From contig JAGAIV010000021.1 in assembly GCA_017626365.1 (NCBI GenBank), positions 6,921-70,920 of the forward strand: a stretch of 64,000 bases of DNA, in the 5' to 3' direction. Made by a program: the position numbers and the translations under genes. Below, one piece after another: positions 1 to 64,000 of the stretch. The notes beneath the pieces are model-generated. The model searched no databases, was not told where the DNA came from, and was given only the letters and a program-made list of their open reading frames with translations. Position 1 is the stretch's first letter. Each line of letters opens with the position of its first letter. Origin of the DNA: Clostridia bacterium. GTDB taxonomy: Bacteria; Bacillota; Clostridia; TANB77; CAG-508.

Positions 1-9272: not shown

Positions 9273-11783
9273 ATGAGAAAACATAATGAGAAAGCTATAA
9301 CATTAATAGCTCTTATAATTACAATTATTATATTACTAATTTTAGCAGGAATAACAGTTAGCTTAGTAGCAGGACAAGATGGAATTTTAAAACATGCAGG
9401 ACAAGCTAAAATAGAAACTGAAAAATCAGAAATAGCAGATATGTTAGCATTAGCAGTAGCCAATATAAAAGTAAAAAGTGTGGCAGAAAAGCAACCATTA
9501 TTAAGCTATTATGAAACATCAGAAGTATTTATACAAAAAGGAGAATTCGATGTAGTACAATATCCAATAACAGGATATGAGCTAAGTGAAGAACAGGATA
9601 AAGTAACATTATCTGCCAAAAAACAAGGTGGAACAGGAAGAGAATATATATACCAAATAGATATAGAAACAGGAAAAGTAACAAATATAGGAGAAGGAAC
9701 AGCGGGAGAAATACCAAAAGTAATAAGTAGAATAAATTATGTATTAAATGGAGGAAGTTTTGAACAAGAAAGTATAACTCAATATACGGAAGGAGAAACC
9801 GTAGGATTAAGTGTACCAAAAAAGACAGGAGCAGCATTTGACGGTTGGTATCAAAATGCAAGTTTTAGTGGAGAATGTATATATAGAACAACAGAAAATA
9901 TGACAGGGGATATAACAGTATATGCAAAATGGATAGAGGAAACAAATGCAGATTATTTTACATATACAACGTCAGATGGAAAAGATACAATAACAGGATT
10001 ATCTGATGCTGGAAAAACGGCATATGCAAATGGAGAAATAAATAATTTAATAATACCAAGAAAACATGGAGAAAATGATATTGTGGCAATAAAGAGCAGT
10101 GCATTTTCAAGCAGAACTACTTTAACAAGAATTGTTATACAAGATAATATAGAAACAGTGGAAGGTAGTGCATTTTCAAATTGTACAGGAATAACAGAAC
10201 TAGTTGTACCAATATCATTAAGTGTAGGAAATGCTCAATTTGTTGGTTGTACAGCGATAAAAACAGTGAAATTCACTAAAGGAACAGGAATAGGACTTGA
10301 CCATACTGGAGGTAAGTATGATGTTAATTATTGTTTAGGCACACCTTGGTATTATTCAAGAAATAGTGTAACAGAATTAGTATTTGAAGAAGGAATAACA
10401 TCAATTGGCGCAAACACATTTAATTACTGTACGGTAATACAAAATATAAGCTTTCCATGTACACTAGAAAAAATAGGAGAAAAAGCATTCTATTCTTGCA
10501 GTGGTATAACGAAAATACAATTGCCAAATGTAAAAGAAATAGGTAATTATGCTTTTAGAGGATGTAGTGGAGTTATAGAAGAATTAATATTGCCAGAACA
10601 ATTAAAGATAATAGGAGAAAATGCGTTTGAGTATTGTACAATCCCAGGAACATTAATAATACCTGACAGAATAGAACAAGTAGGGAATAATGCATTTAAT
10701 AATTGTACGAATATAGAAAAGGTCATTATTCCTGATAATGTAGAGACGATAGGAGAAAAAGCATTTAACACTTGTACGGGAATAAAAGAAGTAATTGTAC
10801 CAGTATCATTAAGTTTGGAAAATCTACAATTCATTGGTTGTACAGGAATAACAAAAATAACATTTACAAAAGGAACAGGAATCGGAGCTGATCATTCATA
10901 TGTAATGTATAATTCTAGTTATGGAATGTATACATGGGAAGCTTCAAAAAATAGTTTAAAAGAAGTAGAGTTTGAAGAAGGAATAACTTCAATTGGAGCA
11001 AAATCATTATATAATAGTACAGCATTACAAAAAGTAACTTTTCCAAGTACGCTAGAAAAAATAGGAGAAAATGCATTTTTTGGTTGTAGTGGGCTAACAA
11101 AAATACAATTGCCAGATGGAATTAAAGAAATAGGCAATTATGCTTTTAGAGGATGCAGTGGTGTTGTAGAAGAACTAGTATTGCCAAAACAGTTAAAAAA
11201 AATAGGAGAATATGCATTTTATAATTGTAAAATGAAAGGAGAAATAGTTATTCCAGATAGAATAGAACAAGTAGGAAACTATGCATTTTGTGATTGCACT
11301 AATATAGAAAAAGTTGTTATACCAGATAGTGTAGATACGATAGGAGAACGTACATTTAGCGGTTGTACGGGAATAAAAGAAGTAGTTGTACCAATATCAT
11401 TAACTTTGGAAAACTTGCAATTTATTGGTTGTACAGGGATAACAAAAATAACATTTACAAAAGGAACAGGAATTGGATCCGATCATGCATATGTAATGTA
11501 TAATTCTAATTATGGAATGTGTACTTGGGAAGCTTCAAAAAGTACTTTGAAAGAAGTAGAGTTTGAAGAAGGAATAATATCTATTGGTATAAATACATTA
11601 TATAATAGTACAGCATTAGAACAAGTAAGTCTTCCAAGTACATTAAAAACAATAGAAGAACAAGCATTTTGGAATTGCTACAACGCAACATTTAATTATA
11701 ATGGATCACAGAGTGGTTGGAATAGTAATGTAACTGTTGAAAGTGGAAATGATAAAGTAACAGAAAATCTAAATTGTAAGTAA
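9273..11783 (+). CDS. BspA-type leucine-rich-repeat surface protein with pilin-like N-terminal anchor
   Basis: N-terminus EKAITLIALIITIIILLILAGI. Repeated IPDxVExIGExAFxxCTxIxxV modules. Three ~200-aa internal repeats. Confidence 0.7.
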   Translation: MRKHNEKAITLIALIITIIILLILAGITVSLVAGQDGILKHAGQAKIETEKSEIADMLALAVANIKVKSVAEKQPLLSYYETSEVFIQKGEFDVVQYPITGYELSEEQDKVTLSAKKQGGTGREYIYQIDIETGKVTNIGEGTAGEIPKVISRINYVLNGGSFEQESITQYTEGETVGLSVPKKTGAAFDGWYQNASFSGECIYRTTENMTGDITVYAKWIEETNADYFTYTTSDGKDTITGLSDAGKTAYANGEINNLIIPRKHGENDIVAIKSSAFSSRTTLTRIVIQDNIETVEGSAFSNCTGITELVVPISLSVGNAQFVGCTAIKTVKFTKGTGIGLDHTGGKYDVNYCLGTPWYYSRNSVTELVFEEGITSIGANTFNYCTVIQNISFPCTLEKIGEKAFYSCSGITKIQLPNVKEIGNYAFRGCSGVIEELILPEQLKIIGENAFEYCTIPGTLIIPDRIEQVGNNAFNNCTNIEKVIIPDNVETIGEKAFNTCTGIKEVIVPVSLSLENLQFIGCTGITKITFTKGTGIGADHSYVMYNSSYGMYTWEASKNSLKEVEFEEGITSIGAKSLYNSTALQKVTFPSTLEKIGENAFFGCSGLTKIQLPDGIKEIGNYAFRGCSGVVEELVLPKQLKKIGEYAFYNCKMKGEIVIPDRIEQVGNYAFCDCTNIEKVVIPDSVDTIGERTFSGCTGIKEVVVPISLTLENLQFIGCTGITKITFTKGTGIGSDHAYVMYNSNYGMCTWEASKSTLKEVEFEEGIISIGINTLYNSTALEQVSLPSTLKTIEEQAFWNCYNATFNYNGSQSGWNSNVTVESGNDKVTENLNCK

Positions 11784-11792
11784 TGATAAATA

Positions 11793-11818
11793 AACAGATA
11801 GGGATATCCTATCTGTTT
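11793..11818. terminator. Bidirectional hairpin AACAGATAGG-gatat-CCTATCTGTT
   Basis: Lies between convergent genes. Confidence 0.6.
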
Positions 11819-13205
11819 ATTTGCTTAATTCATATATTGCACGAGCATAAATATTGGTTGCTAAAATTAAATTATCAATCGAAATAAATTCGTCCACTTG
11901 GTGGCACATATCTTTATCTCCAGGCATATTAGCACCAAATGAAACAAAATTTGGAAAAGCTCTTGCATAAGTTGCACCACCTATAGCAATAGGGGTAGAG
12001 TCTAAGCCAGTTACTTCATGAAATACATTGCAAAGTGTTTTGATTAGCCAATTTTCTTTTGAAAGATAGAGTGGTTCTTTTTCACCAGAAAAGTTTATGC
12101 TAATTGAATGAGGCAAAGAAGAGGTTATTTTTTCTTTTATTGTTTTAATGCTAGTATGAATTGGAATTCTTAAATTAATGCCAATTACCAGATTAGAATC
12201 TTTTAAATCAAACTGTGCTACATTTAAAGTAAGCAATCCAGATTCATCTATTATATGAATTCCTAAGCTTTCTCCATTATATTTTAAACCGATTGCTTTG
12301 CAAAAATAATCGAAAAGTTCATTACGAATCAAATATATTTCAAAAAATTCATGCAATGTGATAATTGCTTGTGAAATTGCATTTTTCCCTAATTCTGGAT
12401 GGGCAGAATGTGCACTTATTCCATAAGAGGTTAGAATGATATTACTATTTTCTTTTGCTATACTAATATCAAAATGATTACGTTCCACAATTTCTTTTAA
12501 ATTGTGAATACACTCATCAATAGAAAGACTACTATCCACAGATAAAGTGATTTTACAATATTTTGGAACAACATTGATGGCATTATTGTTACAATCAATA
12601 TCAATGATTTTTATTTTATTTTCATTATGATAAGGTGCTGACAAATAAGCAGATAACAATCCTTTCTCAGCATAAATACAAGGAAAATCAGCATCTGGAC
12701 TAAAGCCAAAAGAAGGTATTTCTTCTTTTTCTTTATAATGTTCAATGCATTTCCAATCATTTTCTTCATTTAAACCTAAAATAAGGCGAACTCTTTTATT
12801 TACTTTGCAAGTATCCATCACTATCTTCATAGCATAAAGGCTAGCAATAACAGGACCTTTATCATCAATTGCACCACGTCCGTACATTTTGCCATCTGCA
12901 ATAGTAGCCGAAAATGGGGGATAAGTCCAGTTTTCTCCTTCAGGCACAACATCTAAATGCCCAATAATACCTATCAATTCATTTCCTTTGCCAAATTCAA
13001 TATATCCACAATAGCCATCAATATTCTTTGTACGAAAACCTAAATGATTTCCTAAATCTAATATATACTCCAATGCTTTATTACAATTCTCTCCAAATGG
13101 CATTTGAGGATTGGTAGACTTAGATAGAATACTTTGAAATTTGATTAAATTACATGTGGAAGCAATAATGTCATTTTTTAATAAATCAATATTTTTACTA
13201 AACAT
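11817..13205 (-). CDS. M20-family dipeptidase (PepV/Sapep-like)
   Basis: GHLDVVPEG...GRGAIDDKGP motifs. Confidence 0.8.
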   Translation of the reverse strand: MFSKNIDLLKNDIIASTCNLIKFQSILSKSTNPQMPFGENCNKALEYILDLGNHLGFRTKNIDGYCGYIEFGKGNELIGIIGHLDVVPEGENWTYPPFSATIADGKMYGRGAIDDKGPVIASLYAMKIVMDTCKVNKRVRLILGLNEENDWKCIEHYKEKEEIPSFGFSPDADFPCIYAEKGLLSAYLSAPYHNENKIKIIDIDCNNNAINVVPKYCKITLSVDSSLSIDECIHNLKEIVERNHFDISIAKENSNIILTSYGISAHSAHPELGKNAISQAIITLHEFFEIYLIRNELFDYFCKAIGLKYNGESLGIHIIDESGLLTLNVAQFDLKDSNLVIGINLRIPIHTSIKTIKEKITSSLPHSISINFSGEKEPLYLSKENWLIKTLCNVFHEVTGLDSTPIAIGGATYARAFPNFVSFGANMPGDKDMCHQVDEFISIDNLILATNIYARAIYELSK

Positions 13206-13302
13206 AGAATTCTCCTTTCAATGGTAATATTATATGAATAAAAATAAAAAATATCAATAGAAAAGTTCCCGTCATCAAAATACGAATCAGGGAACTGGAG
13301 AA

Positions 13303-13656
13303 TTATAAAACTTCAAAATTTACTCCTAAAGAATTTGCAAATGACAAGATTTTGTCAATGCGAGGAGAAGATACTTCAAACACCAAACTATTCATTTCAA
13401 TAGCAAGGTGCAAGTTAGCCTGTAAGGCTACTGAATAGTTTAATGTAGCAATCATAGGATCAAGTTTATCTTTTTTTGAGGCACAGGCATAAATATTAGT
13501 CTGTAACCCATTACAGGTTTTTAAATAAAGTTTATGTCCGCTCTTAAAACAGAATATAAAGCTTTTACCCTCTGAAGAAAGCCGATGTGTTTCTCCAATA
13601 AAAAGAAATAAGTTTTCAGTTTGTTTTGAGAGTTCAATCTTTAACTTTAAAACCAT
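13303..13656 (-). CDS. Hypothetical protein (117 aa); contains an in-frame CGG (13582-13584 on the minus strand) read as Arg without a frame break
   Basis: Strong RBS aaggagga. ORF stays open 92 codons past the CGG. Confidence 0.5.
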   Translation of the reverse strand: MVLKLKIELSKQTENLFLFIGETHRLSSEGKSFIFCFKSGHKLYLKTCNGLQTNIYACASKKDKLDPMIATLNYSVALQANLHLAIEMNSLVFEVSSPRIDKILSFANSLGVNFEVL

Positions 13657-13896
13657 TTTGGTTTTCCTCCTTTTTATATGTCCTTTATTGGTTTTATGTA
13701 ATTAATTATACCATAAAAAGTGCAAAAATACAAATTCAAACGAGATAATATACATAAAACTTGAAAAATGTAAACTTATATGATAAAATAGTGTTATCCA
13801 ATGTGAAAAAAACTATTCTATTTATAAGGAGGGTTGAAAAAACAAGTAAGTAAAGTAACTATTAACAATGCATAAAGACTAAAGGAGGAAAACAGA

Positions 13897-16047
13897 ATGG
13901 TCACAATTTTATGCGTATTTGCAGTAACATTAGCATTATGTTATGCTGCATTCAATTATCACAAGGTAAGAATCTTAAAAGAAGGAACCAAGGAAATGAA
14001 AGAGATTGCGCAAGCAATCCGGATAGGCGCTAATGCCTTTATTTTACATGAGTACAAAGTACTCATAACTATTTCAGCATTAATATCACTTATGTTGGGA
14101 ATATTTATTTCCTATTCTACAGGCATTGCATGTGCGATTGGTGTAATTATGAGTGCAAGTGCTGGCTGGATTGGAATGAAGATTGCGACGTACAGCAATG
14201 TAAGAGTTACCAATACTGCAAGAAAAACTGGCAAGATTCCTGAAACAGTGCATGTTGCATTAAAAGGCGCATCTGTTATGGGATTATGCGTTGCTGCTTT
14301 TTCTATCTTGGGGTTGACGATTGTATGCGGATTATTTAGCTATCAATTAGATACTTTGGAAATGATAGAAAACTGGGCAGGTTTCACATTTGTACCTTTC
14401 ATAATGACAGTATCAGGTTATGCACTGGGATGTTCCATTGTTGCTATGTTTGACCGTGTTGGTGGCGGTATTTATACAAAAGCTGCAGACATGGGAGCTG
14501 ACTTGGTTGGTAAAAACGAAGAAGATATTCCGGAAGATGATCCAAGGAATCCTGCAACAATTGCAGATAATGTTGGTGACAATGTTGGCGATGTAGCGGG
14601 ACTTGGTTCTGACCTATTGGAAAGTAATGTTGGAGCAATCGTATCAGCAATGATGCTCGGTATATACTCATTCATAAATGTTATGATAAATGTAGGAGAC
14701 ATTTCATCCAAGCATTTAAAAACATTATGTATGTATCCAGTAGGTATTGCAGCATTAGGATTAATTTCCTGTGTAATTGGCTTGTTTGTTGTTTTGAACA
14801 GACCTATGAGTGATAATCCACACAGGGACTTGAACAGAGCAACATTGGTTTCAGCACTTTTAACAGCAATAACCACAGGAATCTTTACATTAACCATTTT
14901 TAAAGATATTGATCATTCGTTGTTTGGATTTAACTTTGGATCGATATCTGTGTGGATGGCAGCCGTTATGGGAGTAGTAAGTGGTATTATAATAGGGAGG
15001 ATATCAGAATACTATACAAGTTATGATTATGCTCCTACGAAAAGAATTTCTATTGCATGTAAAGAAGGTGCTGCAATAACCATAACAGAAGGATTAGCAG
15101 TAGGAATGAAATCATGTCTTGCATCATTATGCGTTTTAGGTATAGCATTGCTTGTTGCATATATGAGTGCCGGAATGTATGGAGTTTCTATAGCAGCTGT
15201 CGGAATGTTATCATTTGTTGCAACTACCGTTTCAGTAGATACTTATGGCCCTATATCAGACAATGCAGGTGGAATTGCAGAAATGTCACACCTTGATCCG
15301 AGTGTTAGAAGTATAACGGACAAGTTAGACGCAGTAGGAAATACAACAGCGGCAATCGGAAAGGGATTTGCAATAGGTTCTGCATCTTTTGCGGCACTTA
15401 GCTTAATGGTATGCTATTTATACTCATACAAGCCGTTAGGAGAAAATCTTTTCCTGGATTTATTAAATCCTCTGGTATTAGTTGGTATATTGATTGGTGG
15501 GTCATTGCCGTTCTATTTTTCGGGAATGCTAATCAAAGCAGTATCAAATGCAGCAAAAGGAATGGTGAAAGAGGTAAGGCGGCAGTTTAGAGAAATTGTC
15601 GGACTCCGTGAAGGAACTGCAAAGCCGGATTACAAGAGCTGTATTGAAATTTCTTCTCGTGCATCAATAAAAGAAATGAAAGCTCCGGCATTGTTAGCAG
15701 TATTTCTACCTGTGGTAGGTGGATTTTTGTTTGGACCTGAATTTGTAGCAGGTATACTGATTGGTGGTATTCTTTCAGCTATTATGCTTGCTATTTTCTG
15801 CGGAAATGCAGGAGGTGCTTGGGACAATGCTAAGAAGTTCATTGAAATAGATGGAATTCCTGGCGAAGAAAAAGGTTCAGAAGCACACCATGCAGCAGTA
15901 GTAGGAGATACAGTAGGAGATCCATTAAAAGATACGGTTGGACCTTCTTTGGACATTCTTATTAAAATAATGTCTACTGTGTCACTCATTACAGTTTGTA
16001 TTTTCAGTAAATTCAACTTACTTGATTGGATTAAGAGTCTTTTATAA
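13897..16047 (+). CDS. hppA: Membrane-bound proton-translocating pyrophosphatase (V-PPase)
   Basis: GGGIYTKAADMGADLVGK, DNVGDNVGDVAG and EVRRQFREI motifs. Two in-frame CGG Arg codons, at 14020 and 15580, lie in conserved positions. Confidence 0.9.
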   Translation: MVTILCVFAVTLALCYAAFNYHKVRILKEGTKEMKEIAQAIRIGANAFILHEYKVLITISALISLMLGIFISYSTGIACAIGVIMSASAGWIGMKIATYSNVRVTNTARKTGKIPETVHVALKGASVMGLCVAAFSILGLTIVCGLFSYQLDTLEMIENWAGFTFVPFIMTVSGYALGCSIVAMFDRVGGGIYTKAADMGADLVGKNEEDIPEDDPRNPATIADNVGDNVGDVAGLGSDLLESNVGAIVSAMMLGIYSFINVMINVGDISSKHLKTLCMYPVGIAALGLISCVIGLFVVLNRPMSDNPHRDLNRATLVSALLTAITTGIFTLTIFKDIDHSLFGFNFGSISVWMAAVMGVVSGIIIGRISEYYTSYDYAPTKRISIACKEGAAITITEGLAVGMKSCLASLCVLGIALLVAYMSAGMYGVSIAAVGMLSFVATTVSVDTYGPISDNAGGIAEMSHLDPSVRSITDKLDAVGNTTAAIGKGFAIGSASFAALSLMVCYLYSYKPLGENLFLDLLNPLVLVGILIGGSLPFYFSGMLIKAVSNAAKGMVKEVRRQFREIVGLREGTAKPDYKSCIEISSRASIKEMKAPALLAVFLPVVGGFLFGPEFVAGILIGGILSAIMLAIFCGNAGGAWDNAKKFIEIDGIPGEEKGSEAHHAAVVGDTVGDPLKDTVGPSLDILIKIMSTVSLITVCIFSKFNLLDWIKSLL

Positions 16048-16062
16048 AGACTTTTTAGGGAA

Positions 16063-16095
16063 AACGGGAGCATAAGCTCTCGTTTTTCTTTTTTT
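16063..16095 (+). terminator. hppA terminator hairpin followed by a T-run
   Basis: GAAAACGGGAGC-ataa-GCTCTCGTTTTTC followed by TTTTTTT. Confidence 0.6.
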
Positions 16096-16127
16096 ACAAA
16101 AAAATGACAAAATTGGAAAAATTCTAT

Positions 16128-16156
16128 TGACATACGTCTTTAAGCGTTATATAATA
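16128..16156 (+). promoter_or_regulatory. Consensus sigma-A promoter TTGACA-N17-TATAAT, followed by a ~215-nt structured leader of the S10 operon
   Basis: ttgacatacgtctttaagcgttatataat. The leader (16160-16377) is GC-richer than its surroundings. Confidence 0.6.
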
Positions 16157-16377
16157 GATAAGCATGTAGATTTGCGATGAAGTGGAATGTGGCTACGTCC
16201 GTAAGGATGGAGGGAACTTTCATGGAGTATGTCTTGGCTTAGACCGGGCGGTAAGTATGCACTTATCCCAAGGAAAATCATGCAATAACTTGGGTTTTTA
16301 TATGGTGATAAAAGAAACACCAGGGTGCGTTTAAAACTTGCCAAGGTACATTTATATTTTAAGGAGGGAAAATACTT

Positions 16378-16707
16378 ATGGCAACAACAAAACAAATGGT
16401 AGGAAGCGAGAAAATCAGAATAAGATTAAAAGCTTATGATCACGTTGTTTTAGATCAGTCTGCTGAAAAAATAGTAGATACTGCTAAAAGAACAGGAGCT
16501 AAAGTTTCAGGTCCTATTCCATTACCTACACAAAAAGAAGTTGTAACAATTTTACGTTGTCCTCACAAATACAAAGATTCAAGAGAACAATTTGAAATGA
16601 GAACACATAAAAGAGTTATTGATATTCTTTACCCAACACAAAAAACAGTTGATACTTTAATGAAATTAGAATTACCAGCTGGTGTTGAAATAGAAATCAA
16701 ATTATAA
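16378..16707 (+). CDS. rpsJ: 30S ribosomal protein S10
   Basis: [22 protein letters not shown]...[11 protein letters not shown]. Confidence 0.95.
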
Positions 16708-16714
16708 GAAAATT

Positions 16715-16805
16715 AGGCGTTAGCAAAATCAAAGATTTTGACGCCACAATGCACAAAATGCTTCGCATTTGCGCAGAATCAAGGTGAATTAACCTTGTTA
16801 CATTG
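16715..16805 (+). ncRNA. Structured intergenic element, copy A. A second copy lies at 32644-32735.
   Basis: Hairpins GGCGTtaGCAAAATC/GATTTTGaCGCC and CAAGGTgaattaACCTTG. About 80% identical to copy B, with compensatory changes. Confidence 0.5.
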
Positions 16806-16886
16806 CAAAAATCTAACGATTTTCACAATGTAATAGTAAACAAAACCAAGCTGACAAAGTCAGCCAATAGTTAGGAGGAAATTTTA

Positions 16887-17516
16887 ATGAAAGCAATTAT
16901 CGGAAAGAAAATTGGTATGACACAAATTTTCGATGAAAAAGGAACTGTTATTCCAGTAACAGCAATCCAAGCAGGACCTTGTGTAGTATCACAAGTTAAA
17001 ACAAACGAAACAGACGGATACACAGCCGTACAATTAGGTTTCGGAGAAGTAAAAGAAAAACATATGAACAAACCAGCAAAAGGACATTTTGCAAAAGCAG
17101 GAATCCAAAACAAAAAACATTTAAGAGAATTTAGAGTAGATTCAGTTGATGTTAAAGTTGGAGACGAAGTAAAAGCTGATGTATTTGTAGCTGGAGAAAA
17201 AATAGATGTTCAAGGAACAACAAAAGGAAAAGGATTCCAAGGTGTTATTAAACGTCATGGACAATCAAGAGGACCAATGGGACATGGTTCTATGTATCAT
17301 AGAAGACCAGGTTCAATGGGACCAACTTCAACTCCAGGTAGAGTATTTAAAGGTAAAAAACTTCCAGGACATATGGGAGTTCAAACTGTTACAATACAAA
17401 ACTTAGATGTTGTAAGAGTAGATTTAGATAAAAACGTAATTTTAGTAAAAGGTAGTGTTCCAGGAGCAAAAGGATCATTACTAAAAATTAGAGCAACTGT
17501 AAAAGCTGCTAAATAG
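16887..17516 (+). CDS. rplC: 50S ribosomal protein L3
   Basis: Conserved L3 sequence and operon order. Confidence 0.95.
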
Positions 17517-17536
17517 AAAGGAAGGAGGATTAGAAA

Positions 17537-18160
17537 ATGCCTAAAGTAGATGTATATAATATAGAAGGTAAAAAGGTTAGCGATGTTGAATTAAAAGAAG
17601 AAGTTTTTGGTATTGAACCAAATGAAGCAATTGTACATAGTGTACTTGTAAATTATTTAGCTAACCAAAGACAAGGTACACAAAGCACCAAAACAAGATC
17701 TGAAGTATCTGGTGGTGGTAAAAAACCTTGGAGACAAAAAGGAACAGGTAGAGCAAGACAAGGTAGTATTCGTGCTCCTCATTGGGTAGGTGGAGGTATT
17801 GCCTTAGGTCCAAAACCACGTTCATACAAATATAGAGTAAATAAAAAAGAAAGAAGATTAGCAATTCGTTCTGTTCTAAGTTCTAAAGTATTAGAAAAAG
17901 AATTAGTTGTTGTAGACAAAATTGATTTTAAAGAAATCAAAACAAAAAATATGGTTAATGCATTAACAAACTTAAAAGTTGAAGGAAAAGCATTAATTGT
18001 ATTACCAGAAAAAAATGAAAACGTACAAAAATCAGCAAGAAATATTGAAGGAGTTAAAACAAGTTTAGTAAATACAATAAATGTATATGATTTATTAAAA
18101 TACAAAAACTTAGTAATTACTCTAGATACTGTTAAAAAATTAGAGGAGGTGTACGCATAA
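17537..18160 (+). CDS. rplD: 50S ribosomal protein L4
   Basis: Conserved L4 sequence and operon order. Confidence 0.95.
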   Translation: MPKVDVYNIEGKKVSDVELKEEVFGIEPNEAIVHSVLVNYLANQRQGTQSTKTRSEVSGGGKKPWRQKGTGRARQGSIRAPHWVGGGIALGPKPRSYKYRVNKKERRLAIRSVLSSKVLEKELVVVDKIDFKEIKTKNMVNALTNLKVEGKALIVLPEKNENVQKSARNIEGVKTSLVNTINVYDLLKYKNLVITLDTVKKLEEVYA

Positions 18161-18507
18161 TGAGACCAGAAGATATCATTATCAAACCTATTATTACAGA
18201 AAAAAGTAATGATGGATTACAAGCTGGAAAGTATACCTTTAAAGTAAACAAAAAAGCAACAAAAGTTGATATAGCAAGAGCTGTTGAAAAACTTTTTGAT
18301 GTTAAAGTTATTAATGTAAACACAGTTACTGTTAAAGGAAAAGAAAAAAGAGTAGGAGTTCACACTGGAAAAACAGCTGATTGGAAAAAAGCAATTGTTA
18401 CAATCGATACAAATCCAGGTGATGTTAAATACCTTGCAAAAGGTGGAAAAGAGACAAAAGTTTCTAAAAAATATAAAGATTCTATTGAAGAATTTATGGG
18501 TGCATAA
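18160..18507 (+). CDS. rplW: 50S ribosomal protein L23, with a ~20-aa C-terminal extension
   Basis: KYTFKV...AIVT core, followed by DTNPGDVKYLAKGGKETKVSKKYKDSIEEFMGA. Confidence 0.9.
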   Translation: MRPEDIIIKPIITEKSNDGLQAGKYTFKVNKKATKVDIARAVEKLFDVKVINVNTVTVKGKEKRVGVHTGKTADWKKAIVTIDTNPGDVKYLAKGGKETKVSKKYKDSIEEFMGA

Positions 18508-18569
18508 TCACCAAAAAATATCTGGAAAATAACCAGGAAAATAAATAGTTAAAAGGAGAGAAATAAAAA

Positions 18570-19397
18570 ATGGGAATGAAACATTTTAATGCCTATACTC
18601 CATCAAGAAGAAACATGACAGTTTCTACTTATGAAGAAATTACAAAAAAGACTCCTGAAAAATCTTTACTTGCAAAAAAGAAAGAAAAAGCAGGAAGAAA
18701 CTCATATGGTAGAATTACCGTTCGTCACCAAGGTGGAGGAAATAGACAAAAATACAGAATAATCGATTTTAAACGTAATAAAGACGATATGGTAGCTACT
18801 GTTATCGGTATCGAATATGATCCAAACAGAAGTGCAAATATCGCATTAGTAGAATATGAAGATGGAGAAAGAAGATATATCTTAGCTCCAGTTGGATTAA
18901 CAGATGGAGACAAAGTAGTATCAGGAGCAAAAGCTGATATTAAACCAGGAAACTGTATGCCAATCGAAAGCATTCCAGTTGGTACATTAATTCATAATAT
19001 CGAATTAAATCCAGGTCAAGGTGGAAAAATGGTAAGAAGTGCAGGACAAAGTGCACAACTTATGGCAAAAGAAGGAAAATATGCTCACGTAAGATTACCT
19101 TCTGGAGAAATGAGATTAGTTATGACAAGATGTAGAGCAACAATAGGAACTGTTGGAAACACAGATCATGAAAATGTAAAATTAGGTAAAGCTGGAAGAA
19201 CAAGACATATGGGAATTCGCCCTACCGTTAGAGGTTCTGTAATGAACCCAGTAGATCACCCACATGGTGGTGGTGAAGGTAGAGCACCAGTTGGACGTCC
19301 AGGACCACTTACTCCTTGGGGTAAACCAGCTCTTGGATACAAAACAAGAAAGAAAAATAAACTTTCTAACAAATTTATTGTTAAGAGAAGAAAATAA
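18570..19397 (+). CDS. rplB: 50S ribosomal protein L2
   Basis: Conserved L2 sequence. Confidence 0.95.
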
Positions 19398-19510
19398 AAA
19401 GTTAGCTGTTAGCGGGTAAGAAAGTATTACAGATAACTTTGTCAACCGAAAGGATTGAGGTTGACTACCTATAATGAAAAAACTCTTAGAAGAAAAGGAG
19501 GAAAAATTTA

Positions 19511-19792
19511 ATGTCAAGATCAAGCAAGAAAATACCATTTGTTGCACCTGAACTTTTAAAAAGAATAGAAGCAATGAATGAAACAGGAAAAAAAGAAGTT
19601 CTTAAAACATGGTCAAGAGCATCTACAATATATCCACAATTTGTTGGACACACAATTGCTGTTCATGATGGAAGAAAACACGTGCCAATCTATATTACAG
19701 AAGAAATGATTGGACATAAATTAGGTGAATTCGCACCTACAAGAACATTTAAAGGTCATGCTGGAGAAAAAGCATCAAATGTTAAAAAATAA
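19511..19792 (+). CDS. rpsS: 30S ribosomal protein S19
   Basis: Conserved S19 sequence. Confidence 0.95.
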
Positions 19793-19840
19793 TGAGTTTG
19801 TAGAATACAAAGCTTACAAATAAAAAGGAGGGAATCTAAA

Positions 19841-20200
19841 GTGGAAGAAATTATGGACGAAGTAAAAACAGCCCAAGCTACACTAAAATACGCTAGAATT
19901 TCTGCAAGAAAAGTAAAAATCGTTGCAGACTTAATTCGTGGAAAAGATGTAGCAGAAGCTTTAGCAATTGTTAAATTTACACCAAAAGCTTCTTCAGAAA
20001 TTATTGAAAAGCTATTAAAATCTGCAATTGCTAATGCTGAAAACAACCACGGTATGGATAGTAAAAAATTATATATTGCTGAAATTTATGCAAACCAAGG
20101 TCCTACTCTAAAAAGAATAAGACCAGCAGCAAAAGGTTCTGCTGTTAGAATAAGAAAAAGAACCAGTCATATTACAATCGTATTGAAAGAAAGAGTATAA
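19841..20200 (+). CDS. rplV: 50S ribosomal protein L22
   Basis: GTG start after aaggaggg; conserved sequence. Confidence 0.9.
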
Positions 20201-20222
20201 AGGTGAAAGGAGGATTTTTAGC

Positions 20223-20885
20223 ATGGGACAAAAAATGCATCCACATGGATTAAGAGTAGGAATTATTAAAGATTGGAACTCAAAATGGTATGCTGATAAG
20301 AAAAACTATAGTGATTATTTAGTAGAAGACCATAAAATCCGTGAATATGTTAAAAAGAAATTATTTATTAGCGGTATTTCAAAAATTGAAATTGAAAGAA
20401 CAGCTAAATTTGTTAAAGTAAACGTATATACAGCAAAACCTGGTCTAGTGATTGGAAAAGGTGGACAATTAGCTGAAAGTTTAAAAAATGATTTACAAAA
20501 AATGATCGGAAAAGAAATTAATTTAAATATAGTTGAGGTAAAAGATATTGATTTAGATGCTCAATTAGTAGCAGAAAATATCTGTGCTCAACTAGAAAGA
20601 AGAATTTCATTCAGACGTGCAATGAAACAATGCATGCAAAAAACAATGAAAGCAGGAGCTTTAGGTATTAAAACATCAGTATCTGGAAGATTAGGTGGAG
20701 CTGATATGGCAAGAACTGAATTCTATAAAGAAGGAACTATTCCACTTCAAACATTAAGAGCAGATATTGATTATGGATTCTATGAAGCAAATACAACTTA
20801 TGGAAAAATAGGTGTTAAAGTTTGGATTTATAAAGGTGAAGTTCTTCCAACTAAAAAAGAGAAAGTGGAAGGAGGAGACCAATAA
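20223..20885 (+). CDS. rpsC: 30S ribosomal protein S3
   Basis: Conserved S3 sequence. Confidence 0.95.
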
Positions 20886-21331
20886 TGCCATTAATACCAA
20901 AAAGAACAAAATATAGAAAACAACAAAAAGGTAGAAATAGAGGATATGCTACAAGAGGTAACTTTGTTTCTGATGGAGAATACGGATTACAAGCGCTAGA
21001 GGCTGCTTGGATTACAACAAATCAAATAGAGGCAGCTCGTATTGCTATGACTCGTCATATCAAAAGAGGTGGTCAAGTTTGGATTAAAATATTCCCAGAC
21101 AAACCAGTAACAAAGAAACCAGCTGAAACTCGTATGGGTAAAGGTAAAGGAGCTCCAGAATACTGGGTAGCTGTTGTAAAACCAGGAAGAGTATTATTTG
21201 AAATTGCTGGTGTACCAGAAGAATTAGCAAGAGAAGCTATGAGACTTGCAGCAAACAAACTACCAATCAAAACAAAATTTGTAAAAAAAGAAACTATAAA
21301 TATAGGTGGTGATATTGATGAAGATAAATAA
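20885..21331 (+). CDS. rplP: 50S ribosomal protein L16
   Basis: Conserved L16 sequence. Confidence 0.95.
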
Positions 21332-21521
21332 AATAAATGAAATGTCTTCACCAGAACTAGAAAAAGAGTTAAGTGAGTTAAAAACTGAATTATTTAAATT
21401 GAGATTTAGCCATGCAACAAATGGTCTAGATAATCCATTAAAAATAAAAGAAGTGAAAAAAGACATTGCAAGAATCAAAACAGTATTAAGACAAAGAGAA
21501 TTAAGTGAAGCAAATAACTAA
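21318..21521 (+). CDS. rpmC: 50S ribosomal protein L29
   Basis: [30 protein letters not shown]. Start moved to the internal ATG that overlaps the end of rplP. Confidence 0.85.
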
Positions 21522-21549
21522 AAAATACTCTGGAAAGGAGAAAAAAATT

Positions 21550-21813
21550 ATGGAAGAAAGAAATCTTCGTAAAGTTATGATTGGTACAGTTGTATCAAAT
21601 AAAATGGATAAAACTGTTGTCGTAGCTGTTAAAACGAATGTAAAGCATGATGTTTATAGTAAAATTATGAAAAAAACATATAAATTAAAAGCTCATGACG
21701 AAGAAAATGCTTGCCAAATCGGAGATGAAGTAAAAGTAATGGAAACACGTCCACTTTCAAAAGATAAGAGATGGAGAGTTGTTGAAATTACAAAAAAAGC
21801 AATCGTAAAATAA
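21550..21813 (+). CDS. rpsQ: 30S ribosomal protein S17
   Basis: [25 protein letters not shown]. Start at the internal ATG after the RBS. Confidence 0.9.
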
Positions 21814-21856
21814 GAAATGAAGATATCCGATAAAATCAGGATAAGGAGGGAAAAAA

Positions 21857-22225
21857 ATGGTACAACAACAATCAATATTAAAAGTTGCTGACAACACCGG
21901 TGCAAAAGAAATTATGTGTATCCGTTGTTTAGGTGGTTCATATAGAAAATATGCTGGTATTGGAGATGTTATCGTTGCTTCTGTTAAAAGTGCTACACCA
22001 GGTGGTGTTGTAAAAAAAGGAGAAGTAGTTAAAGCAGTTGTTGTAAGAACAAAGAAGCCACAAAGACGTGCAGATGGTTCTTATGTAAGATTTGATGAAA
22101 ATGCTGCTGTTATAATTCGTGATGACGGTAACCCAAAAGGAACTCGTATCTTTGGTCCAGTAGCAAGAGAATTAAGAGAAAAAGAATATATGAAAATATT
22201 ATCATTAGCACCAGAGGTTCTATAG
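21857..22225 (+). CDS. rplN: 50S ribosomal protein L14
   Basis: [17 protein letters not shown]. Confidence 0.95.
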
Positions 22226-22309
22226 AATGTACAAATATTTAGTTGTAGCTTCTTTAAGCTAATGAAAGTAAACCTTAAAATTACAAAAAAGAAGAGGTGA
22301 AATAAAAAA

Positions 22310-22618
22310 ATGAAAATAAAAAAAGGTGATACTGTTAAAGTTTTATCTGGAAATGATAAAGGAAAAACAGGAGAAGTTTTAGAAGTAATACCAAAAACAG
22401 AAAAAATAATTGTAAAAGGTGTTAACATTCGTAAAAAACATATTAAACCTAGAAAACAAGGAGAAGAAGGAGGAATCATTCCAGTAGAATGTGCTATCCA
22501 TTCTTCAAAAGTAAATGTTGTATGTCCAAAATGCGGAAAAGCAACAAGAGTTGGATATATAGAAGAAAAAGGCGAAAAAGTTCGTGTTTGTAAAAAATGT
22601 AATACAAAGTTAAAATAG
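22310..22618 (+). CDS. rplX: 50S ribosomal protein L24
   Basis: KOW motif KGDTVKVLSGNDKGKTGEV. Confidence 0.9.
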   Translation: MKIKKGDTVKVLSGNDKGKTGEVLEVIPKTEKIIVKGVNIRKKHIKPRKQGEEGGIIPVECAIHSSKVNVVCPKCGKATRVGYIEEKGEKVRVCKKCNTKLK

Positions 22619-22640
22619 GAAAGGAGGATTTTAAAGACCT

Positions 22641-23180
22641 ATGGAAAAATTAAGAGAACAATATGAAAAAGAAGTAGTTCCAGCATTAATGAAAAAATTC
22701 AACTATAAATCAATCATGCAAGTTCCAAAACTTGAAAAGATTGTAATCAATATAGGTTTAGGAGATACAAAAGATAATCCTAAATCATTAGAAAATGCAA
22801 TGAATGATTTAAGCCAAATTACTGGTCAAAAACCTATGGTAACAAAAGCTAGAAAATCAATTGCAGCATTTAAATTAAGAGAAGGAGCAAATATCGGATG
22901 CAAAGTTACTTTAAGAAGTAGCAAAATGTATGAATTTGCTTACAAACTATTCAATGTAGCTCTTCCAAGAGTTAGAGATTTTAGAGGAGTATCTGCAAAT
23001 TCTTTTGACGGAAGAGGAAATTACTCAATGGGTATTAAAGAACAATTAATATTCCCTGAAATCGAATATGAAAAAATCGATAAACTAAGAGGTATGGATA
23101 TTATATTTGTAACAACAGCTAAAACTGACGAAGAAGCAAGAGAGTTGTTAACACTATTAGGAATGCCTTTTAAAGCATAG
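22641..23180 (+). CDS. rplE: 50S ribosomal protein L5
   Basis: Conserved L5 sequence. Confidence 0.95.
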
Positions 23181-23200
23181 AAGAAGGGAGATTAAAAAAT

Positions 23201-23386
23201 ATGGCTAAAAAGTCAATGATTATAAAACAACAAAAACCACAAAAATATAAAACAAGAGAATACAATCGTTGTAAACTTTGTGGAAGACCACATGCTTATA
23301 TTAGAAAATATGGAATTTGCCGTGTATGCTTTAGAAAATTAGCTCATGAAGGTGAAATTCCAGGTGTAAAAAAAGCAAGTTGGTAA
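23201..23386 (+). CDS. rpsN: 30S ribosomal protein S14, type Z (zinc-binding)
   Basis: CKLCGRP...CRVCFR. Confidence 0.9.
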
Positions 23387-23465
23387 TAACGCTGGCTTAC
23401 GCCAGAGTGAATAATTAAGAGTGAATAGCAAATAGTGCTATTCGAAAGAGAAGGAGGTAAATTAA

Positions 23466-23864
23466 GTGAATACTACGGATCCAATTGCAGATATGTTAAC
23501 AAGAATTAGAAATGCTAATACTTCAAAGCATAAAACTGTTGATATACCAGCTTCTAATATGAAGAAAGCTATTGCTGAAATCTTATTTGAAGAAGGATAT
23601 ATTAAAGCTTTTGAAGTAATTGAAAATGAAAATCAAGGTATTATACGTATCACAATAAAATATGATGAAAAAGGTAACCGTGTTATTGCAGGATTAAAAA
23701 GAATCAGTAAACCAGGTTTAAGAGTTTATGCTGCAAGCGATGAATTACCAAAAGTATTAAACGGTTTAGGAATTGCTTTAATTTCAACTTCAAAAGGAAT
23801 TATGACAGATAAAAAAGCAAGAGAACAAGGTATAGGTGGAGAAGTTTTAGCTTATATCTGGTAG
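23466..23864 (+). CDS. rpsH: 30S ribosomal protein S8
   Basis: GTG start; [13 protein letters not shown]. Confidence 0.95.
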
Positions 23865-23903
23865 GTGATAAAGAAATATTTTATAAAGAGGTGAAATGAG
23901 AAA

Positions 23904-24443
23904 ATGTCAAGAATAGGAAATAGCCCAATTACTGTTCCATCTGATGTTGAAGTAAAAATTGATGGACAAAAAATTACAGTAAAAGGACCTAAAGGAACAT
24001 TAGAAAGAGAAATACATAGCAATATGAAAGTAACTCTTGATAATGGTGTTATTACTGTAACAAGACCTGATGATGAACCAGAAAATAGAAGTTTACATGG
24101 TCTAACAAGAACATTAATTAACAACATGATTCATGGAGTAAAAGAAGAATATCAAAGAGAATTACAAATTAATGGTGTTGGTTATAGAGCACAAAAACAA
24201 GGAACTAAATTAGTAATGAGCTTAGGATACTCTCATCCAGTAGAGATGGAAGCACCAGCAGGAATTACTTTTGATGTACCAAACCCAAACACAATTATTG
24301 TAAAAGGTATTGATAAAGAACTAGTTGGTCAAACAGCTGCTGTTGTAAGAACTAAAAGACCACCAGAAGTTTACCGTGGTAAAGGTATTAAATATGCTGA
24401 AGAAGTTATTCGTCGTAAAGAAGGTAAAGCTGGTAAGAAATAG
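23904..24443 (+). CDS. rplF: 50S ribosomal protein L6
   Basis: MSRIGNSPITVP. Confidence 0.95.
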   Translation: MSRIGNSPITVPSDVEVKIDGQKITVKGPKGTLEREIHSNMKVTLDNGVITVTRPDDEPENRSLHGLTRTLINNMIHGVKEEYQRELQINGVGYRAQKQGTKLVMSLGYSHPVEMEAPAGITFDVPNPNTIIVKGIDKELVGQTAAVVRTKRPPEVYRGKGIKYAEEVIRRKEGKAGKK

Positions 24444-24473
24444 AATCTAATATAGATTAGAAAGGAGAAAAAA

Positions 24474-24833
24474 ATGGTAAAGAAGACTGATAGAAAGTTT
24501 GAAAGAACCAGAAGACATATCCGTGTACGTAGAAAAATAAGTGGAAATGCAGAATGCCCAAGATTATGTGTTTATAGAAGTAATGCTAACATTTATGCAC
24601 AAATCATTGATGATGAAGCAGGAGTTACATTAGTAAGTGCTTCTACATTAGATAAAGAAGTAAAGGAAAAACACGCAAATAAAGCAGCTGCTAAAGAAGT
24701 TGGAAGCTTAATTGCAAAACGTGCAATCGAAAAAAATATAAAAACAGTCGTATATGATAGAGGAGGATATATCTATCATGGTATTGTAAAAGAATTAGCA
24801 GAAGCTGCTCGTGAGGCAGGACTTGTGTTCTAA
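24474..24833 (+). CDS. rplR: 50S ribosomal protein L18
   Basis: Conserved L18 sequence. Confidence 0.95.
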
Positions 24834-24905
24834 AAAAATTATTTTTAGAACAGTAAAGAGTTAATAATGAATAATTTTTGTTAAAAGGAGGGAAAAGAAA
24901 AGACA

Positions 24906-25394
24906 ATGGAAGAAACACAATTAGAATTAAAAGAGAAAGTTGTTGCAATCAACAGAGTTGCAAAAGTTGTAAAAGGTGGTAGAACTTTCCGTTTTAGTGC
25001 AGTTGTAGTTGTAGGAGACGAAAACGGACACGTTGGTGTTGGAAACGGTAAAGCAGCTGAAGTTCCAGATGCTATCAAGAAAGCAATCGAAGATGCTAAA
25101 AAGAACTTAATTACAGTTCCAGTTGTAGGAACAACAATTCCTCATGAATATATCGGAAAATTTGGTAGTGCAAATGTTATGTTAAAACCAGCAGCAGAAG
25201 GTACTGGAGTTATTGCAGGAGGTAGCGTAAGACCAGTCCTAGAACTTGCAGGTTACAAAGATATCAGAACAAAAGTATTAGGAACAAACAATCCAAGAAA
25301 CGTTGTATATGCAACACTTAATGGATTAGCTAATATGAGCACAGTAGAACAAATTGCGAAAAAAAGAGGAAAGAAAGTAGAAGAAATATTATAA
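24906..25394 (+). CDS. rpsE: 30S ribosomal protein S5
   Basis: [18 protein letters not shown]. Confidence 0.95.
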
Positions 25395-25583
25395 TATAGT
25401 GAATAGTTAATGGTGAATAATGAATAGTGAATTACAGAAGCACCATTTAGATATTTACAAAACTAATTAATAAACAAAATTGAATAATTGAAATGAGGAT
25501 AATACATAATGAATTGATAAGTATTCATTATTCACTATTCACCATTCATTATTCATTAATAAATGAAGGAGGTGCAAATCAAA
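25395..25583 (+). repeat. Spacer of GTGAATA-type repeats in both orientations. It occupies the position where rpmD (L30) normally lies.
   Basis: Left arm tagtgaatagttaatggtgaataatgaatagtgaat. Right arm attcattattcactattcaccattcattattcatt. No L30-like ORF present. Confidence 0.6.
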
Positions 25584-26018
25584 ATGAAATTAGACGATTT
25601 AAGCCCAGCACAAGAAAGAGTATCTAGAAGAAGAGTAGGACGTGGAATTGGTTCCGGACTTGGAAAAACTTCAGGAAAGGGACATAAAGGACAAAAAGCA
25701 AGAAGTGGTGGCGGAGTAAGAAGAGGATTTGAAGGTGGTCAAACGCCATTATATAGAAGATTACCAAAAAGAGGATTTACTAACATATTTGCAAAAAATT
25801 ATGTAGAAGTAACTCTAACAATGCTTAACCAATCAAAATCAGAAGAAGTAACTGCTGAGAGCTTACTTGCAGAAGGTATTATTTCTAAAGTAAATGATGG
25901 TATCGTTGTTCTTGCTACAGGAAATTTGGAGAAAAAATTAACTGTTAAAGCAAAGAGATTTACAAAGGCAGCTAAAGAAAAAATTGAAGCTGCTGGTGGA
26001 AAGACAGAGGTGATTTAA
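25584..26018 (+). CDS. rplO: 50S ribosomal protein L15
   Basis: [10 protein letters not shown]...[35 protein letters not shown]. Start at the internal ATG. Confidence 0.9.
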
Positions 26019-27338
26019 TTGTTTAAGACAATCAAAAATGCCTTAAAAACACCAGAAGTTAGAAAAAGACTTATTTATACATTAGTATTAATAGTAGTTT
26101 TTAGACTAGGTTGTTTTATTACTATTCCAGGGGTTGATACATTTGCTTTAAATGAAGCAATGAAATCAAGTAATGGAATTGGTGGATTGATTAATATTAT
26201 TTCAGGTGGAGCGTTTTCTAGATTTTCTATTTTTGCTATGACGATCAGCCCATATATCACAGCATCAATTGTAATCCAATTATTAGCTATGGTAATTCCA
26301 GCATTAGAACGTTTAGCAAAAGAAGGTGGAGAAGAAGGAAGACAAAAAATGAACAGATATACAAAATACTTAACAATTGTTCTTGCAATTGTAGAAGCAT
26401 TAGGTATATACCTTTCATACCAATCTTCAGGAATATTTATTAATCCAGGATTTTTAACAGGATTTATTGTAGTACTTTCATTAGTTGCAGGTACAGCACT
26501 ATTAATGTGGCTTGGTGAACAAATTACAAACAAGGGTATTGGAAATGGAATTTCTATTATTATCTTTATTGGTATTGTTTCAAGTTTACCAAGTGTTGTA
26601 ACTACACTATGGAATTTGATTTTTGGAACTGGTACATTTAGTACAAGTGGTTTATTATTAGCAATTGGTATTATTATTGGAGCAATTGTTCTAGTTGCAG
26701 GTGTTGTATTTGTACAAACAGCTGAAAGAAGAGTTCCAGTACAATATGCTAAAAAAGTAGTAGGAAGAAAAATGGTAGGAGCACAAAATACACATATTCC
26801 ATTAAAACTTGCTATGGCAGGTGTAATGCCAGTTATTTTTGCTTCTTCATTCATGACCTTCCCAGCAATGATTTTACAAATATTTATAAAAGACATTGCA
26901 ACCCAAACTGGTTTCTGGGCAGGAGTATACAAATTTTCAATTGCAACATCAACATCAAATGTTCCAATTGGATATACTATCGCAAATGCACTTGTATACT
27001 TATTACTAATTATAGGATTTACATTTTTCTATACTTATGCTACATTCAACCCAGCAGAAGTATCAAACAATATTAAGAAAAATGGTGGATTTATACCAGG
27101 AATTAGAGCAGGAAAACCAACAACAGATTATTTATCAAGTGTTATTTCAAAAATAACATGGTTTGGAGGATTCTTCTTGGCACTAATTGCAATCCTTCCA
27201 ATGCTAATCCGTTTTACAGGATTAAACGTAGCATTTGGAGGAACATCAATCCTAATCGTAGTAGGTGTAGCACTAGAAACTGTACAACAATTAGAATCAT
27301 TATTAATGATGAGACATTATAAAGGATTTTTAAGTTAA
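26019..27338 (+). CDS. secY: Preprotein translocase SecY
   Basis: TTG start; 10 TM segments; conserved sequence. Confidence 0.9.
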   Translation: MFKTIKNALKTPEVRKRLIYTLVLIVVFRLGCFITIPGVDTFALNEAMKSSNGIGGLINIISGGAFSRFSIFAMTISPYITASIVIQLLAMVIPALERLAKEGGEEGRQKMNRYTKYLTIVLAIVEALGIYLSYQSSGIFINPGFLTGFIVVLSLVAGTALLMWLGEQITNKGIGNGISIIIFIGIVSSLPSVVTTLWNLIFGTGTFSTSGLLLAIGIIIGAIVLVAGVVFVQTAERRVPVQYAKKVVGRKMVGAQNTHIPLKLAMAGVMPVIFASSFMTFPAMILQIFIKDIATQTGFWAGVYKFSIATSTSNVPIGYTIANALVYLLLIIGFTFFYTYATFNPAEVSNNIKKNGGFIPGIRAGKPTTDYLSSVISKITWFGGFFLALIAILPMLIRFTGLNVAFGGTSILIVVGVALETVQQLESLLMMRHYKGFLS

Positions 27339-27491
27339 TAAAAGAAATAAGAAAGTGTAATAGAGATATGATATCTATTGCACTTTTTTATTAAGAAAAA
27401 TGTACAAAAAACAGTTGAATAATTTTGCAAAAAGAGATATAGTATATAGGGCTATTTTAATAGCAAATAAATAAAAAGGAGTTTGAAGAAT

Positions 27492-28157
27492 ATGAATATT
27501 ATTATGCTAGGTGCACAAGGTACTGGAAAAGGAACAGTTGCGGGAATTTTAAGTGAAAAATTAGGGATTCCTCAAATATCTACGGGAGATATTTTTAGAA
27601 AAAATGTTAAAGAAGAAACCCAGCTTGGTATTGAAGCAAATAAATATATGAAAAATGGAGCTTTAGTTCCAGATGAAATTACAGTTCCAATGGTTGCAAA
27701 TCGTTTAGATGAAGATGACGCAAAAAATGGACTTATTTTAGATGGTTTTCCAAGAACAATTGCTCAAGCTGAGAAATTAGATGAAATCTTAGCTAGTAAA
27801 GGAAACAAGATAGATTTAGTTATTAATTTAACAACACCAAGAGATGAAATTATTGAAAGAATTTTAACAAGAAGAGTATGTTCAAACCAAGAATGTAAAG
27901 CTACATATAATATTGTTATGCATCCACCAAAAGTGGAAGGAATTTGTGACAAATGTGGTGCAAAACTAATTCAAAGAGAAGATGATTCTAGTGAAGAAGC
28001 TATAAGACAAAGACTTGCAATTTATGATGAACAAACAAGTCCATTAGTAGAATACTATGAATCAAGAGGAGTATTAAGAACAGAAGAAGTAAGTCAAAGA
28101 AGCAACCATTTAGGTGCAGATGTAGCAAGAGAAGTAGTGGAATCAATAAAGGGGTAA
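27492..28157 (+). CDS. adk: Adenylate kinase with zinc-binding lid
   Basis: MNIIMLGAQGTGKGT; CSNQEC...CDKCG. Confidence 0.9.
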   Translation: MNIIMLGAQGTGKGTVAGILSEKLGIPQISTGDIFRKNVKEETQLGIEANKYMKNGALVPDEITVPMVANRLDEDDAKNGLILDGFPRTIAQAEKLDEILASKGNKIDLVINLTTPRDEIIERILTRRVCSNQECKATYNIVMHPPKVEGICDKCGAKLIQREDDSSEEAIRQRLAIYDEQTSPLVEYYESRGVLRTEEVSQRSNHLGADVAREVVESIKG

Positions 28158-28162
28158 GTAAA

Positions 28163-28933
28163 TTGGTAGATATTAAATCAAAAAGAGAAATTGAACTAAT
28201 GAAAGAAGCTTGCCGTGTAACAGCTCTAGTACATAAAGAAATAGAAAAAGTTATAAAACCAGGAATGACTACTTTAGAATTAGACCAAATAGCAGAAAAA
28301 GTAATAAGAGAAAATGGAGGAATTCCAGCAGAAAAAGGGTACCCAAGTTATCAAAAAGGGGTACCTAATTTCCCTGGATCTATTTGTGTTTCTATTAATG
28401 ACGAAGTAATCCATGGAGTTCCATCTGGAAGAGTAAAAATAAAAGATGGAGATATTGTTAGTGTAGATTTAGTAGTAGAAAAAAATGGTTTTAATGGAGA
28501 TGCGGCAAGAACTTATTTAGTAGGAAATGTATCAAAAGATGCAAAAAGATTAGTAGAAATAACAAAACAAGCATTTTTTGAAGGAATCAAATTTGCACGA
28601 GCTGGAAATCGTTTAGGGGACGTATGCCACGCAATCGGAGAATTTGTAGAAAAAAATGGATATAGTGTGGTAAGGGAATTTCAAGGTCATGGAATTGGAA
28701 GGAGTATGCATGAAGATCCAGGTATTCCAAATTACGGAAAAGCAGGCAAAGGAATAAAGCTTGAACCTGGCATGACTCTAGCAATTGAGCCTATGGTAAT
28801 ACAAGGAAATCCAGACATTTTAGAATTAGATGATGGTTGGACAATCATTACTGAAGATGGAAGTTTGGCAGCACACTATGAAAATACAATTTTAATTACA
28901 GAAAAAGAGCCAGAAATATTGACAATTATTTAA
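28163..28933 (+). CDS. map: Methionine aminopeptidase type I
   Basis: Conserved MetAP sequence; TTG start. Confidence 0.85.
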   Translation: MVDIKSKREIELMKEACRVTALVHKEIEKVIKPGMTTLELDQIAEKVIRENGGIPAEKGYPSYQKGVPNFPGSICVSINDEVIHGVPSGRVKIKDGDIVSVDLVVEKNGFNGDAARTYLVGNVSKDAKRLVEITKQAFFEGIKFARAGNRLGDVCHAIGEFVEKNGYSVVREFQGHGIGRSMHEDPGIPNYGKAGKGIKLEPGMTLAIEPMVIQGNPDILELDDGWTIITEDGSLAAHYENTILITEKEPEILTII

Positions 28934-29003
28934 AAATGGTATATACTATATAAGCTAATTGTGTAAAAACGAAAAAAATCATAGGATTAAGGAGTGAAAA
29001 ACA

Positions 29004-29222
29004 TTGGCAAAAGAGGATGTAATTGAAGTTGAGGGAACAGTTGTAGAAACTTTACCTAATACAAATTTTAAAGTGGAACTAGAAAATGGACATCAAATAT
29101 TAGCTCATATTTCTGGAAAACTTAGAATGAATTATATTAAAATCCTACCAGGAGATAAGGTAAAAGTGGAATTATCACCATATGACTTATCAAGAGGAAG
29201 AATAACTTGGAGAGCAAAATAG
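29004..29222 (+). CDS. infA: Translation initiation factor IF-1
   Basis: [29 protein letters not shown]. Confidence 0.9.
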
Positions 29223-29285
29223 AATAAAATCTATTTTAAGCATATATTAACCCAAAGAGTTTTAAATTTACAGGAGGTGGATAAA

Positions 29286-29399
29286 GTGAAGGTAAGACCA
29301 TCAGTAAAACCAATTTGCGAAAAATGCAAAGTAATTAAAAGAAAAGGAAAAATTAGAGTTATTTGTGAAAATCCAAAACACAAACAAAGACAAGGTTAA
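29286..29399 (+). CDS. rpmJ: 50S ribosomal protein L36 (37 aa, absent from the ORF track)
   Basis: GTG start after ggaggtgg; [37 protein letters not shown]. Confidence 0.85.
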
Positions 29400-29600
29400 T
29401 TAAAAACTTTAAAACGATATCAACACAAGACTATTTATGAGCGGCTGAAAAAAATAGTTTTGTGTTTATATACATTTTTATAGTCAAAATATTTTAAATA
29501 CTGCTTAAAACTTTAGTTTTAAGTACATTTCAATTAAAATATGAGACAAACATAATGAAAAACAAACAAGAACAAATATAATTTGGAGGTGCTAAAATTT

Positions 29601-29969
29601 ATGGCTCGTATAGCAGGAATCGATTTACCTAGAGAAAAAAGAGTAGAAATTGGACTTACATACATCTATGGAATTGGTGTATCAAGCTCAAGAAAAATTC
29701 TAGAAAAAGCTGGGGTAAATCCAGACACAAGAGTAAAAGATTTAACAGACGAACAAGTAAATGCGATTAGAAAAGTTATGGACGAAGAATACAAAGTAGA
29801 AGGTGACTTAAGAAGAGAAGTAGCTTTAAATATCAAAAGACTTACTGAAATCGGATGTTATAGAGGATTAAGACATAGAAGAGGACTACCTGTAAGAGGA
29901 CAAAGAACAAAAACTAATGCTCGTACAAGAAAAGGTCCAAGAAAATTAGTTAGTAAAAGTAAAAAATAA
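29601..29969 (+). CDS. rpsM: 30S ribosomal protein S13
   Basis: [26 protein letters not shown]; internal ATG after ggaggtg. Confidence 0.9.
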
Positions 29970-29985
29970 GGAGGTATAGAACCAA

Positions 29986-30384
29986 ATGGCTAATAAAAAA
30001 ACGGTAGCAAAGAAAACACCTAGAAGAAATAGAAAAAATATTGAAAAAGGTGCTGCACATATTCATTCAAGCTTTAACAATACAATTGTTAGCATTACAG
30101 ATACTCAAGGAAATGTTATTTCTTGGGCAAGTGCTGGAGAATTAGGATTCAAAGGTTCTAAAAAATCAACACCATTCGCTGCTGGAGAAGCTGCTGAAAC
30201 AGCTGCAAAAGCTGCAATGGAACATGGATTAAAAACAGTAGAAGTATTCGTAAAAGGACCAGGTTCTGGTCGTGAAGCTGCAATCCGTTCACTTCAAACA
30301 GCAGGATTAGAAATTAGTGCTATTAAAGATGTAACACCAATTCCACATAACGGATGTAGACCACCAAAAAGAAGAAGAGTATAA
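29986..30384 (+). CDS. rpsK: 30S ribosomal protein S11
   Basis: Conserved S11 sequence. Confidence 0.95.
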
Positions 30385-30451
30385 AGTGTGCTTCGCACTA
30401 GTGAATAACAAATAATGAAGAGTGAATCATGAATATGAAAGGAGAAAGAAA

Positions 30452-31078
30452 ATGGCAAGATATAAAGATGAACAATGTCGTATTTGCCGTAGAGAAGGTC
30501 AAAAACTTTTCTTAAAAGGTGAAAGATGTTATTCTGATAAATGTTCTGTTTCTAGAAGAAACTATGGACCAGGACAACATGGACAAAAGAAAGCTAAGCT
30601 TTCTGAATATGGTACTCAATTAAGAGAAAAACAAAAAACAAAATCATTCTATGGAGTAGGAGAAAAACAATTTAGAAAATATTTTGAAATGGCTTCTAAT
30701 AAAAAAGGAATTACTGGAGATAACTTACTTCAAATATTAGAAAGTAGATTAGATAATGTTGTTTATCGTTTAGGATTTGGTACTTCAAGAGCACAAGCAA
30801 GACAACTTGTAAACCATGGATTATTCGAAGTAAATGGTCAAAAAGTTGATATTGCTTCTTACCTAGTAAAAGCAGGAGACGAAGTAGCTGTAAGAGAATC
30901 TAAGAAAGATAAAGGCGTTATTAAAGTAAATGTTGAAGCAAATTCTGCAAGACCTGTACCAGCATGGCTAGAAAAAGATGCCAAAAAATTAGGTGGAAAA
31001 GTATTAAGACTTGCAACAAGAGAAGATATAGACTTACCAGTACAAGAACACTTAATCGTAGAGTTATACTCTAAATAG
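30452..31078 (+). CDS. rpsD: 30S ribosomal protein S4, with N-terminal Cys4 zinc ribbon
   Basis: [31 protein letters not shown]. Confidence 0.9.
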
Positions 31079-31134
31079 TAGTAAGTGAAGAATTAAGTAA
31101 AAAGACTTAATTCATAAGTAATTGGGAGGTAAAA

Positions 31135-41630: not shown

Positions 41631-42467
41631 GTGATTTTTTTGAAGATTACGGATGTAGATAAGTTAGCAAAAATAGCAAATGAAATTCGAATTGGCATTG
41701 TAAAAGAAGTGTATTATGGAAAATCTGGACATCCAGGAGGATCCCTATCTTGTGCTGATATTTTAACAGTTTTATATTTTAACCAAATGAATATTAATCC
41801 AGAACAACCAAATTCACCTAGCAGAGACCGTTTTGTTTTATCAAAAGGGCATGCATCTCCTGCACTTTATAGTACGCTTGCCGAAAGAGGATATTTTGAT
41901 AAAAAAGAGTTAGTTACTTTCCGTGGAATTGATAGTATTTTGCAAGGACATCCGGATATGAAACATATACCGGGAGTTGATATGTCTACTGGTTCATTGG
42001 GGCAAGGATTGTCTTGTGCTAATGGTATGGCATTGGCTTCTAAATTAAACAAAGATGGAAATCGCGTGTATTGTTTAGTTGGGGATGGCGAAATAGAAGA
42101 AGGACAAATTTGGGAAGCTGCTATGAGTGCTAGTCATTATAAACTAGATAATTTATGTGTGATTGTAGACAATAATAATTTGCAAATTGATGGTAGCATA
42201 GAAGAAGTAATGAGTTCTTATCCAATCAATTTTAAATTTGAAAGTTTTGGATTCAATGTGATAAATGTAGATGGACACAATACAGAAGAATTGATAGAGG
42301 CATTTAATAAAGCAAAAACAGTAAAAGGCAAACCAACTGCAATAATAGCAAAAACGATAAAGGGAAAAGGTGTAAGTTTTATGGAAAACCAAGTGGGATG
42401 GCATGGAAAAGCACCAAATGAGGAACAATACAAAATTGCTATGAAAGAACTAGGAGGTGAAATCTAA
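41631..42467 (+). CDS. Transketolase, N-terminal (TPP-binding) subunit
   Basis: GHPGGSLSCADIL...GDGEIEEGQIWEA. Confidence 0.85.
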   Translation: MIFLKITDVDKLAKIANEIRIGIVKEVYYGKSGHPGGSLSCADILTVLYFNQMNINPEQPNSPSRDRFVLSKGHASPALYSTLAERGYFDKKELVTFRGIDSILQGHPDMKHIPGVDMSTGSLGQGLSCANGMALASKLNKDGNRVYCLVGDGEIEEGQIWEAAMSASHYKLDNLCVIVDNNNLQIDGSIEEVMSSYPINFKFESFGFNVINVDGHNTEELIEAFNKAKTVKGKPTAIIAKTIKGKGVSFMENQVGWHGKAPNEEQYKIAMKELGGEI

Positions 42468-42468
42468 T

Positions 42469-43404
42469 ATGGATCTAGATATAAAAATTGCAACAAGAGA
42501 AAGTTATGGAGAAAAATTAGCTGAACTTGGTGAGAAAAATGATAAAATTGTTGTATTTGATGCAGACTTAGCAGAAGCTACGAAAACAATCATATTTAAA
42601 AAGAAATTTCCAAATCGCTTTTTTGATATGGGAATTGCAGAACAAGACATGGTTTCTACAGCAGCAGGAATGGCAACTTGTGGAATGATTCCCTTTGTTA
42701 GTACATTTGCTGTATTTGCAGCAGGAAGAGCATACGACCAAATTAGAAATAGTATTTGCTATCCAAAATTAAATGTAAAGATATGTGCAACACATAGCGG
42801 AGTATCAGTTGGAGAAGATGGAGCTACACATCAAATGCTAGAAGATTTAGGACTAATGAGAGGCTTACCTAATATGACGGTGTTAAGTGTATCAGATGAC
42901 ATACAAACCAAATGGGCAATCGAAGAAATTTTAAAAATAAATGGACCTGTTTATGTAAGATTAGGAAGACTAAAATCGCCAGTGATTTATAATGAGAATC
43001 AAAAATTTGAAATAGGAAAAGGGATTCAAATAGGAAATGGAAACGATGCAACTGTTATTGCTACAGGACTTATGGTATCAGAAGCAATTCTTGCAAAAGA
43101 AGAATTGGAAAAACAAGGTATAAATATACGAGTTGTAGACATTCATACAATTAAACCGATTGATAGAGAATTAATTGTAAAATGTGCAAAAGAAACAAAA
43201 CGAATCATAACGATAGAAGATCATAGTATTGTCGGAGGATTAGGAAGTGCAGTATGTGAAGTACTATCAGAAGAATATCCAACAAAAGTTACAAGAATGG
43301 GAATGAAGGATACTTTTGGAAAATCTGGTAAAGCTGAAAAACTATTAGATTATTTTGGATTAACTAAAGATGCTATTATAAAAGAAATAAAAAAAGACAT
43401 GTAA
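42469..43404 (+). CDS. Transketolase, C-terminal subunit
   Basis: MGIAEQDMVSTAAGMATCG. Confidence 0.85.
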   Translation: MDLDIKIATRESYGEKLAELGEKNDKIVVFDADLAEATKTIIFKKKFPNRFFDMGIAEQDMVSTAAGMATCGMIPFVSTFAVFAAGRAYDQIRNSICYPKLNVKICATHSGVSVGEDGATHQMLEDLGLMRGLPNMTVLSVSDDIQTKWAIEEILKINGPVYVRLGRLKSPVIYNENQKFEIGKGIQIGNGNDATVIATGLMVSEAILAKEELEKQGINIRVVDIHTIKPIDRELIVKCAKETKRIITIEDHSIVGGLGSAVCEVLSEEYPTKVTRMGMKDTFGKSGKAEKLLDYFGLTKDAIIKEIKKDM

Positions 43405-43569
43405 CAAAAACGTAATAAAAATTTAATAAAACTTAAAAAAGTGTGTAAAAGGTCAAAAAATGAACTTTTTATACACTTTTTTTCATATTTTACTATTGCA
43501 ATAAAATCATTTTATTGGTATGATTAAAAAGGATATATATAATAGGATAACTTTATATAGGAGAAAAAT

Positions 43570-44257
43570 ATGATTGAATTTAGAAATGTAAATAAAGTAT
43601 ATAACACAGGAACAGAAGCAGTACATAATGCTAATTTTACAATAGAAAAAGGTGAATTTGCATTCTTGGTAGGGTCTTCTGGTTCGCGGAAAATCAACGC
43701 TTATTAAATTAATTTTGAAAGAGGAGGAACCTACTTCTGGTAATATTATTATTAATGGAAAAGATACTACTTTCTTAAAGAAGAATCGTGTTCCATATTT
43801 ACGTAGAAGCATGGGAATTGTGTTCCAAGATTTTAGGTTATTACCAGATAAAACAGTATACGAAAATGTAGCATTTGCTATGTATATTGTAAAAGCATCT
43901 CCAAGACATATTAGAAGACAAGTTCCAATGGTGTTATCATTAGTTGGATTAAGTGGAAAAGCCAAAATGTATCCAAATGAATTATCAGGAGGAGAACAAC
44001 AAAGAGTGGCTCTTGCAAGAGCACTTGTCAATAATCCATCAATGCTAATTGCAGATGAACCAACAGGAAATCTAGATCCAGATACTGCATGGGATATTAT
44101 GATGTTGTTAAACGAAATCAATATGAGAGGAACAACAGTAATTGTTGCAACTCACGCAAAAGATATTGTTGACCGAATGAAAAAAAGAGTAATTCAAATC
44201 AACAAAGGTAATATCGTAAGAGATGATAAAAAAGGTGGTTATGACAGTGAAGTATAA
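43570..44257 (+). CDS. ftsE: Cell-division ABC ATPase FtsE, with an apparent +1 break at in-frame CGG 43687 inside the Walker A motif
   Basis: Frame 0 reads GSSGSRKINAY then stops. Skipping the C restores GSSGSGKSTLIKLILKEEEPTSG. LSGGEQQR signature lies downstream. Confidence 0.75.
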
Positions 44258-45149
44258 TGTAGTAAGTTATTTGATAGGAGAAGGTTTTAGAAATGTATTA
44301 AAAAATAAAAAATCTACAATATCAGCAATAACTGTTATGTTTTTGTGTATGATTATTTTTGGTGTGTTTTTTATATTAGGAGAAAACATTAATCATATTA
44401 TGAATACAGTAGAAGAAGCACAAGGCGTGCAAGTCTATTTCAAAGTAGGAACAAAAGAAGAAAGAATGAAAGAGGTTGGCGAGCAAATTAAAAATATTGA
44501 TGGAGTTAATAATGTTCAATTTGTTTCAAAAGAAGAAGGAATGAATGAACTAAAAGAAAGCTATAAAGACAATGCAAGCGCGTTGGAAGGCATGTCTAGT
44601 GACTTCTTGCCAGATTCTTATCGAGTAACTTTATCAAAATTGGAGTTAAACGAACAAATTCAGGAACAAATAACAGCAATTGTAGGAGAAGACTTAGACG
44701 AAATAAAAAGTAGCAATGAAACTATTTCCACGATCATGAAAATTGGAAATGGAATACGAATTTTTACATTTGTTTTATTAATAATCTTAATCTTATTTGC
44801 AGTTGTTATTATTTCAAATACTATTAAACTTACGGTACATGCAAGGAGAAAAGAAATATCCATTATGAAATATGTAGGAGCAACGAACAGTTTTATTCGA
44901 GGACCTTTTATAGTAGAAGGAATATTGATTGGATTAATATCTGCTTTGATTGCGATTTTAATAGTCGGCTTTATTTATAATGGTATGATACCAAATTTAG
45001 AACAATCTGAAATTGTAAAAAAATTAGAAATTACATTTGTTACCTTTACTGACATGTTCCGATTACTAATTGCTGTATACTTAGTATTAGGAATTGGAAT
45101 TGGAGTAATCGGAAGTAGCATATCAATGAGAAAATATTTAGAAGTATAG
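44241..45149 (+). CDS. ftsX: Cell-division permease FtsX
   Basis: Overlaps the ftsE stop; 4 TM segments with an extracellular loop. Confidence 0.8.
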   Translation: MTVKYNVVSYLIGEGFRNVLKNKKSTISAITVMFLCMIIFGVFFILGENINHIMNTVEEAQGVQVYFKVGTKEERMKEVGEQIKNIDGVNNVQFVSKEEGMNELKESYKDNASALEGMSSDFLPDSYRVTLSKLELNEQIQEQITAIVGEDLDEIKSSNETISTIMKIGNGIRIFTFVLLIILILFAVVIISNTIKLTVHARRKEISIMKYVGATNSFIRGPFIVEGILIGLISALIAILIVGFIYNGMIPNLEQSEIVKKLEITFVTFTDMFRLLIAVYLVLGIGIGVIGSSISMRKYLEV

Positions 45150-45161
45150 GAGGTTTAATAT

Positions 45162-46310
45162 ATGAGAAGAAAAATACTTGCTATTATCAGTATAATTATA
45201 GTTTGCTTTAGTATGAACTTATATACATTTGCAACCTCTGTAACAGATTTGCAAAACCAGAAAAATGAAGCAGCAAATAGTAAAAGTGATGCACAACAAG
45301 AATTAAAAGAAGTACAAGCAGAAAAAAATGAAACACTATCAGCAATAGAAGAACTTAGTACTCAAATATCAGAAAGCCAAGCAGAATTAGATAAGCTAAA
45401 TGCAGAAGTAAAAGAATTAGAAGCTTCTATTAAACAGACAGAAGTAGAATTAGCAGAAGCACAAAAAAGACAAGAAGAACAACAAAAGGCGCTAGAAGAA
45501 AGAATTATAGCACAATATAAATCTGGTTCTATTTCTTATTGGGATATTTTATTAAGTCCAGAAAGTCCATTGAAATTTATTTCAAATTTACATATGTTTG
45601 ATAAAATTGCAAAATATGATAATGACTTGATTGCATCAATTGAAAAAGAAAAAGAAACAATTCAAGCAAATCAAGATAAATTAGAGGAACAAAAAGCAAA
45701 AGTAAAAACAGCAAAAGCAAATGTAGAAAAAGAAAATGTAAAATTAAAAAATGCAAAAATGGTAAAGAATAGTAAAGTAGCACAATTATCAGAACAAGAA
45801 AAATCAATACAAGAACAAATTGAACAATATGATAAAATGATGAGTGAATTAGCAATAAAGATTAATGCAGCTCAAAAGGCTAACAGTAGTAATGGGACAA
45901 GTTCAGTAACATATAACGGGGTTATGGCATGGCCGGTACCAAGTTCTAGTAAAATAACGTCTTATTTTGGATATCGAATCCATCCAATTTACCATGTTAA
46001 TAAGTTACATGCAGGAATCGATATTGGTGGAGCAGATTGGGGAGCACCATTTGTAGCAGCAGATGATGGAACCGTTATTTTAGCTAGATATTATGGAGGA
46101 TATGGCAATTGTGTTATTATAGATCATGGTGGAGGAGTTAGTACATTATATGGACATGGTTCCGCAATCTATGTAAAAGAAGGACAGAAAGTAACACGAG
46201 GACAAAACGTATTAGCAATTGGTTCAAGCGGTACATCTACTGGAAAACATGCTCATTTTGAAGTAAGAATAAACGGAAGCCCTGTAGACCCATTACCATA
46301 TATTACATAA
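45162..46310 (+). CDS. Coiled-coil M23 (LytM) peptidoglycan endopeptidase
   Basis: HAGIDIGG...HFEV; long coiled coil; downstream of ftsEX. Confidence 0.8.
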   Translation: MRRKILAIISIIIVCFSMNLYTFATSVTDLQNQKNEAANSKSDAQQELKEVQAEKNETLSAIEELSTQISESQAELDKLNAEVKELEASIKQTEVELAEAQKRQEEQQKALEERIIAQYKSGSISYWDILLSPESPLKFISNLHMFDKIAKYDNDLIASIEKEKETIQANQDKLEEQKAKVKTAKANVEKENVKLKNAKMVKNSKVAQLSEQEKSIQEQIEQYDKMMSELAIKINAAQKANSSNGTSSVTYNGVMAWPVPSSSKITSYFGYRIHPIYHVNKLHAGIDIGGADWGAPFVAADDGTVILARYYGGYGNCVIIDHGGGVSTLYGHGSAIYVKEGQKVTRGQNVLAIGSSGTSTGKHAHFEVRINGSPVDPLPYIT

Positions 46311-46330
46311 CGAATATAAAAAAGAAATTA

Positions 46331-46372
46331 GAACGAAAAATGAAAATAACGTTCTAATTTCTTCTTGTTTAT
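46331..46372 (+). terminator. 14-bp hairpin AAGAAATTAGAACG...CGTTCTAATTTCTT
   Basis: Perfect stem followed by a T-rich tract. Confidence 0.6.
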
Positions 46373-46507
46373 TTATAAAATGTAAGAGGAAACAAAAGAC
46401 TTTAATGAAAAAGTCTAATATTATTTTGTGAAATTTTTATGAAATTATACTATAAATTTAAATTTATAGTATAATAAAAAAGAAAAATACAAAAGTGGGA
46501 GGAAAAA

Positions 46508-47716
46508 ATGGATTTAAATAAAAGACAAAAAGTTTATAAAGTGATTATGCTTGTTGTAATAGTTGCAACAATTACATTTATAGCAACAACATTATTAATG
46601 TATCAACATATTGGAGGAAATGTAAGATATGTTACTGTTTCTTCTAATGATGGAGGAATTTCAAGTACTCTTGCAAGTTTTAGAAAAATTATTGACCAAA
46701 AATTCTTAGGCGATATTGACGAAGAAAAAGTAATGCAAGAAACTATACGCGGTTATATAAAAGGACTAGACGATCCATATACTGAATATATGACAAAAGA
46801 AGAAATGCAAGAATTTACAGCAGATGTTATGGGAAATTTCACTGGAATTGGAGTTTATTTAACAAAAGATAGTCAGAAGAATGCAGTTGTTGTAATTTCT
46901 CCAATTAAAGATACACCAGCGCATAAAGCAGGTATTTTACCAGGAGATATTATTACAAAAGTAGATGGAGTATCATATACAGGTGAACAATTAACAGAAG
47001 CATCAAACAAAATAAGAGGTGAATTGGGAACAAAAGTAAAACTTGAAATTATAAGAGATAATAAAACGTTGGAATTTGAAATTACAAGAGAAAACATAAA
47101 AATAAATCATGTGGAAGAAAAAGTATTAGAAAATAATATTGGATATATAGAGTTTAATTCTTTTGATGAAGGTTGTAGTGAAGAATTTAAAGAAAAATTA
47201 GAAGAATTAAAAAACAAAAATATAACATCACTAATTATAGATATTCGTAATAATGGTGGAGGACTAGTAGATGAAGCATTAGAAATTGCAGATTACATAG
47301 TAGAAAAAGATAAAACTTTATTAATAACAGTAGATAAAAATAATAATGAAAATATTACAAAATCAAAAAAAGATCCAATAATCGATGTGCCAATTGTCTT
47401 ATTAATAAATGAAAATTCAGCAAGTGCATCTGAAATATTGGCAGGAGCTTTAAAAGATAATGGAAAAGCAACAATAGTAGGAGAAAAAAGCTATGGAAAA
47501 GGAGTAATACAAGAGCTGTTAACATTAACCGATGGTAGTGGATTAAAAATTACAACAAATGAGTATTTTACACCAAATAGAAATAAAATTAATGAAATAG
47601 GAATTACACCAGATATAGAAGTTGTTTTAAGCGATGAATTAAAGCAACAATTAGTAATTGAAGAAAAAGATGATACACAATTACAAAAGGCAATTGAGAC
47701 AGTAAAACAAAAATAG
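46508..47716 (+). CDS. C-terminal processing peptidase (S41) with PDZ domain
   Basis: FTGIGVYL...PGDIITKVDG...NGGGLVDEA. Confidence 0.85.
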   Translation: MDLNKRQKVYKVIMLVVIVATITFIATTLLMYQHIGGNVRYVTVSSNDGGISSTLASFRKIIDQKFLGDIDEEKVMQETIRGYIKGLDDPYTEYMTKEEMQEFTADVMGNFTGIGVYLTKDSQKNAVVVISPIKDTPAHKAGILPGDIITKVDGVSYTGEQLTEASNKIRGELGTKVKLEIIRDNKTLEFEITRENIKINHVEEKVLENNIGYIEFNSFDEGCSEEFKEKLEELKNKNITSLIIDIRNNGGGLVDEALEIADYIVEKDKTLLITVDKNNNENITKSKKDPIIDVPIVLLINENSASASEILAGALKDNGKATIVGEKSYGKGVIQELLTLTDGSGLKITTNEYFTPNRNKINEIGITPDIEVVLSDELKQQLVIEEKDDTQLQKAIETVKQK

Positions 47717-47841
47717 TATAATATGATGTAAGGGTTGCATGCTATGCAACTCTTACATTTAAAAATAATTGCAAAAAATTAAAAAAAGTATTGACAACTT
47801 TATTAAAATTTAGTATACTAAGCAATGTCGAAAAGATAAAT

Positions 47842-47917
47842 GGTCGCTTAGCTCAGCTGGGAGAGCATCTGCCTTACAAGCAGGGGGTCATAGGTTCGAG
47901 CCCTATAGCGACCACCA
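47842..47917 (+). tRNA. tRNA-Val (TAC)
   Basis: Cloverleaf with anticodon loop cTTACaa; ends in CCA. Confidence 0.85.
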
Positions 47918-47924
47918 TTTTTTA

Positions 47925-48001
47925 CGGCCTGGTAGTTCAGTTGGTTAGAACGCTAGCCTGTCACGCTAGAGGTCGACGGTTCGAGCCCGTTCCAGGTCGC
48001 C
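47925..48001 (+). tRNA. tRNA-Asp (GTC)
   Basis: Anticodon loop cTGTCAcg; ends in CCA. Confidence 0.85.
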
Positions 48002-48015
48002 ATTTTTTTGTATAT

Positions 48016-48038
48016 GCCTCGATAGCTCAGTTGGTAGA
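48016..48038 (+). pseudogene. tRNA-Phe 5' fragment
   Basis: 27 nt identical to the start of tRNA-Phe, including 7 upstream nt; diverges after the D-arm. Confidence 0.6.
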
Positions 48039-48153
48039 TGCTGAGACTGTTGGAGCAAAGCGACTTACAGTGTCAGTATGCGTAACGAAGTGAAGCAGCA
48101 TGCGACAGTTAAGGTAGAAAGCAAAAAAATGCTAAAAATTAAATAAAACATAT

Positions 48154-48229
48154 GCCTCGATAGCTCAGTTGGTAGAGCAAGGGACTGAAAATCCCTGTGT
48201 CACTGGTTCGATTCCCGTTCGAGGCACCA
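48154..48229 (+). tRNA. tRNA-Phe (GAA)
   Basis: Anticodon loop cTGAAAa; one T-stem mismatch; ends in CCA. Confidence 0.8.
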
Positions 48230-48446
48230 AAATTTGCCTTACGGCAAGAGTGAAAAACAAAAAGTGAATAGTTAAAAGTATCTAGCTTAGTCGAAGTAGA
48301 AAATTAATAAGCAATATTGTACTTTTAACTATTCGCTTTTTATTTTCTATTAAAGCACAAAAAAATAGCTAAATATGCTTTTTTTTATATATTTTTGTGC
48401 TATAATATATAGGTAACTAAATATAACTTTGCTAATGGAGGTTTAT

Positions 48447-48803
48447 ATGAGTGAAAGAAAGCAATTAAGGAAACATGATGTTTCAAAGGCAGCAGAAGAT
48501 ATGGCTACTACCATAATAACAGAATTAGAACACAAGATGCGGGTAGAACAATATAGGGTTAATGCTATTGAGGTTATTGTTTCTGCAGAACCCATAAGAG
48601 ACCTTGAGATTATTCAGTACAATACCAATAAAATGGAGTATCAATTGGCATGTGTAATACAGGACACATGCGCTAACCTTCTTTTTTATAATGATAAAAT
48701 GGCTAGAAAGCATGCTTACAAAAAAATGATACTTTCTTCTATGAAATTAGATGATTATGAAAAGATGGTAGAAAGCTTCTTGGAAATGGTTATTGTGTAT
48801 TAG
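48447..48803 (+). CDS. Hypothetical protein. In-frame CGG at 48540 is read through as Arg.
   Basis: RBS ggagg; 118 aa. Confidence 0.5.
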   Translation: MSERKQLRKHDVSKAAEDMATTIITELEHKMRVEQYRVNAIEVIVSAEPIRDLEIIQYNTNKMEYQLACVIQDTCANLLFYNDKMARKHAYKKMILSSMKLDDYEKMVESFLEMVIVY

Positions 48804-48961
48804 TTTTTTTACGCTTTTCCTGTAGCAAAGGGGAAAAGAACAAGTGGAAGGCATATAAAAATGTCTTCTACTTTTATTTTAAATTTCAAAAATTGGCTAT
48901 TATAAATTATATTAAATTGCAAATGATATAAATATAGTACGTAAAAAGGAGGTAATTTATA

Positions 48962-49324
48962 ATGGAAAATTCTGAAAATGAGGAAAAAAAAGAAAGACAA
49001 GTTGATAATCTAATCAACTTAGTAGAAAATCATACTAGAACGAAGAGACACTTAGAACAATATTCTCATATTGGAAATCCTGAAAACAAGGAAAATGCTA
49101 GAGAAAAACAGAAAGTTCGAAAGGAACAAATACAGGAATTAAAAGAACAATTAACAAGTAATGATACAAAAACAAGAGAAGAACAATTAGAAGATTTAAA
49201 AGAACAGTATGAAAGTGTACAAAATTATATAGAACATAATGAATCTAAAATGAATCCAGAAGAATTACAAAATTTAGAAGAAAAACAAGAAAATAGAAGA
49301 ATTCAAATAGAAAATTTAGAATAA
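48962..49324 (+). CDS. Highly charged Glu/Lys/Gln-rich small protein; possibly a Tlp-like spore protein
   Basis: Composition and size only; RBS aaaggagg; terminator follows. Confidence 0.3.
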   Translation: MENSENEEKKERQVDNLINLVENHTRTKRHLEQYSHIGNPENKENAREKQKVRKEQIQELKEQLTSNDTKTREEQLEDLKEQYESVQNYIEHNESKMNPEELQNLEEKQENRRIQIENLE

Positions 49325-49327
49325 GTA

Positions 49328-49358
49328 TAGGCCTGCGTAGGAATACGCAGGCATTTTT
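49328..49358 (+). terminator. Hairpin GCCTGCGTA-ggaa-TACGCAGGC followed by ATTTTT
   Basis: 9-bp stem. Confidence 0.7.
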
Positions 49359-49497
49359 ACAAACTACATAAATAAAACCATTAAAAATGAAAAACTTTCC
49401 AATAAATTCTTGCTATTTTTAGAATAGTATTGTATGATATTATAAGTGAAAAAGAACTTAAAAATGTATAAAGTATTGAAAGGGGCAATAGACGAAG

Positions 49498-49896
49498 ATG
49501 AAAAAAATTATACTTACATTATTTGTTGTCTTAAGTATATTTTCCGTAGGAGCAGTTTATGCTAGTAGCGATAACGTTTTAGGAGAATCAACAGCGGGAC
49601 AAATTATACAAATAAAAGAAAAACAATTAAATGAATTAAAAGATTATACTGAAGCCTATGGGTCAGAGGCCTATGGATTTACGGCATATTTATTAAATAA
49701 AGTCCGTATTTATAGTATACCACTTTGCTTTGTGGGAATAGCAGTAGGTGCTATTTGGCAATATGTAATAGGTATTCGTAAATTAGATGTTCATGATAGA
49801 GGTTTATTCCTAATTATAGGATTTGTTACCATATTTGTTATCTGCCAAGTATTACCATTGGTATTTGCTATTGTTGTAAAAGGATTTAGAAATTAA
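49498..49896 (+). CDS. Membrane protein with signal peptide
   Basis: Signal peptide plus 2 TM segments. Confidence 0.5.
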   Translation: MKKIILTLFVVLSIFSVGAVYASSDNVLGESTAGQIIQIKEKQLNELKDYTEAYGSEAYGFTAYLLNKVRIYSIPLCFVGIAVGAIWQYVIGIRKLDVHDRGLFLIIGFVTIFVICQVLPLVFAIVVKGFRN

Positions 49897-49916
49897 TTAA
49901 TTTGGAGGAATCACAA

Positions 49917-52209
49917 ATGAAAGTATTATTTGCAGTTAGTAATGAAAGTATATCAGATTCAATTGTAAAAAAATATCAAAAAGATTATAAGGAAATTATT
50001 TCTTATAAGAATGTTTATTACTTTAATGCAATACAAAAAGAAATACGGAAGAGACAAAACGTATGACAGAATTGTCATTAGTGAAGATTTAGAGCCGTTT
50101 GCCAATAATGATTATGAAGCAATTGACCGTTTTATATTTGATAAATTAGACAATATTAGTGATGAAGCAACTGATAATAATGGAGAAGATACTCCTATTA
50201 TCTTAATTTGTTCGGATAGACGTACAAAATCAGAACAATTATTAGTAAAATTATTTGGTATTGGAGTCTATAATGCTTTATTAGGACAAGATAGAAGTAT
50301 TGAAGAAGTATGTAAATTAATTCGTAAGCCACGTACAAAGAAAGAAGCAAAAATATATTATAAAATAGAATCCGAAGATGTTAACTATCAGGCAGAATCT
50401 GAAGATACAGTTAGTGAAGTGGAAATTCAAAATATTCGTGCACATTACCGCAAGCTTGGAAAAAATGAAGAGGCTTATGTAGAAAGTTTTAATAATATTG
50501 CTTCACAATATACAGATGCACAATTAAAAATCATTGTAAAATTTTTACCATTAAATGTAAGAGCAGTTCTTGAAAGAGATTCTAGCAAATACCAATATAT
50601 AATGGCATTTTCAGGACAATTACCAAAAACAGAAACAAAAAAGGCGCCCGAGAAAAAAGAAGATGCTTTAAAAATTGATTTTATTGAAAATCAATTAAAT
50701 AAACAAAAACTAACAAAACCAGTAATTGTTCCATCAGCAGTAAATACAAAAAATGTAAAAAAATTGAGTACAAAACCAGTGGAACATACACAAAATCGAG
50801 TAGAAAAAATACAAGAAAATAAAATTCCAGAGGAAAAAGTACAAGAAATAACACCGGTTAATATATTTGAACTAGATGAGGAAGAAGAAAAAGAGCCAGT
50901 TGTAGAACCAGTAAAAAGAGGAAGAGGAAGACCAAAGAAAATTGTTTCCGAAGAAGAACAAGAAAAAGTGCAAATGCCAAAAAGAGGAAGAGGAAGACCG
51001 AAAAAAATTGTAGAACCAGTGGAAGTAGAAGAAAATGAGAAATCTTCACAAGGTTTTAATTTGTTTGAATTAGGTGAAGAAGAGCCTTCACAAGATACAA
51101 AAGTTAGCATATTGCCAGGCTTTGATGATGATGATGAACCACAATCAGTACCTTCACAAAGTGCTGTATTACCAGGATTAGAAGAAGAGGAAAATTACCA
51201 AGCAAATCAAGAACAGCAAATAGAAAATAATTTTCAAATGACTAATAATAGTGTTTATACTGATACAGGTCACTATAATAATACAATGGAAAGTAATTTA
51301 TATCGAAATGAAATTACAAAACCTAATATGCAAAGTATTAATCTTGAAAACTTATTAACACAAGATAAAAAAATTGTTTCTTTCGTAGGAACAAGTAAAA
51401 ATGGAACATCTTTCTTAGTAAACAATTTAGCTGAATTGTTCTCATCTATGGGAATTCATACAGCAATCTTAGATATGACAAAAAATAAAAATTCATATTT
51501 TATTTATACAAAAAATGAAGAAGAATTAAGAAAAGTAGCAATTAACTGTATGGAAAATCTTGCAAATGGAGTACCAGCAGGAATTCAAGTAAATAATCAT
51601 CTAGCAGTATATACTTCACTTCCATCTGAACAAGAACCAGAAAATATAGAAGCGATGTTAGCAACTCTTGTAAAAAATTATTCTTTGGTATTAATTGATT
51701 CTGATTTTGAAACGCCGCTTGAATTTTTTGACCAGGCACAAGAAATTTATTTAGTACAAAGTATGGATATTTTAACCATTCAACCATTAACAGCGTTTTT
51801 AAGAGACTTAAAAGCAAAAAATATTTTAGCACAAGAAAAATTAAAAATTGTTATAAATAAGTATACAAAAATTAGAGGATTAAATTCTAAGGTTATTATT
51901 GGAGGAATGGCATATTATAATGATCCATCTATGTCATTTATGACAGAACTATTTAATAAAGATAGCATCAAATATACTAATATTCCATTTGATGAAGGTG
52001 TATATACAAGATACTTAGAAGGACTTGTTAATTGTAAAATATCATTAAGTGGTTATGAAAAGAATTTTATGATAGCATTAAAAGAATTAGGAAATATGGT
52101 ATATCCATTATTAAATAATAAATATAGACCAGTAGAAAGTTATCAAAGCAAACCTACTTTTTCTTCAAAAATGAATAGTACATTAGAACAAATGAAAAAG
52201 AATTATTAA
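49917..52209 (+). CDS. TadZ/CpaE-like protein with three parts. N-terminal receiver-like domain; central low-complexity region with two AT-hooks (KRGRGRPKKIV); C-terminal MinD/ParA-like domain with a degenerate Walker A. Apparent +1 break at in-frame CGG 50046.
   Basis: MKVLFAVSNESISDSIVKKY...KEI(R>G)RDKTYDRIVISEDLEP. VSFVGTSKNGTSFLVNNLAEL replaces the KGGxGKT motif. Confidence 0.55.
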
Positions 52210-52236
52210 AAAATAATAAAATGAGGTGAAAGAAAA

Positions 52237-53331
52237 GTGACATATGTACTAATACTACTTGTAGTAATTATTATAGCATTGATGGTATACAATGTTATCA
52301 TCTATAAACGTATTCGTAATTTTGATAATATTAACCAAAAAATCACAGGTTTAAATGTATTACAAGATTTTATGAATACTATAGGAGAATATTCTAGTGT
52401 AGATGAAAAAATTGAAAAAATTAATGAAATTGTAATTGAAAAATATAATATTAAATACTCAACTATTGTTATGTTTGATGGTGCAGAATATGTCATAAAA
52501 GCATCCAATGTGCAAGAGCAACATTGGGAAGCTTTAAGAAATCTTCACAATCAAGATATTTTTAAAGATAGCATTCAAACAGCAACTCCAAAATATGTTA
52601 CAATAAATCATGAGGGAGAAAGACTACCATACCAAACAATGGAATTTGGAAGAGCAAAGTCAGCAATGTTTTTTCCATTATATATTGATAACATTTATAT
52701 TGGTTATTGGATTATTGAAAGCGGAGAACCTCATGCATTTGATAAAATTGATACTACTATTTTAGAAGTAGTAAAAGAAAATATTATTTCTGTTTATAAA
52801 ACAGTATCATATCAAAATACTGTTGAAAATATTGCAAGAAAAGACCAATTTTCAGAATTAAATTCAGCAGAATACATTTATGGAAAAGGAAAGAAAACGA
52901 TTGATAAATATGAGACCTCTACTGTTTGTATGTTTAAAATTATTAATCTAGAAGAAATTAATAAAAAATATACTAGAGAAACCGGAAATGCGATTATTAC
53001 CGAAATAAGTTCTTATATCAAAGAAAGCATTTCATCAGAATATATTTTTGTAAGATATATGGGACCAAAATTTGCGATTGTTTTTTCAGGAGTAGACCTA
53101 CAAAGTGTTGTTGAATTTGTTCAAGATTTAAAAAACAATATTGAAGATATTGAAATAGAAGAAGTAGTTGAACAGCCGAAAGAAGAGGAAGAATCAAGAT
53201 ATGTTAGTGCAAAATTGAATTTTGTATTAACGACCTATTACAAAGGAACGGCAATTGAAAATGTAACGAAAAAATTAGAAGAATATTTAGATAATGCGGA
53301 TAAAAATGAAAGCGATATCAATAATATATAA
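52237..53331 (+). CDS. TM-anchored GAF domain protein with a degenerate GGDEF domain
   Basis: GGDEF-like fold in which MGPKF replaces GGDEF; GTG start. Confidence 0.5.
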   Translation: MTYVLILLVVIIIALMVYNVIIYKRIRNFDNINQKITGLNVLQDFMNTIGEYSSVDEKIEKINEIVIEKYNIKYSTIVMFDGAEYVIKASNVQEQHWEALRNLHNQDIFKDSIQTATPKYVTINHEGERLPYQTMEFGRAKSAMFFPLYIDNIYIGYWIIESGEPHAFDKIDTTILEVVKENIISVYKTVSYQNTVENIARKDQFSELNSAEYIYGKGKKTIDKYETSTVCMFKIINLEEINKKYTRETGNAIITEISSYIKESISSEYIFVRYMGPKFAIVFSGVDLQSVVEFVQDLKNNIEDIEIEEVVEQPKEEEESRYVSAKLNFVLTTYYKGTAIENVTKKLEEYLDNADKNESDINNI

Positions 53332-53349
53332 AAAGAGGGGGGAATTGTT

Positions 53350-53604
53350 ATGGATATGGACAAAACAATGAGTTTTACAGTAGAAAAAGACAAAAATGTA
53401 AGAGCAAGAGAAATTTTAAAAACAGTGTACCAAGCACTATTAGAAAAAGGATATAATCCAATTAACCAAATTGTTGGATATATTTTATCAGGTGACCCAA
53501 CCTACATTACATCTCATAAAGATGCAAGAAATTTAATTCGTTTAATTGAAAGAGATGAACTATTAGAAAAAATGGTAAAAAATTATATAGGATTAGATGA
53601 GTAA
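53350..53604 (+). CDS. UPF0297 / IreB-family protein
   Basis: [32 protein letters not shown]. Confidence 0.8.
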
Positions 53605-53605
53605 T

Positions 53606-54044
53606 ATGCGAACATTAGGAATTGATTATGGAGATGCAAGGGTAGGAATAGCGATATCAGATGCACTTCGGAATTACTGCTCAAGGATTAGAAACTATTC
53701 ATCATAATGGAAATGATAAAGTGGTATTAAAACGCTTAGAAGAAATAATGAACCAATATGAAATTGATACCATTGCTATTGGAATGCCATATCATATGAA
53801 TGGTGAAAGCTCTACTAGAGTAGAAGTGACCAAGCAATTTATTCATAAATTAAATTGTAAATTTAATCAAGTGCAAGTAGTAGAGATTGATGAAAGGCTA
53901 ACAACGGTTGCAGCTCATAAAACAATGAATTTTTTAGAAGTGGATAAACATAAAAAAAGAGATATTGTAGATACGATTTCAGCAGTATATATCCTAGAAA
54001 TGTATATGAATAAAAAGAAAAATGAAGATTCAAAATCTCTTTAA
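53606..54044 (+). CDS. ruvX: Putative pre-16S rRNA nuclease / Holliday-junction resolvase-like YqgF (RuvX), with an apparent +1 break at in-frame CGG 53669
   Basis: MRTLGIDYGDARVGIAISDAL lies in one frame and GITAQGLETI... in the next. Skipping the C of ctt-CGG-aat restores DALGITAQG. Confidence 0.75.
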
Positions 54045-54141
54045 AAAGTATATTCAATTAAAAAATGTAAATACTAAATTTTAATGGTTATCAATGTTGT
54101 AGAAATACAATTATATATAAATTTGAAAGGAGAAAAAGAAA

Positions 54142-54456
54142 ATGGATGAAAATAATAACCCAGAGGAAGAATTAGATAATATCATTGTTCTAAATGATGA
54201 AAATGGAGAGGAAGTTCAATTTGAATTTTTAGACTTAGTAGAATTAGATGGAGAAGAATATGTTGTTTTACTACCAGCTGATGAAGCTGAAAATGAAGAC
54301 GAAGCAGGAGAAGTTGTTATTCTAAAAGTAGAAGATACAGATTCAGAAGAAGAAGAATCATATGTTAGTGTAGATGACGAAGAAGTACTAAACAAAGTAT
54401 TCGAAATATTCAAAGAAAAATTCAAAGATGAATTTAACTTTATTGATGAAGAATAA
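54142..54456 (+). CDS. DUF1292 acidic protein (YrzB-like)
   Basis: Synteny ireB-ruvX-DUF1292; VLNDENGEEVQFEFLDLVELDGEEYVVL. Confidence 0.7.
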   Translation: MDENNNPEEELDNIIVLNDENGEEVQFEFLDLVELDGEEYVVLLPADEAENEDEAGEVVILKVEDTDSEEEESYVSVDDEEVLNKVFEIFKEKFKDEFNFIDEE

Positions 54457-54526
54457 AAATAAGGTATAATGTACAAAGCCTCTGTATAAGATTTATTAAG
54501 AAATTTTATATGGAGGCAAATTTTAT

Positions 54527-55279
54527 ATGAAAGTAATTAAAATTCGCAAAAAACATTTATTACTGTTTGCATTTCTATTTATAACAATAGAATTTTTTTT
54601 CTTTGGAAGCAAAATATCATTGGCAATGCAACATTATTATAAATTAGACTTTTCTACTGGTCTTGTAACAGCAAGTACATTAAATGTTAGAAGTGGACCA
54701 AGTACGAAATATCCAGTTGTTACTACAGTGAAGAAAAATGAGTATATTAGAGTTTTTGCTGGCATTGGGGATTGGTATGTTATTCAAACAGACACAGATC
54801 ATGTGGGGGCAGTTAGTAAACAATATGTAAAAGCAATTTATCCAAGTAGCAATAATACGGGAAATAGTACAGGTAATAATACAAATCAAACCAGTTTAAC
54901 AAGTGATGAACAAGAAGTTTTTAACTTAATCAATGCGCAAAGAACCAAAAATGGATTAACAGCTTTAAAAATAGATAATGAAGTCCAAAGAGTGGCAAGA
55001 ATAAAAGCACAAGATATGGTAGATAATAATTATTTTTCGCATAATTCACCTATTTATGGTTCGCCATTCGATATGTTAAAAAGTTTTAAAATATCCTACA
55101 AAACAGCAGGAGAAAATATAGCAGGCAATTCTAGCAATACAGCAGCAGTGAATGCATGGATGAATTCATCAGGTCATAAAGCAAATATTTTAAATAGCAA
55201 TTATAATTATACAGGAATTGGAGTTGTAAAAAGTCCAAAATATGGAAAAATGTATGTACAGATGTTTATTGGAAAATAA
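54527..55279 (+). CDS. Secreted SH3b plus CAP (SCP/PR-1) domain protein
   Basis: Signal peptide; YIRVFAGIGDWYVIQ (SH3b); CAP motifs HNSP...GENIA...NSSGHKANIL. Confidence 0.7.
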   Translation: MKVIKIRKKHLLLFAFLFITIEFFFFGSKISLAMQHYYKLDFSTGLVTASTLNVRSGPSTKYPVVTTVKKNEYIRVFAGIGDWYVIQTDTDHVGAVSKQYVKAIYPSSNNTGNSTGNNTNQTSLTSDEQEVFNLINAQRTKNGLTALKIDNEVQRVARIKAQDMVDNNYFSHNSPIYGSPFDMLKSFKISYKTAGENIAGNSSNTAAVNAWMNSSGHKANILNSNYNYTGIGVVKSPKYGKMYVQMFIGK

Positions 55280-55376
55280 AATAAAAAATAGTGCAATAGT
55301 TTTTAGAAAAAACAATTGTACTATTTTTTTTCTTGTGATATAGTAAGAAAGAAATTAAAAGAAAGGAAGAAATAAA

Positions 55377-57601
55377 TTGGAAATTCAAGGTAGACTAAAC
55401 GATATTATTTATCAAAATGAAGTAAATAGTTATACGGTTGCGATATTTGAAACCGATGAAGAAGAATTAACAATTGTTGGTTATCTTCCTTTTATTCATC
55501 CAGGAGATAGTCTAAAATTAATAGGAAAATACGTAACACATCAAGATTATGGACAACAATTTAAAATTGATTCTTTTGAAAAAATGATGCCACAAACCCT
55601 AGAAGCATTAGAACAGTACTTATCTAATGGAATCATTAAAGGGATAGGTCCTTCGACAGCTAAGAAAATTGTAGATACATTTGGAGAGGATACCATTCAT
55701 ATTTTTAAATATGAGCCAGAAAAACTAGCACTTATTAAAGGAATTACGAAGGAAAAAGCACTTGTAATGTCACAAGATTTTAATGAAAATTGGGAATTAT
55801 GGCAGATTGTTGGGTATTTAGAACGATTTGGAATTGGACCACAAAATGCAAAAAAAGTGTATGAATTATTAGGTGCAAATGCTATTCAACAAATCGAAGA
55901 AAATCCATATATATTAGTAGATATAGCAAGAGGAATAGATTTTAAACAGATTGATAAAATGGCGATGGATATTGGAATTTCATACAATAGCGAAAAAAGA
56001 GTAGAAAGTGGTATTAAATATAGCCTTCTTCGCATCCGGATATAATGGACACACCTGTGTACAAAAAGATAAATTAGTGCAGTTTGTAAAAGATTTGTTA
56101 CAAGTAGAAGAAGAAGCAATTACAAACAGTCTCATTAATTTAAATGTGAAAAAGGAAATTGTGTTAGAAAGCCAAGAAAGAGGAATAGAATTAGTATATT
56201 TATATCCATATTATATGGCGGAGTTAAGTATTGCCGAAAAATTAATTAGGTTAAGAGATTCTGAAAATAATAAAGAAATCAAAAAATTCAAGCAAGAATT
56301 AAAAAAGTTAGAAAAAGAATCAAGCATGGAATTATCCGATAAACAAAAAGAAGCATTAGAATTGGTAAATGAGGAAAATGTGTGTATTATTACTGGTGGA
56401 CCAGGAACTGGAAAAACTACGGTTATCAAGAGTATTATTGAATTATATGAAGCACATTCAAAAAAGGTAGTTCTATGTGCACCAACAGGAAGAGCAGCCA
56501 AACGTATGACAGAGGCCACTGGAAAAGAAGCAAAAACCTTGCATCGTTTATTAGAAATTGGAAAAATAGAAGAAGAAGTTAGTAAAAATATGGAACATGA
56601 TGTAGCACCTATTGATGCGGATATTATTATTGTAGATGAAGTATCTATGGTAGATGTATTTTTAATGAACTATTTAGTAAAAGCTATTTATAAAGGAACG
56701 AAGCTAATTTTAGTAGGAGATGCTGACCAATTGCCATCAGTAGGCCCTGGTAGTATTTTAAAAGATATGATTGAATCTGGAGAAATTGCAACCATTCATT
56801 TAGATAAAATTTTTAGGCAAGCAGCAAAAAGTAAAATTATTGTAAATGCTCATAGAGTAAATGAGGGAGAGCCATTTTTAACAAAAGAAGAAGCAGAAGG
56901 TATGGAATCAAACGAAGATTTTTTTTATATTCGTCCAAATACACAAGAGGAAATGTTGTACGAAGTACTAACCTTAAGTAGTAAAAGACTTTCTAAATTT
57001 GGAGATTATGATTTTTTTACTAACATTCAAGTTTTATCTCCGACTAAAAAAGGAAGTTTAGGAACTAAAGAATTAAATAAGGCTTTACAAGAAACGCTAA
57101 ATCCGCCATCAGATTTTAAAAGAGAAAAAAATAGCATGGGGGTTATTTTCCGAGAACAAGATAAAATTATGCAAATTCGAAACAATTACGATATTTATTG
57201 GGAGAAAAAAGAACCAGAATATGAATATGGAAGTGGCGTATTTAATGGAGAGATGGGAACCATTGAAACAATAGACGAAATCGAAAAACAGGTAAAAATA
57301 AGATTTGATGATGATAAGGAAGCATGGTATGCTTTTTCCGACCTAGATCAAATTGAGCATGCTTATGCCATTACTATTCACAAAGCACAACGGAAGTGAA
57401 TTTGATGTTGTTATTATGGTAGTACCACCATCTTCTAATATGCTACTAACCAGAAATTTACTATACACAGGTTTAACCAGAGCAAAAAAATTACTAATAC
57501 TAATTAGCCAAGATAAGATTATTCAATTTATGATAAATAATTCAGATACAAAGAAAAGGAATACGGGACTTGTGTATAAATTAAGAAATATTAATATTTA
57601 A
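55377..57601 (+). CDS. recD2: RecD2-type ATP-dependent DNA helicase. Three ORF pieces are joined by two apparent +1 breaks at in-frame CGG codons (56037 and 57391).
   Basis: ...SLLRI(R>G)YNGHTCVQKDKLV..., Walker A GGPGTGKTT, ...HKAQ(R>G)SEFDVVIMVVPP motif VI. Confidence 0.75.
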
Positions 57602-57649
57602 AATGGGGGTTATAAATTTAACTCTCATTTTATTTTAGGAGGAAAGAAT

Positions 57650-58294
57650 ATGATGCAAACATTCATTAACTTAATTTACCCAAAAGTATGTGGAATTTGT
57701 GGAGAAATTTCAAAAGAGGATATTTGCAATAAATGCAAAGTGAGAATTAAAAAGTGGCAAAGAAACAAAAAGCATATTTATTTAACAAAAAATTTTACAA
57801 CACATATGTATATATTTGATTATCAAGACATTATTAGACAAAGAATACTAGAATACAAATTCTACGAAAAAACGTATCTTTTTCGAAGTTTTGTAAAAAT
57901 TATTTTAAATGATAAAAAAATATGTGGATTTTTGAAAAGTTATGATATAATAATTCCAGTTCCGATTAGCAAAAAAAGAAAAAGACAAAGAGGATACAAT
58001 CAAAGCGAAATGATTGCCAAACAAATTGCAAAACAAACGGAAAAATTAGAATATCGAAGCGATATTTTATACAAAATAAAAGATACTTTACCACAAAGTT
58101 TATTAAATAAAGAAAAAAGAGAACAAAATATACAAGGTGCGTATTACATAAAAAAAGAAGAAATTGTGCAAAATAAGAAAATCTTATTATTGGATGATAT
58201 TTATACAACAGGAAACACGGTAAATGAATGTAGTAGAATTTTAAAACAAGCAGGAACAAAAGAAATTGGTGTATTAACACTTGCAAAAGATTAG
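57650..58294 (+). CDS. comFC: ComF family protein (ComFC-like phosphoribosyltransferase with N-terminal zinc ribbon)
   Basis: CGICGE...CNKC; C-terminal LLLDDIYTTGNT PRTase motif. Confidence 0.7.
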   Translation: MMQTFINLIYPKVCGICGEISKEDICNKCKVRIKKWQRNKKHIYLTKNFTTHMYIFDYQDIIRQRILEYKFYEKTYLFRSFVKIILNDKKICGFLKSYDIIIPVPISKKRKRQRGYNQSEMIAKQIAKQTEKLEYRSDILYKIKDTLPQSLLNKEKREQNIQGAYYIKKEEIVQNKKILLLDDIYTTGNTVNECSRILKQAGTKEIGVLTLAKD

Positions 58295-58311
58295 AATAGA
58301 AGAGGTGGAAT

Positions 58312-60294
58312 ATGGAAGATTTAGTAGAAAGTATTTTAGACTATGTAAGAAATGATTATACTGATTATGCCATTATGATTAATGGAGAATGGGGAAGTGG
58401 AAAAACTTACTTTTGGAACCACAAAATAAAAAACAAAATTGAATCTATGCATATTAATGGAAAACAATATACAACCATTTATATGTCTTTATATGGAATT
58501 TCAAACTTAGAAGAAATTAGCAAAAAAATATTTATTGAAACCACACAACTAATGGATAAGAATCTAAAACGATACATGGAAGCAAATGGTCAAACAACCA
58601 TTCCAGAATATGCGAAAACTGGTCTTGATATGGCAAATTTCTTTGGAGTTACTAAAAATGGTGACCAAATTGATTATGGTGAATTTTTTACAACCGATGA
58701 TAAAGTGTTATGCTTTGACGACCTAGAAAGAGCAAATGTGGATGTTATTGATATTTTAGGTTATATCAATAATTTTGTTGAACATGACCATATTAAAACA
58801 ATTATTATTTGTAATGAAAAAGAATTATCAACTAAATTAAAAAGTAACAACTTGGAAATGAAGACTTTTATAGCAACGTATCTTCTAGATAAAGAAGGAG
58901 ATTTGGAAAAAGCAAGCGACAAACCAATGGTAGAAAAAATTCAAGATAAAATTGAATACGTTTTTGATAAAGCAAACGATTATGAAAGAATTAAAGAAAA
59001 ACTAATTGGAGAAACGTTTGAATATGCTCCAGAATTTACGTATATTATTAATGGATTATTAATGCGATACGAGAATAATGAAGATTTAATCCGATTTTTA
59101 AGAGAAAATACAGGACTAATTATTTCTACTTTTAACAAAAGTGGAACAAGGAACCTAAGAATTCTAAAACATGCTTTAAATGATTTTAGAAAAATATTCG
59201 ATATGGTAAATAAGTATTATCCAAATACCAATAATAGAGTATTGCAAACGATGCTTATTTTTACTATTGCAGTTTCTTTTGAAATAAAAGCAGGAAAGAT
59301 TACAAAAGATAAGTTTGTCAATATTAAAGATAATGAAGAATATAAATCAATTTTAGTATCATCGAGAGTATTGTTAACGGACAATCGTCAGTTTTATATT
59401 AAAGAATTTGATAATAACTATTATTATAATTTCAAATCTGAATATCGTTTTATCAAGTTTATTGAAATATATGTACGTACTAGAATTTTCAATATGAAAG
59501 TATTTAAGGAAAATATGGAAGTTATTATTAATACGGTTGATACAGATAAGCTTCCAGGATATAAGAGATTACTAACGGAAGAATATTGGAAAATTAGCGA
59601 TGACCAATTTGATGGTGTTATTGAAGAAGTAATTGAAGATGTAAAAAATGGAAAAATCCGTTTAATAGATATTGTAAAATTATTTGCATACTTTAGCTAC
59701 TTTATAAAAAAAGGATTAATTAATTATGATATGAAAACCATAAAAAGTGTGTTTTTCAATGGAATGAATATTTCTTCCTTAACATCAGAATACTGTGATA
59801 ATGTAGAAGAAGAACTTGCTGAAATTACAGTTGGTGAAGTAAGCCCAGACATTGAAGAAATTTTAAAACATTTTAATAAGCTAAATGTTCAATTGAAAGA
59901 TAAAATGTATATTGAAAAAGCAGAGCAAATATTTAAATGTATTCCAATGCGTATGGAAGAATTCTATGAAAGATTTGATAAAGAATGTATGAACATTCCT
60001 ATTTTTAAATACTATGATGTATTCCAAATGTTTCAAAGGATTTCTTGTGCAAGTAATGAAGATATAGTAACTATTAAGGAAAAATTAGTCAACCGTGTAA
60101 AGTTATATCCAGCAGAAATTGAGCCAGAGATGAAAAATATTAAGCAATTAAAACAATTAATTGATGATTATACTAAAAATAAAGAATCAACAATTAAAAT
60201 TGTTATGCTTAGAGAATTTTCGAAGGACTTAGAATATATTTTAGACCAATATAAAACGCCATTACTTGGAGGAAAGAAAGAAGAAATAGAATAG
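58312..60294 (+). CDS. KAP-family P-loop NTPase (660 aa)
   Basis: INGEWGSGKTYFW Walker A near the N-terminus; long helical C-terminal region. Confidence 0.6.
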   Translation: MEDLVESILDYVRNDYTDYAIMINGEWGSGKTYFWNHKIKNKIESMHINGKQYTTIYMSLYGISNLEEISKKIFIETTQLMDKNLKRYMEANGQTTIPEYAKTGLDMANFFGVTKNGDQIDYGEFFTTDDKVLCFDDLERANVDVIDILGYINNFVEHDHIKTIIICNEKELSTKLKSNNLEMKTFIATYLLDKEGDLEKASDKPMVEKIQDKIEYVFDKANDYERIKEKLIGETFEYAPEFTYIINGLLMRYENNEDLIRFLRENTGLIISTFNKSGTRNLRILKHALNDFRKIFDMVNKYYPNTNNRVLQTMLIFTIAVSFEIKAGKITKDKFVNIKDNEEYKSILVSSRVLLTDNRQFYIKEFDNNYYYNFKSEYRFIKFIEIYVRTRIFNMKVFKENMEVIINTVDTDKLPGYKRLLTEEYWKISDDQFDGVIEEVIEDVKNGKIRLIDIVKLFAYFSYFIKKGLINYDMKTIKSVFFNGMNISSLTSEYCDNVEEELAEITVGEVSPDIEEILKHFNKLNVQLKDKMYIEKAEQIFKCIPMRMEEFYERFDKECMNIPIFKYYDVFQMFQRISCASNEDIVTIKEKLVNRVKLYPAEIEPEMKNIKQLKQLIDDYTKNKESTIKIVMLREFSKDLEYILDQYKTPLLGGKKEEIE

Positions 60295-60381
60295 ATAAAA
60301 TTCAAAAAATGTCAAAATTGTGCATAAAAATTTTTCCAAGACAAATACTAAAATAAACTAAAAACAAAAGGAGGGAAAGTT

Positions 60382-60936
60382 TTGAAAGCAACAGGTGTCG
60401 TAAGACGTATTGATGATTTAGGAAGAATTGTTATTCCAAAAGAAATAAGAAAGACATTGAGAATTAAAGAGGGAGATCCACTTGAAATATTTACCGATAA
60501 AGAAGGAGAAGTTATATTAAAGAAATATTCACCAATTGGAGAACTTTCTGAATTTGCAACAGGATATGCAGAAACATTATCAAAAACTACTGGTCATATT
60601 GCTTGTATTACAGATAAAGATACTGTTATTGCAGTTTCTGGAGGTTCCAAAAAAGAATTTTTAGAGCAAGATTTAAGCCAAGAATTAGAACAATTATTAG
60701 AAGATAAAGAAATATATACAAGTAAAGAAAACAATGAAGTATCAATTCCAATCACAAAAAATGATAGCAAAGAGAGAAAATATAATTCTCAAGTTGTATA
60801 TCCAATTATTTCACAAGGAGATGTAATAGGAAGTGTTATATTGTTATCAAAAGATAGTAATACAAAAATGGGAGATACAGAATTAAAAGTAGTACAATCA
60901 GCAGCAGGATTTTTAGGTAGTCAAATGGATATATAA
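60382..60936 (+). CDS. spoVT: Stage V sporulation regulator SpoVT (AbrB-type N-terminus plus GAF-like domain)
   Basis: MKATGVVRRIDDLGRIVIPKEIRKTLRIKEGDPLEIFTDKEGEVILKKYSPIGEL. Confidence 0.9.
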   Translation: MKATGVVRRIDDLGRIVIPKEIRKTLRIKEGDPLEIFTDKEGEVILKKYSPIGELSEFATGYAETLSKTTGHIACITDKDTVIAVSGGSKKEFLEQDLSQELEQLLEDKEIYTSKENNEVSIPITKNDSKERKYNSQVVYPIISQGDVIGSVILLSKDSNTKMGDTELKVVQSAAGFLGSQMDI

Positions 60937-60939
60937 TAA

Positions 60940-60992
60940 AATAGTGGAAAAAACAGGAACTTTTTTCTTGTTATTTTCCACTATTTATGCTA
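60940..60992 (+). terminator. Long hairpin after spoVT
   Basis: AATAGTGGAAAAAACAGGAAC...TTCTTGTTATTTTCCACTATT. Confidence 0.6.
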
Positions 60993-61627
60993 TAATACCA
61001 AATGATGGTGCATTATTCTAGTAATATTGTCTATTACGAGGGTGGGGCTAAAAATCCACTAAAGGGCATATCGATGAAGTTTCTTGTTAGTGCGCGGTAA
61101 CGCCCAGTTTTGTGTGCTTTCAGGGAGTAAAGATGTTAGGAAAATATGTAATGGCATACATAGCATTTATCCTATCGTCGCGGAGGCTTAATCAGTTTTT
61201 TTAAAATTCAGTTTAAGTAAAACCTATATAAAGTGCCAAGACACAATATATAGAGTAGCCTGTCTCGAGTGGTAAGTTTGGGATTAGTTGAAACGGTTTT
61301 TTCATTACAATAGCTAAGTAATAAAGAAATTATGACTATGAAATTATTACTGCAAAAAAGACTAGTAATAGATCCAATATTTCAAGGAAAACTTCTAGAA
61401 TGTTTGTACAAAGTACGAGAAAGTCTAAGGATTAAGGTGTAGATTTTAGTGGCTGTCTGGTATTCTTTTATCTCCTTTAAAACTAGATAAAAGAATATTT
61501 TCTTTAAATGGAAACAGCTAAACAGTAATGTTTAGTAGAAAATAGAGAAATTCGGCTAGACCTATACTACAAAGTTTACTTAGGCTTTTACCATCTTTAT
61601 ATATAATATGAATAAGAGGAGAAACAA

Positions 61628-62176
61628 TTGAAAGAAAATAAAGAAAATAACGGAAATGTAAAATGGTTTATTGAAGTTTTTATTATTACTTTTATATTAT
61701 CCCTATTTTTTTCATACATATCAACAACAGCAATAAATGATATACCAATGCTACCAGCAATTATAATATTACTTGCTGTAATAGCAGTTGGTATTATATT
61801 TGATATAGTAGGAGTAGCGGTAACTGTAGCAGGAGAAGAAGAATTTCATGCAAAAGCAAGTAAAAAAATACCGGGAGCAAAAACAGCAGTTAGACTAATA
61901 AGAAATTCATCTATAGTAGCTAATATTTGTGCAGATGTAATTGGAGATATTTGTGGAGTATTAAGTGGAGCAATCAGTGCAATTGTTGCGATGAAAATAG
62001 CACAACTTTATGAACTATCCTTCCCAATCCAATTTTTAATTAGTGCATTAGTTGCATCATTAACAGTTGGAGGAAAAGCACTAGGAAAAGGTTTTGCTAA
62101 AAAAGAAAGTGGAAGCATTGTATGGATTGTTTCAAAAATCATAAAGCCATTTTATCGTGAGAAAAAAGAAAAATAA
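61628..62176 (+). CDS. Hypothetical integral membrane protein (182 aa)
   Basis: TTG start after aggag; 4-5 TM segments. Confidence 0.45.
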   Translation: MKENKENNGNVKWFIEVFIITFILSLFFSYISTTAINDIPMLPAIIILLAVIAVGIIFDIVGVAVTVAGEEEFHAKASKKIPGAKTAVRLIRNSSIVANICADVIGDICGVLSGAISAIVAMKIAQLYELSFPIQFLISALVASLTVGGKALGKGFAKKESGSIVWIVSKIIKPFYREKKEK

Positions 62177-62195
62177 GAAAAAACAATAACAAGAG

Positions 62196-62224
62196 TTGAC
62201 AGTTAGTATTTGTTAATATAAAAT
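62196..62224 (+). promoter_or_regulatory. Sigma-A-like promoter TTGACA-N17-TAAAAT
   Basis: ttgacagttagtatttgttaatataaaat. Confidence 0.4.
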
Positions 62225-62270
62225 AAAGGCATAAAGTAAAATATTACTAAAATTTACGAAGGAGGAAACA

Positions 62271-64000: not shown

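Follow-up and report, generated by a model that had tools for sequence, protein, structure and literature searches.

A putative family of insertion-polymorphic structured repeats in ribosomal-protein operons and other loci of uncultured gut Clostridia

Introduction

Why should two spacers of a single ribosomal-protein super-operon carry the same folded piece of DNA? The question arises from a 64-kb window, by which we mean the whole stretch of DNA analyzed here, that belongs to an uncultured gut Clostridia MAG with a GC content of 30%. A preliminary description, made from the sequence of the window alone, reported a structured element present once after rpsJ and once after rplQ, and offered four explanations for it: a processing or stability element, a ribosomal-protein autoregulatory site, a small RNA, or a structured repeat. 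We have followed the element into related genomes and into metagenome contigs, and find that a structured repeat fits the comparative data, whereas an autoregulatory site and a small RNA do not. On balance, we believe that both copies represent a new family of structured repeats that are non-autonomous, insertion-polymorphic, and passively co-transcribed. The carriers of the family are AT-rich uncultured gut Clostridia (CAG-508 / Merdicola-like MAGs).

Results

Two copies of a four-hairpin unit in the window

Copy A directly follows the stop codon of rpsJ and copy B directly follows that of rplQ, as had been reported, and both copies are real. However, the reported extent of ~91 nt with two hairpins was too short. 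The unit measures 126-133 nt and has four hairpins (H1-H4), of which H2 and H4 had been overlooked. The whole of inserted copy A occupies positions 16704..16836 of the forward strand and comprises an ATAAG leader, whose TAA (16705-16707) serves as the stop codon of rpsJ, then H1-H4, and an end reading ..TGTAATAG. In its MFE fold, H1 (16716..16745) consists of the outer stem GGCGT/ACGCC, a 3-nt bulge (TAG), the inner stem CAAAATC/GATTTTG and an AAA loop; H2 (16750..16775) reads TGC.CAAAATGC-TTC-GCATTTG.GCA; H3 (16780..16797) reads CAAGGT-GAATTA-ACCTTG; and H4 (16798..16833) reads TTACATTG..AAAATC-TAAC-GATTTT..CAATGTAA. Copy B, also on the forward strand (32640..32765, with the rplQ stop codon TAA at 32641-32643), folds into H1 (32649..32684; outer stem TGGACGT..ACGTCCG, inner stem and loop CGAAATC-AAA-GATTTCG), H2 (32686..32711; TGT..GATTGC-TTC-GCAATC..ACA), H3 (32715..32732; CAAGGT-AAATTA-ACCTTG) and H4 (32733..32761; TTTAATAGAAAAA-TGA-TTTTTCTATTAAA).

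The sequences given earlier for what are now H1 and H3 are correct: GGCGT..ACGCC in copy A corresponds to GGACGT..ACGTCC in copy B, with the inner stems CAAAATC/GATTTTG and CGAAATC/GATTTCG, and CAAGGT-RAATTA-ACCTTG occurs in both. The two copies had been put at about 80% identity, and we find 80% over 75 ungapped nt (family D12) and identity in 77 of 99 aligned columns. In H2, direct reading of the pairwise alignment shows another three compensatory changes between copies A and B.

Upstream of copy A lies rpsJ (S10; 16378..16707), for which Pfam Ribosomal_S10 was found on an identical product, and downstream lies rplC (L3; 16887..17516; Pfam Ribosomal_L3), both on the forward strand. The spacer between them, said to be unusually long at 180 bp, measures 179 nt. 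Copy B follows a forward-strand reading frame at 32107..32643, which was taken from the ORF list, has an uncertain start codon, and has a co-linear tblastn match in related ribosomal-protein operons; its product is presumably L17, a name that we have taken over from the preliminary description. On its other side, copy B is bounded by the SAM riboswitch of the downstream metK gene (32776..32879, forward strand; Rfam RF00162, 78 bits), which is not part of the element.

Within the window, 23-nt and 18-nt core motifs of the element occur at these two sites only (chance expectation 0 and 0.4, respectively), and a covariance model built from nine copies and run with filters off revealed no third. 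Both copies fold much better than shuffled sequences (z = -5.5 for copy A and -6.8 for copy B). Their reverse strands fold equally well, and across the family the antisense strand folds at least as well as the sense strand in seven of nine copies, so that fold energy is uninformative as a test of strand. Promoter-like and terminator-like signals in the window copies are at or below the expectation from shuffles. The reported lack of a U-tract is borne out: there is no terminator-like site in either copy, the T-runs of H4 sit inside its stem, and an intrinsic terminator was consequently rejected. Rfam 15 has nothing over either copy at the gathering threshold or at E<=10.

Empty sites in a sister species

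We compared the ribosomal-protein operon (S5-centered, +/-10 kb) of 80 related species. The closest of these, L004, has 97.5% and 95% amino-acid identity to the window in S5 and L17, respectively, and 91-94% nucleotide identity. Both element sites are empty in L004, and the blocks that it lacks (16707-16838 and 32646-32766) correspond to H1-H4 as a unit, so that H4 belongs to what was inserted. The rpsJ-rplC spacer is accordingly 179 nt in the window and 58 nt in L004, with ~121-123 nt absent, and the distance from rplQ to the SAM riboswitch is ~116-119 nt longer in the window. The window and L004 hence present filled and empty states of orthologous sites, the pattern of an interspersed or mobile repeat.

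The covariance model built from the two window copies, a search that the preliminary description had proposed, found further homologs with covariation. They reside in only 4 of the 80 related species and occupy different spacers: L061 has the element after rplB, L043 after rpsE (with a short variant after rpsS as well), L027 after rpsE, and L036, as a remnant of H1 only, likewise after rpsE. The nine-copy model added no new members in the 80 related loci. Distance from the element to the downstream ribosome-binding site varies among copies.

Architecture and covariation of the family

The family is non-coding, ~125-160 nt in size, and homologous in its four-hairpin architecture; when folded separately, all nine full copies independently formed the same four hairpins. 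For pair counts we used a model-fitted alignment of the nine copies, from seven genomes, because a MAFFT alignment of the full unit mis-registered H2 and H4. Standard pairs fill 94.6% of the pair cells, and double (compensatory) changes occur in 12 of 27 pairs (22 cells), figures that are somewhat generous, as a model-fitted alignment leans towards structure. None of 500 shuffles reached the observed pairing or number of double changes, and sliding the partners by 1-3 columns left 27-43% paired.

Covariation is concentrated in the outer stem of H1, in H2, and in the outer stem of H4. In the H1 outer stem, four of five pairs show double changes, and the variants include GGCG/CGCC, GGACRT/AYGTCC, GTGG/CCAC, and GTGCG/CGCAC, together with GGTATT/AATACC in the L036 remnant. 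H2 (helices 3 and 4) is variable in sequence and has kept its structure, with double changes in six of nine pairs. H4 is homologous among copies (consensus TTGnATAGcAAAAATC..GATTTTTnCTATnCAA), and its outer stem covaries. Since 12 of the 27 pairs show double changes across nine copies, the selection on secondary structure that had been proposed from two copies is well supported.

Other parts are nearly invariant, namely the H1 tip (inner stem and AAA loop), the H3 stem, and the asymmetric loops AAA and AAATTA. The conserved loops are asymmetric, which speaks for recognition of one strand, either RNA or ssDNA, and not of a double-stranded palindrome. On the sense strand there are 10 G.U pairs to 2 A.C mismatches. 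This ratio is weakly indicative of strand, and the count comes from the model-fitted, biased alignment.

Ends and junctions

All 10 copies have ATAA at their left junction, within the leader ATAAGAWAATTRG (ATAAG); the L036 remnant has ATAAT. In six ribosomal copies, the L036 remnant included, the TAA of the leader is the stop codon of the upstream gene, whereas in non-ribosomal contexts the leader motif is present and not used as a stop. The right end is mostly ..CTATnCAATAA, with CAATAA in about seven of nine copies. Short direct repeats, specific to the site, could be read directly at some copies: AAAATAA at L061, AACATA at L184, and CTATTnATAA at L203, where CTATTTATAA on the left flank compares with CTATTCAATAA at the right end. 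These repeated flanking bases could reflect either a short duplicated stretch or an insertion site similar in sequence to the end of the element; the DNA is AT-rich and the empty sites come only from another species, without clean flanks.

There are no consistent terminal inverted repeats. When the left 30 nt were compared with the reverse complement of the right 30 nt in seven copies, local scores were 5-9 (shuffle p 0.02-0.99), and a classical MITE derived from a DDE transposon, of which terminal inverted repeats are diagnostic, was therefore rejected. The hairpins near both ends do resemble each other on one strand, as the H1 tip and the H4 core share AAATC..GATTT.

Copies outside ribosomal operons

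We also searched for the element irrespective of context. A loose DNA pattern (AAATCAAAGATTTYN{9,10}ATGY) gave 98 matches in viral contigs, all of them due to chance according to the covariance model, and was replaced by a two-anchor pattern, which gave no matches in viral contigs (our control for chance) and 24 in metagenome contigs. Twenty of the 24 represent one locus of a single human-gut species (L184 type), in a 550-nt intergenic region upstream of rpoB, and another is the L043 locus again. The L184-type copy is antisense to rpoB and to the other flanking gene; on the rpoB strand, a TTGACA-17-TATACT site would place the reverse complement of the element in the rpoB leader. Like the window copies, L184 has no match in Rfam 15. 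A match at L189 lies within coding sequence, is without the H1 outer stem, and was set aside as due to chance.

Two further copies meet protein-coding genes. A UDPGP-family gene has the L193 copy at its 3′ end and takes its last codons and stop from it, whilst the L203 copy truncates a PDDEXK_2 gene at profile position 177 of 229 and has a second, partial left end, ATAAGAAAATAGGCATTAGC, behind it. When the translation of the element's open frame was compared with 5.8 billion predicted proteins, a single match was obtained, a 52-aa product, and the contigs encoding it contain yet another copy (L207), located in the 3′UTR of a LytR_cpsA_psr (LCP) gene, ~10 nt before a canonical terminator. The plasmid and phage collections searched held no match to the element.

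In 9 of 10 contexts the element has the orientation of the upstream gene and starts at, or at most ~35 nt from, its stop codon. The ribosomal association seen in the window is partly an artifact of the region sampled, and two of the five distinct loci found without regard to context adjoin translation or transcription genes. Copy number per genome looks low, with two copies in the 64-kb window (one operon), two in L043, and one pattern-matching locus in the species represented by 20 contigs.

Relationships and variation among copies

Over the full unit, copies A and B are 75% identical, whereas copy B is 82% identical to L184 and 81% identical to L061, and copy A is closest to L203 (79%). Because each is closer to copies in other genomes, the window copies are not a local duplication; judged by these identities, lineages of the element are common to several species and loci. 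Among 14 strains of the L184-type species there are six variable sites in the 134-nt element and three in 357 nt of flanking intergenic DNA, and the L184-type element gives no sign of purifying selection stronger than that on its surroundings. With respect to replication, the ribosomal copies are on the G-rich strand (the lagging-strand template) and the L184-type copy is on the C-rich strand, which contradicts any rule based on replication strand.

Discussion

If the element is an insertion-polymorphic repeat, as we favor, it would insert at, or create, an ATAA|G junction. This junction is often a TAA stop codon, such that the upstream gene would be left intact, and the inserted element would then be carried passively in the transcript as an intercistronic or 3′-UTR segment. 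The H1 tip (CGAAATC-AAA-GATTTCG), the H4 core (AAAATC..GATTTT), and H3 with its asymmetric loop may be recognized as single strands by a mobilizing enzyme, whilst pairing alone might be required of the outer stems and H2. We infer from the comparisons above that the element has been mobile and has a target preference. As for mechanism, a single-strand (HUH/Y1-type) or site-specific one seems more likely than one of the DDE/TIR kind, given that there are no terminal inverted repeats, that the cores of the end hairpins are related, and that the left tetranucleotide is constant (PMC6006769).

Several observations count against a mobile repeat. Neither a transposase nor an autonomous parent was found, the ends are not inverted repeats, and copy number looks low, with both window copies in one operon. 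The plasmid and phage collections had no match. No clean target-site duplication emerged, and the empty sites belong to another species, whose flanks are not identical. Moreover, a sense orientation in 9 of 10 contexts and the excess of G.U pairs would be equally expected from a function at the RNA level, and covariation in all four hairpins exceeds what recognition of the ends alone would need.

Those last points lead to the strongest competing explanation, a portable cis-acting RNA module placed after stop codons, which might act as a barrier to 3′-exonucleases, as an RNase processing site, or as an insulator between cistrons. Such a module would adjust stability or stoichiometry in highly expressed operons, would owe its spread by recombination or horizontal transfer to its usefulness, and would be under selection for structure at the RNA level. 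We regard this as possible, if clearly less probable than a repeat. It would account for the start of the element at or near the upstream stop codon (within ~35 nt) and its sense orientation, for the G.U to A.C ratio of 10 to 2, for covariation in all four hairpins, and for the invariant asymmetric loops AAA (H1) and AAATTA (H3), which suggest recognition of a single strand. The L207 copy lies between a stop codon and a canonical terminator, and thus within a 3′UTR, and ERIC and Correia-type repeats alter the stability of mRNAs with which they are co-transcribed (PMC3184786). However, the best-sampled copy, the L184 type, runs antisense to each of its flanking genes as well as to the promoter-like site of rpoB, and with 6 variable sites in 134 nt against 3 in 357 nt of flanks it shows no stronger constraint. 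Sister species L004 does without the element at both sites, the antisense strand folds as well or better in 7 of 9 copies, and the G.U count is biased by the model-fitted alignment. A passive effect on processing or stability, exerted as part of the mRNA, is possible.

A more specific proposal joins mobility to a role at the stop codon. Here, a ~130-nt cassette without terminal inverted repeats would integrate at (T)ATAA, bring or regenerate a TAA, and so colonize essential ribosomal-protein and RNA-polymerase operons harmlessly; the H1 tip and the H3 loop would serve both the mobilizing enzyme and the host mRNA (for example, as a barrier to decay), and the element would be one of several families with fast turnover in the operon spacers of the clade. 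We think it rather unlikely that this proposal is correct in full.

An independently transcribed small RNA gene is very unlikely. The size of the element and its compact multi-hairpin fold do resemble those of small RNAs, and the L184-type copy stands alone in its 550-nt intergenic region. However, the window copies have no promoter-like site before them and no terminator after them (counts being at or below those in shuffles), they lie within operons and start exactly at the upstream stop codon, they are without a U-tract, and the distribution of the element is sporadic.

A further candidate is a ribosomal-protein autoregulatory binding site that mimics rRNA in the S10-spc-alpha super-operon. 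This idea drew on the two window copies and on five other copies or remnants in ribosomal spacers (after rplB, rpsS, and three times rpsE), all of them parts of a structured RNA with covariation. It is largely refuted by distribution and must be considered highly improbable: the sites are empty in L004, 76 of the 80 related species lack the element and its position varies by species in the others, and copies occur beside LCP, UDPGP, and PDDEXK_2 genes and antisense upstream of rpoB. In addition, the element overlaps neither a ribosome-binding site nor a start codon, there is no match to an Rfam ribosomal leader (E<=10), and the feature of the rpsJ-rplC spacer that is truly conserved is another hairpin, at ~16845-16872. 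Finally, a coding remnant or small ORF (frame IRKLxVxEIKDFD) is hardly tenable, as the frame, although open through H1-H3 in five of eight copies, continuous with upstream ORFs in L203, and predicted as a 52-aa gene (P0001), is shifted by 1-2-nt indels and stops at codon 3 in copy B, L061, and L043, substitutions preserve base pairs rather than amino acids, and one translation match was obtained among 5.8 billion proteins.

The kind of element is known, whereas the family appears to be new. It had no Rfam, plasmid, or phage match, and we claim no membership in any of the families compared below. The closest analog, as judged by description, is bcr1 of the Bacillus cereus group, a repeat of ~155 bp with 5-bp direct repeats on either side; it is transcribed, and compensatory changes have maintained its stem-loops (PMC3184786). 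Both occur in Firmicutes, are similar in size, and have several independent stem-loops; both are co-transcribed, differ in position between close relatives, have a short AT-rich direct-repeat flank, and have no transposase assigned (PMC3184786). In contrast, bcr1 has tens of copies per genome and a defined 5-bp duplication, whilst the present element has a copy number that looks low and ATAA flanks that are merely suggestive. It also differs in having four hairpins and a left junction fused to the stop codon, and no sequence relationship to bcr1 is apparent. ERIC and the related RU-1 (127 bp) are alike in their length (~127-130 nt), conservation across species, and low to moderate copy number, and ERIC further resembles the element in occupying transcribed intergenic sites, often at the 3′ ends of genes, in being present or absent at orthologous sites, and in occasional ORF fusions (PMC3184786, PMC2759123). 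However, ERIC forms a single long, imperfect palindrome bounded by terminal inverted repeats and inserts in either orientation (PMC3184786, PMC2759123), whereas our element has four separate hairpins, lacks such repeats, and is strongly biased in orientation.

Elements of the IS200/IS605 type, PATEs, and REP/REPIN-RAYT systems likewise have hairpins on the same strand near both ends and no terminal inverted repeats (PMC6006769). The related cores of H1 and H4, the constant left tetranucleotide, and the location of the ribosomal copies on the lagging-strand template are also reminiscent of the IS200/IS605 type (PMC6006769). Unlike in that type, neither a TnpA nor a RAYT partner was found, H1 and H4 do not closely copy one another, and the L184-type copy is on the opposite replication strand. 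REPs are 20-40 nt long, have GTAG or CGTC heads, and occur in high copy number (PMC3733652), and REP/REPIN does not fit the present element in size or head motif (PMC3733652). MIRUs, too, are small intra-operon repeats oriented with transcription, inserted at a codon on a gene boundary with little disturbance to the expression of neighbors (PMC12548453). They are found at start codons and have a coupled small ORF, whereas our element is found at stop codons, has no conserved ORF, and neither overlaps the downstream start codon nor has a fixed relation to it. Ribosomal-protein leaders (the S10/L4 leader and the L17 downstream element) share the operon location and the structured RNA, yet differ in that neither position nor presence is conserved here, copies exist in unrelated loci, and no Rfam leader matched at E<=10.

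If the element is indeed a repeat of this kind, the genome's most conserved operon would owe these long spacers to recent insertions rather than to regulatory RNAs. That would call for caution in mining for ribosomal leaders, as the hairpin upstream of rplC that is genuinely conserved is not this element. It would also mean that structured elements come and go fast in the S10-spc-alpha spacers of small AT-rich gut Clostridia, and would offer a natural setting in which to study how essential polycistronic mRNAs tolerate hairpin cassettes, as well as markers at the level of strains. The family is not in Rfam 15 and is well supported by covariation; it could be added there as a repeat-type motif.

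In this clade, the spacers of the ribosomal super-operon turn over rapidly. The window and L004 are separated by at least eight spacer indels, each 80-1000 nt long, and the rpsE-rplO spacer, for instance, is 168 nt in the window and 20 nt in L004. We also observed other, unrelated structured inserts in the operon spacers of the clade, including a CAGAAGT-repeat hairpin, a GGGGACA..GTCCC family, and AT-rich repeats. One more insert family, AAGTTAGCYGT..TTACRGATAACTT, was seen in related species and also in the rplB-rpsS spacer of the window.

A conserved hairpin precedes rplC

The four-hairpin element that follows rpsJ shares its spacer with a separate hairpin, AACCAAGCTGAC-AAA-GTCAGCCAATAGTTAGGAGG, which occupies positions 16844-16879 of the window, immediately 5′ of the rplC ribosome-binding site. 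This hairpin was found in ~40 of 45 related species, where it is bordered by the conserved sequences ACCAAGC and GCCAATAG. Its stem covaries (GCTGAT/ATCAGC, GCTAAT/ATTAGC, and GCTAAC/GTTAGC), and its loop ranges in length from 3 to 45 nt among these species. The only signal obtained from Rfam was a sub-threshold match of 24 bits. We conclude that what is conserved in the rpsJ-rplC spacer is this hairpin, rather than the four-hairpin element, and consider the hairpin a candidate internal leader.

Other structured inserts and hairpins in the ribosomal protein operon

The rplB-rpsS spacer contains a structured insert (19397-19500), made up of AAGTTAGCTGT..TACAGATAACTT together with a hairpin, GTCAACC..GGTTGAC. 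It belongs to a second family, unrelated to the four-hairpin element, and an Rfam search with the insert gave no match. The insert is missing from the rplB-rpsS site of the sister species, L004, which is 91-94% identical to the window at the nucleotide level. Relatives of the family are located in other spacers of L004, as well as in those of five operon loci from related species (L010, L011, L044, L072, and L079, with four tandem relatives in L044).

A long hairpin lies in the rpsE-rplO spacer (25387-25561). Its arms, of 36-40 nt each, are 80-86% complementary, are separated by ~90 nt, and are composed of short TGAATAG/TGAATAA-like repeats. In two related loci (L012 and L019), a hairpin of identical architecture is made of CAGAAGT repeats instead, and the corresponding spacer of L004 is only 20 nt long. 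The interval between the S5 and L15 genes of the window has no L30 gene.

A much smaller hairpin, GTGC-TTC-GCAC (30387-30400), is located just 3′ of an ORF ending at 30384 and before the next ORF. It has the nonamer TGCTTCGCA in common with the tip of H2, the sequence-variable second hairpin of the four-hairpin element. As 0.18 matches are expected per window by chance, this sharing may be a coincidence.

Variation at other loci and additional features of the window

Between secY and adk, L004 carries a 1-kb insert within the operon (L004:12285-13307; counterpart in the window, 27338-27415). Read by eye, the insert seems to contain two small genes, one of which we take to be DUF1064-like, and to be equipped with a promoter and a terminator of its own.

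In the L184-type loci of a human-gut species, where the element is antisense upstream of rpoB, strains have three different sequences 5′ of one common breakpoint (..CAAATTTTTCCGTTTT, at about 3290 in L184, ~330 nt right of the element). The DNA preceding the rpoB promoter therefore varies in structure within this species.

Three copies of a 591-nt tandem coding repeat, 63-81% identical (10100-11712), and a periodic array of 12/24-nt repeats (38697-39008) probably encode repeat-containing surface proteins. An OLE (ornate large extremophilic) RNA is also present in the window at full length (60989-61610; 341 bits), the host here being a gut Clostridia MAG.
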